From positions 1 to 64,000 of IMG/VR virus record IMGVR_UViG_3300025154_000068: a DNA stretch of 64,000 nt, one strand, 5' to 3'. The DNA is from a virus. How positions within the stretch are numbered: position 1 is the stretch's first letter; each line of letters opens with the position of its first letter. Positions 1 to 64,000 of this stretch are shown here, piece by piece. The notes under the pieces were generated by a model. It was not told the DNA's origin and searched no databases. It saw only the letters and a program-made list of their open reading frames with translations. A program made the translations under genes and the position numbers.

Positions 1-3
1 CGA

Positions 4-145
4 AATGTCAACGGCAGGTAGAGAGCGAGCGACGTTCTGCAATGACAACGAAACACGGGAAGCGATTGAAGGAGGAGGCATGTTGAAGGAATCAAAGAAG
101 CGAGAGAGTGAACCAGATGACAACGAAAGCACCGATAGCGCGCTG
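4..145 (+). repeat. 37-38 nt periodic dual-repeat array (TIGR-like), truncated by window start
   Basis: ATGWCAACGR-like motif at 5, 42, 80 (degenerate) and 117 alternates with AGCG(A)NNGA-like motif at 24, 61, 99 and 137; 9-10 nt variable segments lie between motifs. Confidence 0.7.
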
Positions 146-1114
146 ATCACAGTCAAGAAACTGGAGCGCGCCAAGGCGAAGCGTAAGCAAGAACGCCGCA
201 TCGCGGCACCGTCTAGCGATGACCCCAAGGTGGAACTGCGCCGGCTCGTTCAGGAGCATTCTAAGCGGACGCGTGGAGCGGTTGCCATGGAGTCGATGGG
301 CACCGCGAAGAAGGCTCGTGTCGACATGCCGCAGCGTGGACTGAAGAAGGGCGACAAGATCCCTTGCGCCTACCCCGACGACATCGCGGACGAGATGATT
401 GCCATGGCAAAGGCGATGAAGGGTTCCGCGTCGGACCTCGAATCCCCGATTCGGGCAAGCCTCAAGAAGTGCCCGATCTACACGACGTTTCTTCAGCACG
501 TCTACGGATTCGGCGTGGTGTCGAGTGCCTACCTGGTCGCCATGATCGACATCCATCACGAGGACGAGACCGGACGCCAACTACGCCCCTCCGGCCTGCG
601 TCGGTTCTGCGGATACGCCGTCATGAATGGCAAGTTGGAACGTCCCACCAAGGGACAGAAGCTCGGGTACAGCACGGAACTTCGAACGCGCATCTGGCAG
701 GCGTTTCAGGCCATGCGCAAGAACGCGGCGAAGTGCACGAACGACGCCCCGTATGGCGTGACAACCAAGTACCTCGACATCTGGTACAACGCAAAGCAGG
801 GAGCAACCACCGCCGGAATGCAGCCCGGGGCGGCGGACTCCAAGGGGCGCAATAAGGCGACCGACGTCTTTCTTCTGGACCTGTACACCGTTTGGCGGTC
901 AATCGAGGGGCTCGAATCGTGGCCTTCCTACTACGAGCAACACGTCGGCGAGGGACATCGAGGGTGGCACTTGCTCGGGTCCAATGGCCCGCAACGGTTC
1001 ACTGTCGACGCCGCGCTTCTGCTCGCTGGGGACCTCTCTCCGCGGCCGCTGAACGAGTCTCGATCGTGGAAGCTCGCAATCGAGGAGGCAATCGATGAGC
1101 ATCGAGGCGTTTGA
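80..1114 (+). CDS. Nop-domain / IS110 C-terminal-like RNA-binding protein, TasA-like (no nuclease domain)
   Basis: GGAGGAGG RBS at 71-78; coiled coil then PIYTTFLQHVYGFGVVSSAYLVAMIDI, PSGLRRFCGY, KGQKLGYSTELRT and FLLDLYTVWRSIEGL; no DEDD RuvC N-terminus. Confidence 0.75.
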   Translation: MLKESKKRESEPDDNESTDSALITVKKLERAKAKRKQERRIAAPSSDDPKVELRRLVQEHSKRTRGAVAMESMGTAKKARVDMPQRGLKKGDKIPCAYPDDIADEMIAMAKAMKGSASDLESPIRASLKKCPIYTTFLQHVYGFGVVSSAYLVAMIDIHHEDETGRQLRPSGLRRFCGYAVMNGKLERPTKGQKLGYSTELRTRIWQAFQAMRKNAAKCTNDAPYGVTTKYLDIWYNAKQGATTAGMQPGAADSKGRNKATDVFLLDLYTVWRSIEGLESWPSYYEQHVGEGHRGWHLLGSNGPQRFTVDAALLLAGDLSPRPLNESRSWKLAIEEAIDEHRGV

Positions 1115-1412
1115 CACGCTGTGCGCGCTGCGAGATTCGCTCGTAGCGCTGGGGTTGGAGTCGCTGCTGGACGCGATGGCAAGCGGCGACGAGGACGCGG
1201 TTGAGGCCGCATTGGAGGCGCTATGTTCTGTGGCCTGATCAATCGCGCATGTCCGCCCGCTCGAAGCGTCTGGCTCGCATGGGAACGAGCTCGCCGCCGG
1301 GCGCAGTGCAGGGCGATCCGAACGGGGGACACCGCACAGCTCGAATGGCTCGAGCGGGCGCGGACTGAACTGGAACTGAGCGCGGCGAACTGAGCCGCAA
1401 GGGAGAAGAACG

Positions 1413-2573
1413 ATGGCACAAGCAGCACGACAACAGAGCATCAATGATTGGGCGGCGCAGGAGATAGCCGGGAGCTTCGCGGATGCGAACGAGGCTTCCA
1501 AGCGATTGAAGGCGGCCGCGGAGAATTGCCACCTGATCGGCGGGATGACCGTGTGCCCGATGCCCGAAGGCTACGAGGTACAGATCATTGTGGTGCCGAT
1601 CAATAAGGACCGCTGCTACGACATCAAGGGGCAGCCGAACGCCAAGGGCATCGGCAAGAGCACGCTCATGACGCTCTCGAACGCGGCAGGCGTCGAGTGG
1701 GTCGTGAGCCGCCGTATCGACGACGGCCGTGACCCGCGGTTCTGTCACTGGCACGTTGAGGGACGATACCCACTTATCGATGGCACCTACCGCATGATCG
1801 AGGGGGACCGCGACGTGGACCTCCGCGAGGGGGCAGACCAGATCGCCGGCAAGACCGCAGGAGAGATTGCGGCGCTGCGCCAGAACATGATGCGCAGCGC
1901 CATCACGAAGGCGAAGTTGCGGGCGCTTCGTGAAGGGTTTGGCGTCGACCAGGGGATGCCGATTCCCGAGCTCGACAAGCCCTTCGTGTTCGCAAAGGCG
2001 GTGTTCACCGGTCGGTCCAGCGACCCGAAAATCCGCCGCATGTTCGCCGCGGTCATCGCCCAGAAGCAACTCATGGCGTCGCAGGCGCTGTTCGGTGGAG
2101 CGCCCGCGCTCATGGCTCCGGCGCCTCTTGCCCAATTGCCCAGCGGGTTCAACATGCAGGAACCGCCTGGGATGGACCTTGACTACGACGATGATGGCGA
2201 GGTCATCGACATGCCCGCTGCGCCGCCTCCTGGTCCCGCGCCCGCGCCACCGACCCCGCCGCCGGCCAGGCAATCGCCTCCACCGCAACGCGGCTCCGCG
2301 CCAAGGCAGTCCGGAGGAGGCGTCTGGCCCTGGGCATCGAAGCGCGCGGGCGACCCCGAGAAGGGCGCGGCGCTGTCTTCGGTAAGCGATGAGGCGCTCG
2401 GTCGGCTCATCTCCTACTACGAGAAGAACCCAGGGGACGAGCGGTGGGCGGCGAAGAATGCCGCGCTCTCAGCCGAGGCCCAAGCCATCCTCGACTCGCG
2501 AAGCGGAGGCGGAAACGAGCCAGTGGGCGACGGCTTCGACGACCGCGACCCGGGCAACCCGGATGACTTCTGA
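1413..2573 (+). CDS. Phage recombination-module protein (possible ssDNA annealing protein) with Pro-rich linker and acidic tail
   Basis: GGGAG RBS; upstream of sbcCD; globular N-terminus, PAAPPPGPAP linker, acidic end (DDRDPGNPDDF). Confidence 0.5.
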   Translation: MAQAARQQSINDWAAQEIAGSFADANEASKRLKAAAENCHLIGGMTVCPMPEGYEVQIIVVPINKDRCYDIKGQPNAKGIGKSTLMTLSNAAGVEWVVSRRIDDGRDPRFCHWHVEGRYPLIDGTYRMIEGDRDVDLREGADQIAGKTAGEIAALRQNMMRSAITKAKLRALREGFGVDQGMPIPELDKPFVFAKAVFTGRSSDPKIRRMFAAVIAQKQLMASQALFGGAPALMAPAPLAQLPSGFNMQEPPGMDLDYDDDGEVIDMPAAPPPGPAPAPPTPPPARQSPPPQRGSAPRQSGGGVWPWASKRAGDPEKGAALSSVSDEALGRLISYYEKNPGDERWAAKNAALSAEAQAILDSRSGGGNEPVGDGFDDRDPGNPDDF

Positions 2574-2612
2574 GCAGGCCCGGGGCGAAAGCCGCCAAGA
2601 AAGGAGGCGCAC

Positions 2613-2876
2613 ATGTTTACGCACGCACTTGGATCCAAGGTTCGTGACCGAGTAACCGGGTACACCGGGATCGTCATCGGTCAGACGTCTTGGCTGTACG
2701 GATGCCGACGCTACACCGTCCAGTCGCAGGAGATGAAGGACGGCAAGCCCGTCGACGCCATGAGCTTCGACGAAGATGCCCTCGAGACAATCGAGGAATC
2801 GAAGGTTGTCAACCCAGTCAAGGACACGGGAGGACCGCAGCGCGAGCCTTCAAGGGGGCGCGAGGCAACACGGTAA
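2613..2876 (+). CDS. Small conserved phage protein
   Basis: AGGAGG RBS; KVRDRVTGYTGIV..WLYGCRRY pattern typical of phage small proteins. Confidence 0.75.
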   Translation: MFTHALGSKVRDRVTGYTGIVIGQTSWLYGCRRYTVQSQEMKDGKPVDAMSFDEDALETIEESKVVNPVKDTGGPQREPSRGREATR

Positions 2877-2969
2877 CCAACTGACCACCACCCGCATCGC
2901 CACGTAGCCCCAGCGGTTCGTGGCTTTTCGGGTGTCCCGTGTAGGACTTTGACAAGGAGGTGACGCATG

Positions 2970-3140
2970 CGCCGCCGGGGAAAGCCCGGGCCGATCTGTC
3001 GGTAGGTGTTTTGAAACAACAGATACCCGCGTGGTGAACGCGGGCCCGCACGGAAGCGAAAACTGTAACAATGATTCAAAGCCATTGGGTTACGACTCAT
3101 CTACGGGGAAATCTCTCGCGCTTCAGAGCCGTGCGGGATA
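2970..3140 (+). ncRNA. Candidate structured ncRNA (multi-stem)
   Basis: Stems ATCTGT/ACAGAT, CCCGCGT/ACGCGGG, and CCCGCACGG(3045)/CCGTGCGGG(3129) enclosing GAAGCG/CGCTTC and GTAAC/GTTAC. Confidence 0.45.
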
Positions 3141-3143
3141 GTT

Positions 3144-3217
3144 GCCCCTCAGCTCAGGTGAGCGACCCGGTGTGACGTCCCCGGGGATGGCGTGGTTCGG
3201 TTCCACGGAGGGGCGCC
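3144..3217 (+). tRNA. tRNA-like element (atypical or pseudo-tRNA; anticodon not assignable)
   Basis: Acceptor GCCCCTC/GAGGGGC, D arm GCTC-AGGT-GAGC, stem CCCGG/CCGGG with 10-nt loop, T arm CGTGG-TTCGGTT-CCACG. Confidence 0.6.
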
Positions 3218-3227
3218 GAGGTGAACG

Positions 3228-4382
3228 ATGCGAGTAGTGATAACAGCGGACACACACGCAGACGAAAGGCGTAAGTGGTCGGAGCATTGCCGCGTGCTCG
3301 ACTGGATGGCCGAAGACATGCGCACAAGGCAAGTCGACCTGGTCTGTCACGGAGGCGACATCTACGATGGAGTGTCCACGCCCACAGGGCGCAAGTACGT
3401 CGCCGACTGGATCCAGCGCGTGGCGGAGTTCGCGCCGATGTGCCTCGTTGCAGGCAACCATGATCGACACCTCGACGTCGAACACATTGCGCGCCTACGA
3501 ACCAAGTACCCCATCATCGCGGTCGAGCGTCCTGGCGTTCACGTCGTAGCTGGCGTCGCTGTCGCGATGCTTCCATGGCCTAGGATGGCCCATCTGCTCG
3601 CGGCCTTGGGCCGGAACGTGGGGCGCGAGGAAGCCGGGCAGGTGGCGATCGAGGCGCTCCGGTCCGTTCTGACAGGCCTTGGCGTGGAGCTCGCGCGTCA
3701 TGCCGGCCCGCGCATTCTTCTCGCCCACGCCATGGTCGACGGGTCGAAGACGGATAGCCGACAGCCAATCATGGGAGCTGACCTTACCGTGTCGATCGCG
3801 GATATGTCGCTCTGCAAGGCCGACATCATGGTCGCTGGGCACGTGCACGCTGAGCAGGAGATGGCGCACGCTGGAGCCGACCTCGTCATTCCCGGATGCC
3901 CCTACCACCGCACGTTCGGTGAGCCTGGCCCGACGAGCTACGTGGTTGCGCACTTCGCCCCCGACAGGACCGCAGAACCGCCGACATGGGAGCGAATCTC
4001 TACCCCCGCGACGAAGATGCTGTTGCTCGATGCCGAATGGGACACCGAGAGCCAGGCACTCCTGGGGCACCACCGGTTCGTCGACGTGGAAGGCTGCGAA
4101 GTTCGCCTTCGCTACACAGTACCGAGCGACCAGCGAGAAAGCTCCAAGCAACGCGCGAATGAGGCCGAGGAAGCCTTGAAATCGCGCGGCGCAGTGAGCG
4201 TCAAAGTAGATGAGGTCGTGCTGCCCAAGACCCACGCCCGGGTGCCAGAGGTGGCGGAAGCCAAGACCCTGGAGCAGAAGCTCCGAGCGCTGTGGAAGGC
4301 GCGCGACCCGGAGTTGGAAGAGGCCCGCAAGTCGAGGCTGCTCGGCATGGCGGATGAACTGGAGAGGGAGGCCGCGACGTGA
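3228..4382 (+). CDS. sbcD: SbcD/Mre11-like metallophosphoesterase nuclease
   Basis: DTH, GDIYD, GNHD, LLAH and GHVH motifs; overlaps the following SMC ATPase. Confidence 0.9.
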   Translation: MRVVITADTHADERRKWSEHCRVLDWMAEDMRTRQVDLVCHGGDIYDGVSTPTGRKYVADWIQRVAEFAPMCLVAGNHDRHLDVEHIARLRTKYPIIAVERPGVHVVAGVAVAMLPWPRMAHLLAALGRNVGREEAGQVAIEALRSVLTGLGVELARHAGPRILLAHAMVDGSKTDSRQPIMGADLTVSIADMSLCKADIMVAGHVHAEQEMAHAGADLVIPGCPYHRTFGEPGPTSYVVAHFAPDRTAEPPTWERISTPATKMLLLDAEWDTESQALLGHHRFVDVEGCEVRLRYTVPSDQRESSKQRANEAEEALKSRGAVSVKVDEVVLPKTHARVPEVAEAKTLEQKLRALWKARDPELEEARKSRLLGMADELEREAAT

Positions 4383-6811
4383 GATACCGATCCATCCGCT
4401 TTGTAGGGATTCGACCGTACGCGGGCGAAGTGTTCCTCGACCTCGACTCGATTCCCGGACCGATCGTCGCGATCCACGGACCGAATGGGTCTGGCAAGTC
4501 CACGTTGTGCGAGATGCTCGCGACCGGCGCCTACCGTCGCACGCCAACGCATGGCCGCATCGTAGACATGGCGACGACCCGCGACGCCTACGTGGAAGTT
4601 GTGGTGGAAAACGGACAGACCTACACCGTGCGGCACAAGGTCGACGCAGTGAGCCGCAAGGGAACCTCCGAGGTCACTGGGCCCGCCGGCCCGGTGTTCG
4701 ACACGGGCAAGTCCAGCGACTTCGACGCGTGGGCGAAGGTGGTATTCCCTCCGCGCGAGGTCTACTTCGCCGGAGCGTTCTCTGCGCAGGAGTCCGACGG
4801 GCTGTTGAAAATGGACGGCTCTGACCGCATGCGAACGCTACTGAGAGCGATCGGGTGTGAACGCTACGAAGTACTCGCCAAGATCGCACGAGACAAAGCG
4901 GCTGCCGTTGCCAAACGGCTCGACGTACTCGCTGCGCGAATTGCCGATGAGCAGGTTCGAGGGCTTGACGTCGCGGTGGCTGAGCAGGAGTTGGTGGAAG
5001 CACGTGCCCGGGCAGCGGGGGCTGATGCCGAGCTTGAACAGGCAAAGGCCGAACTCGCGCGGGTCGAGGAGGAGGCACGGATCGCTCGAGAAGCGCGCAC
5101 CGCTTTCGAGACCCATGTCGACCGGACAGCGATGCTTCGCAATCTGCAGTTGGAGGTTCTCCAACGCATCGGCGACCTGGAGAAGCGCATTGCGAACAAC
5201 CGCATGGTGCTCGACGACGCAGATCGAATCCGTGCCGCCGTTTCCGATATCCCGACGCTACGCCAGGGCATGGAAGACCTTCGAGTCAAGTGCTCCGACG
5301 CAGCCCACGACGTCCGAGCCTTCGAGACGGAATCGCTCTCATGGCTTGGCCGATCGAAGGATGCCGAACGCCGGGTCACGGCAGCCAGTGCACGCGTCCA
5401 GTCTGCTCGGTATAGGCTCGCTGGTCGGGAAGCCGTTGAGCGCGCCGTGGCCGAACTGGAGCGCTTGCGCGATGCCGTTGGGGTTGCGGCGCAGGAGCAT
5501 CTTGCGGCAACGGAGGCGTACGAGGCGCTTGCAAGTCAGACGGTGGCAGGCCTTGGCGAGCGTATCGATGGGCTACGCGGTGGGCTGCAACGAATCGCGG
5601 ACCTCCCCGCTACCATCGAGAATGCGCAGGATATCGCGGCGCGTTCGTTGGACGCCGACGATACCGCAGCACGCCTTGCCATCGAGTTGCCACGTCTCAA
5701 GATCGAAGCGGTCGAGCGTTGGGACAAGGCCAGAATCGCTCTGGACAAGGCGCGAAGCCAACTCAGCACAGCCGAGGCCACCGCCTCACGTGCTCCCGAT
5801 CTGGACCTCGCACAGCAAGACCTTGACGCCGCGCAGGTCGACGCGCGCACGGCAACCGAGGAAGCGTTGGCACACGTTCGTCGTTCGAAAGATGCGCAGG
5901 CGAAGGCGGACGCAGCATCAAATAGCATGCACGCTCTCGGGGATGCGGTGTGCGCGGCGGAAGACCGGCTCGCCAAGGCTGAGGCCCTCGCCGCCCGCGC
6001 CAAGCACATCGACTCCGCACAAGCACGCATCGAAGAACTCGCCCTTCAGCTCGCTGCCGCGAACGCCGATCGCGAGCGCATCGAGGCCGACATGGAGGCC
6101 ATGGACCGCCCCCCAGTCGTTCCGCCGACGCCCAACGTGGAGCCTTCCACACTCGCCCTTCGACAAGCCGAACGCGCTGCCAGGGACGCCCACGCCGCGC
6201 CGCCAGTCCGAGAGCACGCCCTGAAGCAAGCGACGGAGTCGGTCGCCAAGCTCTACGCCCTGGCAGCAGAGCGCGCCGCCGTTGAGACGGAGATCGGCGA
6301 CTGGACAAAGCTGGCCGAGTCCTTGCGCGACCTTCAAAGCCTCGAGATCGATGCGGCCGGCCCCGAGCTCACCGAGCTGACGAACGATTTTCTGCGCTCC
6401 TGTGTTGGCGACAGGTGGTCGGTCTCGTGGGAGACGACGCGCATGGACAGCAAGGGCAAGAGGGAACTCGACGACTGCCACATCTCGGTGCTCGACACGG
6501 AGGAAGGGCGCGAGGCAAACGGCAAGGAATTCTCCCCGGGACAACGCGCTGTCGTGGAACTCGGGTGCTCGCTGGCGCTCACGACGTATTCGTGCCGAAA
6601 GCTGGGCATCGAGCGGCCCACCCTTGTTCGCGACGAGTCAGACGCGCCGATGACGGAGGAGGCGAGCGCGGCGTTCATCCCGATGCTCCGCCGGGCGGCG
6701 AAGCTCATCGACGCCGACAAGGTGCTCATCATCACCCACCGGCCGAACACCGTGGAGCTCGCCGACGCTCGAGTGCTCGTCGCCGATGGGAAGGTCGAGG
6801 TGCAGGTATGA
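4379..6811 (+). CDS. sbcC: SbcC/Rad50-like SMC ATPase
   Basis: Walker A GPNGSGKST, long coiled coil, signature FSPGQ, Walker B LVRDES, IITH. Confidence 0.9.
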   Translation: MRYRSIRFVGIRPYAGEVFLDLDSIPGPIVAIHGPNGSGKSTLCEMLATGAYRRTPTHGRIVDMATTRDAYVEVVVENGQTYTVRHKVDAVSRKGTSEVTGPAGPVFDTGKSSDFDAWAKVVFPPREVYFAGAFSAQESDGLLKMDGSDRMRTLLRAIGCERYEVLAKIARDKAAAVAKRLDVLAARIADEQVRGLDVAVAEQELVEARARAAGADAELEQAKAELARVEEEARIAREARTAFETHVDRTAMLRNLQLEVLQRIGDLEKRIANNRMVLDDADRIRAAVSDIPTLRQGMEDLRVKCSDAAHDVRAFETESLSWLGRSKDAERRVTAASARVQSARYRLAGREAVERAVAELERLRDAVGVAAQEHLAATEAYEALASQTVAGLGERIDGLRGGLQRIADLPATIENAQDIAARSLDADDTAARLAIELPRLKIEAVERWDKARIALDKARSQLSTAEATASRAPDLDLAQQDLDAAQVDARTATEEALAHVRRSKDAQAKADAASNSMHALGDAVCAAEDRLAKAEALAARAKHIDSAQARIEELALQLAAANADRERIEADMEAMDRPPVVPPTPNVEPSTLALRQAERAARDAHAAPPVREHALKQATESVAKLYALAAERAAVETEIGDWTKLAESLRDLQSLEIDAAGPELTELTNDFLRSCVGDRWSVSWETTRMDSKGKRELDDCHISVLDTEEGREANGKEFSPGQRAVVELGCSLALTTYSCRKLGIERPTLVRDESDAPMTEEASAAFIPMLRRAAKLIDADKVLIITHRPNTVELADARVLVADGKVEVQV

Positions 6812-7317
6812 CCCTCTATCACGGCGGGATCGCCGGCAAGCAACCGGGGGACATCCTTGTCCCGTCCCCGCCTCACGTGGTGTGCGGGTGCCCGGTCTGC
6901 GCTGCAAGGGCCGCGGGGCGTGTCTGCACCGTTGGGGAGTTTCGACTGTGGGCTATGGGCCTCGGGGAGCGCGGCAGGCCCATCCTCGAAGGCCTCAAGG
7001 ACGCAGACCCGTTTGACCCGGTCGACCCGCCGACAGGGCGCCAGGCCATCTACGTCACGACGAGTTTGCCGTACGCTCGGTGGTACGCTGCGAGAAGTCA
7101 GGGCGCGCTCTACACCGTCGAGCCCATCGGCGAGATGCAGCGGTCGACTGAGGACCATTTCCCGTCGTGGGCCTGTCAATCCGCTCGCGTGCTGAGCGTT
7201 GTGGAGCGACGCGTCCGACTCGACCGCAGGGACAGGCGAGAGATGCTGAGACTGTGGAAGCGGGCAGACAGGCGGGCAGACAAGGAGCATGGGAATGAGC
7301 ACGCCAAAGACGTTTGA
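6808..7317 (+). CDS. Arr-like ADP-ribosyltransferase-fold protein with Cys-rich insert
   Basis: ATGA overlap with sbcC; LYHGG..QPGDIL, IYVTT...A..YA, LYTVEPIG and SW...ARVLSV parallel the rifampin ART (Arr) motifs. Confidence 0.6.
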   Translation: MTLYHGGIAGKQPGDILVPSPPHVVCGCPVCAARAAGRVCTVGEFRLWAMGLGERGRPILEGLKDADPFDPVDPPTGRQAIYVTTSLPYARWYAARSQGALYTVEPIGEMQRSTEDHFPSWACQSARVLSVVERRVRLDRRDRREMLRLWKRADRRADKEHGNEHAKDV

Positions 7318-7732
7318 CCTGGAAGCAATCGAGGCGAGGGCGAATGCTGCGACTCCCGGCCCCTGGGAATGGTTCGGAAACACTAAGACCCACACCTGCC
7401 ACCTGTCCACGGTCCACGGTGGACACCGGCACGTGCTCAACTTCTGGCGGTGGGGGATGAACGCGGCGCAACCAGCGTTCCAGGTCGCACTCGGCCCACC
7501 GATCGTTGCCGGCGATGGCTGCATGATGAGGCTCTCGGAGATGGAACATGAATGTCCAGAGCTGGGGCCGCGGTTCGAAGTGGAGTACCGACGGGACTTC
7601 TATGGTATCGCCCATCCGGACGCCGAATTCATCGCCCGCGCTCGCGAGGACGTGCCAGCGCTCATCATGGAAGTGAAGAGGCTTGAGGTCGAAGTTCAGG
7701 CGCTCTACGACGCATTGGCGGGCGAGCCATGA
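7295..7732 (+). CDS. Ead/Ea22-like phage protein
   Basis: LEAIEARANAATPGPW...DAEFIARAREDVPALI motif. Confidence 0.7.
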   Translation: MSTPKTFDLEAIEARANAATPGPWEWFGNTKTHTCHLSTVHGGHRHVLNFWRWGMNAAQPAFQVALGPPIVAGDGCMMRLSEMEHECPELGPRFEVEYRRDFYGIAHPDAEFIARAREDVPALIMEVKRLEVEVQALYDALAGEP

Positions 7733-8169
7733 AGTGCCTGTCGATTCGCCAGCCGTGGGCCTGGTTCATCGTCAACGCCGGCAAGACCATCGAAAACCGC
7801 ACGTGGCGCTGCCATTACCGCGGCCGCATTGCCATTCACGCGAGCAAGCTCCCGACATCAGGGAGGCGCTACGAAGAGGCGATCGACGACTTCTACGCCG
7901 GCAAGGCGATGGCTTTGGACGGAGGCGTGGACCTGCGAAAGCATCCCACGCCGATCAAGATGGACATGCTCGTCGCCCAGTCCGGTGCGATCATCGGCAC
8001 AGCGCGGATCGTGGACTGCGTGACCACGTCCTCCTCCCCCTGGTTTGTGGGCCCGTTCGGGATCGTGCTCGAGGATGTCCGACCCACCCCCGTCATTCCG
8101 TGTCGCGGGTCACTCGGGCTGTGGACGGTGCCGCCGGAGGTTGAGCGGCGGATTCTGGAGGCAGCGTGA
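7729..8169 (+). CDS. ASCH domain protein
   Basis: CLSIRQPWAWFIVNAGKTIENRTW, IAIHAS, GSLGLW. Confidence 0.9.
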   Translation: MKCLSIRQPWAWFIVNAGKTIENRTWRCHYRGRIAIHASKLPTSGRRYEEAIDDFYAGKAMALDGGVDLRKHPTPIKMDMLVAQSGAIIGTARIVDCVTTSSSPWFVGPFGIVLEDVRPTPVIPCRGSLGLWTVPPEVERRILEAA

Positions 8170-9392
8170 GCGTCAAGCAATTGGCCCTCTTCGGCGGCCA
8201 ACGAATTCAGATGAGCGAGTCCATCGATCTGACGATCGCCTCGCTGAACGCCTACGGTCCGACTCACAGGCACTGGGCAATCGCGTGGAGCGGTGGGAAG
8301 GATTCCACGACGCTGGTCACACTGGTCGTGTACCTCATCGAATCCGGCAAGGTCGCCAGGCCGGAAACTCTCACCGTCCTATACGCGGACACGCGGATGG
8401 AGCTGCTGCCTCTGTACCACGCATCACTCGCCATCCGCGAAGAACTGGAGGAACGCGGCATCGACACACGAGTAGCGCTGGCTCCGCTCGACAAGCGGTA
8501 CTTCGTCTATGTGCTGGGCCGCGGGGTGCCACCACCAAACAACAACACGCTGCGATGGTGCACGCGCCAGATCAAGATCGATCCGATGGCTGCAGAGCTG
8601 CAGCGTCTCTTTGGAGACCGTGGCGAGAAGGTTCTGCTACTGACAGGGGTTCGGCAGGGGGAAAGCGCCATCCGCGACGGCCGGATCGCGATGTCCTGCG
8701 GTCGAAACGGCGCCGAGTGCGGGCAGGGTTGGTACCAAGAGACCATGCCGGAGCAGCTGTGCGACACCCTTGCTCCGCTGCTCCACTGGCGCGTCTGCCA
8801 CGTCTGGGAGTGGCTCAAGCACTGGGCCCCCGAGGTAGAGTTCGGCGACTGGTCGACGCGGTGGATCGCGGATGCATACGGAGGCGACGAGGCCGAGGAG
8901 ATCAACGCTCGCACCGGGTGCGTTGGATGTCCGCTCGCGAACAAGGATGCCGCGCTCGATTCTGTGATAGCCCAGCCTCAGTGGGAATACCTCGCGCCGC
9001 TGAAGGGGTTGCGTCCACTGTACCGAGAGCTGCGCAGCCCGCTTGTTAGGTTGCGCAAGCGAGGAATTGAGAGACGGAAGGATGGCACCGCGGCAAGTAA
9101 TCCGCAGCGCATGGGCCCCATCACTTTGGAAGCGAGGCGGCTCGCATTCGGTCGCATCTTGGCTATCCAAGATGCCGCGAACGAAGAGGCGGACAGGCTA
9201 GGACGTCCTCGCATCGACCTCATCAATGAGGAAGAGAAGGCCCGAATCGAAGAGCTGATAGATGCAGGAACGTGGCCGCAGAAGTGGTCTGAGGATGACG
9301 CGCTCGCCACCGAGATGATGGATTCCGTCTTTCCAGACGGAACGGTTCAGCCGTTGCTAGCAGCGTTCTGTGGGCAGGGAGGCAAGGAATGA
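8166..9392 (+). CDS. PAPS reductase family / DndC-like PP-loop protein
   Basis: WSGGKDS, RWCTRQIKIDP, GVRQGESAIRD, ARTGCVGCP. Confidence 0.85.
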   Translation: MSVKQLALFGGQRIQMSESIDLTIASLNAYGPTHRHWAIAWSGGKDSTTLVTLVVYLIESGKVARPETLTVLYADTRMELLPLYHASLAIREELEERGIDTRVALAPLDKRYFVYVLGRGVPPPNNNTLRWCTRQIKIDPMAAELQRLFGDRGEKVLLLTGVRQGESAIRDGRIAMSCGRNGAECGQGWYQETMPEQLCDTLAPLLHWRVCHVWEWLKHWAPEVEFGDWSTRWIADAYGGDEAEEINARTGCVGCPLANKDAALDSVIAQPQWEYLAPLKGLRPLYRELRSPLVRLRKRGIERRKDGTAASNPQRMGPITLEARRLAFGRILAIQDAANEEADRLGRPRIDLINEEEKARIEELIDAGTWPQKWSEDDALATEMMDSVFPDGTVQPLLAAFCGQGGKE

Positions 9393-9568
9393 TCCGCATT
9401 GAACCAAGCATTCGAAGGCTACGCGGCTGCGGCCCCGGGTTCGGAGCGGGCTTCGACGTGGACTGGTGGAGGCAGACCGACACGCTGTTCATCGTCGAGG
9501 TGTCGGTGTACCTCTCCGCGTTTCGCGGCGGGCGAGAGGCGTTGCTTCGGATTGGACGTGGCACATGA
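9389..9568 (+). CDS. Small hypothetical protein (59 aa)
   Basis: ATGA overlaps with neighbours at both ends. Confidence 0.55.
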   Translation: MIRIEPSIRRLRGCGPGFGAGFDVDWWRQTDTLFIVEVSVYLSAFRGGREALLRIGRGT

Positions 9569-10020
9569 TCCGCGTCCTCCGCATGAACCCGCAGCCGTGG
9601 CAAGGCACACGAGCCGACGGCACATCGGGTCCGTGGCTGTGGAGCCAGCCGAGGTGTCAGGCGCACGAGGACTGGCTCGTTGGATGGGGCGACCATCCCA
9701 ACCTGGTGCAGTTCCACGCCCCGCCCGGCCCTGGACCGTGCGTAGCAGTTCGCCGGAAGCATGGCGCGTGGTTGTGGGTGTACAGATTCGAGCGGCGGGC
9801 GAAGCACACGTGCGAGACCTGTACGCACTGGTCAGGGCTCGTCACCGCGTGGGATCTCACCCCGCTTGGCGGCGATAGGATTGAAGGCGAGCCGCCGTAC
9901 TTCGGGTGGTGCATCGCGATGCGGGCATGGACTCGCAGCACCGACGGGCCGTGGAGCGAGCATCCGGACGACGGGTGCGAATGGGAGGCGTGGGAGCGGC
10001 AGATCGAGAGGACCGAATGA
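9565..10020 (+). CDS. Hypothetical Trp/Cys-rich protein
   Basis: ATGA coupling; CETCTHW...GWC...GCEW. Confidence 0.55.
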   Translation: MIRVLRMNPQPWQGTRADGTSGPWLWSQPRCQAHEDWLVGWGDHPNLVQFHAPPGPGPCVAVRRKHGAWLWVYRFERRAKHTCETCTHWSGLVTAWDLTPLGGDRIEGEPPYFGWCIAMRAWTRSTDGPWSEHPDDGCEWEAWERQIERTE

Positions 10021-10484
10021 GAGACTCAATTCAGGCAGAACCAGGAACGAGAGAGTGGGTCGAGGAAGCGCGCAGCCTCTTTGACCGGTCGTTGCGCGAT
10101 GTTGAGAACGCCATTCGAGACTTGGTTGCAAGCGACCCGACCGGAACAGACGCGGCCAAGCGACGGGTGATCAATGCCGTTGACGTGCTCGCATCAAAAC
10201 TCTGGTTGCATCGCGATGCCAACCTGACGGTCAGTCGGATGCACGTGTGCCCGAAGTGCAACGGATCGGGCAAGATGAAGCACCCGACGAAGGTGCATGA
10301 GTACACGGTGCAAGTGCCCAACGACTACATGTGCGGACCCTGCGACCCACGAACCATAACCGAGCGACGGCAGGATCCAGTCATCGTCGAATGCGACCTG
10401 TGTGAAGGTTTTGGGAAACTGAAGGACGCGCCGGTCCCGATTACCAAAGTTGTCGGGTGGGCTAAGGTGGAGGAGAAAGCGTGA
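10017..10484 (+). CDS. Hypothetical protein with DnaJ-type Zn-finger motifs
   Basis: CPKCNGSG and CDLCEGFG. Confidence 0.65.
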   Translation: MRDSIQAEPGTREWVEEARSLFDRSLRDVENAIRDLVASDPTGTDAAKRRVINAVDVLASKLWLHRDANLTVSRMHVCPKCNGSGKMKHPTKVHEYTVQVPNDYMCGPCDPRTITERRQDPVIVECDLCEGFGKLKDAPVPITKVVGWAKVEEKA

Positions 10485-10765
10485 GCACACGTACGCACTT
10501 GGAAGCCATGAACGCGGCTCGCCATCCGGGGCAACTCCTCACCATCCCAATCTGTTCGGCCAAACGGTTCCGCCGGTTCCGCCGGATGACCGAACTCGAC
10601 ATTCGCGTTCTCGAGAACCACGTCAGGCGGCAGTGGCGGGGCAAGGCGAAACGGCGAATGCTGCGGGCGACGAGAGCCGCATTGGCTTGGGCTCCAGCCA
10701 GACTATTTGGAACGGCGCTCGAGTACATACCGAAGAATGGTGTGGGGATGGTGGACCTAGCATGA
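10481..10765 (+). CDS. Hypothetical basic protein
   Basis: GGAG RBS, GTGA overlap with previous gene. Confidence 0.5.
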   Translation: MSTRTHLEAMNAARHPGQLLTIPICSAKRFRRFRRMTELDIRVLENHVRRQWRGKAKRRMLRATRAALAWAPARLFGTALEYIPKNGVGMVDLA

Positions 10766-10808
10766 AGCTGCGAATACGTCCGACCTGGGGCTTGTACAGG
10801 GGAATGCG

Positions 10809-11246
10809 ATGAACATCATAGTTACACGACGACATGGGCGCGAGAAGTTCCTCCAAGCCCTCTCGGAGTACGAACAGGAATTCCGACGCAGAGTCATCTC
10901 CATCCTGGTGACAGAACTCGAACAGCACGAGTTCAGATTCCCGAACGAGAGGGACCTCCAAGACGGGATCGAGCAGGCGATCTCCGCCGCCGGTCTGACC
11001 TACGAGCGCGAAGCCGTCCTGGACGAGCGAAGCCGGGTCGACTTCCTTCTCTGCCCAGGGGTCGCAGTCGAGGTGAAGGTGGACGGCTCGAGCGCGGACG
11101 TCATGCGCCAACTCCACCGGTACGCGCTGAGTCCTGCGGTGCGGGCGATCGTGCTGGTGACCACGCGGCAACGACACTGCAGCGTCCCGCGCGAACTCGC
11201 GGGCAAGCCGATCACTATCGTCGTTCTGACTCGGAGCATGTTGTGA
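10809..11246 (+). CDS. PD-(D/E)XK-like nuclease coupled to SNF2 gene
   Basis: ERDLQ...RVDFL...AVEVKV...QLHRYA. Confidence 0.65.
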   Translation: MNIIVTRRHGREKFLQALSEYEQEFRRRVISILVTELEQHEFRFPNERDLQDGIEQAISAAGLTYEREAVLDERSRVDFLLCPGVAVEVKVDGSSADVMRQLHRYALSPAVRAIVLVTTRQRHCSVPRELAGKPITIVVLTRSML

Positions 11247-12979
11247 GGACCTACGGAACAGTCACGTTGAAGGGCGAGACCTGGGTGGTCGAGTGCGAGC
11301 CTCACGTCCTGCTCCGGCTCAAGCGTATGTTCGCCCGGGCTGGTCGAGCTCACGGTGCCGTGAAGTTGAGCGCGACTCCGGAGGTCAGCCTCGAACTCCG
11401 ATGGTTCCTCCAGCGTTACCCGATGGAGGTGACCCCCAGTGGGGAACTCGACGCTCGCGCGGACGCCCACCAGGAGTCGATGGCGCTGGTCGACGCCCTG
11501 CTCTCGAGACAGGTTGAGCCGCTGGCGTTCGACCTGGCGATACCGCTCCGCGAGTACCAGCGCCTGGCCGCAAGCGTGACCCTGGCGACGGGGAGCCTGC
11601 TCTTGGCGGACGACGTCGGGATCGGGAAGACAGCGAGCGCGATCGGCATCTTCTCGGACCCGCGGACGTTGCCAGCGTTGGTCGTCACCCTGACCCACCT
11701 CCCCAAGCAGTGGGAGAACGAGATCCACCGATTCGCTCCGCGCCTGCGTACCCACATCCTGAAGAAAGGGACTCCGTACGACCTGACCCAGCTCGGCCGG
11801 GCGCGCGGGAAGCAGCTCTCGCTGGCAGGCACGTTCCCAGACGTGATCATCACGAACTACCACAAGCTGGCTGGCTGGGTAGACACCCTCGCGCCGGCCC
11901 GCAAGGCGCCACTGGTGCGCTCCATCGTCTTCGACGAATGCCAGGAACTCCGCACGGGCAAGAAGAGCAACAAGGGGGCAGCGGCTCATCACGTCGCCAA
12001 GAAAGCCGCCTTCCGCCTCGGGCTGAGCGCGACTCCGATCTACAACTACGGGGGCGAGTTCCATGCGGTGATGGAGTGCCTACGACCCGGCGCCCTCGGG
12101 ACGTGGGAGGAGTTCAACGAGGAGTGGTGCATCGGATCGAGCGACAAGCCGCGGATCAAAGATCCCAAGGCGTTCGGTAGCTACATGCGAGAGACCGGGC
12201 TCATGCTCAGGCGCACGCGCTCCGACGTCGGCCGGGAACTCCCAGCTCTGACCAAGGTTCCGCACCACGTCGACGCGGACCCCGCGGTGTTCGACAAGGT
12301 GGCGGACGCTGCCAGCGAGCTCGCCCGCATCATCCTCCGCCAGGGCCAGGAGACACGCGGTGAGAAGATGCTCGCGAGCGACGAGCTGAACGTAAAACTC
12401 CGCCAGGCCACCGGGCTCGCGAAGGCTCCGTTCGTCGCGGAGTTTGTGCGCATGCTCGCGGACTCCGGCGAGCGGGTGGTTCTCTACGGCTGGCACCGCG
12501 ACGTCTATTCGGTGTGGCTCCAGCGTCTGCGCGCTTTCGCCCCAGCGATGTACACGGGGACTGAGAGCACGTCTCAGAAGGATGTCGCCCGCAAGCGATT
12601 CTTGGAGGGCGAGACACCGATCCTCATCATGTCACTGCGGTCTGGCGCCGGCTTGGACGGCCTCCAGAACGCGTGTCGGACGGTCGTGTTCGGCGAACTC
12701 GACTGGTCCCCCGGGGTCCACGAACAGTGTACGGGGCGCGTGTACCGCGACGGGCAAGTCGATCCGGTTGTGGCGTACTACCTCCTTGCGGACACCGGTA
12801 GCGACCCGATCGTTGCGGACGTGCTCGGCCTGAAGAAGCAGCAGATCGAGGGGCTCCGCGACCCAGATGGGGCGCTGGTCGAGAAGCTCGATGTTGGGGA
12901 GGGCAACGTGCGCAGGTTAGCGGAGGCCTTCCTGGCGCAGAGAGGTATTCAGATCGAAAATGCCCGTCCGCCCAAGTAA
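11243..12979 (+). CDS. SNF2-family helicase/ATPase
   Basis: LADDVGIGKT, FDECQ, LSATP, GAGLDGLQ, QCTGRVYRDGQ. Confidence 0.9.
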   Translation: MRTYGTVTLKGETWVVECEPHVLLRLKRMFARAGRAHGAVKLSATPEVSLELRWFLQRYPMEVTPSGELDARADAHQESMALVDALLSRQVEPLAFDLAIPLREYQRLAASVTLATGSLLLADDVGIGKTASAIGIFSDPRTLPALVVTLTHLPKQWENEIHRFAPRLRTHILKKGTPYDLTQLGRARGKQLSLAGTFPDVIITNYHKLAGWVDTLAPARKAPLVRSIVFDECQELRTGKKSNKGAAAHHVAKKAAFRLGLSATPIYNYGGEFHAVMECLRPGALGTWEEFNEEWCIGSSDKPRIKDPKAFGSYMRETGLMLRRTRSDVGRELPALTKVPHHVDADPAVFDKVADAASELARIILRQGQETRGEKMLASDELNVKLRQATGLAKAPFVAEFVRMLADSGERVVLYGWHRDVYSVWLQRLRAFAPAMYTGTESTSQKDVARKRFLEGETPILIMSLRSGAGLDGLQNACRTVVFGELDWSPGVHEQCTGRVYRDGQVDPVVAYYLLADTGSDPIVADVLGLKKQQIEGLRDPDGALVEKLDVGEGNVRRLAEAFLAQRGIQIENARPPK

Positions 12980-13335
12980 AGCCCCGTCGCGAAGTTGACC
13001 TCCTTCTACCTATCAGACCCTATGGGCGGGATGAAAACCGATTCGACGCTGTGACATATTTTCAACGACACCTCCCCTTCATTTTCAACGCTTTTCGCAA
13101 CTATGACCTACCTGCACACCTTCGCAACGGCGTGTGCATACCTGCATTGCGCAAGAGACTCCGCGCTCCAAACACCGTCGTAACCCATCCATAACACTAC
13201 GCTTATCGCGTAGTGCATAATGGAAATAGAGGGTAGTTCAATAGTGCATTAGCGCAACGCGAGAGTAGGTAAACGTGCGTAACTACTCAATATTACACGC
13301 TGTTTCTTGGCTCACAGAGTGCATTACCTGTATGC
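12980..13335. promoter_or_regulatory. AT-enriched intergenic control region with repeats
   Basis: Visibly lower GC; AGTGCATWA at 13212, 13243, 13318; inverted repeats CACTACGC/GCGTAGTG (13195-13215) and GAGTAG/CTACTC (13263-13288). Confidence 0.55.
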
Positions 13336-13713
13336 ATGAACAGTGTCTCAAGAGGGCGGAAGTCAGGACAGGGCAGCAAGTGGATCCGACCCGAGAAACG
13401 TCTCGCCATCTACCACCGAGATGGCTTCTGCTGCGCATATTGCGGCGCTGGTGCCGAGGACGGCGACTACCTGACGCTGGACCACATCGTCCCTTGCGAG
13501 GTCGGCGGGACCAACCACCATCACAACCTGATCACCGCGTGCGGACACTGCAACAGCTCGAAACAGGACAAGCCCATGCGCCAGTGGCTGACAGCTCTCC
13601 GCGATCAAGGCGTCGATACCAGCAAGATCGCTGCGCGGGTGCGACGGCTGACCGCCAAGAAGCTGAACAAGGCGAAGGGGAAAGAACTTCTTCTCGACCG
13701 CAACGCGGCATAA
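13336..13713 (+). CDS. HNH endonuclease
   Basis: RDGFCCAYCG, LTLDHIVP...GG.N...NLITACGHCNSSK. Confidence 0.9.
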   Translation: MNSVSRGRKSGQGSKWIRPEKRLAIYHRDGFCCAYCGAGAEDGDYLTLDHIVPCEVGGTNHHHNLITACGHCNSSKQDKPMRQWLTALRDQGVDTSKIAARVRRLTAKKLNKAKGKELLLDRNAA

Positions 13714-13794
13714 GGAACAACGAACGAGGCCAGCGACGCGGTAACGTCTGGCCTCAGGCCGAACACGAACCGAACCAACACGGAGACCACAACC

Positions 13795-14391
13795 ATGGAC
13801 ACCGAGCCTTCTGTCACCATCAAGCCCGTCACCGGAAAACGCGCGTTGTTCTGTCACTACAAGGGGCAGTTCTCTCCGCAGGACTGCTTCGTCGAGCTCG
13901 ACTGCGAGGAGCGGACGTTGTCCGCCTCCTACAACGGTGAGATCGGCAACTCGATCCCGTTCCGCGTCTACCATCGCCGCTGCATTCGCTGGACGATCCC
14001 TTGTCTCACCGCAGACGCCGCGAACGCGCTGCTCGAGGAGTTGGCAGACGAAGCCGCGATCGTGTGCGACGGCTACGAGAGCGTGTGGGATGGCCACAAC
14101 CACATCGGTAAGCTGGACGACGATGCAAGGGCCGCGAGCGAGACGATTCAGGCGACATGCGAGGGCGGGTCGTGGAGTGACCACGAGATTATCTCCCCGC
14201 CCTGGCACGCGGGCGACTGGTACGAGCCGGTGAACGTCGAGCAGGAGCTCGGCATCACTGTCGAGACCACGAACGAGCAGCTCGCCGAACTGGCCGAGCG
14301 TGAGGAATCGGCAGCGAATGCCGAGGGACACGAGGTCGAGGGCATTTTTGAGCACCTGACCAGCGTGCGAGATAGGCTCGCTGAGGAGTAG
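13795..14391 (+). CDS. Acidic hypothetical early protein
   Basis: GGAG RBS; D/E-rich 198 aa. Confidence 0.7.
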   Translation: MDTEPSVTIKPVTGKRALFCHYKGQFSPQDCFVELDCEERTLSASYNGEIGNSIPFRVYHRRCIRWTIPCLTADAANALLEELADEAAIVCDGYESVWDGHNHIGKLDDDARAASETIQATCEGGSWSDHEIISPPWHAGDWYEPVNVEQELGITVETTNEQLAELAEREESAANAEGHEVEGIFEHLTSVRDRLAEE

Positions 14392-14464
14392 CCCCACCCT
14401 CTCCCGCTACGCCCCGCAGCCTTCGGCCCGGGGCTTGAGGACGCAAAAGACCAAGGAGAAGTCC

Positions 14465-15352
14465 ATGAGCACGAACACCGCAAAATCCCTCGCCCGCACC
14501 CTTATCGCCGATGACATGTCCCGCGCAGACGAGACCCCAGTGGAGCGCGACGGAGCGAAGGCCGTCGCAGGCTGGCTCCAGTCGGCTCACGACGCGGGCG
14601 ACTCCGACACATACGAGGCCATCGAGGCCTGCGGAGCCGATGCGGTGGCGAGAGCGTGGGATGCCCTGATCGATGAGATGTATCCTGAGGAGGACGAGGA
14701 GGAGGACGAAGGCGTGGACGCTGACGATTGCTGCCTCGCCTGCGGACACCCTGCCGATGGCAGCAGCGGGCACGGCGCGTGTCACGCCCCCTGCCACACG
14801 CAGGACCGGTCGGAGTGGACCCGTCCCGACGCGGAGCCCGCGACGAAAGAGGATGTGACCCGCTGGGAGTCCGTCGCTGCCTACGTGTCTACCTTCCCCT
14901 CGGACGACGGCGAGGGCGCTTGCGATGGCGAGGTGAGGGTTGGAGAGGCGGGTGTCCGCTGGTACGTCCAGACCTCGGACGAGGCTGGCGGGAGCGACGA
15001 GGCCGATGACACGGCCTACGATACCCGCAAGGAGGCGGTGGCTGCGGCTGAGGAGTTGGCCGATCGCCTCGGTGAGGGCGAACCTGGCGAGGACGCTGAG
15101 GACTACCTCGCGCGCAAGCTCCGAGAGCGCGCAGGCGAGCCCTGCACGGACGGCGAGTGGTGCGTGTACTGGTCCACGTCCCTCGAAGACAGCGGCCCCC
15201 GCGAGCGATACGACTCCGAGGACGCCGCCCGGGCGGCAGTCGAGATCGCGAACGCGGACCTCCACGCGGCGCACCCCGGCGGGAATCTGCTCTGCGGGTT
15301 CGAGGTCCGCGAGCTCGTGGACGGCGAGTGGGTGAGGTCGGACGACGAGTAG
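14465..15352 (+). CDS. Highly acidic hypothetical early protein
   Basis: AAGGAG RBS before ATG near 14465; extremely D/E-rich with a Cys/His cluster. Confidence 0.7.
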   Translation: MSTNTAKSLARTLIADDMSRADETPVERDGAKAVAGWLQSAHDAGDSDTYEAIEACGADAVARAWDALIDEMYPEEDEEEDEGVDADDCCLACGHPADGSSGHGACHAPCHTQDRSEWTRPDAEPATKEDVTRWESVAAYVSTFPSDDGEGACDGEVRVGEAGVRWYVQTSDEAGGSDEADDTAYDTRKEAVAAAEELADRLGEGEPGEDAEDYLARKLRERAGEPCTDGEWCVYWSTSLEDSGPRERYDSEDAARAAVEIANADLHAAHPGGNLLCGFEVRELVDGEWVRSDDE

Positions 15353-15361
15353 GAGAACGCC

Positions 15362-15562
15362 ATGCTCAGCACATACGTCAGCGGTCGTCGTCTCGCCACC
15401 ATCCGCCGAATCTTGCGATCCCGCGGACTCGACCCAGCCAGCGCGAGACCGGGCGTGCCTGGACCGGGGTGCTACGTTTCAACGATCCTGGACCGCGCGG
15501 ACATGCGCAGAGAGCGGGCGGCAGTCGAAGCGGAACTGCGCCTGGTCGGATTGCTTGAGTAA
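15362..15562 (+). CDS. Small hypothetical protein
   Basis: AGGAG RBS immediately after previous stop. Confidence 0.6.
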   Translation: MLSTYVSGRRLATIRRILRSRGLDPASARPGVPGPGCYVSTILDRADMRRERAAVEAELRLVGLLE

Positions 15563-15652
15563 CCGGGCCGCTGTGGTCGCAGCGGAAGAGCCTCTCAGTG
15601 TCCGGACCCTGTTGCGGTCGGTCGGGATCGCTGGCAACGATGATGGACGACG

Positions 15653-16648
15653 ATGCCTGACACCCCACGCCCCGCCCAACACCTCCAACGCATCTCCGCA
15701 CTGTTCCCGAAGTTCTGGCGAACGTACGACGAGTTCCGCGCTGACCGAGGCCGAGGCCTGCCCGAGTGGCCGAACTGGTGCTACGCCCCTCTCGCGGCCT
15801 CATACGCGATCGTGAGCGGCGGCGGGGACAACCGCGTGCCGTTCGACCAGGCCCACCTCATCGCCGAGCTTGGGGCGCTCGCAGCGTGGCGGCCCGGCAA
15901 GGGCATCTACCGCTTCGATGAGGATCTCGCTCGCGCTCTGCTCGACACACCGATCACGGGAGACCTTCCGCGCGAGGTGCTCCACAGGCTCCCGGAGTGG
16001 TGCGTGTACGTCGAAACGCCGTGGCTCGCCCCAGAGATGCTCGGGTTCTTCGCCCACCTCGAGTGGGATGCGGGTGACGGCCGCTCGGAGCTGCGCATCA
16101 TCACGGACTCGGATGTCGGCGGCGTTCCGAAGCTGACGCCGATCATCCTGCACCTCGTTGAAGGGGCGCTGGAGGATGCGCTGCACGCGTTCGAGGCGGA
16201 GGCCGCCATTCAATGGCAGAAGGCCGGCAGTCCTGCGTGGATCGGGCCCCGCCCGATCGCGGCGGATGTTGCGGAGGTCGTTCGGCCGCTTCTCTCGCTC
16301 CTGCTCTACATCTGCAGCGACGACGCCGACTACGCAGGCGACGCCCGTCCCGTCAGGCCCAAGCCGAAGAAGACGAACAAGGGGATGCGTCTGGTCGCTC
16401 CCGATGCGCCGGTGCTGTGGGACGTCGGTGTCCGGATCGGCGCAGCTCTGCGCGGAGCGACGCGGGCGGCTGAAAGCGAGCCAGAAGGGGGCACGCACGC
16501 CTCCCCTCGCCCTCACGTCCGCCGGGCCCATTGGCACACGTACCTGACCGGAAAGGGACGCACGACGAGGGCGCTGCGGTGGGTGTCTCCCATGCTTGTT
16601 GGGAGCGGTGGAACGGTGCCGACGGTGCGGAAGGTTGGGTTGGAGTAA
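15653..16648 (+). CDS. acrVA2: AcrVA2/FinQ-family protein
   Basis: PEWPNWCYAPLAA, WRPGKGIYRFD, LHRLPEWCVYVETP, GFFAHLEWD...ELR, LLLYICSD, RPHVRRAHWH match my recollection of the family. Confidence 0.75.
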   Translation: MPDTPRPAQHLQRISALFPKFWRTYDEFRADRGRGLPEWPNWCYAPLAASYAIVSGGGDNRVPFDQAHLIAELGALAAWRPGKGIYRFDEDLARALLDTPITGDLPREVLHRLPEWCVYVETPWLAPEMLGFFAHLEWDAGDGRSELRIITDSDVGGVPKLTPIILHLVEGALEDALHAFEAEAAIQWQKAGSPAWIGPRPIAADVAEVVRPLLSLLLYICSDDADYAGDARPVRPKPKKTNKGMRLVAPDAPVLWDVGVRIGAALRGATRAAESEPEGGTHASPRPHVRRAHWHTYLTGKGRTTRALRWVSPMLVGSGGTVPTVRKVGLE

Positions 16649-16796
16649 CGGTGAGAACAGGGTGCGTTGTCTGCGTCGCGGCCGTCCAGGAGTACGCTTC
16701 CACACGCGGGGCTCGGGCGACATGAAGGGCTGCCAGGCTTGGATCCTGGGCGAAGGTAGCCGTGGTGCCGCGAGCAGGGAGGTTCGTTCCAGACTT

Positions 16797-17273
16797 CTAG
16801 GCCGCTGTCCTCGTCCCCGAAGCCGCTTGGATCTCCGCAACGTCATCCGTGAAGTCCAGCACCATCTGAATGGGCGCAACGTCCATGTGCTTGTCGTTGT
16901 AGACGTCGACATCGATCTTGAGCTGAACGCAATCGCCAACGATCTGCCTGCGTCTCTGCCCGAATGCTTTGACCATGTGTTCGCGCGGCGCGACGTCCAA
17001 TTCAGCCCACAAGGACGACTGTACGCCGCCGCTCGTAATGGTAACCGAATGGTTTACTCGGAATCTCCTACCTGTGTCGTCTGTCCGATACTCCTCCCGA
17101 AGTGCCCTCGCCATGTCGCGGCAAAGCAACGCCACAGGATCCACGTCGGGTGCCTGCAACAGGCCATTCGCCATCGCCCACTCGACTACTTCGCGAGGCG
17201 TCGCAGGAGTGCCGCCGCGCTCCTTTTCGAAGCGATGATAGAGCGTCTGCAACTGCTCGTTGTACGGTACCAT
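16797..17273 (-). CDS. Conserved hypothetical protein, third gene of the HigBA operon
   Basis: Directly after higA; MVPYNEQLQ...ALREEYRTD...RRRQIVGDCVQLKIDVDVYND. Confidence 0.7.
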   Translation of the reverse strand: MVPYNEQLQTLYHRFEKERGGTPATPREVVEWAMANGLLQAPDVDPVALLCRDMARALREEYRTDDTGRRFRVNHSVTITSGGVQSSLWAELDVAPREHMVKAFGQRRRQIVGDCVQLKIDVDVYNDKHMDVAPIQMVLDFTDDVAEIQAASGTRTAA

Positions 17274-17293
17274 AGCATCTCCTAGACGGACGC

Positions 17294-18424
17294 CTAGACG
17301 GACGCCGTCACCTCTCCCCATCCATCTACGGTAGCCGATGGGAGCACTGCAAATCTGATCTTCACAAGGTGTTTTCCAAACACGTTCCACTTATTGATGC
17401 GTCGGCGAAGCTGCCCGGCGACGATCCCCGGGTGAACACCCAACACCCTAGCGAAACCGACAAGATCCACTTCAGAAAAGAATGGGCTCTTCCTAGCAAC
17501 GAACGAGTCCATCTGCTTTGTAGGAACACAAAAATCAGTAGCAGCGCGGTTCGCCGCTCGTTCCGAGGTAGGCAACTCGGTTCCGGTGCCGGCGTTGTCG
17601 CCCTCTAGTTCCGCGTCGACTATGGCTTCCGTGCGCCCATCCTTTCGCAGGACGTGTTCCAGTTCATGACGAAGCACAAACCAGAAGTTATCGATCCTGT
17701 CGAAGCGCATGGACATCGCGATGACTGGACGTTCTTCGTCGAGCCAGAAGCAGGCGCCGTCGATCTTCGATCCAGGTAGCGACTCGACGATTACAAACCG
17801 CACGCCACACTCGGCAACAACTCGCGGTACATGACGCGCCTCTTCCGGCTCGGTCAAAAATGCTCGCAGTCTGTCGAGACTCTCGCGGAGTGCCCTTTCC
17901 GAGTACGTCGGGAGCACCATCTCGCGCGCAAGCTGACGGGCACGGCAAAGCCACGCGATCTGCGATGGCGACGCTTGCTCGCTGTAATCGGTTCTCTTAG
18001 CGGCCGCGCTGAACTGCGGCTCGTCGTCAAGCGACGACATTTCGAGAAAGCTCATCACCCTCTGCTCAAGTACGTCGATGCTGTCGGTGGGTTCGACCCA
18101 CCCTCGGCGAAGCAATTCCTTTATCGGGGCCTTGGCATAAAGGCGGGCGCGGCGGCCGACGACATCGCCCGGTGCGCGCGCCCGCGATAGCCGGTAGGCG
18201 CTCTCAAGATTCATCCAAACCTGTGGGTCCATGGCGAATGCGGCGCCCAGCCCATGGGCTGTTTCTGGCGTGAGATGCTTCTTGCCGGCAATGATTTCGC
18301 TGACCAGTCGCGCTGGCCGGCCCAGGATCTCTGCGAGATCGGCCTGCGTCCAGCCGCGTGCCTCAAGCTCGTCCTTCACGAACTCCCCGGGCGAGAAAAC
18401 TTCTGCGGGAATGCGCTGGTCCAT
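17294..18424 (-). CDS. higA: HigA antitoxin (XRE HTH) fused to ImmA/IrrE metallopeptidase domain
   Basis: FSPGEFVKDELEARGWTQADLA HTH; DNFWFVLRHELEH (HEXXH) and ERAANRAA. Confidence 0.85.
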   Translation of the reverse strand: MDQRIPAEVFSPGEFVKDELEARGWTQADLAEILGRPARLVSEIIAGKKHLTPETAHGLGAAFAMDPQVWMNLESAYRLSRARAPGDVVGRRARLYAKAPIKELLRRGWVEPTDSIDVLEQRVMSFLEMSSLDDEPQFSAAAKRTDYSEQASPSQIAWLCRARQLAREMVLPTYSERALRESLDRLRAFLTEPEEARHVPRVVAECGVRFVIVESLPGSKIDGACFWLDEERPVIAMSMRFDRIDNFWFVLRHELEHVLRKDGRTEAIVDAELEGDNAGTGTELPTSERAANRAATDFCVPTKQMDSFVARKSPFFSEVDLVGFARVLGVHPGIVAGQLRRRINKWNVFGKHLVKIRFAVLPSATVDGWGEVTASV

Positions 18425-18435
18425 CGTTCTTACCC

Positions 18436-18738
18436 CTAGTGGTAGTCCTCGATCCTCACGATGGTGATGACCTTCGCCTGAGCCTCGGTGCCATTGTTGA
18501 GCCTCACAATGAGTCGCCACTGGTCGTTCAGGCGCAGCGAATAGTCATCAACTCGGCTTCCTTTCAGTCTTTCGAAACGAAACGACCGCATCTGTCGAAG
18601 GGACCGCTCGTCCGGAGCGGCTCGAATGAACTGCATGGTCTTCCGATATGAACGGACGATCGCCTGCGTGAACCCCGCGTTGAACCTTGGATCCGTTTCC
18701 AAGCGATCGAGGCTTCGGTCAAGGAAGAGCACTTCCAT
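18436..18738 (-). CDS. higB: HigB/RelE-family toxin
   Basis: FERLKGSR...YSLRLNDQWRLIV...IEDYH. Confidence 0.9.
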   Translation of the reverse strand: MEVLFLDRSLDRLETDPRFNAGFTQAIVRSYRKTMQFIRAAPDERSLRQMRSFRFERLKGSRVDDYSLRLNDQWRLIVRLNNGTEAQAKVITIVRIEDYH

Positions 18739-18749
18739 CGCGGTAGAGG

Positions 18750-18778
18750 ATAATGCGCCTCACAGGCGCGCATGTCAA
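18750..18778 (-). promoter_or_regulatory. higBA promoter with palindromic operator
   Basis: TTGACA-17bp-CATTAT on - strand; GCGCCT-CAC-AGGCGC palindrome (18755-18769) in the spacer. Confidence 0.65.
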
Positions 18779-18950
18779 CATCCATCTTTACACTATGTGT
18801 ACAATCATCGAAATGCGGCGCAATGCGTGAGGTGATCGCGATGGGACCGCCCGCCTCGAGCGCTCGGCGTCCGCGAGCTCCAGGAGGTTAGGGACCTGCG
18901 CGGCAAGGCGGGCCAGAAGTGGTGGCGGGACGGGGAGCGGTAGCCTGCCG

Positions 18951-19256
18951 TCAGCTGTCGCAGCCGCACACGCCCTTGTGACGCGAACAGCATCCCCGTC
19001 GCGGTCCCCCACAAGAGCAGGAAGGGGACAACGTTCCGTCGCAGCATCGAAGCATCCCAGACCCCGCTCTTGTCGGCTTCGGGGTGGACGGCTTCGCGGG
19101 GGCGGGGACCGCCTTTCCTGCCAAGGGAAGCCTCTCCACTGTCGCTGTTGCGGCCGGTTGCATCGACTTCGTATCGCTCGACTTCGACTTCCCGCAGCAG
19201 CAACCGCCAAGGAAGACGGATGCGCCAACAATCGTTACCGCGAGTCGACAAGTCAT
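18951..19256 (-). CDS. Cys-rich secreted protein/lipoprotein
   Basis: Signal peptide with LGGC; C-terminal CCDGTLSPSCSC...RGCCSRHKGVCGC. Confidence 0.65.
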   Translation of the reverse strand: MTCRLAVTIVGASVFLGGCCCGKSKSSDTKSMQPAATATVERLPLAGKAVPAPAKPSTPKPTRAGSGMLRCCDGTLSPSCSCGGPRRGCCSRHKGVCGCDS

Positions 19257-19335
19257 CGATACCCCCTCCGCGGCCCAGGTTGACCGTGAGTAGGAGCGTA
19301 CCAGGATCGGCATCTTCGCGATATCTGGATGTCTC

Positions 19336-19506
19336 TTACGCCTGGCCGGGGCGGGTTCTCCAAGTCGTAGACCCGTCGATCGTCCACAACAGGTCGGTGC
19401 CCCGTGGCCCCTGAACAAGCGCGACCATGATGGCGATCTGGCGGTGGGGGAAGTCAACGAGCAGCACGCCGCCGGCGCGGGCGGTATCTTCGAAGGTGAT
19501 GGTCAT
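19336..19506 (-). CDS. Small hypothetical protein (56 aa, not in ORF track)
   Basis: AGGAGG RBS then ATG ACC ATC...TAA. Confidence 0.5.
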   Translation of the reverse strand: MTITFEDTARAGGVLLVDFPHRQIAIMVALVQGPRGTDLLWTIDGSTTWRTRPGQA

Positions 19507-19528
19507 GCCCTCCTATCGGACGGCTGCC

Positions 19529-19902
19529 GGATCGGTTGCGTGAAATCGTCCCAGCGACGATTCTTGCTAGAAGGAGGTGCACCGTGCGATTTGATGACGT
19601 CGACGACATGCTGTTGCAGAACCTTACGCTGGGAGAACCCGACGAGGCCGCACCAGGCAAGTACTTGGAAAGGGCCCGCGAGATTCTGGACAAGCGCCAG
19701 AGGGCGACCGACCGCTACCACATTTTCGTGGACGATGGAGTTCTCGTCCTGGCTCGTGACCGTGACCGGCTTGGCCAGATTTCCAATCGCTGGCTTCGGA
19801 AAGAGATGGCCGCGTTGGGCTAGTGACATTCGACGTGCTCGCTGGCGCCGGCACCGCCCTTCATCGCTCGACAGGAGGTCGAGGATCGGTTGCGTGAAAT
19901 CG
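19529..19902. repeat. Perfect 20-bp direct repeat pair
   Basis: GGATCGGTTGCGTGAAATCG at 19529-19548 and 19883-19902. Confidence 0.9.
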
Positions 19903-19940
19903 ACCGCCCCTGTGCGCCGCGCCAACTTGCACGCTTCGGC

Positions 19941-20369
19941 TCAGTATCCCCACTTGTCGTCCTTGCGGATGGGCTGGGCGCAGCTCTGCTGTGGACGGGA
20001 CCTGCAATCCGTGCCGCAACGTCCCACCGGCCGGTACCATTCGACCCGCGCGCCGTTGATCAAGAACTGGTGATGACAACACGACTCACCCCCGCCGGAG
20101 CAGACCGTGTTTGTTCGACCTGTGAATTGATTGGGTGCTGTTGTCGAGCATTCGACCGATCGCTTCCGGCACTCGTGGTACGTCCACAGTTCGAAGCCGC
20201 CCGCAACATCGGCGGTGGAGCGCGGCATCGTCGAGAACAGGGGATGAACTTGAAGCGATTGGATGTGCGCGCCGCTCCACGCAACGACGTCGCTGTCTCG
20301 CACTTCCATGCGCTTGCCGCCGCACCCAGGCATGGCCATCGTCAGCAGAGTCAACGCGACCCATCTCAT
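19941..20369 (-). CDS. Cys-rich lipoprotein
   Basis: MRWVALTLLTMAMPGC lipobox-like signal. Confidence 0.7.
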   Translation of the reverse strand: MRWVALTLLTMAMPGCGGKRMEVRDSDVVAWSGAHIQSLQVHPLFSTMPRSTADVAGGFELWTYHECRKRSVECSTTAPNQFTGRTNTVCSGGGESCCHHQFLINGARVEWYRPVGRCGTDCRSRPQQSCAQPIRKDDKWGY

Positions 20370-20431
20370 GGTGCGAGGCTACCACGAGCGCGACACGAAA
20401 AATTGACGCCCCACCCCGAACTTTCTTTCCC

Positions 20432-20466
20432 AAACTGTTGACACCAACAGTTTCTCGACCTATGTT
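20432..20466 (+). promoter_or_regulatory. Sigma70-type promoter overlapped by a perfect operator palindrome
   Basis: TTGACA(20438)-17bp-TATGTT(20461); AAACTGTTG-ACAC-CAACAGTTT at 20432-20453. Confidence 0.8.
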
Positions 20467-20533
20467 TCTTCTCGTCGGGGCAACCTGACACCGACCCGGC
20501 GGAACCGGGAGGTCCTTGAAAACGGAGCTAGAC

Positions 20534-20842
20534 ATGGTCGAGGTAACCATCCTCATCCCGGTCGCTGACAATGACGGCGACCACTTCACCCCCAACCACC
20601 ATGCGGCCTTCGAGAGCTTCATCCTCGAACGGTTCGGTGGCCTGAGTCGAGAGGCTCAAACAATCGAGGGGGTCTGGGAAGACCAGGGTCGCACCTACCG
20701 CGACACCAACCTGGTCTACCGGATCGCCATCAACTCGATAACGGAAGGGGGGCTGCTGAAGGAAGTCGCAGACTTCGCCAAGCAGCACTACCGACAGGAA
20801 GCCATCTTCCTGCGGTACCTAGGGGTCGCCGAGATTGTCTAG
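20534..20842 (+). CDS. Small ferredoxin/PII-like fold protein (DUF3574 / SAM-lyase-like)
   Basis: DNDG, RFGGLS, EGVW, YRQEAIF pattern. Confidence 0.5.
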   Translation: MVEVTILIPVADNDGDHFTPNHHAAFESFILERFGGLSREAQTIEGVWEDQGRTYRDTNLVYRIAINSITEGGLLKEVADFAKQHYRQEAIFLRYLGVAEIV

Positions 20843-20856
20843 CCCCGAGTGAGATG

Positions 20857-20890
20857 GGGGCCCGCTCGGAGGGGCGGGCCCCTTCTCTCC
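20857..20890 (+). terminator. GC hairpin plus pyrimidine tail between the two genes
   Basis: GGGGCCCGCTC-GGAG-GGGCGGGCCCC-TTCTCT. Confidence 0.5.
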
Positions 20891-20921
20891 CCCTTTCCGG
20901 ACCCGTACGAAGGAGCGCGTC

Positions 20922-21758
20922 ATGGCAACCAAGATCGACAAGCACAACACCATCACCGGCGAAACGCTCGAGTACCCGCGCCCGTCGAAGGCCGTTGCGG
21001 CGTTCCTCGCCCGCGTCGTCGATGGTGCCAACGATCCGAACGTCTCGGAGGCCGAGCTCACCGCGTTGGTCTACGGCAAGGAGAACCCGCTACTCGACCA
21101 GACGATGTTCCCCCACCACGGCGCCGTGACGGTGGCTGTGTTCGCCGATCCGGTCTACCACGTCATGTTGGACCTGCTCGGGCGCAAGCGCGTTCAGGCG
21201 GGCACGCTGGACCTGGGGGCGGTGTCCGCGGCGTCGACGATGACCATCACCGAAGCGGCCGCCGAGCTCGGCGTCACGTCGTCTGCAGTGCGTCAGGCAA
21301 TCCACGCTCACCGCCTCCCCGCGATCAAGCGCGGCGGGAGCTACCTGCTGGACCCTCGCGACGTCGCCAGCTTCCGGGTGATGCGGAGGGGGCCGAAGCC
21401 TCGAGGCGAGCGCGAGGAGGCCGTGGGGAAGGCGCCAGCGCCCGAGGAGCGCGAGCCTGACCTACGCCTCCGGATCGGCAACAAGCCCGGCGGAAGCTTT
21501 CGTGTGAAGGTCGACGGGTTCGAGGTGACGGGCAAGGAGGGGAAGGTCGTGGATGGGGTGGTGCGCGAATTCCGCGGGCGCGCCGCGATCGCGTTCAGCG
21601 GGAAGGACTCGAACCGGATGATGGTGCTCGAGCCGGCCGAGGAGGAGGAGAGCTTCGAGATCGGCGGGTTCTATGTGCGGGGGAAGTTCCGGGTCGTCGA
21701 GAAGGTGAACAACCCGCGGGAAGCGGCGGAGCGGTGGAAGGGGTTCAAGGTGGGGTGA
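20922..21758 (+). CDS. Regulator with central MerR/excisionase-type HTH
   Basis: MTITEAAAELGVTSSAVRQAIHAHRLPAIKRGGSYLLD. Confidence 0.75.
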   Translation: MATKIDKHNTITGETLEYPRPSKAVAAFLARVVDGANDPNVSEAELTALVYGKENPLLDQTMFPHHGAVTVAVFADPVYHVMLDLLGRKRVQAGTLDLGAVSAASTMTITEAAAELGVTSSAVRQAIHAHRLPAIKRGGSYLLDPRDVASFRVMRRGPKPRGEREEAVGKAPAPEEREPDLRLRIGNKPGGSFRVKVDGFEVTGKEGKVVDGVVREFRGRAAIAFSGKDSNRMMVLEPAEEEESFEIGGFYVRGKFRVVEKVNNPREAAERWKGFKVG

Positions 21759-21794
21759 TTTCGCGCTGGTCGGGTTTCTGCTATCCGTTGAATC

Positions 21795-22061
21795 ATGGCT
21801 ACAGCAACGATCAAAGAAGAATACCGGAAGCAGTACGGCAAGGCCTCGTTCTTTGGTAGGGTTGCCAACATCGACGAGACAACTTGGGAGGTCGAGTTCT
21901 GGCTGATGGAGGATGGGCAGAAGCCGCCCGAGAAGATGATGCTACCGCTGGCGCACCTTGAGTCCTGCGTTGAGGTTGGGACAGGCGCCACGCTGGAACT
22001 CGCTCGGAAGAACAGGGTTGACTACTTCGAGTTGGCGAAACAGCAAGGCTGGAGAGGGTAA
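21795..22061 (+). CDS. Hypothetical protein
   Basis: 88-aa ORF with normal composition. Confidence 0.55.
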   Translation: MATATIKEEYRKQYGKASFFGRVANIDETTWEVEFWLMEDGQKPPEKMMLPLAHLESCVEVGTGATLELARKNRVDYFELAKQQGWRG

Positions 22062-22366
22062 CAACCCGTCGCCTCACCTGCGAAGCGCCCAAGCCTCAAC
22101 CCAAGTCGATGGGTTCCACGTCAAAGGCCGTTCCGCGTCACTGAACGCCTCCCCACCCTGCCGGCACCGTGATCACCCCTCCCCGGCGCATCATCAAATC
22201 CACCGCCCCCATCCCAGCACGTGTCGCCAGGCCCCGCCGTGCTCCGGCCGCAGGTCGACCAGCCGCACGCGCCCCTGATACAGCTCCCACCGCTGGCGCA
22301 CTTCCTCGATGCACTCTCCAATCCGCGAACACCGCGACGTGCCGATCCGGCCAATCTGCTGTTGAG

Positions 22367-23065
22367 TCAGACCTCGACGTTCCGCCACCCCTCCGGAACA
22401 GTGACGAGCTCGTCACGGTAGCCAAGCATGTCCACCTCGATCCAGCCGTCGACCTTGCACGATCCCAGGTAGCACCCGTCCGACCGCACCTCCCACCGTC
22501 GGCGCCGCATCGCGCACGCCTGCAGCCCCTTGCGGCCCGTCTGCCCACCGTCCGCGGTGATGAGGTCGTCTCCGTCCCACCGAATCGCCACGGCCACGTG
22601 CATCGGCTTGACGACCTGAATGATGGCACTGGGACCAGGGCGAAGTCCGTGCCCGGGCGTCTGCCACGCCCCGCACGTCTTCGCGTAGTCGATTCCAACG
22701 CCGAGGCCGGTGCCGATGTCGTCCGCGTACCCGTCCAGCCAGTCCTCGCAGTCGACCAGCACACGCCTTCCGAGCCCGAGCGCGGTCATGGAGCAAGTGG
22801 AGATACCCTCGGTTCGGAGCCTGCCCTCGTCGTCGCGCCAGCTGTGATAGGGCACGTCGAGGCACCACGCGCCGGGGCCCAGCAGATCCTCGAAGGCACG
22901 GCGGGTCTCCAGGCTGCCGGCCTCGAGCCCAACGCCTGGGTAGAGCTTGGCCCCCATCGTCGACTCGTCGACCGTCGACAGGGCGTTCGCTACCCAGCAC
23001 CGCCGGACATCGTCGGCGAGTTCCGGGCGAGGGATCTGGATGAGGGGGGTGCGCTGGTTGATCAT
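22367..23065 (-). CDS. Putative Cys-His (papain-like/CHAP-like) hydrolase
   Basis: STCSMTALG, MHVAVA, TADGGQ; AGGTG RBS; near endolysin. Confidence 0.45.
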   Translation of the reverse strand: MINQRTPLIQIPRPELADDVRRCWVANALSTVDESTMGAKLYPGVGLEAGSLETRRAFEDLLGPGAWCLDVPYHSWRDDEGRLRTEGISTCSMTALGLGRRVLVDCEDWLDGYADDIGTGLGVGIDYAKTCGAWQTPGHGLRPGPSAIIQVVKPMHVAVAIRWDGDDLITADGGQTGRKGLQACAMRRRRWEVRSDGCYLGSCKVDGWIEVDMLGYRDELVTVPEGWRNVEV

Positions 23066-23172
23066 CGGACACCTTTCGGCTGTGGAGGGGCCGCCAGAGA
23101 GGCGGAGGAAGGGCGAGGCCGGTGGAAGGCTTCGGCGTTCACCAAGGGCGCTCGGCCGGGTACGATTCGCCG

Positions 23173-23454
23173 ATGACCAAGCACATCAAGCCGATCGCCA
23201 TCGCCGCAGTCTTCCTGGTGGGGTGCGCCGTGGGTGGCGCGTCGTCCCATTTCGTTGTGCCGCTGGCGAGCGCGCAGCAGCAGGTGACGATGACGCGGTG
23301 GGAGTACCTTTGCGTCAGTACGTCGGCCGAGGATGGTGAGGAGGGTGCGCAAGCGAAGGCCAATGCGGCCGGTAGAGAAGGTTGGGAATTGGCTTCGGTG
23401 GCATCCATGCACCGCGGCTACCAAATGGTCTGGTGTTTCAAGCGCCCGCTGTGA
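23173..23454 (+). CDS. Exported DUF4177-like protein
   Basis: Signal peptide; RWEYLC...NAAGREGWELASV...WCFKRP. Confidence 0.7.
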   Translation: MTKHIKPIAIAAVFLVGCAVGGASSHFVVPLASAQQQVTMTRWEYLCVSTSAEDGEEGAQAKANAAGREGWELASVASMHRGYQMVWCFKRPL

Positions 23455-23469
23455 ATTCACTCCAATCGG

Positions 23470-24117
23470 TCATGCTGTCCCCAAGTCGCAACTTGCCAAG
23501 TCGTGCCTCGCCATCCACCGAAGATCGTCGATGCTGCCGTTGAACACGTTCGTGTCGACGTCGGTGGTGATGCCCGTTACCAGGCCGTCGTTCGATGCCT
23601 GCCAGACGATCCAATCGGTCCAGGGCCTCGGAATTGCCGGCTTCTGCACGCCCCAGTGAGCGACCCAGAGTGGGTGCCGCGAAAAACGATCGTCAGCACC
23701 GATCGCTGGCGTCCACCATCCCGTCGAGGTGTAGATCCACGGGCATAGGCCCGTCACGCCTTCGACGGCCTCGAGCCATTCGAGTAGAGCCTCCGGTCCA
23801 GGGGCGCCTTCCTCTGCGTCGAGCACTGGCGGGAGGCAGGGCGAGTACAGGGGGCCACGCGGAAGCCACACGCTGGCGAGCTGCGCCCAGAAGGTGTGCG
23901 CCTGCATGTCTGCCGTAGCGCCCGGGTGCTCGTAGTAGTGGTAGGCGCCGGGAATGATGCCGGCGTCGACTGCACCGCGCCAATTCTCGATGAAGCGCGG
24001 GTCATCGGTGTCGCCGTGGCTCGCACGAATGAAGGCGAACGAGACGCCATCCCGAGCCACGGCGGGCCAGTCGATCTTGCCCTGCCACTTCGAGACGTCG
24101 ATGCCGCGGGCGCTCAC
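23470..24117 (-). CDS. GH25 muramidase (endolysin)
   Basis: GIDVSKWQGKIDW, GAYHY, PPVLDAEE, LWVAHW, WQ...DVDTNVF. Confidence 0.92.
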   Translation of the reverse strand: MSARGIDVSKWQGKIDWPAVARDGVSFAFIRASHGDTDDPRFIENWRGAVDAGIIPGAYHYYEHPGATADMQAHTFWAQLASVWLPRGPLYSPCLPPVLDAEEGAPGPEALLEWLEAVEGVTGLCPWIYTSTGWWTPAIGADDRFSRHPLWVAHWGVQKPAIPRPWTDWIVWQASNDGLVTGITTDVDTNVFNGSIDDLRWMARHDLASCDLGTA

Positions 24118-24479
24118 TGGTGGACCTCGAAGGTGAAGCGCTTGAAGATGGATGGGAATGCTTCGCGAGCGGCCGCCATTACTTCGTCGAAACAGTGCTC
24201 ACCGTCGGCCACGAATGCACTGTTGCTGCCAAAGCGTCTGTCGCCGCTACGATCCCAGAATGCAACGATGGTCAGGCCAGCTACGCGCGTCACCGTGGCG
24301 AAGCCCTCCGGTTGCACCGGGGGACCGGATTGGTATGGCCGACGGGGCCGTTCCGGCTGTGGGGCCAGGTTTCCATCGATGAGGCGACTGAGACGACGAT
24401 CGTCCCGATCCAGCCTCCCATCCGCGGTCCACAGGTAGTGGCCTGGATGGCCCCAAACGCCGAAGTATCGAATCGTCAT
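24114..24479 (-). CDS. Hypothetical protein
   Basis: YFGVW..GHYLW...FWDRSGDRRFGSNSAF; overlaps lysin start. Confidence 0.65.
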   Translation of the reverse strand: MTIRYFGVWGHPGHYLWTADGRLDRDDRRLSRLIDGNLAPQPERPRRPYQSGPPVQPEGFATVTRVAGLTIVAFWDRSGDRRFGSNSAFVADGEHCFDEVMAAAREAFPSIFKRFTFEVHQ

Positions 24480-24580
24480 ACGGGCTCCACATGCTCACAC
24501 GTCGGACATCGACGCTTCGCCAGTACGCTCGAAATCCAAGTGCGGCCGCAGCGCGAGCAGACCCACCCAGGCCCAGCGGC

Positions 24581-24937
24581 TCAAGTCTGCCTCCTCGGCA
24601 TCACCGACACGTCGAGGAACAGGTTCCCGTGCGTGCCGAGATGAATCGTCCAAGCAAGGCGCCCATGCGGCATCTTCGTTGGCGCGTCCCCATGCACCGT
24701 TTCCCACTCGCCGTCTTTGCTCCGGCTCCCATCGGTGAGGTAGCCACCAGTCACGCTTAGCAGGCGCATGATCAGCGCCTCAGCCGACGTGGCCTCCTCG
24801 GTCCAGGGGACGGCGATGATGTCGAGGTCACGCGCCATGCTCCCGTGAGGGGCAATCGCGTAGCCGCAGTCGCGCCCGGCCTGAACGAGGTCCGGGAGGA
24901 GGCTGGCGTAGGTTGCTGCGGGAGAGACGTCTTTCAT
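24581..24937 (-). CDS. Minimal nucleotidyltransferase-like phage protein
   Basis: YAIAPHGSMARDLDIIAVPW (GS...DxD) and LDVS. Confidence 0.55.
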   Translation of the reverse strand: MKDVSPAATYASLLPDLVQAGRDCGYAIAPHGSMARDLDIIAVPWTEEATSAEALIMRLLSVTGGYLTDGSRSKDGEWETVHGDAPTKMPHGRLAWTIHLGTHGNLFLDVSVMPRRQT

Positions 24938-25230
24938 CGAATCTGGCCTCCCTGCACGAATCCGTGCCAGCACCCGGCGACGTTGATCGACGGCGCGAGC
25001 GTGAGGTCGTCGATCCCTGTCCCGGAGACGGCCCACCGGGGAAGCGGCACTTCTTCTTCCGGAGCTCCGCGGCCCTTGAACCACACGATGACCTGGTGGT
25101 TGCCGCATTGCGGGCATTCGAAGCGGATGCCCTGGGCCTCGGCGAGCGCGTCGACGTACCTGTAGCGCTTCCCCGGTTCCTCGATGCGAAGCAGTTGGGG
25201 TTCGAGATCGCGGACCTTCACCATAGGCAC
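24934..25230 (-). CDS. DUF6527-like metal-binding protein
   Basis: FECPQCG.H...RW...LTLAPSIN...CWHGFV. Confidence 0.65.
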   Translation of the reverse strand: MPMVKVRDLEPQLLRIEEPGKRYRYVDALAEAQGIRFECPQCGNHQVIVWFKGRGAPEEEVPLPRWAVSGTGIDDLTLAPSINVAGCWHGFVQGGQIR

Positions 25231-25260
25231 TATCCTTCCAGTGTGTTACATGCGCCGATC

Positions 25261-25602
25261 ATGCGGTTCGCTCACTTCATACTGGTCGCCATAGGAGTGT
25301 CGCTCATCGCCTGCTCCAGCGACGACGATCCGGCAGAGAAGCCAGGTCCCTGGGAATGTGTTATCTGGACTGGTGGCATTAGTCCGGGGGGCTGCAGTTG
25401 TGCGGAATCGGTCAATGATATCCGCACCGATTTTGCAGACATCGTGAAGGACACAACCTCGTGCACCGGGGAGTGTTGCGTCCTCTATCCCGGGCATCCA
25501 GACGATCCATCGGACCATGACTACTGCGAGTGCCAGCCCGAACCGTGTCCAGAAAACCTCACGGGGGAAACAGTCGCTGACTGCAACACTAACCCGTTTT
25601 GA
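25261..25602 (+). CDS. Cys-rich acidic lipoprotein (moron, opposite strand)
   Basis: LIAC lipobox; many Cys; lower GC than flanks. Confidence 0.7.
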   Translation: MRFAHFILVAIGVSLIACSSDDDPAEKPGPWECVIWTGGISPGGCSCAESVNDIRTDFADIVKDTTSCTGECCVLYPGHPDDPSDHDYCECQPEPCPENLTGETVADCNTNPF

Positions 25603-25603
25603 C

Positions 25604-25921
25604 CTACCGCTCGCACCGCACGTTGCATCCCCTCACGCCGTCGACCGTCCCGTCGCTCGCTAGGACGCACTGAGGCCCCGACTCCGGACCGATCCACACG
25701 TAGCCCAGCCGGGACAGCCGCTCGCAGTCGGCCGTGCACTGCTCGACGTCGTTGCCCTCCCGACACTCGAGCTCGTGCATCATCCCGCACGCAGCGGGGC
25801 ACGCATCGAGGCCTGGGGAAGGGTGGACGACATGCGAGGAGCACCCCACGATCGACAGGAGCCAGAGCATGGCGCCCGCGACCGCTGCGAGTCCGAGGTA
25901 GTCGAGCCAGGTGTTTTTCAT
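25604..25921 (-). CDS. Cys-rich lipoprotein
   Basis: Hydrophobic signal ending IVGC. Confidence 0.65.
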   Translation of the reverse strand: MKNTWLDYLGLAAVAGAMLWLLSIVGCSSHVVHPSPGLDACPAACGMMHELECREGNDVEQCTADCERLSRLGYVWIGPESGPQCVLASDGTVDGVRGCNVRCER

Positions 25922-26733
25922 CGAAGCGCCCCCATGAGTTTGAGGTTGTGCACCAGCGCTTCCACGTCGACGTCCACGATCCACGTCTCGGAGTCGTGGT
26001 CCTCGCGCACGTTGCGCCAGGACTCGCGCCGGTCGTAGGTGTCATTCCAGCTCGACACCTTGCCCAATGATTCCGCGTCGTACGTCGCGCACAACTCCGC
26101 GTGCCTGCCCTTGGCGCCGTCTTCGTCGAGCGTCCACGGCGGGTCCCCGGGCATCCAGTCGAGGTAGGGTTGATCGACACGGATGCCACGGATGACTGGA
26201 CGCGCAGCCCTGCCCGGCGCGGACAGCGTTGCTTTGATGATGGCCTCGAGCTCGCCGCCGTACGCAAGCACCCGACGGGGGCGTAGCCAGTCGTTGCGCA
26301 AGCCCTTCGTGAGTACGTCCCACGGGGGCTCCACACAGACCTTGCTAACCCGAAACGGCCAGTCCGCGTCGATGGCAAACCCAGCCTCGCGAAGCATCGC
26401 GGCCATGTCCGGCATGCGGCACCCGAGGTCCACGATCTTGCTCTTGTCGCCGTCGTGCGTCTTGGCGAGCGTGAGATAGTACATCCCGAGCACCGACGCC
26501 CACACACGCGGCAGACCGAGGATGCCGAGCAGCGTCCAGATCGCGCCGGCATACGCCCACGCGACGCAGGTCTCCGTGATGCTCTGGTCGCCTCCGCGCC
26601 GAACGAAGTTGGTCAGCTCGGTGCACTCGGTGGGCACAGAACCAGCGCGGTAGGTCGCGACGCCGTAGGGGGCCACGCCGCGGGGCGTGGGGACGAGACC
26701 GTTGCACTTCAGCACGCGGGGTTGGCGGGGCAT
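25918..26733 (-). CDS. Papain-like (C1) cysteine peptidase
   Basis: DQSITETCVAWA (Q..C), GRHAEL (H), SSW. Confidence 0.7.
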   Translation of the reverse strand: MPRQPRVLKCNGLVPTPRGVAPYGVATYRAGSVPTECTELTNFVRRGGDQSITETCVAWAYAGAIWTLLGILGLPRVWASVLGMYYLTLAKTHDGDKSKIVDLGCRMPDMAAMLREAGFAIDADWPFRVSKVCVEPPWDVLTKGLRNDWLRPRRVLAYGGELEAIIKATLSAPGRAARPVIRGIRVDQPYLDWMPGDPPWTLDEDGAKGRHAELCATYDAESLGKVSSWNDTYDRRESWRNVREDHDSETWIVDVDVEALVHNLKLMGALR

Positions 26734-27149
26734 CACTTGCTCATCCCCACCGTGTACGCCTTCGGATCCGGGACGTATCCGCCGGCGCCCCCGGTGTTGC
26801 CGACGAACGGCCGCAGCACATCCCACGCCGTCGCGAAGGCACGGAACACCGCTGCGAGGTCAGGCGTGTTGCACTGCTCCCTGGCGCCGTCGAGCAGCTC
26901 TTGGGCAATCCGCAGGCCCATCGACGCATCACGCAGCGCCTCCAAAGCCCGCGTCTTGGCCGTGCCATCCGGCATGGTCGAGACCATCGCGGACGCCTGG
27001 GCGATTGCCGTGTTCGCCTCGGGGAGCATCGCCTCACCGCGTTCGATGAGTGGCTTTGCGATGTCACACGCGTCCGTGAAGAGCGAGCACGAGGGAAGTG
27101 TCACCATCAACGCCAACACCATGAGAATCAGACTTCGAAACCTCGACAT
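26733..27149 (-). CDS. Helical lipoprotein (possible spanin-like lysis accessory)
   Basis: LPSC lipobox, GGAGG RBS, lysis-module position. Confidence 0.55.
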   Translation of the reverse strand: MSRFRSLILMVLALMVTLPSCSLFTDACDIAKPLIERGEAMLPEANTAIAQASAMVSTMPDGTAKTRALEALRDASMGLRIAQELLDGAREQCNTPDLAAVFRAFATAWDVLRPFVGNTGGAGGYVPDPKAYTVGMSK

Positions 27150-27151
27150 GA

Positions 27152-27745
27152 TCAGCCTCCAAACAGTTGAGCGATCCCAGCACCACTACCGAGCGCCGTG
27201 ATGATCGCGACGATGACGGCGGCAATGATTGCCCCGATTTTTTCCCACTTCGTCCACTCGCGTTTCGCAGCCTTGTCCACGCGCTCGGAGTTGCGCCGAC
27301 GCTCGGCCTCCGTCGCGGTGATGGTCGCTCGAGCAGCTGCGAGCAGGGCCTGCAGCTCCGCTACCTTGTCGTCCCGGTCTATTGCGCGCGCCCTCCACAC
27401 GGTGGCCGCGGCCTCGGGCTCGCGACCGCTCAACGTCGGCTCGTCGGGATCCCAATCGGGCATCGACACGAGCGGGAGTCGCGGAGCGATCCTCATGTCA
27501 CGCCTGAGCCCGCGGATCTCGCCCACGACTCCCGCGACCGCGGCCACCTGGTCGAGCATGTCACCTTCCAGGCCGTGGACCGCTTCCTTCAGGCCTCCGA
27601 TTTCGGAGTTCTGCGCCCGGAACGCTTCTCGCAATTCCTCCCACCAGAGACGCTCGCGGCGCTGTTCAGCTTCGAGAGCTTCGAGTCGGTCGTTCTCGAC
27701 GCAACCCCTTCCACCGTTCTCTGGGATCCCACACTCGGATCGCAT
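27152..27745 (-). CDS. Coiled-coil protein with C-terminal TM helix (lysis module)
   Basis: KIGAIIAAVIVAIITALG. Confidence 0.55.
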   Translation of the reverse strand: MRSECGIPENGGRGCVENDRLEALEAEQRRERLWWEELREAFRAQNSEIGGLKEAVHGLEGDMLDQVAAVAGVVGEIRGLRRDMRIAPRLPLVSMPDWDPDEPTLSGREPEAAATVWRARAIDRDDKVAELQALLAAARATITATEAERRRNSERVDKAAKREWTKWEKIGAIIAAVIVAIITALGSGAGIAQLFGG

Positions 27746-28476
27746 TATGCAGCCTCGCTCAGCTCTGCGCGCAGACGCTTGAGCGCCCGGTCGCGGATGC
27801 GGCTCATACGCATGCGTGCAGCGCGCGGTCCGCACGACGTGCGCGAGCCGACGTCAGTTAGGGTCTCGTCGCCAATCACGGTCCGCACGACGACTTCACG
27901 CTCATCGGGTGGCAGACGATCCACTGCGGATCGCACCAGATGGGCCAGTTCCGCGCGCGCCATCTCGCGCTCCGGATCCGCAGTGCAAGGGATCGGAATG
28001 TCGTCGCTGTCGACCGAGGTCATCTTTGCCGCCTGCACCGCTGCGGTGGCGTGGTCGTGCCGGGGTCGGTGGCCAGTCCTTGCGGCAATGGCGTCCGAGA
28101 TCGAGCGGTTTGGATCCGGCGTCTGTTGGGCCTCGTCCCACATCCCAGGCAGCGCCCACCATAACCGTGCAGCGAGCGACGTGCGGCCCACCGTTCCGAT
28201 TGTGCGCGATGCCCGTACGGCGTCGAGCTGCCGCAGTCGAATCCAGTACATCGCAGTCGTGGTGTAGGAGGTGTCCCTTTCGGGATCGTGGACCCGGACG
28301 GCCTCGAGCAGACCGAGGACACCCTCGGCGACGAGATCCTCGTGCTCGACTTGGTATCCGGCGAGTCGCGCAGCGCTGCGATGCACCAGGCCGAGGTTGC
28401 CCTCGACGAGCTCGGCCGCGGCACGGCGGTCGCCAGCCTTTGCTCGAGCAACGTGGTCGGCCCAGCGGTCGGTCAT
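27745..28476 (-). CDS. Sigma-70 family RNA polymerase sigma factor (copy 1)
   Basis: ELVEGNLGLV, EDLVAEGVLGLLEAV..HDP...YTTTAMYWIR; region 4 LPPDEREVV...ETLTDVG. Confidence 0.85.
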   Translation of the reverse strand: MTDRWADHVARAKAGDRRAAAELVEGNLGLVHRSAARLAGYQVEHEDLVAEGVLGLLEAVRVHDPERDTSYTTTAMYWIRLRQLDAVRASRTIGTVGRTSLAARLWWALPGMWDEAQQTPDPNRSISDAIAARTGHRPRHDHATAAVQAAKMTSVDSDDIPIPCTADPEREMARAELAHLVRSAVDRLPPDEREVVVRTVIGDETLTDVGSRTSCGPRAARMRMSRIRDRALKRLRAELSEAA

Positions 28477-28808
28477 GGCTTCGTCGGCTCTTTCTTGGTC
28501 GGGGACTCCTTCGCGATCCACTCGTCGATCGCCTTCGCGGTGGGGAGCGCTGCCGGCGTGGTGTCGCGCATCTTGCGCACCGATTCGACGAGCTTGATCG
28601 CGAGTTCCAGGCGCTCGTCCACGGTAGTGTTGTCGGCACCGACGAATGCCACGTAGGCCCTGAGCGAGAAGATGATCAGCCCCGTCGCGAGCGGCACGCA
28701 CGCCGGAATCCACAGCGGCACAGTGATTCCTACGCCTGCCAGGAACACGACGAGCGCCGCTGTCAGGACGCCGACGGCGGTGATGGTGGTCAGGTCGGTG
28801 GTCTTCAT
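28473..28808 (-). CDS. Two-TM membrane protein, possible holin
   Basis: Two hydrophobic helices, charged C-terminus, lysis context. Confidence 0.5.
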   Translation of the reverse strand: MKTTDLTTITAVGVLTAALVVFLAGVGITVPLWIPACVPLATGLIIFSLRAYVAFVGADNTTVDERLELAIKLVESVRKMRDTTPAALPTAKAIDEWIAKESPTKKEPTKP

Positions 28809-28811
28809 ATT

Positions 28812-30674
28812 TCACATCTCCGGCTCGTGACCGAGCCCCATGTAGGTTTGCGTTCCGTTGGCGTTCGTCACCGTCACGACGACGGGCAGTGAGCTGGACC
28901 GGATCCGGAGCGGATAGGCCCCCGCTTCCGGCAGCGTCTCCCCGCATCCCACGGGGCCCTCGAGGGCGAGTTCGGGGAGGATCGAATCGACCCACAAGTC
29001 GACGACTGGGCTCGCACCAACGCCGGCTTCCCCGCCGTCGACGTCCACGCGCAGGCGAGTTGCGGTCTTGAGTCGTCCGAGCCCATCCACCCAGGACTCG
29101 GGAAGCGTGGCGCCGGCAAAGCGGGCTTCGTACGGTCGGTACGTCGGGCAGACCTCGGCGCCAGCATCAGCGGCCGACACGCTGGTCGTGGCGGTCTGTG
29201 CGAGGGTCTCGCCGCGGCCTGAGTAGAGCGTCGCGGTTGAGCCCACGTCTGCGTTCGTGCACGCAACTACCGTGTACTGCGCGCCCGTGGTCCCCAGATC
29301 CTCGTCGCGCCGCGGGCCGTTGTTCGCGAGCACGCGTTTGGCGATGTCTGCGGCCACCTCGAGGCGAGAGCCACCTATCGGATCGATGATCTCAACGCTC
29401 GGCCCGGTGACACCCCAGCAGCTCACGGCCTGGATCGTCTTGGTGCTGACGTTGCGGACCGCGTCGTACACCGAGACGCGCAGGTCGAACGGTGCAGTCC
29501 CCGGGCAGTCGAGCTCGACGCATGCGCCGTTGGGCGACTGCGTGCTGTCGGTGCACGTCATCTCCGGCGCGCCAGGGCACGGACATGTCAGAGCGCCGTT
29601 GCACAGCGAGGTGGCGTCCGGTACCGACGCGTCCCTGGACGTCCAGTACGCCGACGATCCTCCAGCGGTCATCGCGGCGCACGCTGGAGTGGACGTTCCG
29701 AATGCAACGCACAGATTCGACTGAGCGTCTCCGAGGTCCGCGGAGAGCCCAAGGGCATCGGAGGACGTCGACGACACGCACACGCGGAGCTTGCCGGCGG
29801 CCACGTGCACCGTATCTCCAGCCTGGGGCGTCAGCGTCGTGAGCTGGGGAGGCTTCGTGTCCGTCGCAACGAGGGCGCGCGTCGAGAATCCCACGGAGCC
29901 GTCAGTGCCAACGCACTTCAGGTAGACCGTGTGGTCCCCGTCGTCGGCGCCGATCGGAACGCCGGCGATCTGCATGCGAGTCCCGCCGGTGGGCCGGTAG
30001 GCTTCGCCTGTCTTCGTGCCATCGACGTAGACTTCGACCTTCGACCCCACTCCGACGCCAGTCAAAAGATCAATTTTGTACTGGTAGGGCGACCCCGCCG
30101 AGCTCGTCCTGTCTCCACCCTGTGAGGTCCACACGGACTCCGGGCTTGCCTCTGCTTCGGCGCCGGCGTCGTAGCCTCGAGGCTGCCCGTTGAGCCCGGG
30201 CGTGTCCGGCGACCAGGTCGGGCCAAGCATCCGGCACGTCGCATGGTCCGCGCAGGCCACGGTGACGACAGACACCGCGCGAGCTCCCGCCACCTTCGCG
30301 ACGAGCACGTGCTTGCCGCGGGTACCGAGCATCACCGACGTGAAGGTGACCGAGCCACCGGAGGCGGAGGCCTCCGCCACGCGCAGACCGTCGGCGGTGA
30401 GGATCGCATCGGTGCCGTCTGCAGCGTTGGTGCGCACGACGACATCGGTGGTGAATCCATTGGAGCACCCGTCGGAATCCGTCGTCTGCGTGCTGTTGTC
30501 CGCGGGGCTGGTGATGGACGCCCCGACCGGCCCGCTGTCCACGCTGGTCACGTAGTACAGGCCAGTGCCAGCGCCCGCCAGGAACAACGTCGCAGCGGCC
30601 AACTTGCCGATGTGCTTACCCAGGCGTTGGAACGGAGTCCGCAGGATACCGTTGAGTCGTGAGCCAAACATCAC
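28812..30674 (-). CDS. Membrane-anchored Ig-like repeat, Cys-rich protein
   Basis: N-terminal TM helix; ITSPADN / TDTKPP / IIDPIGG Ig-like strands; DAG linkers. Confidence 0.6.
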   Translation of the reverse strand: MMFGSRLNGILRTPFQRLGKHIGKLAAATLFLAGAGTGLYYVTSVDSGPVGASITSPADNSTQTTDSDGCSNGFTTDVVVRTNAADGTDAILTADGLRVAEASASGGSVTFTSVMLGTRGKHVLVAKVAGARAVSVVTVACADHATCRMLGPTWSPDTPGLNGQPRGYDAGAEAEASPESVWTSQGGDRTSSAGSPYQYKIDLLTGVGVGSKVEVYVDGTKTGEAYRPTGGTRMQIAGVPIGADDGDHTVYLKCVGTDGSVGFSTRALVATDTKPPQLTTLTPQAGDTVHVAAGKLRVCVSSTSSDALGLSADLGDAQSNLCVAFGTSTPACAAMTAGGSSAYWTSRDASVPDATSLCNGALTCPCPGAPEMTCTDSTQSPNGACVELDCPGTAPFDLRVSVYDAVRNVSTKTIQAVSCWGVTGPSVEIIDPIGGSRLEVAADIAKRVLANNGPRRDEDLGTTGAQYTVVACTNADVGSTATLYSGRGETLAQTATTSVSAADAGAEVCPTYRPYEARFAGATLPESWVDGLGRLKTATRLRVDVDGGEAGVGASPVVDLWVDSILPELALEGPVGCGETLPEAGAYPLRIRSSSLPVVVTVTNANGTQTYMGLGHEPEM

Positions 30675-30931
30675 CAGTACACCGTGATCATTTCGGCGGT
30701 GGAGTCGGCCTTGATAACGAATGCCTTGATCGCGTCGACATCTCCGCTCTGGTAGGTAATCGTGTCCTGAACCTCTCCGGCGTAGACGACGTGCAACGTG
30801 CCGCCGGTGCCAATTCGAACCAGGCGCGGGACCTTGTTTCCGCCTTCTTCGTAGAGGTTGATGTCCTCGGTGAGCGCGCCCGCCGAGGCGAATGTCTTCG
30901 AGAATTCCGCAGCGTCAAGCTGAGTGATCAT
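30671..30931 (-). CDS. Small beta-rich virion-type protein
   Basis: GGAGG RBS; tail-module position. Confidence 0.6.
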   Translation of the reverse strand: MITQLDAAEFSKTFASAGALTEDINLYEEGGNKVPRLVRIGTGGTLHVVYAGEVQDTITYQSGDVDAIKAFVIKADSTAEMITVYW

Positions 30932-30943
30932 GGTGTCCTCCGA

Positions 30944-31507
30944 TCAGGCGTCGTCGGCCTTACGTCGCTCGACGATGGGCAGAATGGTTGCGCCGGACGC
31001 GATGTTCGCCTGAACCGTTGTGTGCGAGTTCTTCGTCTGAAGCGTGATGGTGACCGTTCCGGTGGCGTTGATCTGCCGTTGCCCAATCAGCGTGAAGTTG
31101 GCGAAGCTCGCGCCGGCGGCTGGTGCATCGATCGCCGCTTCTCGAGACGTGGTCGTCGCCCCGTCCGTGATCTTGATTCGGAAGTAGGCGTATTGGTCGG
31201 CGGCATCACCTGCAACAATCGCCTCGAAGCTGGCCCAGACCGTGAGGATGTCCCCGGCGGTGATGGTGAGCGTGGTCTCGATCGCGGTGTCCTGCCAGGA
31301 GTCGGAGCCGGCTCCGTTGTACGTGGTTGCGTCGGTGTCGTTGACCAGGTCCTTGATCCGCGTCGCACGCTCTTGCAGCCACTTGGCCGCGTTGGCCTGC
31401 GCCTGCGCGACAGCTTCGTCATCGGCTGCGTCGTAGGTCTCGAGGTTCTTGACGGACTTGAACGTCGGCCAAGTTGTACCGACAGGAGTGATGTCTTTGG
31501 TCGCCAT
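30944..31507 (-). CDS. Putative tail fibre/virion protein
   Basis: T/A-rich beta C-terminal domain; after baseplate genes. Confidence 0.55.
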   Translation of the reverse strand: MATKDITPVGTTWPTFKSVKNLETYDAADDEAVAQAQANAAKWLQERATRIKDLVNDTDATTYNGAGSDSWQDTAIETTLTITAGDILTVWASFEAIVAGDAADQYAYFRIKITDGATTTSREAAIDAPAAGASFANFTLIGQRQINATGTVTITLQTKNSHTTVQANIASGATILPIVERRKADDA

Positions 31508-31515
31508 TCAACGCC

Positions 31516-32025
31516 TCACGCCGCGACCACGTACTGGTCGGGAATCAGTTGGAGGGTGCCGCCAAGGTTCGCGCGGCCAAGGATGTAGTTGGTGCCTTCC
31601 GCTGTACCGCGCAGCGCTGTTGCGTCAGCCGTGTCGACACGGACGAGCTCGCCCGCGTCGCCGGATCCGAGCCCAGTGATGGTGTACGGGATCAAGCCAG
31701 CAATCGCGACTGGCACAACGCTCCCGTCTGCCGTGCCACACACGATGCCGAGAGGGAGCCCGGCCTGGGCCAGTGCGGCCGCGACGGCGCGGGTCACCAC
31801 TTCGTTGTTCGACGCCCCCATGCAGACCGCTTCGCCGAGCTGCGGAGTGTCGCCACTGAAGTAGTACGGCAGCCAGAGGTAGGTGCCGCTCAGTCGCGCC
31901 TTCAGATAGCCAGTTCTCCTCGTAAGGTCGCCGGCTGGGCCATCAATGACGTGCGGCCCGTAGGGGTCCGATGCGGGCTCATAGACGACTACGTCGACCC
32001 AGTCCTCGCCAGTGAGGATTCTCAT
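31516..32025 (-). CDS. Putative virion protein
   Basis: ATGA overlap; LTRRTGYLK and decoration-like C-terminus. Confidence 0.55.
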   Translation of the reverse strand: MRILTGEDWVDVVVYEPASDPYGPHVIDGPAGDLTRRTGYLKARLSGTYLWLPYYFSGDTPQLGEAVCMGASNNEVVTRAVAAALAQAGLPLGIVCGTADGSVVPVAIAGLIPYTITGLGSGDAGELVRVDTADATALRGTAEGTNYILGRANLGGTLQLIPDQYVVAA

Positions 32026-32804
32026 GATTCGGTGTATCCTTCCTCGCCGACGGTCCCCCGCACGAGGCGGGCTCCTCGAGTTGGCCCAGCGACTCCCCGG
32101 CGCCACCACGGCCCGCGGACGTCGTAGATGCCTCCATCCGAGCAGATGAAGATGGCCTCGAAACAGGTCTCGCCAGCTCCGCGCCACTTGCGGATCGAGC
32201 GCTTCAGAGTCTGCCACTCACCAGCCGACAGCTTGGTACCCCTCGCCCCCCAGGCAGTCCCGTAGCGGCTGTCTCCGCGGATGAAGGTCGGGTCGTCTCG
32301 GACGTGGGCGACATCGCCGCCGGTGTGGGCGTAGTAGTCGATGATGACCCAGAACCGTGACCACTGCGATGGGTCGCCATCGTCGGGCGGGGTCGCAAAG
32401 ATTCGGACTGGAGCGAGCCAGACGTGGCCCTCGGATGTCTCGGGCCAGTTGGTCGGCCAGTCGTCGAGGTTCCAGCGCGGAGCCGCGAAGCCGCACGAGG
32501 CGACGCCAGCCAGGATCCCAGGGCCAGTGCCCGCCCAGGTCCACGTCACCCAGGCATCGCGGAGGCGCACGGCGTAGAGCACCGAGGACTCGCCTGGGGC
32601 ACGCTGGATCTGGCGCTCCCAGCCAATCAGCGCCAGCGCGTCCGACGGGGCGTACTCCGGATATCGCACCAGCACGCTCTGAGTCAGGCGCTTCTTCTGC
32701 CAGTCGTACTCGGCCGCAAACGCGGTGACCCACTTCGTCCCCCACGGGCCGCGGAGCCGGGGAGGGGAGAGCACCTCGGTTGCGTATTCGACGAAGGTCG
32801 ACAT
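32022..32804 (-). CDS. Baseplate wedge (gpI-like) protein
   Basis: APSDALALIGWERQI.R..GES...YAVRL...W..AGT; follows baseplate J. Confidence 0.7.
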   Translation of the reverse strand: MSTFVEYATEVLSPPRLRGPWGTKWVTAFAAEYDWQKKRLTQSVLVRYPEYAPSDALALIGWERQIQRAPGESSVLYAVRLRDAWVTWTWAGTGPGILAGVASCGFAAPRWNLDDWPTNWPETSEGHVWLAPVRIFATPPDDGDPSQWSRFWVIIDYYAHTGGDVAHVRDDPTFIRGDSRYGTAWGARGTKLSAGEWQTLKRSIRKWRGAGETCFEAIFICSDGGIYDVRGPWWRRGVAGPTRGARLVRGTVGEEGYTES

Positions 32805-33931
32805 CAGACCTCGGTGACCGTCAGCCCGGCGGACGTGCCAACGACGCAAACGAAGCCGCTGGTGGGCACCACGTCAGCCGCCGGGGCGGTTAGATCGGTA
32901 TTGCGTACCTTGGCGGTGTTGTACTGCAGAGCGTCGACGAGCTGGGTGAGGTAGGCCGTTCCGTTGATCGATAGGGTGCGGAGGTACGTTTGGAGCTCCG
33001 CGAGGGCTTCGGCCTTCGCGGTGCCGCCGAAGCCGGCGAACGCGAAGATGGTTCCGGTCAGGTCGATTGTCTGGTTGCCGGCGCTCTGGACGGTGACGCT
33101 GGTGCAGAGCGGCTTGCGCGCCTGGATCCAGCTGTTGACGACGCCCACCACTGTTCCGCTCAGCGCACCGTCCGGACCTGCAATGGTCACAATGACGTTA
33201 CCGTTGCCGTACGGGTCAGTCTCGACCAGGACGCGGGTGACTTGGGCGGCGTAAGGATGCTCGTTGCGGCACCAGTATAGGTACCAGTCGGAGTTGGCTC
33301 CGATCCCAAGCACTGCCCAGCGCGAGCGACAGCGCTGCTTGAGTAGGGGGTCGGACTCCTCGTCGGTCCCCTGCGTGGTCGCCCACGTTCCCGACCCGTT
33401 GTCGATATTCGTCGCGGTGACGCCAACCAGCGTCGTGAGCATCGACGTGATGGTGCCGATGGCAACGTTGTAGTCGGCTCCCGGGCTCTCGGCTCGGATG
33501 GTCAGGTCGAGCGTGCCACCGGATGCGAGCGTGCCGCCGGTGGTGTTCCAGTATCTCCGAACGCCGTCCGTGAACCAGAGCTGCCCAGCGAGGATGGTGA
33601 ACGGGCCCTCTCCGGGCGCGCACGTCAGCCGCTCCTTGCCCTCGGAGTAGGTCGCGGCGTAGCGGGTCAGGCCGTAGACCTCTCGAGCGTAGAGCGTGAG
33701 CCAATCGCCGAGCGCGGTCGAGAGGAAGCCGGATTTGGCGACCTCGACCTGGGTCTCGGAGTACATCCGAGACTCCTCCGCATCCATCTCGACCATGGTG
33801 CGGGCCACACCGCCATCGTTCCAGTCGGTGACGGGGAAGCTGGCCGCTCCGAGCCTGGCGAGCAGCCGCGCCTTGGCCTCGTCGTTGGTCGAGGAGGTGA
33901 TCAGGCTTTCGAGCGTGATTGTGACCGTCAT
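32804..33931 (-). CDS. Baseplate J-like protein
   Basis: GDWLTLYAREVYGLTR, AESPGADYNV, GTDEESDPLLKQR. Confidence 0.9.
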   Translation of the reverse strand: MTVTITLESLITSSTNDEAKARLLARLGAASFPVTDWNDGGVARTMVEMDAEESRMYSETQVEVAKSGFLSTALGDWLTLYAREVYGLTRYAATYSEGKERLTCAPGEGPFTILAGQLWFTDGVRRYWNTTGGTLASGGTLDLTIRAESPGADYNVAIGTITSMLTTLVGVTATNIDNGSGTWATTQGTDEESDPLLKQRCRSRWAVLGIGANSDWYLYWCRNEHPYAAQVTRVLVETDPYGNGNVIVTIAGPDGALSGTVVGVVNSWIQARKPLCTSVTVQSAGNQTIDLTGTIFAFAGFGGTAKAEALAELQTYLRTLSINGTAYLTQLVDALQYNTAKVRNTDLTAPAADVVPTSGFVCVVGTSAGLTVTEV

Positions 33932-34383
33932 CCTTGCACCGTGACGAGTTCAGTCGTTGCGCCTGTGACGTTGGTGACGAGCTTCCACGGGCCGGCCGCG
34001 CTGCGCCCCTCGAGCTGCGTGCGCAGCGTGCGTGTGGCGGGTGTCCACTGGACGCTGGCCTTTGCGCTCTTGGCCCGAGGGTCTTTCAGCGCCTCGGACT
34101 CGAGCCCGGATCGGCACGAGTGCAGGTCCTGGCGATCGATCTCGCTGTGACAGTAGCCGTTCAGGCTTCGACCGTAGTCGAGGCAGTAGAACAACGAACC
34201 GCGGGGAGACATCGTTCGCCATGCCAGCGCCCACGCTACGTTGCGCGTTCCCGACGTGAGGCGCAGGTAAGGATCGAGATCCTCCTCGCACATGATATCC
34301 ACGCCGAGGTCGACCTGGGTGGTGGACGCAGCTCGGCCCGGCGCGACCGGTGTGGGCGCCAGCGGGAACACGAATGTGGGCAT
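33928..34383 (-). CDS. Baseplate gp25/gpW-like protein
   Basis: PRGSLFY..DYG, EALKDPR; position before J. Confidence 0.65.
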   Translation of the reverse strand: MPTFVFPLAPTPVAPGRAASTTQVDLGVDIMCEEDLDPYLRLTSGTRNVAWALAWRTMSPRGSLFYCLDYGRSLNGYCHSEIDRQDLHSCRSGLESEALKDPRAKSAKASVQWTPATRTLRTQLEGRSAAGPWKLVTNVTGATTELVTVQG

Positions 34384-35892
34384 CTAGATGGCCTTGTTTC
34401 CTGACGTGTCGATGGCGTCGACTTCAAGGGCGAGGGCCTGGATCCAGCCGCCGTTGCGCTGAACGGTGAAGCGGTATCCAGTGGCGGTTTCGACGCGGGA
34501 CGACGAGGTGTACGGGCCGACGAAGCCTGTGCCGTCCCAGATCGTTTCGACCGCGTCCCCTTGGGGGGCGCGCACTTCGATGTGCCTGAGCGCGGTCGGC
34601 CCGCCGTCGTCGTCGACGTCGAAGACAACGGTGTCCGTAGGGCGAAGCGGAGTGCCCTCTGGCGGGGAAACCACGGTCACGGTTGGAGGGGTGGTGTCAC
34701 CCGCTGCCGACGTCAGTTGCTCTGGCCCGAACACGTACGCGGCTCCGGTGTCGGACGCGCTGTACCGAGGGGCTGCTACGATGAGTGTGGTGCCATCGTA
34801 CGCTAGGGCTTGGCCGAAATACTCGTTGCCAGCGATGGCAGCTGGCAACGCAAACCAATGCTTGTAGCCAGTGGCCCAATCCGGGTCCGGCAGAAAGGCG
34901 ATGACCATCCCGGCGTTCGCTGCACCAATGTCAACGGCTCCAGCGCCAACCACAACAGTATCGCCGACCACTGCGAGTGACCCGTGATACTGCCCAAACT
35001 CGTCCGATGTGCTTTGGAACCTAGCCACGTAGCACTCGTGCCTAAATGTCCAGGTGCCTCCTACAAGTTCGTACACGTGCACAGTGCCCGCAAAATACGT
35101 AGGAGTATTGTCTCCGTAGGAAGCAACTGCGAGTAGATCTCCATCGATCGCGACTGCGGAACCGAAGTAGCCGCTATTCTGAGCACCAGCGATCTTGACG
35201 GTTTGCGACCAAGCGGCCCCGTCGTAATCAAACACGTAGGCCGATCCGCTATCGGTGGCGCCAGAGTCGTCCGTGATTGACCCGACTACGATCGTGGTAC
35301 CGCTGATTGCGACGGCGCGTCCGTAGATGTCGTTGCCAGACTGACCAACGCCAGCGAGATTCTTGCTCGCTCCCCACGTCGATCCGGTGCGGTGGAAGGC
35401 ATACGCCCATCCCGAGTTGCCAGACATGCCGCCCTCGCCACCTGCGGCGATGATGTCGCCGTCGATAGCGACAGCCCAACCGAGGCCCCCAGTATCATGC
35501 GGGGTTGCAGAGACTAGCTTTTGCTCAAACCCCCATGTGCCCGCGACCTTGCGATAGACGTGCACCGCGCCTTCATAAATGACCGTCGTTGTCTCTTGTG
35601 GCGCGCCTACCACAATAGTGTCTCCGCTGATTGCTACGGAGTAACCGTATCGGCTAAAGGCGATATTGTTGGTCAGCTTGGCGACCTGCGTCCACGTGCC
35701 AGCGACGTTCTCGAACACGTACGCGGCACCACTCTGCGCACCGGCGCCGCTGTTTTGCCACGGCGTCCCGATGACCATGACATCGCCATCGACAGCGCAC
35801 GACCAACCAAATGCGTCGCTGGCAACGACGTCGGCGGGCAGCAATAGCTGCGAGTCGTGCGTCGTCTGTCCGTATTCGTAAAGGTCAGTCAT
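34384..35892 (-). CDS. FG-GAP repeat beta-propeller protein with C-terminal Ig-like domain
   Basis: Seven FG.SVAI.GD..VVGA...GAAYVF repeats; DTTPPTVTVVSP. Confidence 0.85.
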   Translation of the reverse strand: MTDLYEYGQTTHDSQLLLPADVVASDAFGWSCAVDGDVMVIGTPWQNSGAGAQSGAAYVFENVAGTWTQVAKLTNNIAFSRYGYSVAISGDTIVVGAPQETTTVIYEGAVHVYRKVAGTWGFEQKLVSATPHDTGGLGWAVAIDGDIIAAGGEGGMSGNSGWAYAFHRTGSTWGASKNLAGVGQSGNDIYGRAVAISGTTIVVGSITDDSGATDSGSAYVFDYDGAAWSQTVKIAGAQNSGYFGSAVAIDGDLLAVASYGDNTPTYFAGTVHVYELVGGTWTFRHECYVARFQSTSDEFGQYHGSLAVVGDTVVVGAGAVDIGAANAGMVIAFLPDPDWATGYKHWFALPAAIAGNEYFGQALAYDGTTLIVAAPRYSASDTGAAYVFGPEQLTSAAGDTTPPTVTVVSPPEGTPLRPTDTVVFDVDDDGGPTALRHIEVRAPQGDAVETIWDGTGFVGPYTSSSRVETATGYRFTVQRNGGWIQALALEVDAIDTSGNKAI

Positions 35893-36173
35893 CGGATCGG
35901 GATCGTCTGCTCGATGGGCGCGGGTGGAGCCGTTGGGGATCCGACGGCCGTGGACGTCTGGAGAGCGCCGGTTGTCAGCGAGATGACGGCCTCGGCGTTG
36001 GCCTGGATCTCATCGACGACGGCGGTCGCGATTGCGTAGCAATCGGCCTTGAGCGGGACGTGGCCGTTGGGGTCCGTCGCGATTCCAATGACCTCGGCCA
36101 TCGCGACGCGAGCGTCGTAGATGCGTTTCGACAGCCCCTCGGTGCACAGCACGTTCCCGGCCTGGAGTGTCAT
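35889..36173 (-). CDS. Small baseplate-associated protein
   Basis: ATGA overlaps; AIATAVVDEIQANA. Confidence 0.6.
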   Translation of the reverse strand: MTLQAGNVLCTEGLSKRIYDARVAMAEVIGIATDPNGHVPLKADCYAIATAVVDEIQANAEAVISLTTGALQTSTAVGSPTAPPAPIEQTIPIR

Positions 36174-36592
36174 TCTGCGAGCACCTTTGTAGAAGCGGAG
36201 GTGATGAGGTAGGGGCCTGCGGTGTCGCCGTGCCTAGCCACGCCCTTCAGCGCGTTCTTACCGAACTTGATCGTGGTCGAGGCGTCGAAGGTGACGGTGA
36301 TGGGGGTGCCGCTCGCCCAGATCTCAGCGCGGGGCTCCGACGGGTCGCCGCCCTCGAACATTAGCAGCACACGGGCGCCTGGCGGGACTGTCATCTCGAG
36401 ACCCGGGACGCCGACCAGGATCGGGACACCTTTGATGCCAGGGATGCGCGGGTCGTCGGGGAGTAGCTCAAGCTTGTTGCCGGTCTGCGAGACGACGCGC
36501 GCTGGGTAGCGAGCGAGGTAGTCGAGGCGCGCGCCGACGAGCTGCTCGAGCACGGACTCGATGCTCGCCTTGAATCGGTCCCAGAGGCTCAT
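36170..36592 (-). CDS. Baseplate spike (gpV-like) protein
   Basis: YPARVV...PGARVLLMFEGGDP; VARHGD. Confidence 0.75.
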   Translation of the reverse strand: MSLWDRFKASIESVLEQLVGARLDYLARYPARVVSQTGNKLELLPDDPRIPGIKGVPILVGVPGLEMTVPPGARVLLMFEGGDPSEPRAEIWASGTPITVTFDASTTIKFGKNALKGVARHGDTAGPYLITSASTKVLAE

Positions 36593-37227
36593 CCGAACCA
36601 GACCTTCGCGCGGGACGCGTGGGGGAACGCGGCAACTCGTTCGACGTGGCGCCCCTGCAGCGTTGTACCTGGCAGGATGAGGCCGTCGGTGGCAACGAAG
36701 ACGGCGTCTTGCTCGGGGAACTGTTCCATCACTTCGTAGGTGACCGTGGACGCAGGCCAGGTCTCATCTCCGAACCAGAACGTCCCATCGGGGAGGAAGC
36801 GCCACGCGAATCCGGCCGTGCGCGCCAGCATTCCGAGGCACTGTGCGGCTGGTCGCTGGGTCCGAATCCAGTGGGTGAGCACGAGGTCGAGCCCGCCCGT
36901 CGCGGTATCCGAAAGCTCCTCGCCGGCTTCTTCGATGACGTCGCGGATGGGGAGGCGAATCGGGGCGCCCTGGTACGACTTCGCGGGGAGCTCCTCGCCG
37001 AGCCGGCCGGCGCCGCCCGCCATGCGCAGGGGGATGCGACCGTGCTTCGACTCGCCGCCGTCAGCCACCGTGCCGACGAGCGGCTCTGCCCATCCGGCGT
37101 AGGAGAGCGTGGCAGTGCCGACGAGCGACACGTCGCCGTCGAGCACGATGTCAGCCCACAGCACACCGATCCTCGGCATGTGCAGCGATGTCTCGAGCAC
37201 GGTAATGCCGTTGAGGGTGCCTGCCAT
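36589..37227 (-). CDS. Baseplate hub-like protein
   Basis: Position; WRFLPDGTFWFG. Confidence 0.6.
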   Translation of the reverse strand: MAGTLNGITVLETSLHMPRIGVLWADIVLDGDVSLVGTATLSYAGWAEPLVGTVADGGESKHGRIPLRMAGGAGRLGEELPAKSYQGAPIRLPIRDVIEEAGEELSDTATGGLDLVLTHWIRTQRPAAQCLGMLARTAGFAWRFLPDGTFWFGDETWPASTVTYEVMEQFPEQDAVFVATDGLILPGTTLQGRHVERVAAFPHASRAKVWFG

Positions 37228-37230
37228 CTG

Positions 37231-38052
37231 TCACTCGTAGGTGCGCTCGTCCTCTTCCCAGTACCCGTCCGTGTCCCAGTTATCGCCAGTGTCTGGCGGG
37301 ATGGGCGGCGGCGGCCCAGGAGGCTCGAGTCCGTTCGCTCTCGCGATGTCCTCCCAGGCGACGTCTGCGCCCGCGGCGACGAGAGCCAGCCACGCAGCCT
37401 CTGCGTCTGTCCGGGCCTTGCTGGGGGCGGTATCTTCAGCGCTCTTCGCGCCTGTGGGCGTGCCGGTGCCGACATCTTTGACTTCAGCGGCCCATTCGAC
37501 CGCTTCGATCTTCACGCTCTTCGTACCCACGATGCGACCGTCCTCAAGTCCACCGATCCGCTTGACCATGATCGCGCGGATGTTCGAGTCCTCGGTGACT
37601 GGATGGATGATCTCCATCGGGTCGGACTCGGCGTCGTCGTTCGGATCGCGAAGGTCCGCGCGGACCCTGCGCCACTCGCTCAGGTGAGGAGGCGTCCACA
37701 GAAGCAGCGTGATTTCGACTTCTGCCGAATCCCATCCCTTGACCGTGAGCTTCGCCTTCGCCTTGCCGTCGGGGCTCTTGTCGTCGATCTTCCGCTCTGC
37801 CGGCTTCGAAATCGACACGTGCACCAGGCCGGGGAGTTGGTGCGCACCAAGCGTGCAGCGGTCCCACGGAGCTCGCTCGCCTGTGTCGAGGATGCCAAGC
37901 GTACTCGAGACCCAGAACGGGACACTGTCGACAACGATCGCCGGTGTCGTCGGCTCGCCGTCTCCTGCCGTGCCGCCTGGCACGTCTTCGGGCGGACGTC
38001 CGTTGTCTCCCGGGGGTGTCCAGGGTCCGAAGGTGTCGTTGTCGTAGGGCAT
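37231..38052 (-). CDS. Tail tube initiator-like protein
   Basis: LPGLV...KIDDK..DG..A.L..G pattern; position. Confidence 0.55.
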   Translation of the reverse strand: MPYDNDTFGPWTPPGDNGRPPEDVPGGTAGDGEPTTPAIVVDSVPFWVSSTLGILDTGERAPWDRCTLGAHQLPGLVHVSISKPAERKIDDKSPDGKAKAKLTVKGWDSAEVEITLLLWTPPHLSEWRRVRADLRDPNDDAESDPMEIIHPVTEDSNIRAIMVKRIGGLEDGRIVGTKSVKIEAVEWAAEVKDVGTGTPTGAKSAEDTAPSKARTDAEAAWLALVAAGADVAWEDIARANGLEPPGPPPPIPPDTGDNWDTDGYWEEDERTYE

Positions 38053-38061
38053 GGGACTAGC

Positions 38062-38775
38062 TCAATTGAGCTTGAGCAATTCTTGAGTGTGAGTCTTTGC
38101 CGCATGACGAGCGAGCGAGCGACGCAAAGACGCGTCCTCCGCTTCCATCTCATCGAGTGCAAGAAAAACGTCTCCCAACCGATGGCGAGGAAACGACTCC
38201 CACCTATGTCCGTTGCCCACCTGAAACTGGACGCGGCCTCGCAATTCGTTGTCGACCCGGCGGAACGCCACAAGCCTGGACAGACGCTCGTCGGAGTTGC
38301 GGACAGCAGCAATGGTATTGACCCGATGTCGGATCTTGACCGCCTCGCACTTTCGAAGCTGCGGGCTGTCCAGCTCGACGATTCGCTCCAAGAGCCCGGC
38401 GACTTGGGCGCGTAGAAGGTTCTCCGTGCGGTGCTTCACAACGAGGTAGACGTCGATGACCTCGTTCGTGATCTTGTACGCCGTCTTGGTTCGCGACTTG
38501 GCGATGACCTGGAGGGCTTCCCGCTCGGTCAGGTAGTAGGCCGGCACGACCCGTTCCTGTGGCCCTTTCCCTCGGAGATTCCCCGAGGCGACAGTTCTGT
38601 CGGCTCGTAAAACACCGGGCAATTCACCATCCGCCACGAGCCCCTCGATAACGCGTTGAACCTTCAACGGGTCCGCGTACCCGAGCCGCTCACCAAGTTC
38701 CACGTCCAGGATACGCCGCACTTCGGACGCGTCCACCTTCACCAGATTCCAGCCGTTGACCGTGATCGATTGCAT
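38062..38775 (-). CDS. Antirepressor/Rha-like DNA-binding protein
   Basis: ILDVELGERLGY...YYLTEREALQVIAKSRT..A..IT.EVIDVY. Confidence 0.7.
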   Translation of the reverse strand: MQSITVNGWNLVKVDASEVRRILDVELGERLGYADPLKVQRVIEGLVADGELPGVLRADRTVASGNLRGKGPQERVVPAYYLTEREALQVIAKSRTKTAYKITNEVIDVYLVVKHRTENLLRAQVAGLLERIVELDSPQLRKCEAVKIRHRVNTIAAVRNSDERLSRLVAFRRVDNELRGRVQFQVGNGHRWESFPRHRLGDVFLALDEMEAEDASLRRSLARHAAKTHTQELLKLN

Positions 38776-38911
38776 GGTTCCTCTTTCCGCATGCACAAAA
38801 CGCCAGCGCGCCACCCAACCCGGAAAGAGGAACGGGTCAGACAGCGCGCTCGCGCATCGTGCAGATCAGCTTGGCGTTGCGCGGAGGTCCGTTGTCTGCG
38901 AAAATCCGGAC

Positions 38912-39418
38912 ATGTACCAAGGTCCGCAAGGAAACTGGCAGCCTCCGCAAGCCCCACAGAAGAGATTCAGCGAGACTACTTGGATCATCCTAGCGGTTGC
39001 GGCTGTCGCCGTTCTCGGCGTGCTCGCAGGTGGTGGCTTGGTGTGCGCTGGTTTCGTCGCCAGGGCTGTGAGCCCACCGGCGGCCGCGGCAAAGGCGAAG
39101 CCCGCAGCCCCAGCTGCAGCCGAGACAAAGCCAGAGCCGCGCGCAACATGCACGGTTGGCTCAGACTGTTATCTGCGCTCCGTTGCTGGGGATAGCGGTG
39201 TGCCCGTGTTCGCCACGGAAGAAGCTTTCGATCGGGCCGCGGAGGCCGCGTCAAAAGATGATCCTCTCGGGTTCGCCATGAACACTGCATTCTTTGCGCC
39301 TGACAGAACCAAGTGTCGAGTGCTGGAATATGGATGGGACAAGCGCAAGGTCCGCATCTACTCGGGTCAGTTCATGGGGCGTACCGGCTGGGTTCTAGCC
39401 GAGAGCCTCAAGCCGTAG
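38912..39418 (+). CDS. Single-TM membrane protein (moron)
   Basis: WIILAVAAVAVLGVLAGGGLVC; SH3-like tail (KVRI..G...GRTGWV). Confidence 0.65.
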   Translation: MYQGPQGNWQPPQAPQKRFSETTWIILAVAAVAVLGVLAGGGLVCAGFVARAVSPPAAAAKAKPAAPAAAETKPEPRATCTVGSDCYLRSVAGDSGVPVFATEEAFDRAAEAASKDDPLGFAMNTAFFAPDRTKCRVLEYGWDKRKVRIYSGQFMGRTGWVLAESLKP

Positions 39419-39791
39419 CCTCCCACGCATCGAGCGCGGCGAACTTCGACGCAGCCATGTTGCTCGCGAGTGCCACGAGTTCCTCGAGGATGGGATCGCG
39501 ACCCATCTTGGCGCGGACGTTGTCACCAACGGCCAGTTTGAGGTACCCGATCGCAAGTTCGATCGACGCCCGCATGCTCGTGGAACCCTGGACGTGAACC
39601 GGGTACATCGGCGTTGGCAACGGCGCACCGGACACCGGGTCGCTCGCCTTCACAAAGCCCGTGTCGGCGGATGTCACGAGCCGGGCCGTGCCTCCGAGGA
39701 AGTCCGCCCCGTCAATGACTACGTCGTAGACGCCGACCGCCGGCTCCGTCATCGTGAAGCGCGGTCCATTGCTTGTCTGTGAGATTGCCAT
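39408..39791 (-). CDS. Hypothetical protein
   Basis: GAGG RBS; 127 aa. Confidence 0.5.
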   Translation of the reverse strand: MAISQTSNGPRFTMTEPAVGVYDVVIDGADFLGGTARLVTSADTGFVKASDPVSGAPLPTPMYPVHVQGSTSMRASIELAIGYLKLAVGDNVRAKMGRDPILEELVALASNMAASKFAALDAWEATA

Positions 39792-39862
39792 GCTTTATGC
39801 CTCAGACCATCCTGGATCCAACTTGGCTTGCGCATCCTTCCAGATTCTGCGAACGTCTGGAC

Positions 39863-40399
39863 ATGCGACGGTTGTTGGTCCTGTTGATCTCCGTGGCGTT
39901 CGCGGCGGGATGCTGCAAGACGAAGGGTTCGTTAGGCTCGTCCAAGGCCGTCGCATCCTCCGTCGGGCCAGCGAAAGCGAAGGTATGGGCGCACAACATC
40001 GCTCGCGTCGCGAGGACCCCGCTCGCGATCGACCCGAGCACCATCGACAAAAACGGCGAACGCTCGGTCATCTACTCCTACGACATCAGCAAGATGGGAA
40101 TGCGCGATGGGATGCCAAGTCTTGCGATCCTGAGGTCTGACAAGGATGCATGGTCATTCAGAATCGGTTCATCGAAGTACGTGGAGTTGTCTGACTTCGG
40201 AGAGACCGAGTTCGTCACGATGGGCTTGGGTAGCAATAGATGGTTCAAGATCAGGAGCGGCCCGCTTGCGGGTCATTATGTTGAGAAGATATCCCTCTTT
40301 GGAGACGATGAACGCGCCACCTGGTTGGTTGTAAACAGCGCTTTCGCCTGCACCTCTCTCAATCCACAGGAGCGAAGACTCGAGTGTTGCGGCTACTGA
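39863..40399 (+). CDS. Lipoprotein (moron)
   Basis: MRRLLVLLISVAFAAGC lipobox; lower GC. Confidence 0.7.
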   Translation: MRRLLVLLISVAFAAGCCKTKGSLGSSKAVASSVGPAKAKVWAHNIARVARTPLAIDPSTIDKNGERSVIYSYDISKMGMRDGMPSLAILRSDKDAWSFRIGSSKYVELSDFGETEFVTMGLGSNRWFKIRSGPLAGHYVEKISLFGDDERATWLVVNSAFACTSLNPQERRLECCGY

Positions 40400-42483
40400 C
40401 CAAACTCGAGCGCAATTTCCTCGAACGCCTCGAGGATGCCGCTCTTGATCTCCGCACGGTCGCCGGTGCCGTTGATGACGATGGCGTTGCTGCCGAGGTG
40501 GAACACCACCGACTTGCCACCGCTCGCCCCGTCACCCGAGGACCTGGACCTGGACGACATGCCGGCCGCCGGGAGTTGCCTGGGAGTGGGCGGCGTGACC
40601 ATGTCGTAGACGGATGCCTTCACCCGAGGAGCGCTCGCATCCATTCCGCCGGCAAGGCCCTCACCAGCGAACATTCCAAGCTCGTGGAACTTCCTCGATG
40701 GTGAGTGCGAATCATGAGCCACTCTTGTCGCGTTGAGCACAGCGTTCGCCATCTCGGTGGCCGCAGATACAGCCATTCCAATGCCAGCTCGAATGCCGTC
40801 GGCTAGCCCTAAGGGGACACTGATACCGGCTGCAAACATCTGCCCGGCCAAGCCCATGACTACGCCAAGAACCTGGCTTGGCATACCTGTCACGGTGTCG
40901 ACCAATTCGGAGGCAAACACCGTGATGCGTCCTGGCAGGTAGGCAATCTGGGCAACCACCGAAACGAACGCGGCGGAGATGGTGGCACCGGCGCCCACAA
41001 CGAACCCCAGCGCTTCTCCCAAGATCCTGAACGCCTCGGCGGTCTTTTCAATGTCGCTCGCCTTCTTTCCGTCGATGGAGTCGAAGGCTTTCATGAGCGG
41101 CCCGAGGCCCGAGAGCAAGCCTTCCTTGAAGCCTTTGCCGAAGCTTTCGATGAGAGGAAGAACGGTTTCGACGATGGTCAGAACCCTGTCGAACGACGCG
41201 CTCGCTTCTTTCGCGTCGAACTTGCCAAGCATGTCCGACAGCGCCTTTCCGATGCTGTTGATGATCGCTACCACTCGCTGCCCCGAATCCGACTTTGGAT
41301 CCAGCGCGTCTCCCAGCCACTTCCCTGCGTCCTTGAACGCGTTGAAGTAGGTTGCCAGTCCGCCCTTCACGTTCTTGCCAGCGGCCTCGAAAAGCTCCTG
41401 CGGACGAGAGGTGGCCGTGGACCAAATACCAGTCCACATGCTGGAGAACTTCTCCATCGCCATGCCCAAGGTGCCGCCGGAGTACGTGGTGCGAATGACC
41501 TCGATGATAGCCTTCTCGGCCATGGCCGAGTCGATCTTGCCATCCGACATCGCCTTGCGGACGGCGTCCACGGACTTGCCGCCCATGTCCTTGCCGAGCT
41601 GCTCGTAGATCTTGCCTGCGATGCCCTGGAACGACTCCATCTCCATGACCCCTCCGGTGAGCTTCCCCATGCCGCGGAGCTTGGCAAAGCCGCGAATCAT
41701 CTCATCCATCTTGGAGGCGTCGAACCCCTTCATCGCCGCGACATCGCCCACGGCCTTCATAATCGTCTCGAGCTCGTTGGTCTTGAACCCGCCCACCAGT
41801 AGCTTCTGGTAGGCGCCGACGATTTGGTCCGTGCGAAAGGGCGTCTTCGCGGCAAAGTCCACCGCTTTGCCGTACAGCCGATCGGCCGCGTCGGCCGTGC
41901 CCAGCATCGTCTCGAAGGCGACCATGGCGTTCTCTCGGAATGAGAGAGACTGCATACCAAACTTCGTGAACGCAATCACTGCCTTGGCGCCAAAGTAGAC
42001 GACCGCCGCTGCCGCTGCGGCGAGAGCAGCTGTGACAGCCGCAATGGCGCCCACAAAGGCCATCGCTCCAGCACTGGCGACGCCGCCCAGTTTGGAACCA
42101 ACTCCGCCGACCGAAGTGCCAAAGATGCCCAGCACGCCGTTGGCCTTACCGACCGCGCTGTCGACGGACACCAGCGCGCGCGACAGAGACATTGCCGCGT
42201 TGACGGCACTGGGGCCGCCAATGCTTCCAATGCCCTGAATCATGCGCTGGAACATGCTCAGCTTGGCAACTGCACCACCAGGAACGGTCGGAACGAGGGC
42301 GTCCCCACCCTTGACGAACCTTCCGTTAGCATCCCGAGCTCGCCCCTGTGACGCCTCGAACTTCTTCGTTGCCTTATCGGCCTTCTGCAGAGACGCCGTG
42401 ACCTTGTCTACGCCCTTGGCCGCGGACGCAGCGGGGCCGCTCATCCGGTCGCTGATAGCGAATGCCCAGCTGAGAGCGCCCAT
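40393..42483 (-). CDS. Tape measure protein
   Basis: FETMLGTADAA...FAAKTPF tape-measure domain; A/G-rich; HSPSRKF. Confidence 0.9.
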   Translation of the reverse strand: MGALSWAFAISDRMSGPAASAAKGVDKVTASLQKADKATKKFEASQGRARDANGRFVKGGDALVPTVPGGAVAKLSMFQRMIQGIGSIGGPSAVNAAMSLSRALVSVDSAVGKANGVLGIFGTSVGGVGSKLGGVASAGAMAFVGAIAAVTAALAAAAAAVVYFGAKAVIAFTKFGMQSLSFRENAMVAFETMLGTADAADRLYGKAVDFAAKTPFRTDQIVGAYQKLLVGGFKTNELETIMKAVGDVAAMKGFDASKMDEMIRGFAKLRGMGKLTGGVMEMESFQGIAGKIYEQLGKDMGGKSVDAVRKAMSDGKIDSAMAEKAIIEVIRTTYSGGTLGMAMEKFSSMWTGIWSTATSRPQELFEAAGKNVKGGLATYFNAFKDAGKWLGDALDPKSDSGQRVVAIINSIGKALSDMLGKFDAKEASASFDRVLTIVETVLPLIESFGKGFKEGLLSGLGPLMKAFDSIDGKKASDIEKTAEAFRILGEALGFVVGAGATISAAFVSVVAQIAYLPGRITVFASELVDTVTGMPSQVLGVVMGLAGQMFAAGISVPLGLADGIRAGIGMAVSAATEMANAVLNATRVAHDSHSPSRKFHELGMFAGEGLAGGMDASAPRVKASVYDMVTPPTPRQLPAAGMSSRSRSSGDGASGGKSVVFHLGSNAIVINGTGDRAEIKSGILEAFEEIALEFGQ

Positions 42484-42485
42484 TG

Positions 42486-42958
42486 TCAGTCTTCGAGTAG
42501 GTTGATCCGAACGGCGTGAAAGAACTCAGCGACGAGCAGATATCCGACGTCAGCGTCCATCGTGTCCTCGTCGCGACGTGCGGCGCGCAGACATCGAGCG
42601 GCAACTCCCGGCTTCCACCGCGCCTCGTGGAACCGGTTCAGAGTTTTTTTGCCTTCACCTTCTCGTGGAGCTTGGCGAGCTCGGCGAGCTTGTTGCCGAG
42701 GGTGACGACGATGAACGGGTAGTCGACCACGACTTGATCGAAGTCCTCCGGCCACACGATGCACGTCGCGGCAAGGCCTTTGAAGGCGTCGAGCTTGTTG
42801 CCGTCCTTGTTCCCGCCGTCCTGCAGGAACCGCTCCACCTCCGGCTCGGTGGGCGCCTTGGCGACGTAGTCGTCGCCGTCCTCGTCGGTCAGAAGGTAGA
42901 GACGGCCGCCGAACTTCTTCTTCAGCTCAACGATGGTTGTTTCTTCGATTTTCGGCAT
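42486..42958 (-). CDS. Tail assembly chaperone G (42638-42958) with -1 frameshift extension GT (to 42486)
   Basis: GCA AAA AAA CTC TGA slippery A7 at 42644-42650; -1 frame open to 42486, next to the tape measure start. Confidence 0.8.
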
Positions 42959-42965
42959 GGTTTCC

Positions 42966-43415
42966 TCAGACCCGCTTGCTGACGCCGGGCTTTCCGTTCC
43001 AGAGAATGACGCCGGCAACGAGGAGCTCGACCTTGACCGGGATTGCCTCGTTGCTGCCCTTTGCCGCGCTCACGGAGGGCTTCTTGATGCGGCACCGGGG
43101 GATGGTGTCAGTGATGACAGGCGAGACGTTCTTTTCGCTGTACGAGTTGGTGAGCGTGAAGAACTGCTCGTACGGGGCATCGCCAAGTGAATCGAAGAAC
43201 TCCTGGTAGTGGGAGCGAGTGTGGAACTCGATCGAGCACGTGCCTTCGTACTCCCCCTTCGTTGCCCCGACCGGGTTGCCATCGCTGTCCTTGATGACGG
43301 CACCATCCAGGCCGTCGTCGTAGTCGATGCTGGAAATGTAGTCGCCGCGCAGCTTGCCTACCGAGGTCCGGAGCGACGAGAAGCTGTACTCGTGACCGTT
43401 GGTGTTGAATCCCAT
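42966..43415 (-). CDS. Tail tube protein
   Basis: NGHEYSFSS...ISSIDYDD...GEYEG; follows sheath. Confidence 0.8.
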   Translation of the reverse strand: MGFNTNGHEYSFSSLRTSVGKLRGDYISSIDYDDGLDGAVIKDSDGNPVGATKGEYEGTCSIEFHTRSHYQEFFDSLGDAPYEQFFTLTNSYSEKNVSPVITDTIPRCRIKKPSVSAAKGSNEAIPVKVELLVAGVILWNGKPGVSKRV

Positions 43416-43427
43416 GGTGTCCTCCGA

Positions 43428-44816
43428 TCACTCGCTCACGGTGCGGGTGAAGCCGATATCGTGCTCGATCCACTTCGCATCGGGCTTGATCTGGATGCGC
43501 GTCTTGCAGCGGAGCGTGCGGTTCGTGTAGACGCGGTTCACCACGAACGCGACGGCGCTGGCGTTCTTGTCCGCGACGACGCCGTCCTCGAGCATCTGCT
43601 TGATGAACTCCTCGATGCCCTTCGCCTCGTGCTCAGCAAGGGCGCCGGATGCCGCGAGTTCGAAGTCGTCGTGGAGATACTCCCAGAGGCCGGCATCGGA
43701 GATGCGCAGAGCCTTGTCCATCACCCGACCGTTTCGGAGCTGGGAGAAGTCCGAACCCTGCGCGGCAAGCGTGTAGTCGTCCTCGACGAAGTACCCGGCA
43801 CCCGCCTTCTCGACGTAGGTCCGAAGGACGCAGAATCGGCCAGTGTCGGTGCCGAGTCCGGGCGTCTTGCGCTCGTCCCGATGCAGGCTCGTGATGCCGA
43901 GAAGCGTCCCGTCCTTGGTGCGACCGATGTGGGTGTTCGGCTTTGTCTGGAGCGCCCGCCGAGCCATCACCCACGCCGCACTGCGCTTGTAGTAGCGTCC
44001 GTCGACGTCGCTGAACAGCTCGACGAATCCTGCGCCGCACACAACGCGCTTCGCGTCGGTGTTGATCGTGGCGGTGAGCAAGTTCGTGTCGGTGTCGTCC
44101 GCCGCCTCGATGAAGAACCGCATGTAGCGCTTCGATGTTTCGGCGGAGGCAAGCTTGACCTGCAATGCCGCGGCGAGGGCTGCAGTCGCAGCCCCGTCGG
44201 CGGGGGTCCCGACGACCAGGCCAAGCGATGCCTGGTGGGGAGTGAGCAGGAACGCGTCGATGGCATCGTTGAGCTCAGAGGTGGAGAAGCCAGGCGCGGT
44301 GCACGGCCAGGTGTAAGTCTCGTCGAGAACGTACGTGCCGGCCGAGAATGTGAGCGTCATGTTGCTGTCCGGGATCGCGTAGGTCCCTCCGACCGGCACC
44401 TGAATGACGCCCGACCAGGTGTCGCCTCCGTCGAGGGTAACCTGGAATTCCGCCACCCCGAGTGCGCCGGCCTTCGTGATCTTCGCCGTCGGCTGGTAGG
44501 CGTCATACGGAGCGCCTGCCACCGTGACCGCTGGGCCAGTTCCGGACTGCGTCACGGCCCCCACTGTCCCCACTACGTCCTTGTTGACCGGCACGAGGAG
44601 AATCGGGCCGGAGCCGAGCAAGTACGACGCAGCGTGCACAAGCGGGCCGAAGCCCTGCGCAGCCTTCATGTCGTCCTTGTCGGAGTACGAGTAGACCTCG
44701 TCGTCAGTGCCGCCGGAGCATGCCCCGAACACCACCATCACGTTTTCGACGCTGGCCGGGACAGTGCCCAGCGCACCGTCGCGAACCGTATTGCGCACGC
44801 CTGTCTGCTGTGTCAT
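43428..44816 (-). CDS. Tail sheath protein (DUF2586-like)
   Basis: VRDGALG N-terminus; GSDFSQLRNGRVMDKA. Confidence 0.85.
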   Translation of the reverse strand: MTQQTGVRNTVRDGALGTVPASVENVMVVFGACSGGTDDEVYSYSDKDDMKAAQGFGPLVHAASYLLGSGPILLVPVNKDVVGTVGAVTQSGTGPAVTVAGAPYDAYQPTAKITKAGALGVAEFQVTLDGGDTWSGVIQVPVGGTYAIPDSNMTLTFSAGTYVLDETYTWPCTAPGFSTSELNDAIDAFLLTPHQASLGLVVGTPADGAATAALAAALQVKLASAETSKRYMRFFIEAADDTDTNLLTATINTDAKRVVCGAGFVELFSDVDGRYYKRSAAWVMARRALQTKPNTHIGRTKDGTLLGITSLHRDERKTPGLGTDTGRFCVLRTYVEKAGAGYFVEDDYTLAAQGSDFSQLRNGRVMDKALRISDAGLWEYLHDDFELAASGALAEHEAKGIEEFIKQMLEDGVVADKNASAVAFVVNRVYTNRTLRCKTRIQIKPDAKWIEHDIGFTRTVSE

Positions 44817-44824
44817 CGGTTACC

Positions 44825-45037
44825 TCAACGGATCGGCATGGATTTGGCGGCATTGATCGCCTTGTCGTATTCGGCTTCAGTGAGCTGGACACCGGATCGG
44901 ATCCAGCGGTGGAGAGCCTCGGCCGCGGCGAAGAGCCAGGCCGGGGTCGGCTTCGTGTTGCGCCATTCCTCTGGCGACTTGCGCACTGGTGCCTTCGCGT
45001 CACGCTCGGCGACGCGCGTCTCGGTCTTCTCTTCCAT
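44825..45037 (-). CDS. Small conserved pre-sheath protein
   Basis: WLFAAA...W...LTEAEYDKAI. Confidence 0.65.
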   Translation of the reverse strand: MEEKTETRVAERDAKAPVRKSPEEWRNTKPTPAWLFAAAEALHRWIRSGVQLTEAEYDKAINAAKSMPIR

Positions 45038-45039
45038 GA

Positions 45040-45528
45040 TCAGGGTTCTCCGTGCTCGATCCAGCCGTCGCCGGAGGTCGAGTCGCTTTCGTACACCCAG
45101 CCGTCGAGCGTCGTTGTCTCGACGAGCTCGTCGCGGATGGGCCAGTTGATCGTTATCGTCAGCACCGTGGCCTCGCCGCGACTGAGCCATTCCTGGGACT
45201 CGGCGACAGGCATGCTCCGCCGCGGGGTCATCGACGTAGACGCGTGCCGCTGCAGCGCGACCATCTCGTTGTTCCGAATCGCCCGGAGCGTCTCTTCGTC
45301 TTTCGCCCAGCAGTGAATCTCGACGAGCTGGCTCTCGACCCACAGCTTGCGCGGATTGCCCCCCGCGATGTCCGGCCCAGTGAACTCGGAATCGGCCGCG
45401 ATCCAGCAGACGTAGGGCGGCGACTTGTGCTTGTTCAGCTCCTTGCGCCCGAAGCCGTGTGGCGGGGCATTCACGCCCAACTCGACCACGACAGCGTCCA
45501 TAAGCTGCTCGAGTTCGCACTTGGCCAT
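45040..45528 (-). CDS. Tail terminator-like protein
   Basis: PPYVCWI, VEIHCWA; position. Confidence 0.6.
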   Translation of the reverse strand: MAKCELEQLMDAVVVELGVNAPPHGFGRKELNKHKSPPYVCWIAADSEFTGPDIAGGNPRKLWVESQLVEIHCWAKDEETLRAIRNNEMVALQRHASTSMTPRRSMPVAESQEWLSRGEATVLTITINWPIRDELVETTTLDGWVYESDSTSGDGWIEHGEP

Positions 45529-45531
45529 TGC

Positions 45532-45780
45532 TCACGCCTGCTTCAGCCACATGTACACGCCTGCAGCCAGCATCCCCAGCGCCAGCATGCCCCAGAGCGC
45601 CTCCCGCGTCGGATGCAAGTAGACGATGACCCAGCCGACGATGATAAGCAGCAGTCTGGCAACACGCCAAGCCCAAGTGTGCCACGGCTGAGGCACCTTC
45701 GGAGGCGGCTCGTAGGGCGGCTCTCCGAGCTTGCGATATCGCGTTCGCCCGTGGCTGTAGTACTCGATTTCGACGCCCAT
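45532..45780 (-). CDS. Small two-TM membrane protein inserted in neck module
   Basis: Two hydrophobic helices. Confidence 0.5.
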   Translation of the reverse strand: MGVEIEYYSHGRTRYRKLGEPPYEPPPKVPQPWHTWAWRVARLLLIIVGWVIVYLHPTREALWGMLALGMLAAGVYMWLKQA

Positions 45781-45783
45781 ATG

Positions 45784-46350
45784 TCACTCCCCGAAGTGTG
45801 CACGCATGAAGTCGTCGGCCGCCTCGAGCGCACGGGCGTCGAGCTCGGCAGGCATGCCATTGAGGGGAGCGAACGGGCGAGCGGGGATGACCACCTTCTT
45901 GACGAAGACGAATCCGCCGCCCTTGCGACTGGCGCCTTGCCGTCGCGTTCCCCTGCCGCTCTGCTTGAACGACACGCCCTGGAACCGCAGGGCCTTGGCC
46001 TTCTTCGGACGGATCGTCGCACCGTACTGGTGAGTCGTGGCGTACTTGACCCCGACGCTGACGCTGAATCCGGTGGCCGAGACGCCAATCGGCGTGATCG
46101 CGCCGCGCATGATGCCGGAGTTGAGCAGCGGCTTCTGACCCCGGCCGTTCGCGGAGCTCCGGAACTTCAGCGGTGCCCACCGATCGCCGTAGGGGCTCTC
46201 TCCTCGGCGAAAGCAGTCGGTCATGAAGTCGCGGTATTCCTCAGCGAGGTTCTGAACGAAGGCCTTCTTCCACGACGCGGTGCTCAGCTTGGAGAACTGG
46301 GCGCTGAGCTTCCGTGCCTTGCCGAAGTCTCCGACTACGCCGCCCATCAC
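45784..46350 (-). CDS. Virion morphogenesis (Mu gpG/P2 gpS-like) protein
   Basis: SPYGDRWAPLK, PLLNSG, YATTHQYGA, IPARPF. Confidence 0.88.
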   Translation of the reverse strand: MMGGVVGDFGKARKLSAQFSKLSTASWKKAFVQNLAEEYRDFMTDCFRRGESPYGDRWAPLKFRSSANGRGQKPLLNSGIMRGAITPIGVSATGFSVSVGVKYATTHQYGATIRPKKAKALRFQGVSFKQSGRGTRRQGASRKGGGFVFVKKVVIPARPFAPLNGMPAELDARALEAADDFMRAHFGE

Positions 46351-47054
46351 CAGCCTCGCAGTGGTTTTGTGACAACGAACGCACCACCGTCCTCAACTGT
46401 TGGAGTCGAGTCCACGATGTCATCGGGTTTGATCTTGCCCTGACTCACCTTCTCGAACCAACGAATGGCATCCTCGTAGTTCATTCGGATGAGTTCGTCT
46501 TTGCCTTCCGGGGCATATCCGGTGGACACCATGAACCGATACGCCGCGATCGAGGCGGTGTGGCTGGTGACGTCTTCGCCCCAGCTCACCAGGGGCAGCT
46601 CGTATTGGTTGCTGAGATAGCCGGTGGCCGTCCCGCTCGCCGCAATCAGAGCACGGTTGAGCTTCTGCGTGTCGGCGCCGTCCAGCGCGTCGCCGAGAGA
46701 CAGCGCCTCGAGGTCGGCTTCCGTGGCGAAGAGCTGCTGTGCGGCACCGGTCACCAGCAGCGTCGCCGATGTGCCGACGAGCGTGTAGGTGACTCGCACG
46801 TAGCGGTCGAGGCCGACCAGCGCGAGTTCCTCGGTGCCAGCGGCGACCGACGTGGTGAAGGAAACGACCGTGCGCCAGGACGTCTCGTTCGGAGACGTCT
46901 GGACAGCGACACCCACGGACGTGCCGACGAGTGCTGCCACGACCAGCATGAGCTTCGCCGCGGATCGGTGCTCGCCGATGTCGGCGGACGCACCTTCCCC
47001 GCTCGCGTCGATCGTCGTCAGAGCGAGCGGGGTGATGGCAAGCTTATTGGCCAT
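46347..47054 (-). CDS. Head-tail adaptor (Mu gp36/DUF1320-like) with N-terminal extra domain
   Basis: ASGTATGYL..QYELPL, YEDAIRWFEKVSQGK. Confidence 0.75.
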   Translation of the reverse strand: MANKLAITPLALTTIDASGEGASADIGEHRSAAKLMLVVAALVGTSVGVAVQTSPNETSWRTVVSFTTSVAAGTEELALVGLDRYVRVTYTLVGTSATLLVTGAAQQLFATEADLEALSLGDALDGADTQKLNRALIAASGTATGYLSNQYELPLVSWGEDVTSHTASIAAYRFMVSTGYAPEGKDELIRMNYEDAIRWFEKVSQGKIKPDDIVDSTPTVEDGGAFVVTKPLRGW

Positions 47055-47066
47055 GATCGGCTATGG

Positions 47067-48020
47067 TCACGGGCTGACGTAGGCGTTCGCGTACCAGGCC
47101 GTGCCGACCTTGAGACAGAACACGCACAGCCGCTTGGACGCCGTAAGCGCCGTGGTCAGGTTGGTCGGTCCCGTCGCGTCGCGCACGGTCACGGCCTGAT
47201 CGTTGAGGGTCCCATCGCCGATGATCCAGCAGTAGGTCCCCGACAATGCATCCGCGGGAAGCGTGATGGTCGACCCAGCGTCGAGCGCGGGAATCGTGTA
47301 GATGCCACCGCTCACGATTGCCGGCGGAATGACATCGTTTGCAGCGTGTGCGGGAAGGGCCGCTACGGGACCTCCCATCGCGGCGCCCCACTCGGGCAAC
47401 GTCGCGCCCGCGTTCATTCGCAGGAGCTGGTACGCGGTGCCCTTGGCGAGGTCGTCGATCGTGTCGTCGGCGCTCGCGATGAGTACGCCGCCAGCATCCA
47501 CGGTCGCGAGGCCCGTGCCGCCGTTGACGACGGGAACGGCGCCAGTCAGCGCCACGGTTGCGTCGATGTCGCCACCGTTCGCCGCGTCAGAGTGGTCGTG
47601 GTCGGCGTTGGAGAAGTCTTCGATCGTGGGCGCGGACGAGATCTGACTGACCGCTGCGAACGTGAGACTCGTCGTTCCGATCACGATCGAGCCGGTGGTC
47701 GTCAGCTGGTACTCCAGGTTCGCACTGACGCTGCCCTTGCGAACGGAGACACGCAGTCCGCCGCCGTTGCTCATGACGTTGTCGGGCTTCTCGACGCGGG
47801 TGAGAGGTGCCTCGGACGAAGCCACCTTCCCAACCCTGTACACGCCGTTCTCGGCGCCCGTGGTCTGGTTCTTGAGCAGGACAAGGTCACCCTCGACGAG
47901 GGTGATGCCGTCCATGGTCGTAGAGCACGCGGTCAGGTCCGCGACGTTGGCCGTGCTGGCCGCCGCGACGGCGAGGACCAGCAGCGCCCCGGGCATGGGG
48001 AGTCCATACGGAGAGAACAT
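47067..48020 (-). CDS. Virion structural/fibre-like protein
   Basis: DGITLVEGDLVLLKNQTTGAENGVY, VPVVNGGTG. Confidence 0.7.
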   Translation of the reverse strand: MFSPYGLPMPGALLVLAVAAASTANVADLTACSTTMDGITLVEGDLVLLKNQTTGAENGVYRVGKVASSEAPLTRVEKPDNVMSNGGGLRVSVRKGSVSANLEYQLTTTGSIVIGTTSLTFAAVSQISSAPTIEDFSNADHDHSDAANGGDIDATVALTGAVPVVNGGTGLATVDAGGVLIASADDTIDDLAKGTAYQLLRMNAGATLPEWGAAMGGPVAALPAHAANDVIPPAIVSGGIYTIPALDAGSTITLPADALSGTYCWIIGDGTLNDQAVTVRDATGPTNLTTALTASKRLCVFCLKVGTAWYANAYVSP

Positions 48021-48079
48021 GTTTCTGTGCCTTTCAGCCGCGAGGCGGCCGTGAATTGTCGATGTGCTTCAGCGTACGG

Positions 48080-48442
48080 TCAGACGGCTTCGCCGCTGAC
48101 GGAGTAAGTGGCAGTCGTGGTGCCGCCAGCGAGTGCCCAGTTGGCCCGGGCGTACCGGTCGCAGCCGGGGAACGACTTGCGCTCGGTGCCGGCTTCGGTC
48201 TGGGCTGTGAAGGCGGCAAGCGTTCGCCAGGTCGTCCCGTCTTTCGACGTCTGGACCGTGACGGTGAGCGCGGTATTGGCTCCCACCGCGGTGGAGGTGA
48301 GGTCGAGCAGCAGGGTGCCCTTCGTGCCCACCTCGACGGTGTCTCCGTTGCCACTGGCCCCGCTCACGGACTTGGCGGACGCCAGGGCGATTTCGTCGTA
48401 GTGCTCCATGCGGTGGAGCCGTTCGTTCTTGTACGAGCCCAT
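48080..48442 (-). CDS. Head decoration-like beta protein
   Basis: VTVQTSKDGTTW...DRYARANW; similar to the N-terminus of 46347-47054. Confidence 0.6.
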   Translation of the reverse strand: MGSYKNERLHRMEHYDEIALASAKSVSGASGNGDTVEVGTKGTLLLDLTSTAVGANTALTVTVQTSKDGTTWRTLAAFTAQTEAGTERKSFPGCDRYARANWALAGGTTTATYSVSGEAV

Positions 48443-48444
48443 GA

Positions 48445-48732
48445 TCAGGTCTCCAGTGCCGCAAGGGCGGTGAGAACGGCGCGTGCCGCCCGGCGCGACA
48501 ATCCGCGCCCGGCGAGCTCGGCCTCGGTGACGTCCTGCAGGTCCTCGACCGCGCCGTAGCCGGCCGTGATGAGGTCCGCACGACGGGGGAAGTCGTCGGG
48601 GATGGGAGTGCCGGAGATGTCGTCGCGCACCTTACGGTACACGCCGCCGAGCTCCGACTCCTCCTCATCCGCGGCCAGCGCCTGCATCGTCAGCACCCGC
48701 CGGTGATGCAGGATCATCGATTCGTTGCCCAT
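48445..48732 (-). CDS. Small post-capsid protein
   Basis: Position; PDDFPRRADLITAGY. Confidence 0.6.
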   Translation of the reverse strand: MGNESMILHHRRVLTMQALAADEEESELGGVYRKVRDDISGTPIPDDFPRRADLITAGYGAVEDLQDVTEAELAGRGLSRRAARAVLTALAALET

Positions 48733-48744
48733 GTGACGACGGAC

Positions 48745-49608
48745 TCAGTTGTGGGTGAGCAGAGCGATGCCGGGCTTGGTCTTCCCGGGCATACGCTTGT
48801 AGCGATGCACAACCGCGTAGGTCGAGACCACCACGATGTCAGAAGTGCCGAGGATGTCGCGCCCCACCTCGACAACGGGTTTGCCGTTGTACCAGAGCGC
48901 GATGGCGTTCTTCTTGGCGATGATCGTGGTGTACTTCGGAGGGGTCGCGCTCGATGCGGAGACGCGGTCGCTCTTGCCCCACGGGATGCCGGCGAACTTC
49001 GACAGACCGCCGTTGGCGGCGTCGGTGACGAGCGGGCGCCCCGTCGCGTCCTTGAGCTTGAGCACGTCGGACTCGACCTTGGAGTGCGAAACCATGAGCG
49101 CAATATCGTCGCTCTCGTCGCCCCACTTGGCGCGAGCATCGACAACCGCGTCGTAGTCGAGCGTGCGAGGAGTCGTCGCGCTGTAGATGTCCGTCAGCAT
49201 CGCGGGCAGCGACGCCACGCCGCCAGTGATGGCGAGCCGATCGACGGCCGCGCCGAAGCCACCCAGCAGCTGCTTGGCCGCCTCGACGTAGGGGTCGCCA
49301 GCGCCGGCGAAGCGGGCCCAGTCCGTGGACGAGAACGCCTTGCCGATCTTGACGACGGTCCCCTTCTCGTCTTCCTGCGTGATCTTCTGCGGGGTGAAGG
49401 CGGCTCCGTCGGAGATGGTCTCCCACTCGCCGATGCTCCCGAAGTACGGCACGGTCACTTCCGTGCCGACTTCGTTGATTCCCCCTGGGAACGTGTTGTT
49501 GACGGCCACCGCCCCGGTTCCCCAGAGCGCATTAAGCCCGCCGGCGAACGTGGCCTCAACGGCTTCCACGAGCACCTCGGGCACGACGAGATCAATAAGC
49601 TTCGTCAT
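48745..49608 (-). CDS. Major capsid protein
   Basis: TKLIDLVVPEV, VTVPYFGSIG, VEVGRDIL. Confidence 0.88.
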   Translation of the reverse strand: MTKLIDLVVPEVLVEAVEATFAGGLNALWGTGAVAVNNTFPGGINEVGTEVTVPYFGSIGEWETISDGAAFTPQKITQEDEKGTVVKIGKAFSSTDWARFAGAGDPYVEAAKQLLGGFGAAVDRLAITGGVASLPAMLTDIYSATTPRTLDYDAVVDARAKWGDESDDIALMVSHSKVESDVLKLKDATGRPLVTDAANGGLSKFAGIPWGKSDRVSASSATPPKYTTIIAKKNAIALWYNGKPVVEVGRDILGTSDIVVVSTYAVVHRYKRMPGKTKPGIALLTHN

Positions 49609-49625
49609 CTGTCTTCAATCCCTTC

Positions 49626-51074
49626 TCAGGCCGTGTGCGCCTGGTGTTCGGCCTTGAGAGCCTCGTAGGTCTTCCGATCGGTCCGGTAGAGATCGGCCTT
49701 CTGCTTGTAGGTGAGCTCCGCCCACTTCTTGCCCGCGATCGTGGCGGCGACGCTCTGACCGGTGGCGCTCTCGTCGGTGTTGTTGGTCTTGGAGGCGAGA
49801 GCCTGTTGGACGGGCATGGTCTCGATGTGACCCTTCAGCCACTCAGGATCGCCCAGCCCCTTGTCGCGAAGGGAATTCTCCATCGCCGGGGTGATCTTCT
49901 TGTCGGCGATTCCCTTGGCGATGAGACCGGCGACCTTCGACTCGTTCACGGCCGCCTCGAGCTTGACGATGTCCTTCTGGGCTTCCTCGAGCTTCTTGGC
50001 GGACTCGCTCCAGCCTTCGAGCTTGCCAATGGCCTCGCTGTCGGTCTTGGCTCCGGTCGCATCGAGCACACGCTTGCGCGTCTGCAGTGCGAGGGAGACC
50101 TCGGACACTGCCTCGTCGAGCGAGGCGGTATGGGTCATCGTCTCGAGCGTCTTGAGCACGCTCAACCGGGAGTTGAGCGCGTCGGACACGTCCTTGTCGG
50201 TGGCAGTGGCCATGAGGCCGAGTGCCAAGATGAGAGCGGTGCGTTCCATGGTGGAACCGGCTTTCTCCGTCGCTTGGACGGTGTTGTCTTCCGTGGCACT
50301 CCGCACACGGATCGAATGCGTTCGTTCGTCGCGTGGAGCTGGCCGGCGCGACATGGTGATTGGCTCGTAGGTGCGGTGGACTTCCTCCACCTCGTCAGCG
50401 AGCGTGGCTTCGAGTCCGGTGAGCGAGTAGCCCCGCCGGTACATCTTGCCGTTGAGCTCGTACACGAATACGTCGTCGTAGACCGCCTCGATGTACGGCC
50501 ACTCGTCCGCCACCTTGATCGAGAGCGCCTTGCGGATCGCTCGGCTGATGTCCTCAAAGGACAGACTGGCCTGCAGCTTCACCGAGCGCCGGTCGGCCAC
50601 CAGCGGTTCGATGCCCAGCATTGCCGGGTCATTCGTCAGCGCGATGTTCCGGAGCTCGACGACGCGGCCCGTCTCGACCTCGGCCATGCACCATGGGGAG
50701 AAGTAGCCCCACTCCTTGTCTTCGATTGCCTTGTAAGCAGCAGGTGTCCACTCGATGTTGACGGCCCAGAGTTCGGGCCCGTCGTCGGTTTCGCGAACCT
50801 CGAGGTCGAACCATCCCGCCGCCTTCTGGTGCTGCGGATCCGGGTCCTCGACATCCAACGCGTGCGGCCGAGCGTGGGCGTAGTCGAAGTGCAGCCGAAT
50901 CCCTCGCGCGGTGAATTCCGACATCACCGCTTCGGCCGCCTCGGCGTCGAACACAATGGGGCCGGTATACGATGGATTCACGCCGGCCTTGAAGATGCGA
51001 ATCTCCGAGGGCGGCTTGCCTGCCAGCTTCTTCGCCAGCAAGTAGCGTCGCTTTAGCATTGCAACTCCGGGCAT
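49626..51074 (-). CDS. Mu-like prohead protease/scaffold
   Basis: FDYAH, KAAGW, EWTPAA, YFSP, IALTNDPA plus helical scaffold. Confidence 0.88.
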   Translation of the reverse strand: MPGVAMLKRRYLLAKKLAGKPPSEIRIFKAGVNPSYTGPIVFDAEAAEAVMSEFTARGIRLHFDYAHARPHALDVEDPDPQHQKAAGWFDLEVRETDDGPELWAVNIEWTPAAYKAIEDKEWGYFSPWCMAEVETGRVVELRNIALTNDPAMLGIEPLVADRRSVKLQASLSFEDISRAIRKALSIKVADEWPYIEAVYDDVFVYELNGKMYRRGYSLTGLEATLADEVEEVHRTYEPITMSRRPAPRDERTHSIRVRSATEDNTVQATEKAGSTMERTALILALGLMATATDKDVSDALNSRLSVLKTLETMTHTASLDEAVSEVSLALQTRKRVLDATGAKTDSEAIGKLEGWSESAKKLEEAQKDIVKLEAAVNESKVAGLIAKGIADKKITPAMENSLRDKGLGDPEWLKGHIETMPVQQALASKTNNTDESATGQSVAATIAGKKWAELTYKQKADLYRTDRKTYEALKAEHQAHTA

Positions 51075-51105
51075 GAAAAAGCCCGCCGGGTCGGGGCGGG
51101 CTCTC
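51075..51105 (-). terminator. Intrinsic terminator after MuF and its partner gene
   Basis: AGCCCGCC-CCGACCC-GGCGGGCT-TTTT on - strand. Confidence 0.7.
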
Positions 51106-51125
51106 AGCGTCAGTTCGTCAGGTGG

Positions 51126-51473
51126 TCAGTAGATGGCGTCGGGGTCGGGCTCTTCTTCAGCCCAGGCCGCGTCTCTCGCGATGATCGCTACGGCATCCGC
51201 AGGGATGTCGGCGTCGGTCGGAGCGTATGTCGAGGTTTCGAGCTGGACTCCGACTCGCCGGGCATGCTGGTCGAGGAAGCGGTGCATGAGCCATGCGCTC
51301 AGCAGGTCGAGTGGGACATCGCCACCGGGCGCCATTCCGACGTCGACCGGAGAGCCGAGCTCCACGCCCGCCCTGACCCGCTCAGCGAGAGGAGTCCGGC
51401 CGGTCACGAGGACGGAACCCTTGTCCGTCCAGCGCACCGTCGTGCCGTCCTCGAACTCCCACTTGTGGATCAC
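51126..51473 (-). CDS. Small protein coupled to MuF (possible immunity/partner)
   Basis: GTGA overlap with MuF stop, GGAGG RBS. Confidence 0.6.
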   Translation of the reverse strand: MIHKWEFEDGTTVRWTDKGSVLVTGRTPLAERVRAGVELGSPVDVGMAPGGDVPLDLLSAWLMHRFLDQHARRVGVQLETSTYAPTDADIPADAVAIIARDAAWAEEEPDPDAIY

Positions 51474-53974
51474 GCGTAGCCTCCAAGACAACCGAGCACC
51501 CACCAGAAGTGCTCGCTGTCTTCACGGTAAGTCCAGAACGGGTCGGTCGCCACTTTTTCTGCTCCCATCGAGAGCAGTTCGGTCGCGTCGGCCTGGTAGA
51601 TCTTCCCGCAGTAGGCGGAGAAGAACTTGTCGGGCTTGGCAACTTCGCTCCACCCGTACGGGATCCCCGTGAGCGCGCTCAGCGGCTTGGCAACCTCGCC
51701 GGCGGTCCGCTTTCCGAGGAATGCAACTGCGGCCTTATGCACCGAAGCGTTGAGCGTCTCGATGGCGTGCCCCCATTCGTGAATCAGGGACCGCAGGTCG
51801 TTGGCGTTGACCCGAGGCGGGGACATCCGGATATCGCAGTAGGCCCGTCCGTTGACGAACCGGATCTGGGCCCGGCCGTCGAGCTTCTTGCTCATCATCG
51901 CGTCGTAGAACGCCTTGGCTCGATCGAGTCCAGGCATCTTGCGGGGCCGATTCGTGACCTTGGCTGTGCCCTTTGCTGAGTCGATGTTCGCGATGTGCCC
52001 AAGGATCGATGCGACTGCGTTGCCATCGTCGCCCTTGAGAAGCTCGCGCACGGACTTGTCCGGGTGGGTCTTGGCCGCTTCGACTACCGCTCTGACGCGA
52101 TCGACGAGAGCCCCGGTCATCGGGCCGTCGTACTTGTCGAGGGCGTGCTTCTTGGCGATTGCCCCGACTTGCTTCGCGGTCATGTCGAGGCCCCGTTCCT
52201 GGGCCGCTCTCCCCCACGCCATCGCACGCGCAGCGTCGCCGTACTTCGAGAATTCCTTCTCCCAGTGCTCGACGGTGTGCTCAGGCTTCGGCCCCGCGCC
52301 CGACTTGGGCTTCGGCCTGGCTTCCGCCTTCTCGGGCTTCGGTGTCCGCTGAACCGGGCGCTTGTCGAGTCGCTTGAGCCTCGCCTCCAGCTCCTTGCGA
52401 ATTTCCGGCGGATACTTCTTCGTGTCCGGCTTCCACTCTGCAGCATCCGGAGTCAGACCGAACCCATCTTGCGACGGTTCCGTCGAGGGAGTCTTGGTGA
52501 TGCCCTTGCGCTCGGCCTGTGACTTGCGGATCGAGCGAACTACACTGCGGCACCCAAAATGCCGAGGGGGGTAGTTCGTCTGCCACCAAGGGTGTTCGGC
52601 CGGAAGGATCGTTCCGTCGGCCTGCTCGCACATCAGCGTCACGCGATTGTCGAGGATCGCGTCGAATTGCCAGAAGGGCCGGACCTTCAGGAGCGCTGGC
52701 TCCGTCATCTGCTGGTGCCGACCTGCGTTGTACGCGAGTTGCACGTTCGTCCGGTAGATGGTATTACCTGTGTACAGACCGTTGATGGTGAAGTAGCCGT
52801 GCGCGGTAGAGAGGTTGAACACATGTCCGCGAAATGGAACGAAGCGACGCGAGGCAACGTGATCGAACTCTATATTTCTGGCCTCAGCATCAAGCGCGTT
52901 GCATTGGAGGTTGGCGCCTCCACTGGATGGGTAGCCTCCGTGATCTCCTCCGAGGGGCTCACACGATCGCTGCGCGATGCCAGAAGACTGCACTTCGCGC
53001 GAGGTGGCAGGCCCTCGCGAGAACGAACCGACCTGCCTAGAGAACAGATCGTTCAGCGATACGTCTCCGGCGAAAGCGCCAACAGTCTTTGCGGCGCGTT
53101 CGGTGTTCACCAGGATACCATCCGGCGCATCGTTGTGTCTACGGGACTCCACTGGCGCAGCGTCGCAGAAGCCGCAACGCTTCGTGACCACGATCAGATG
53201 GCCGCACGCGGCGCAGAATCTAGGAGTCGTAAGGTTGGCCGGTTCGAAGACGTGATCGCTGATTGGATCTCGCAGCGCGGCGAATTGCCCGAAGCTCAGG
53301 TTCCTTGCAGGACGCGCAACATCGACATCGCAATTCCCCCCGTCGCCGTGGAAGTCGTCACTGCGTCCGTGAATCCGTTCAACGTTGCCTACCTGCGCAA
53401 TCGCACCGAAGATCTGCGAGATGGTGGATGGTGGTGCTGTTACGTGATTATCTCCCAGCGTACCAAGGTGCTGTTGCCCACGGTAGCCGATCAGATCGTC
53501 GCCCTCGCGAAGTTGGCCCGCGGCAACCCATCCACGGCGCGTGAGCATTGGGTGATTCGGGGTTGCGGAGAACTTGCGGCCCGACGCGGTGACGACCTCG
53601 ACAAGGGCCCCCTCGAACCACCGTCGATGAGCTGCCCTTATCACCCCTCCGCTCACAAGGGTGTCCCCGGGTAGGCACTCCACCCGCCACGCCGGATTCA
53701 CGACGCTCCCAGCCCAGGCATCGAGGAGCTGCTGACCCACACGTTTCTTGAAGTCGTCCAGCGTCTCGCCGTTGGCAACGGCCCGGTCGAGAGCGAGCAG
53801 GACATCTCGAATCACGTCGGCTTGGGCCACGCCGGCCACGGTGAACGCCTTGCGCTGAGCCCGTTCGTCGAGCAGGTCCCAAACCTTCTTTCGGACCGGA
53901 GTTCGACCGAGCAGCCAAGACGCCGCGGGAGTGAACTCCTCGACGTCGGTGGGTGCGGCCCAGGGTGCGTTCAC
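51470..53974 (-). CDS. MuF/gp7 head morphogenesis protein with intein and C-terminal HEXXH extension
   Basis: AFTVAGV, RVE|TIYRTNVQLAYNAGR after splicing, PPRHFGCRS, LIHEWGH. Confidence 0.9.
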   Translation of the reverse strand: MNAPWAAPTDVEEFTPAASWLLGRTPVRKKVWDLLDERAQRKAFTVAGVAQADVIRDVLLALDRAVANGETLDDFKKRVGQQLLDAWAGSVVNPAWRVECLPGDTLVSGGVIRAAHRRWFEGALVEVVTASGRKFSATPNHPMLTRRGWVAAGQLREGDDLIGYRGQQHLGTLGDNHVTAPPSTISQIFGAIAQVGNVERIHGRSDDFHGDGGNCDVDVARPARNLSFGQFAALRDPISDHVFEPANLTTPRFCAACGHLIVVTKRCGFCDAAPVESRRHNDAPDGILVNTERAAKTVGAFAGDVSLNDLFSRQVGSFSRGPATSREVQSSGIAQRSCEPLGGDHGGYPSSGGANLQCNALDAEARNIEFDHVASRRFVPFRGHVFNLSTAHGYFTINGLYTGNTIYRTNVQLAYNAGRHQQMTEPALLKVRPFWQFDAILDNRVTLMCEQADGTILPAEHPWWQTNYPPRHFGCRSVVRSIRKSQAERKGITKTPSTEPSQDGFGLTPDAAEWKPDTKKYPPEIRKELEARLKRLDKRPVQRTPKPEKAEARPKPKSGAGPKPEHTVEHWEKEFSKYGDAARAMAWGRAAQERGLDMTAKQVGAIAKKHALDKYDGPMTGALVDRVRAVVEAAKTHPDKSVRELLKGDDGNAVASILGHIANIDSAKGTAKVTNRPRKMPGLDRAKAFYDAMMSKKLDGRAQIRFVNGRAYCDIRMSPPRVNANDLRSLIHEWGHAIETLNASVHKAAVAFLGKRTAGEVAKPLSALTGIPYGWSEVAKPDKFFSAYCGKIYQADATELLSMGAEKVATDPFWTYREDSEHFWWVLGCLGGYA
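52763..53677 (-). mobile_element. Intein (305 aa) in MuF
   Basis: CLPGDTLV, block B ATPNHPML, block F VFNLST, ends TGN before Thr+1; removal restores the MuF motif. Confidence 0.9.
52823..53674 (+). CDS. HTH + Vsr/DUF559-like endonuclease encoded antisense inside the MuF intein
   Basis: GAGAGG RBS; two HTH repeats (LYISGLSIKRVALEVGAS; RYVSGESANSLCGAFGVHQDTIRR); FE...EAQVP...NIDIAI..VAVEV...RTEDLRDGGW. Confidence 0.78.
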   Translation: MSAKWNEATRGNVIELYISGLSIKRVALEVGASTGWVASVISSEGLTRSLRDARRLHFARGGRPSRERTDLPREQIVQRYVSGESANSLCGAFGVHQDTIRRIVVSTGLHWRSVAEAATLRDHDQMAARGAESRSRKVGRFEDVIADWISQRGELPEAQVPCRTRNIDIAIPPVAVEVVTASVNPFNVAYLRNRTEDLRDGGWWCCYVIISQRTKVLLPTVADQIVALAKLARGNPSTAREHWVIRGCGELAARRGDDLDKGPLEPPSMSCPYHPSAHKGVPG

Positions 53975-55833
53975 AGGTCCTCGACGACAGCGACGCGTCC
54001 CGCGAGCTCCGCCAAGATGGTCGCCTTGTGGGCGAGTTGCTCGAATGCGGCGTTGTCCTTGACCTGCCCATAGTGCTCGGCGAGCTGCGTCCGAAGACGC
54101 TCCGGCCAATCGTCCCCGTCCTCGAGGTCGTCGATGAGCTCGAGCAGCTTCGCCACGTCGGGCTCGATGGCGCGGGCGGTCACCTGGGCAGCGTCGGTTG
54201 CGATGTCGTCAACGAACTGCTGGCCGTTGATGACGCCGGACGCCTTGGCTGGGTCGTCGCCAGAGGCGAGGGTGATAGAGCGCGCCGACAGCTTCGCCTC
54301 AATGATGGGTCCGACGATGCGTGGCACTTCGGCTTGCAGCACCTGGTGGAGCCTTCGCTCAGTTTCCGCCATAGCGTCAGCGACAACCGCGTCCCAGACG
54401 GGACGCCGACGGCTCGCCTTGACGTCTTCCGCATCGTCCTGTGGCTCTGCGTCGTCCCCTTCGTTCGACGCATCCTCGTCACCTCCGAACTGCGGCGGAA
54501 CCGGCGCTGGCTCCGACTCCTCCCACTCTGCCCCTTCCTCAAGAGGCATCCCGAACGTCCGTGCGTACTCGTTCTTGTCCACCGGAGCGCCCAACCCGAG
54601 CCACTTCTTCAGCGCGTCAGCGGCCTTGTCCCACGTGGTGGCGAGTGCTGCAGTGTCCGCCGGCGGTGTCGTGTCGCGCTTCGGCCAAGGGGCCTTGCGT
54701 CCATCGCCGAAGTTGAACGCCGCCCACCACCAGATGAGCTGCGACCGAATCGTCGTGGCGCTGGTCTCGTCGTCGGCGCGGATGATGGCCGCCGCCACCG
54801 CCGAGTGCACCTGCGCAGCGGCGTAGCTCCCGCCCTGAACCTCGGTGGAGAGGTTCTGTCCGAGGATGCGAATCGCGATGGCCGCGTTGGCCATGTTGAT
54901 CTGCGCCTGGAACGTCTCCCAGGTGTCGGCGACAGCTTCGACGAGCTTCAGATCGTAGCCTGGCGGCGTAACGATCGTTGTGTCCCGCCCGAGGTCGGAG
55001 ATGTCGCTCGCGAGCTCGTCGCGGTGCTCCCTGGTCGACCCCTCGTCGGTCGGGAATCCGACGAGCGTGCCCTGCCCGTGGCGCTCCGAATAGCGCCCCC
55101 AGTCGTCCCGGCCGTACTCCTTCAGGAGCCACCAGCGCGATACTGACCGCCACGCTCCTCGCGCCCACGGACGCTTGCTGCCGTACGGCGTGTACAGCAG
55201 CCACGTTCCGTCACCGGGGGTGACCTCGAGCTCGGAGCCGTCCTTCTGCCGAGCGAACCACTTGCGCTTGTCCTGGTCGTACCGAAGCGACGATGGGTGG
55301 ATGACGTCGAAGCCGGGAGTCCCGTCCTCCCGGTGGGGGATGAGTCGGATTCCGCTCGGCTGCTCGACGCGCTCCCACGACGCAATCCGACCGACGCCCA
55401 CACCGAGGATGATGCCCCACTCCATCCACTCGGAGAGGACGTCCTCGGGGACCATGTCCCACCAGTCCTCCTCGAGCTCCTCGAGCGGGGCGTTGGTATC
55501 CTGCTTCGGCGGCTGGAACTCGAGAGGCAGCCCCAGCAAGCCCCGGACGCGCACCTCGCGCAGACACCCGCTCACTCGGTCGTCGGCGAGAATCTCATCG
55601 CACAGCAGAGCGGCAAGCCGGAGGTTGCCGGTGTCCGCCATCGCCTCCGCACGCTTGATGAGCGTGGGCGACCACTCGATTGACGACGAACGGACGGACG
55701 ACTCGATGAACGGCGCAGGTTTCGGGATGCGCGGCACAACAGTCGCAGCGAGCGACACGGCACTGGCGATAGCGAGCACACGCCTCCCCACTTGCGTGAG
55801 AGTCGTCGATGCTCTGGTTCGCCAGTGGGTCAT
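53971..55833 (-). CDS. Portal protein (DUF935/Mu gp29-like)
   Basis: DWGRYSERHG, ILGQNLSTE..GGSYAAAQVH; follows terL. Confidence 0.85.
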   Translation of the reverse strand: MTHWRTRASTTLTQVGRRVLAIASAVSLAATVVPRIPKPAPFIESSVRSSSIEWSPTLIKRAEAMADTGNLRLAALLCDEILADDRVSGCLREVRVRGLLGLPLEFQPPKQDTNAPLEELEEDWWDMVPEDVLSEWMEWGIILGVGVGRIASWERVEQPSGIRLIPHREDGTPGFDVIHPSSLRYDQDKRKWFARQKDGSELEVTPGDGTWLLYTPYGSKRPWARGAWRSVSRWWLLKEYGRDDWGRYSERHGQGTLVGFPTDEGSTREHRDELASDISDLGRDTTIVTPPGYDLKLVEAVADTWETFQAQINMANAAIAIRILGQNLSTEVQGGSYAAAQVHSAVAAAIIRADDETSATTIRSQLIWWWAAFNFGDGRKAPWPKRDTTPPADTAALATTWDKAADALKKWLGLGAPVDKNEYARTFGMPLEEGAEWEESEPAPVPPQFGGDEDASNEGDDAEPQDDAEDVKASRRRPVWDAVVADAMAETERRLHQVLQAEVPRIVGPIIEAKLSARSITLASGDDPAKASGVINGQQFVDDIATDAAQVTARAIEPDVAKLLELIDDLEDGDDWPERLRTQLAEHYGQVKDNAAFEQLAHKATILAELAGRVAVVEDL

Positions 55834-55837
55834 TCGG

Positions 55838-57970
55838 TTACCGTCTGCTTCCGCCTCGCGCTGACCTGCTCGATGGTCGGCCCCGCCGGAGTCCGTCGTA
55901 GTCCTGGAGCTTCTTGTTCAGGTCGAGGGCAGTGATGCCCCACACGAGAGCGTCGACCCTGTCTGGCGATGTCTCATCGTTCGCTGGGTCCCATCCGCAC
56001 TGCTGGTCCTCGAGCTTCGGCAGCGTTCCCACGTGGTGGACTCTTCCCTTCTCGTAAAGGGTCGAGATCGGGTCTGCCCGGGTTGCCTTGCCCCGCGACG
56101 CGTGAACGGCCTTGAACGGCACACCCTGGCGCTCGGCTTGGACGTTGCGCTCGACAAGGTCTCCACCGTTGTTGACCTCGCCGATGATGTAGTCCGCTTC
56201 CCAGCGGTCGAAGGCCTCGAGAGCTCGCGCTGCCCATTGCGCTGGCGAGAAGACCCCGGAGAGGTCATCGAGAACGTAGGCGTGCCCGTCCTCGCCCAGG
56301 CCGACGACGATGATGCCGGTCTCGTTGCTCTTCGGGTTGGTCGATACCGCCGGGTCGATGGCGACGACCACCCGCCGCATGGGCGGGAGCGCGGGCGAGT
56401 ACGACCCATCGTCATTGACCCTGAGTCGAAGGTCATCAATCCGAGTGCGCTGCCAGAGCGCGTTCGGGTTGTCCTCGAGAATCTCGGCATCGATTTCCTG
56501 CCTGCCGAGCCTCGTCCCCTCGTACTCGGTGAGGATGGAGGCGAAGAACGGCTTAGCGAGGTTCGACCGATTCTCGTAGGTCGAGCCCTTCGTAAGGGCG
56601 ACATCCGCGCCTGCACGCTTGACGAGCTTCTTGATCGTCGCGATCGGCCTGGGCGTCGTCGTGACGATGCCTTGCGGATTCGTTCCGAGCCGGAACCCGA
56701 ACTGCAGCTGCGTCCACGCTTCCTGGAAGCGCCAGGCCGCAACTTCGTCCGCCCAAAACGTGTCGCAGTTGTGAACGAGAATCCCGTTGGCGAAGTACTC
56801 CGGCAGGCCCTCAACCGTGAGGTTGAACACCCGTCGAACGCCAACGTGCTCCCAGGTTGACGCAACGCTGACTGCAGTACCGTCCGCGCCTTGACACGAA
56901 CTCTCGCCCGCAGTGCTCGCACTTCCGGGTGCTCCTTCTGGCCTCGTCCGCGCGCTTCTGTTGGCACGCAGGGCACGCCGATGTGAAGCCGCCCCGCTTC
57001 CTGGGGAATGGCTTGCCGCAGTCCGAACAATCGATGTCGAACACCTCTCGTGACTCGACGTGCCTGTCGTAGTGCGTTCTGGGTGGCACGCACTCGAGGT
57101 TCTCGATCGCGTTGTTCGCCCGGTTGCCGTCCTTGTGATGGATGTGCCAACCAGGCGGGATCGGCCCGAGTTCCTGCTCCCAGATGACCCGGTGTTGGAT
57201 GTAGTGGCGACCGTTCGCGTAGCCGATGACGTATCCGTTCGCTCCAACGCGCCAACGAATACCCTCAAGCCCTTCGTCAGCTTGCCGAGTGGTACCCATT
57301 GTTCGCAAGATAAGACCGGATGATCGGCTGTGCCAGTGAGAGAAGCCCCGTTTGAGAAGCTGACGACGCCTACCTCGGCATCGTTCGAACCCGTTGCTAC
57401 AACCGGTCGAAGACCATGTCTCGTTACGACCAAATCGCCAACGGCAATGGCCTCGATCGGTCTGGGCCCCGCCTCGGTCTCGACAAGCGTTCCAGCGACG
57501 AAGCACTGCGGACCGCGCAGTCGATCGGGTCGGTCGGCCGACAGGATGGTGGCAACAGCCCCGTTGGGCCATGTCAGCCGCCGCTTCGATGGCTCGTAGT
57601 GCGGCTTGAACCACGGAGGCGAGATCGTCAGAAGTCCCGACTCGCCCTCGAGCATGACGTCGCGCGCATCCGCGGACGTCGCTGCGATCAGGGTGATTCG
57701 CTTGGACTCACCTGATTCAACCTTGCCTCGGATCCACTCGGCGCCAGTGCGGGTTTTCCCGAACCCGCGGCCCGCGAGGATGACCCAGATGACCCACGCC
57801 CACACGGGCGGGAGCTGCTTGTCGCGAGCCCAGAGACCTTGCCAGTCATACAGAAGCGTCCGAGCCGCTTCGTCCGGCAGCGTCGCTATCGCTTGCCGTA
57901 CCTGGCTCGGACTCATCTGGCGGAGCAAGCTTCGCAATCGCTTCTGCGAGCTGGCTCCTTGCATCATCAA
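55838..57970 (-). CDS. terL: Terminase large subunit with intein
   Basis: LAGRGFGKTRTGAEW, RLRGPQ|CDTFWADE, TTTPRP, VAIDPA, SPDRVDALVW; exact start uncertain. Confidence 0.95.
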   Translation of the reverse strand: MMMQGASSQKRLRSLLRQMSPSQVRQAIATLPDEAARTLLYDWQGLWARDKQLPPVWAWVIWVILAGRGFGKTRTGAEWIRGKVESGESKRITLIAATSADARDVMLEGESGLLTISPPWFKPHYEPSKRRLTWPNGAVATILSADRPDRLRGPQCFVAGTLVETEAGPRPIEAIAVGDLVVTRHGLRPVVATGSNDAEVGVVSFSNGASLTGTADHPVLSCEQWVPLGKLTKGLRVFVGALERTDTSSATRTVATTSNTGSSGSRNSGRSRLVGTSITRTATGRTTRSRTSSACHPERTTTGTSSHERCSTSIVRTAASHSPGSGAASHRRALRANRSARTRPEGAPGSASTAGESSCQGADGTAVSVASTWEHVGVRRVFNLTVEGLPEYFANGILVHNCDTFWADEVAAWRFQEAWTQLQFGFRLGTNPQGIVTTTPRPIATIKKLVKRAGADVALTKGSTYENRSNLAKPFFASILTEYEGTRLGRQEIDAEILEDNPNALWQRTRIDDLRLRVNDDGSYSPALPPMRRVVVAIDPAVSTNPKSNETGIIVVGLGEDGHAYVLDDLSGVFSPAQWAARALEAFDRWEADYIIGEVNNGGDLVERNVQAERQGVPFKAVHASRGKATRADPISTLYEKGRVHHVGTLPKLEDQQCGWDPANDETSPDRVDALVWGITALDLNKKLQDYDGLRRGRPSSRSARGGSRR
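56768..57505 (-). mobile_element. Intein (246 aa) in TerL
   Basis: CFVAGTLV, GTADHPV, VFNLTV..EYFANGILVHN then Cys+1; inserted just before Walker B. Confidence 0.92.
56811..57299 (-). CDS. HNH endonuclease with Zn ribbons in an alternative frame inside the TerL intein
   Basis: YIQHRVIWEQELGPIPPGWHIHHKDGNRANNAIENLECV; CSDC, CPAC, CEHC, YCSQRC. Confidence 0.88.
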   Translation of the reverse strand: MGTTRQADEGLEGIRWRVGANGYVIGYANGRHYIQHRVIWEQELGPIPPGWHIHHKDGNRANNAIENLECVPPRTHYDRHVESREVFDIDCSDCGKPFPRKRGGFTSACPACQQKRADEARRSTRKCEHCGREFVSRRGRYCSQRCVNLGARWRSTGVQPHG

Positions 57971-58382
57971 TCTCGATTGCTCCGCCGTCTGGACCGCTCA
58001 CCTCGGAGCGGGATGGCGCATCCGTGCCGAGCAGTCGAGCTCGCCGCTCCTCGATCCGGAGGGCTGTGTCGATGGCCCTCGGGTCTCCACGCCTCACCTT
58101 GCCGCGCAGTGCCCAGAGCATTCCGTCGAGGCGGATGAGCATCAGGTCCCGGACGTCCTCTGCGGACTCCTCCGTCTGCTCCCGAAGCTCAGCGAACTGC
58201 TTCTGGACAAGCTTCCAGGCCGCTTGCTTGGAGATGCCGAGCGCCTTGCCGATCGCGGGATAACTCGCGCCAGTGCGCTTCAAGTCGAGTGCCTTGGCGG
58301 CTCGGTCGATCGTGCGCACCTTCCGCGGCGTGACCTTGGTCGTCTTCGCCTTGGCCTTCGCCGTCTTCTTCTGCATCGTCAA
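57846..58382 (-). CDS. terS: Terminase small subunit
   Basis: HTH (GASYPAIGKALGIS), ERRARLLGTDAP, EVSGPDGGAI; overlaps terL. Confidence 0.8.
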   Translation of the reverse strand: MTMQKKTAKAKAKTTKVTPRKVRTIDRAAKALDLKRTGASYPAIGKALGISKQAAWKLVQKQFAELREQTEESAEDVRDLMLIRLDGMLWALRGKVRRGDPRAIDTALRIEERRARLLGTDAPSRSEVSGPDGGAIEIDDARSQLAEAIAKLAPPDESEPGTASDSDAAGRSGSDASV

Positions 58383-58394
58383 CCAGTCCGTACG

Positions 58395-58613
58395 TCAACC
58401 CCACGACCACCGAAACGAGAACCGGCGGCTCCCACACTTGCACGCTGCCAAGGGGTCGGGCACCTCGAGCTCGAACACCGTTCGGCCGTCCACCTTCACC
58501 TCGCGCGAGATCTTCGCGCCGGCTTCCTTGAGCCGGTCGAGGTCGGCCTCAGCTCCGCAACGAATGCACCGGCACCCGATGTCCACGCCGATTCCGTGCT
58601 CGAGCTCGGCCAT
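58395..58613 (-). CDS. Small Zn-ribbon protein
   Basis: CIRCG...CKCGS; GGAG RBS. Confidence 0.55.
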   Translation of the reverse strand: MAELEHGIGVDIGCRCIRCGAEADLDRLKEAGAKISREVKVDGRTVFELEVPDPLAACKCGSRRFSFRWSWG

Positions 58614-58861
58614 CTGGTGATGGTAGCTCCGGATAAGTGCGCTCGCCAGGTCCCACACGAAGGAGGCACATGTGAGACCTGGCTCGCGCTGGGGAGGAAG
58701 GAGGCGATGGCCCGACACGAGGTCGGGGCAGGCGTCCGACTCAAGCGCCGCACCCACGAAGTGGTGAAGCTCGTCGTTCGTCTGCCTCGGCCCCGCCTCG
58801 CGCGTCTATCGTCTGTGGAAGAGGTTGACGCCGTTCCGCTCTCGGCTGCGCCGGTCGCGAG

Positions 58862-59317
58862 TTACTCGGTTCGGGCTTCGCCCTCCCGTCCCACCCCCTG
58901 TTGTCCCCCTCCCAGAGACAACTCCTCCCTCTGTTCGTAGTGCGAACGAATTATCCCGGACTTCTGTCGCCTCCTGTTCCGTTTTCTCGCTGCATCCTCG
59001 CACCTCTTGCAGCAGAATCGCTTGGGCTGCCCGCCGGCTGGCACAAGGACGACAAACACCTTCCGGAACCCATCTTCTCCGCAACAGCACCTCGGGTTTT
59101 GGCAGATCCGTTTTTCAGCGCGCCGCTCTTTCACCCGATCCTCAGCGCGGCGCGCCTCCATTCTGTGCCTTGCCTTCTCCCTTCTCTGATCGATTCGCAC
59201 TTCGAGATACATTGCCTCAATGAAGTCGACGTCAGAGTCGAATCCGCCCGCCTCGTCGACGAAGTTCTCTGCAAGCTGTACAAACATCGGCACGGTTTCA
59301 TCCCAAGCCATGGTCAC
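58862..59317 (-). CDS. Hypothetical Zn-finger protein
   Basis: CQNPRC...KRFCCKRC. Confidence 0.55.
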   Translation of the reverse strand: MTMAWDETVPMFVQLAENFVDEAGGFDSDVDFIEAMYLEVRIDQRREKARHRMEARRAEDRVKERRAEKRICQNPRCCCGEDGFRKVFVVLVPAGGQPKRFCCKRCEDAARKRNRRRQKSGIIRSHYEQREELSLGGGQQGVGREGEARTE

Positions 59318-59548
59318 TCACCAGCCTTTGGTACCGGGCGTCGACCAGATCGCCACCTGCGACGAACGACCGGCACACCACATAGATTCGCATCACAACC
59401 GGCGCGTACGGCACCGTGTACATCGACGACAGCAAGCACCACGGAAGGGCCTACGTCGAGCAGCACTTCCGGCGATATCACACCGATGTACACCCAAGGG
59501 CCCCGCCACAGCATCATTGCCCCAATCGCACCCATTGTTCCTCCCACG

Positions 59549-60082
59549 TCATCGACTCGCCTCGTAGTCGGCGTGCGCGGCATTCAGCGCCGCGATTGCC
59601 TCGTTCAGCACCTTGTCGAGAATCGCTTGTGCAGCCTCGCCATCCCGCTTCTGGGCCTGCATCGAGATCCAGAGCAACCACATCCGGCTCGTGGCGAGCG
59701 CGCGTGATCGCGCCGTGTCGCTCTTGCGTCCCCGCATTGCCGAGGACGCGGCCTTGTACCCACTCCGCGCGGTCGGCGTCCAGCATGCGAGCGCCAGCGA
59801 CACTCCGGCCGACCCGAGTTGCCCATCAACTCCGTGGTGCAGTTCGAGCACCAATTGGCTTCGCTCCGAGCACCGTCGCAGGCGAGCGGCAACCTTGTTC
59901 GCGCGATCGCCCGCCATGGCGACGTATTCGTTGATGTCCGCGCTCACCCGTCGCTCGTTCTTACCGGGCAGCGTGCCTTGCCTGAGCATCTCGAGTTGGG
60001 GGCCAAGGCACGAGCGAACCCCGCAGTCGCCTCGAGCTTCCACGAAGTACCATCGCAGGTCGGCCTCGTCGTCAGGTAGCAT
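59549..60082 (-). CDS. Hypothetical protein (possible late regulator)
   Basis: GGAGG RBS; between sigma factor and late operon. Confidence 0.55.
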   Translation of the reverse strand: MLPDDEADLRWYFVEARGDCGVRSCLGPQLEMLRQGTLPGKNERRVSADINEYVAMAGDRANKVAARLRRCSERSQLVLELHHGVDGQLGSAGVSLALACWTPTARSGYKAASSAMRGRKSDTARSRALATSRMWLLWISMQAQKRDGEAAQAILDKVLNEAIAALNAAHADYEASR

Positions 60083-60851
60083 TCACGCCTCCAAGCCTCA
60101 CCCGGAGCTTGCCGAGTGCTTCAATCTCGAGTTGCTGCGCGCGTTGCCGCGTCACGCCGAACTGCTGCCCGATCGCCTCAAACGACATCGGGTGGCGAGA
60201 CATGTGACGCCAGATGATGGTCAGGCGCATCTTCTCTGGCAGGCTGTCCACCGCGATGCGTACGGCCTTGTCCCGGGCCCTCCGGCCCAGCGCTTGATCG
60301 ACGGGTTCGCGAGGATCTGCCAGGACGTTCTCCAGCGTTCGCCCATCCTCGTCCGAAGCAGCTGCGTCCAGCGATGCAATCCTGTGGTGCATGGCAATGA
60401 ACGCCTCCGCAACATCGCGCCGGGAGTTCGACCGCCTCATCAGCCCTTCAACGGGATCGTCATCCGCCAGCGCAGCCTCCATGTGCCTTCGCATGGTGTA
60501 GTATCGGGTGAACAGAATCGATTTGACCCCGCTGCGCCCCGCGGCGAACTGGAGCTTTGACTCGCGCCGGATGTGCTGCGTCCACCAGTGTTGTGCGTAC
60601 GTCGAGAACCGGACTCCGACGGCGGGATCGAACTTTCCGATCGCATGGACGGTGCCCATCAGCGCGAGCTGCATCAGGTCCTCAGCGTCCTGTTCGGTCG
60701 CCTGCCCCCGGCTCCATCGCTTCACGTCGATGTTGATCAGCCTCACGAGCGAGGACAAGATCCGAACGATCGCAGCATCGTCGCCGGCCTTCGCCCGGAC
60801 GAGAAGGTCAAGCTCCTCGGCTGGCGTCATTGGCGGGGTTGGCAAAATCAT
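60072..60851 (-). CDS. Sigma-70 family (RpoH-like) sigma factor (copy 2)
   Basis: EDLMQ....AIGKFDP..GVRFSTYAQHW; MSFEAIGQQFGVTRQRAQQLEIEALGKLR. Confidence 0.92.
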   Translation of the reverse strand: MILPTPPMTPAEELDLLVRAKAGDDAAIVRILSSLVRLINIDVKRWSRGQATEQDAEDLMQLALMGTVHAIGKFDPAVGVRFSTYAQHWWTQHIRRESKLQFAAGRSGVKSILFTRYYTMRRHMEAALADDDPVEGLMRRSNSRRDVAEAFIAMHHRIASLDAAASDEDGRTLENVLADPREPVDQALGRRARDKAVRIAVDSLPEKMRLTIIWRHMSRHPMSFEAIGQQFGVTRQRAQQLEIEALGKLRVRLGGVNAT

Positions 60852-61150
60852 CGCATGGCTCCCAACAGCTTCAGGCCCCTTTTGCGAGCCTTGCCCCGCC
60901 AGTACCGGCGGATGTGCAGCGTCTTCCTGGGAGCCCACCATGCCGTGGACATGCGCACCCAATCCAGGTACCGCCGAATGGCTCGATTGGACATCTTCAG
61001 CGTGAACGTGCACTCGTAGGTTCGTGGCGCGTACCTTCGAATCGGGTCGCTTTGCGGGGTAGCTGTTTCCCAGGTCACGCCTTTTACTGGGTATTCGACC
61101 CCATCGATCCACATCTGCGTTATGCGCGCGCCCTGGATCTCACCCGGCAT
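60848..61150 (-). CDS. Hypothetical protein
   Basis: GGAGG RBS, ATGA overlap with sigma gene. Confidence 0.55.
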   Translation of the reverse strand: MPGEIQGARITQMWIDGVEYPVKGVTWETATPQSDPIRRYAPRTYECTFTLKMSNRAIRRYLDWVRMSTAWWAPRKTLHIRRYWRGKARKRGLKLLGAMR

Positions 61151-61382
61151 TCGACACCTCCGCGCTTTCCTGTTCGAGCAGCTCGACAATCGCCCCCGCC
61201 TCCCGTTCCAGCTTGGCGAGACGCTTCTCGGTCAACACGCCCTTCGTCGCCCGGACGACAAGCGCCCCATCCTTTGCGACAGAGAGCGCACATCCCGCGT
61301 TACGAGCTCGCTGCAGGAGAGTCCGGGTGGCCTCGGTTACCGATGCCGCTCTGCGAACATGGATGAAGACCGTCTCCGTCAC
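61140..61382 (-). CDS. Small hypothetical protein
   Basis: GGAGG RBS before GTG; longer start at 61571 possible. Confidence 0.5.
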   Translation of the reverse strand: MTETVFIHVRRAASVTEATRTLLQRARNAGCALSVAKDGALVVRATKGVLTEKRLAKLEREAGAIVELLEQESAEVSNAG

Positions 61383-61521
61383 CCGCACCTCCGGTGCTCT
61401 TCGATCCACTCCCAGGGGTAACCGCACAGCCCCCACCAGATCGCTCCGCAAACCGCGCAGCCCCATCCCCAGGATCGCGCCATGATGTTCGGCAGCGGTT
61501 CCACGATCGAATCCTCCCGCT

Positions 61522-61977
61522 TCACGCTGCCATCCTTTCTCGAACGCTTCGCTCCACCGCCTTGGCGTCACCCACGCTGCGGACTACGGCGTAGACACCA
61601 CCCGCCGCCTCGTGCATGGCCTGCCACTCTCGCTGCTCCGGGGTCTGGTCCTCGTCGTCGTCGCGCTTCACCTCTAGCGCGACCGACACCCCGCACACCA
61701 CGCCGAGGATGTCCGCGGTGCCCTTCGGTGCGGCCTTGAACAACCCGCGGCCGGCCTCCCCGGCCTTCGTCGTGTACTCGTATACGCGCCTGCCGCTATT
61801 CGCGCGCCACCAGTACGCCTTGCCGTCGCGCGAGACGTACAGACCTGTCCGGACCCACTTGCCCTTGCCGGTCTTCTTCGAGATCTCGTAACGGCGCCTT
61901 TCGACGCCGAGCGATGCCAGGATCCAATCCTGCACGCTGTGCTCGAGCGGGCCTCGGAGTTGGAATCTACGCGGCAT
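61522..61977 (-). CDS. VRR-NUC-like nuclease
   Basis: GTADILG...ALEVKR...QTPEQREW...GGVYAVVRS. Confidence 0.82.
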   Translation of the reverse strand: MPRRFQLRGPLEHSVQDWILASLGVERRRYEISKKTGKGKWVRTGLYVSRDGKAYWWRANSGRRVYEYTTKAGEAGRGLFKAAPKGTADILGVVCGVSVALEVKRDDDEDQTPEQREWQAMHEAAGGVYAVVRSVGDAKAVERSVRERMAA

Positions 61978-63317
61978 CACCACCCTCCTCCGCGCGGACC
62001 GGGTTCGTCGTAGTCCGCCAGATCGTCGAACCGGGTGTAGACCTTCTGCCACGCAACCTTCGTCGAGCCGGTTGCGCCGTTCCGGTTTTTCGCGACGATG
62101 ATGTGCTGGACTGTTTCGCTGTCCGAGCTCGGGTGAATGAAGATCACCTCGTCGGCGTCCTGTTCGATGTTTCCGCTCTCGCGAAGGTCGGAGAGCTGCG
62201 GGCGCGCGGACTTGCCGCGCTTCTCGACGTCCCGGTTGAGCTGCGAAAGGCACAGCACGACCACCCCGAGGTCCTTCGCCAGCGCTTTCAGTCCCTTGGA
62301 GTTCTCGCCCACCTTCTCGTCCCGACTCTTGAGCTTCGGGTCGGTCGCCATCAGCTGCAGGTAGTCGATGACCACGAGACCAAGCGGCGTTCCCTGGCGC
62401 TTGAACCCGGCCGCCATCCGCCGTGCCTTGGCCCGAAGTGACGCGAGGGAGATCGAGGACTCGTCGTCAACATCGATCGGGAGCTTCCCGAGCCGCTGGC
62501 ATTCGGTGGACAACCTGGACCACCCCTCTGCGTCCAGCTTGTTGGTGCGCAGGAGTTGCGAATCCACGCGGGCTCCGGAGCACGTCACACGGTCAACGAG
62601 CTGCTCTCGCGGCATCTCGAGCGAGAACACGCCAACGCCGATGTTTCTCTCGGCCGTGCTCACCGCCATGTTGTTGAGCGCGAGCGATGTCTTGCCCTTC
62701 CCCGGGCGAGCAGCGAGGTAGCACAGGTCTCCCGGTTGCAGCCCGGCCAGGATGGCGTCCACGTCGAGCAGCCCGGTGCGCACCGCGGATGTTTGCGCGA
62801 GGCCGGATTGCAGCGCCTTGAAACGCTCCCGAATCACGTCCTTGAGCCGAGCCGGCTTGATAACCTCGTAGCGCTGGGTCGCCGCCAGAATTTCACGCTC
62901 CGCCCCGTCGATGAACTCGTCCGGGTCGCTCACGTTCTCGTTCTGCGCTTCCACTGCGACTTTGCGACACGTGGTAATGATCTGGCGAAGCCGCCACTTG
63001 TCGCGAACGCGCAGCGCGAGCTGCTCGACGTTGGCCTGCATCGGCACCTCGTTCACGAACTCGGCGATGGTCTTCGCTCCGCCAATCCGCTGGAGCTTAC
63101 CGCGGTCCTCCAGCCATCCTTTCACGACCACCGCGTCGTACTCCACTCCAGCCTCCCGGAGCGAACGCAATGCCTCATAGACCTGTTTCGTCACGTCGCT
63201 GTAAAACTGCTCCGGCGTGACGATGGGAATGACCCGATCGAGGAAGTCGACCGATATCAGCGCTGCGCCCACGATGGCCTGCTCCGCGCTCACGTCGCGT
63301 GGAAACAGCTCGTTCAC
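61977..63317 (-). CDS. dnaB: Replicative helicase DnaB
   Basis: AEQAIVGA, AARPGKGKT, FSLEM, IDYLQL, LSQLNR, DLRESGNIEQDAD, KNRNG. Confidence 0.96.
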   Translation of the reverse strand: MNELFPRDVSAEQAIVGAALISVDFLDRVIPIVTPEQFYSDVTKQVYEALRSLREAGVEYDAVVVKGWLEDRGKLQRIGGAKTIAEFVNEVPMQANVEQLALRVRDKWRLRQIITTCRKVAVEAQNENVSDPDEFIDGAEREILAATQRYEVIKPARLKDVIRERFKALQSGLAQTSAVRTGLLDVDAILAGLQPGDLCYLAARPGKGKTSLALNNMAVSTAERNIGVGVFSLEMPREQLVDRVTCSGARVDSQLLRTNKLDAEGWSRLSTECQRLGKLPIDVDDESSISLASLRAKARRMAAGFKRQGTPLGLVVIDYLQLMATDPKLKSRDEKVGENSKGLKALAKDLGVVVLCLSQLNRDVEKRGKSARPQLSDLRESGNIEQDADEVIFIHPSSDSETVQHIIVAKNRNGATGSTKVAWQKVYTRFDDLADYDEPGPRGGGW

Positions 63318-64000
63318 GACGCACCTCCAAACATGGCTTGACGCTGCCGCTGGTAGTCCGCCTGAGCCTTCGCTGGATCAACGGCCGCATCACGCGACCA
63401 CGGCGTGCCGTACGTCGAGAGACTCTTGAGAATGAACCGGATCGGGTGACGGGCATCCACGAGAAATCCATCTCGCCCGTCGTCCCGTAGGTACGCCGCG
63501 AACCAGTGCTCAAGCACCTCCTGCACAACCGGCTCGACCGGATCGCCCGGCTTGCCGCGTGCCTGCAGCTCCGAGATCGCCTCGGACAGCGCTCGCTCAG
63601 CGACCTTGCCCATCGTGCCCCTACAGTCGCCGTTCTCGACGTACTTGCCGTACTTGCGCCGACTGGTCGCGTACATCTTGCGCCAGATCGAGAACGCTTG
63701 GCCCACCGGGGCCTTGGGCTTCAGTTCAGGTTGCTTGGCCTTCCGGCGCTTCGACTCTGGGGGCGAGTCCGGGACAAGGGCCAACAGCTCAGGCTTCAGG
63801 TCCGGGTCCGGGTCCGGCAACGCCACCGGCGCTTGGGGCGGGACCGGATCGGTCTCGCCCGTACCGTAGGTACGTATCTCTTCTCTCTCTTCTCTTCTCT
63901 TCTCTTCTCTACGTGACGCCGTGTGACCGCGCGTGACGGTGGCATCACAGTTTGTGACTGTTGAGTCACGTGGCGTGACGGCGCCGTCACGTGGCGTGAT
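63314..64000 (-). CDS. Replication initiator (3' part, truncated by window)
   Basis: Frame open to 64000; VTPRD repeats and REEKRREE linker; directly upstream of dnaB. Confidence 0.7.
   Translation of the reverse strand: MTPRDGAVTPRDSTVTNCDATVTRGHTASRREEKRREEREEIRTYGTGETDPVPPQAPVALPDPDPDLKPELLALVPDSPPESKRRKAKQPELKPKAPVGQAFSIWRKMYATSRRKYGKYVENGDCRGTMGKVAERALSEAISELQARGKPGDPVEPVVQEVLEHWFAAYLRDDGRDGFLVDARHPIRFILKSLSTYGTPWSRDAAVDPAKAQADYQRQRQAMFGGAS
63875..64000. repeat. Iteron-like repeats plus purine tract (likely phage origin)
   Basis: GTCACGTGGCGTGA twice, several GTGAC/GTCAC copies, (TCTTC)n tract. Confidence 0.65.

Follow-up and report, generated by a model that had tools for sequence, protein, structure and literature searches.

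A predicted HNH endonuclease gene nested out of frame within the terminase intein of a virus

Results

Overview of the terL module

The DNA analysed here is a window of 64,000 nt from an 83-kb IMG/VR virus record. We found that its large terminase gene (terL) contains an intein whose middle part also encodes, in a shifted reading frame, a separate protein predicted to be an HNH nuclease. Probably, the locus is a mobile module of two genes, in which the intein is encoded in the terL frame (frame A), a free HNH nuclease is encoded in a second frame (frame B), and the nuclease would act in homing. The preliminary description of this DNA, made from the letters without database searches, had proposed a separate out-of-frame HNH, with the host frame kept free of stop codons and the resulting filler discarded by splicing. 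This proposal is supported by the predicted folds, by the pattern of selection on the two frames, and by the arrangement of 71 of 80 related loci.

The terL locus and its intein

terL was found as an ORF of 710 aa, including the intein, on the minus strand (positions 55838–57970 of the window), and its product matched Pfam Terminase_6N (E = 1.4e-22) and Terminase_6C (E = 2.9e-12). All the features described below lie on the same strand. The start codon is uncertain, since a TTG at 57970 is followed by two ATG codons. The N-extein (57506–57970) contains the ATPase domain's Walker A region and ends with ...DRLRGPQ; as far as the junction, it aligned with TerL of Brevundimonas phage Polewnik, which has no intein. 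The C-extein (55838–56767 in the ORF list and the alignment) consists of the +1 Cys, DTFWADE (Walker B), and then the nuclease domain. The extein aligned gap-free over the splice junction with intein-less TerL.

The intein between the two exteins (56768–57505) has 246 aa, as originally described, and belongs to class 1. All of the class-1 residues were present, namely C1 (codon 57505–57503), T59-A-D-H62 in block B (T59-x-x-H62), H245-N246 in the C-terminal ...VHN, and the +1 Cys (codon 56767–56765); C1, H62, and N246 were invariant in the alignment of 39 family inteins. In the Pfam search with the terL ORF, Hint_2 (E = 5.5e-10) scored 40.2 bits, above its cut-off of 28.4 bits, and Intein_splicing scored 28.9 bits, below its cut-off of 35.8 bits.

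AF2 modelling divided the intein into two folded lobes and a linker. The N-terminal Hint lobe (residues 1–88; 57242–57505) was predicted to consist entirely of beta strands with a pLDDT of 95–98. The same pLDDT range was obtained for the C-terminal Hint lobe (residues 208–246; 56768–56884), which carries blocks F and G (VFNLTVEG...YFANGILVHN) and in the region of which the C-terminal HMM matched throughout the family. The stop-free linker between the lobes (residues 89–207; 56885–57241) is the HNH gene read in the terL frame; its pLDDT was 40–55, the model gave it no secondary structure, and its protein sequence was not conserved. It includes the S/T/R-rich in-frame filler SSATRTVATTSNTGSSGSRNSGRS, which had been noticed from the letters and which was indeed found in the terL frame and was unstructured in the AF2 model. 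These models suggest that the ends of the intein form a Hint fold and that its middle is unstructured filler. Unlike in a split intein or a fractured gene, the window's terL frame runs on without interruption; since it is not closed by a stop within the nuclease gene, the intein forms one contiguous unit, predicted to splice in cis.

The nested HNH reading frame

The nested ORF (56811–57299) encodes 162 aa plus a stop codon in the +2 frame, equivalent to −1, with respect to terL. An HNH had been recognized in this shifted frame by its motif, and the Pfam scan agreed, giving HNH_3 a score of 65 bits, where the cut-off is 24.8 bits, and an E-value of 4.7e-18. The proposed ATG start codon (57297–57299) shares its letters with the intein codons CAA TGG (Gln-Trp). 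The TGA stop codon (56811–56813) is formed from the GTT GAG (Val-Glu) codons of LTVEG and thus lies inside block F, as had been stated; a stop 43 nt before the intein end was also present in Tetrasphaera phage TJE1 and in about one third of the listed family loci.

The catalytic core, H54 H55...N63...N67...H76...H80 (57060–57140), was invariant in all 43 family members aligned. Two zinc-ribbon modules (56862–57029) follow, one with C91xxC94 and C109xxC112 and the other with C127xxC130 and C142xxxC146, so that the four CxxC-type pairs noted earlier are three CxxC pairs and one CxxxC pair. Among the 43 sequences, the first four Cys residues were invariant and the last four were at least 90% conserved.

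The AF2 model of the nested ORF, for which the 43-sequence alignment was used as the input, had a mean pLDDT of 88.8. Its top Foldseek match was I-HmuI (PDB 1u3e; probability 1.0, E = 2e-3, TM 0.44, 18% identity), which was also the best solved relative in a profile search (E = 0.0016). Zinc-finger entries listed below 1u3e in the Foldseek PDB results were rejected as noise arising from the ribbons, leaving 1u3e as the sole meaningful match. I-HmuI is a homing nickase of Bacillus phage SPO1, and, as in the nested ORF, its HNH core comes after a beta sheet at the N-terminus. However, it is encoded in a group I intron and has a helix-turn-helix tail, whereas the nested ORF lies in an intein and has two zinc ribbons. 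The nested ORF is thus predicted to encode an I-HmuI-like HNH_3 nuclease with zinc ribbons, the fold match being modest.

A family of nested loci

A tblastn search with the nested protein yielded matches inside terL of three cultured phages, Tetrasphaera phage TJE1, Rhodobacteraceae phage LS06-2018-MD07, and Clostridium phage phiCDHM19, each of which had the HNH at +2 in an open-frame terL intein. A scan of IMG/VR gave 80 related loci. Using four members, we built one HMM each for the N-lobe, the C-lobe, and the HNH and applied them to three-frame translations. By these HMMs, 65 of the loci had the N-lobe, the HNH at +2, and the C-lobe with the intein frame open, and six further loci were nested with divergent inteins, including one (L083) with the HNH at +1. 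The out-of-frame nesting for which a survey of terL inteins had been proposed was therefore present at 71 of the 80 loci, with the +2 offset at 70 of these 71. At eight loci the HNH gene was free-standing, and in one of them (L077) its start falls right at the stop codon of a terL that lacks an intein. None of the 80 loci had an in-frame HNH, and no longer protein with an in-frame HNH was found in a set of 5.8 billion proteins, the latter being weak evidence.

Vibrio phage 1.245.O carries the same HNH at the same offset with the terL frame closed; its annotation lists the N-part of terL, the HNH, and a 'hint domain protein', which corresponds to a split-intein form. The nested HNH/zinc-ribbon layout constitutes a large family, extending from Clostridium phages of 31% GC to environmental phages of 66% GC.

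Insertion sites and the role of the nuclease

The intein-HNH module was found at no fewer than four different terL sites. The usual site in the family is located before the Walker-B Asp-Glu (LRGPQxxxxW|CDE), and other sites are two nearby points of the C-terminal nuclease motif. Only in the window and in two relatives, L006 and L007, did the module occupy a site (RLRGPQ|CDTFWADE) that precedes the Walker-B site by five codons. The intein-less TerL of Polewnik runs across this site (SLRGPQ|FDGAWCDE), and the DNA similarity between the window and Polewnik ends exactly at the intein border. The sporadic distribution and the several insertion sites fit mobility of the module.

A nested HNH could also be something other than, or more than, a homing enzyme, namely a helper nuclease of the terminase that is kept within terL for co-inheritance. 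Zinc-ribbon HNH genes commonly adjoin terminase genes, and the enzymes can serve DNA packaging, as in HK97-type phages (PMC3592412); the role of the nested HNH may for this reason not be purely selfish. A helper role was suggested for the nested gene of a Brucella phage (PMC4422536), and the free-standing HNH of L077 abuts the stop codon of its terL. However, the nested gene always occurs with the intein, at four or more terL sites, and close TerL homologues have neither; sporadic presence together with an intein at several sites is what is typical of a selfish element. The closest relative with a solved structure, moreover, is a homing nickase, I-HmuI. We consider it unlikely that the nested HNH has been co-opted as a helper nuclease for its own terminase, with its supply tied to packaging. 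If true, such co-option would explain why the dual-coding layout has been fixed in one frame over deep divergence and at four terL sites or more.

Expression of the nuclease

Two routes to the nuclease had been considered in the preliminary description, internal initiation and frameshifting, and the present data favour the former. In the window, no SD motif was found upstream of the HNH ATG, in line with the earlier remark that it has no clear ribosome-binding site. The HNH frame was described as open upstream to 57614; a GTG was found there and the frame is stop-free further upstream, so that it is open for about 400 nt before the ATG and into the N-extein. A consensus scan of 56700–58100 gave no sigma-70-like promoter. 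By eye, TATCTT was seen 7 nt upstream of the HNH ATG and may be a candidate element for a leaderless transcript. Among the sequencing runs listed for this sequence, none was of RNA.

In the relatives, the start codon was ATG in 44 of 48 distinct family loci, and an SD-like motif (e.g., AAGGAGG or GGAGG) was located 4–15 nt before the start in 29 of the 48. In many relatives a stop codon of the HNH frame lay 6–60 nt upstream of the start, the distance being 6–30 nt in several. At the position of the window's ATG, L006 has a TTG and then a GTG, the latter with GGGAGG 6 nt before it.

A −1 ribosomal frameshift from the terL frame would instead produce a fusion of the N-extein, Hint-N, and HNH that ends in block F. 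The −1 offset of 70 of the 71 nested loci, the same offset in the unrelated Endonuclease VII inteins of Gordonia phages, and the window's HNH frame, open upstream into the N-extein and with an ATG that has no SD motif, are all compatible with such a shift. We nevertheless regard it as distinctly improbable, because no slippery heptamer of the form X XXY YYZ was found anywhere in the terL frame, and because the HNH-frame stops 6–60 nt before an SD-preceded ATG in many relatives, including L006, leave little if any room for a shift. The +1 offset in L083 and in Brucella phage Tb likewise disagrees with it. The SD motifs, ATG codons, and close upstream stops of the relatives point to independent internal initiation rather than frameshifting. 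Internal initiation is thus the best-supported route for the family, and we infer it for this phage from its relatives.

Selection on the two frames

For nine family pairs with 62–99% identity, we tallied mismatches according to the terL-frame codon position (1/2/3) at which they fall. In the HNH region the counts were 94/267/122, with the peak at the third position of the HNH frame, and in the Hint regions they were 67/55/155, with the peak at the third position of the terL frame. For the window and its closest relative, L006 (65% HNH identity), the counts were 26/70/41 in the HNH core, peaking at terL-frame position 2, and 42/38/66 and 5/4/14 in the flanks. The indels between these two had lengths in multiples of three, and the HNH translation was conserved and the filler translation was not. 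Over the stretch shared by the HNH tail and the folded C-lobe (approximately 56880–56850), the two sequences had nearly the same nucleotides, as expected for true double coding.

The stop-free terL frame was also considered as a signal of selection. From the window alone (62–65% GC) this signal was rejected as not significant, since the terL frame was stop-free in approximately 20% of synonymous reshuffles of the HNH ORF (P about 0.2). In phiCDHM19 (31% GC), there were 0 stops in the terL frame over 224 codons versus 34 in the third frame, and none of 3000 synonymous reshuffles was stop-free. Because the test with the window alone was not significant, the case for selection on the open terL frame comes from the relatives. 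Taken together, these counts show that both frames are under selection, each in its own territory; within the central part of the intein, it is the HNH frame on which purifying selection acts.

The same data bear on the possibility that the HNH is a relic, that is, that an in-frame HNH was lost by a frameshift, a second frameshift rescued splicing, and the HNH is now decaying in what is effectively a mini-intein. Such a history would agree with the lack of an SD motif before the window ATG, and high-GC DNA can retain an open frame by chance. Neutral decay of the HNH frame in homologues, against which the preliminary description had cautioned, is, however, not what was found: substitutions peak at the third positions of the HNH frame both in the window and in the family. 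All the catalytic and zinc ligands are intact in the window ORF, the nested protein is predicted by AF2 to fold with high confidence, the indels come in multiples of three, and no ancestor-like in-frame form was present among the 80 loci. A decaying relic is thus very improbable.

Assembly check

Both frame borders lie within 56600–57700, a region covered by Logan contigs from four runs of four studies (groundwater and soil); relative to the window, these contigs showed 0 gaps and 0 differing letters. The out-of-frame layout is not an assembly artefact. A joint of 57505 to 56768, which would represent an intein-less allele, was not seen in the contigs of these four runs, which are uninformative on absence. 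Compensating indel errors near 57260 and 56850 in a truly in-frame HNH, which had been named as a concern from the outset and with which the sharp frame switches exactly at both domain borders would agree, have next to no chance of being the explanation in view of the indel-free contigs across both borders, the recurrence of this offset at 70 further independent loci as well as in the three cultured phages, and, as weak evidence, the failure to find the in-frame long protein.

Comparison with known systems

Discussion of a nested HNH CDS in terL already exists for Brucella phages Tb/Pr (Perisivirus; NC_019446 gp07/gp08), the terL of which is recorded as 'intein present' (Virol J 2015, PMC4422536). 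As in the window, a separate zinc-finger HNH gene lies out of frame in the terL intein of phage Tb. However, the Tb enzyme is of another type, with the zinc fingers first and the HNH motif C-terminal, whereas in the window the HNH core precedes the ribbons, and the HMM of the window family gives no better than a 3e-5 match to it, confined to the core. The offset of Tb is +1 instead of −1, and its insertion site (NRAD|C...HN|CVIIDDP) is other than that of the window. The nested HNH gene of Tb/Pr has its own SD motif and start codon.

A 2025 preprint, an actinophage-only survey, described Endonuclease VII nested in terL inteins. These inteins resemble that of the window: read in frame, their middle is unstructured and free of stops, and a nuclease ORF lies between the splicing blocks in 'frame 3' (−1). 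The same origin was proposed for them, a free-standing nuclease gene invading an intein. In contrast, their nuclease is Endonuclease_7 (CxxC...DHDH...CN) and that of the window is HNH_3 with zinc ribbons. The intein of Gordonia phage Affeca, one of the cases in the preprint, has the same offset but represents another intein lineage; the N-lobe HMM of the window family matched it only at 2e-4, and the C-lobe HMM gave no match. The HNH HMM of the window family did not match the nested ORF of Affeca. Because that ORF is Endonuclease_7-like and unmatched by the HNH HMM, the window belongs to a sister family outside the Endonuclease VII cluster.

Fractured genes, in which a free-standing endonuclease gene lies between the halves of a split intein (Dassa et al. 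2009, PMC2677866), likewise have a separate nuclease gene between the N and C intein halves, and Vibrio phage 1.245.O, in which alone the split form was seen here, is such a case with this HNH family. In those genes the extein and intein are split into two ORFs that are translated separately, whereas the terL frame of the window is open throughout. The ShiLan domain is an out-of-frame HNH hidden in a phage methylase (PMC11855218), and, as in the window, the host frame is stop-free and the HNH ORF has no clear ribosome-binding site. It has no intein, so that its filler remains in the host protein, whereas the filler of the window lies in an intein. In addition, an intein in the DNA polymerase P45 of APSE-1 contains the nested ORF P46 at +1, which RefSeq gives as an HNH endonuclease. 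Tests of homology led us to reject a common family for the window enzyme and the nested nucleases of the Endonuclease VII, Brucella phage, and APSE-1 cases, and these are parallel cases. An out-of-frame nuclease in an intein is a known and common layout in phages, and the one local peculiarity of the window is its slightly shifted insertion site.

Discussion

Proposed working of the module

We infer splicing, internal initiation in this phage, the activity and target of the nuclease, and homing; the following scheme would connect them. In frame A, that of terL, two Hint lobes are joined by a linker of approximately 120 residues that is stop-free, unstructured, and freely evolving. Frame B, at −1 relative to frame A, encodes the separate predicted I-HmuI-like HNH_3 nuclease of 162 aa, running from the ATG at 57299 to the TGA in the block F codons. 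Ribosomes translating terL would read through the linker, and the intein would then splice out together with it, leaving an active terminase. Other ribosomes would initiate at the internal HNH ATG and produce the free nuclease. During co-infection, the nuclease would nick or cut intein-less terL alleles, and repair would copy the whole intein-HNH module into the cut allele. Such a layout would persist because bringing the HNH into frame requires two matched indels, either of which alone kills terL. As for its origin, the module may have arisen when a free-standing HNH entered a mini-intein, which fits the existence of free-standing relatives, one of them adjoining an intein-less terL.

Meaning for inteins and their nucleases

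Gene callers miss the nested gene, and inteins of this kind are consequently labelled as decaying inteins or mini-inteins. The family adds evidence that inteins may gain mobility nucleases through invasion by free-standing nuclease genes. It extends beyond the published cases in being a large cross-host family, nearly always at −1 and never in frame, with several terL sites and a split-intein derivative. The terL module is a clean natural case of two proteins encoded in two frames of one stretch of DNA, in which splicing would discard the by-product of the overlap.

Start codon and reading frame of the nested HNH gene

The nested HNH ORF of the window (57299-56811, minus strand) lies in the +2 frame relative to terL, and its start codon is also coding sequence of the intein. 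The terL-frame codon overlapping the HNH ATG was Trp or Cys in 48 of 48 cases, for the window (57297-57299) and the family starts compared. The second HNH codon cannot start with A, since an A following the ATG would introduce a TGA stop into the terL frame.

Among the 71 nested loci, a single one (L083, 1659-2591) had the HNH at +1 instead of +2 relative to the terL intein frame, indicating that the frame relation between HNH and terL is changeable. Despite this frame change, no in-frame form of the HNH was seen.

Probable further inteins and terL variants

The 32 bases encoding block G (56766-56797; YFANGILVHNC) were common, with one mismatch, to other contigs of the same groundwater runs, one of which was 12.4 kb long and had roughly three times the depth. 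These contigs diverged from the window on either side of the 32 bases, and another phage of the groundwater community probably carries a second, related intein. In the related locus L055 (60-3230), the terL frame was open over 1057 aa, and a second intein-like N-terminus (CLRGDSLVITESG...) lay at its beginning; two inteins are probably present in this terL. In three other loci (L042-L044), in which the intein ends near 3035, a stop was located only six codons after the intein (...VSN), followed by a new ORF (MCM...); in these loci a gene of its own may encode the C-extein.

Free-standing and split forms

In L077 (1004-3019), the window's HNH/zinc-ribbon family had a free-standing member, whose ATG (2408) directly abuts the stop codon of a terL (1004-2407) that lacks an intein. 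The locus of Vibrio phage 1.245.O (NC_055736, 2331-3449) had an HNH of the window's family at the same +2 offset as the window. Its terL frame contained many stops, and the annotated order was terL N-part, HNH, and 'hedgehog/hint domain protein'. This locus represents a split-intein ('fractured gene') form derived from the nested layout.
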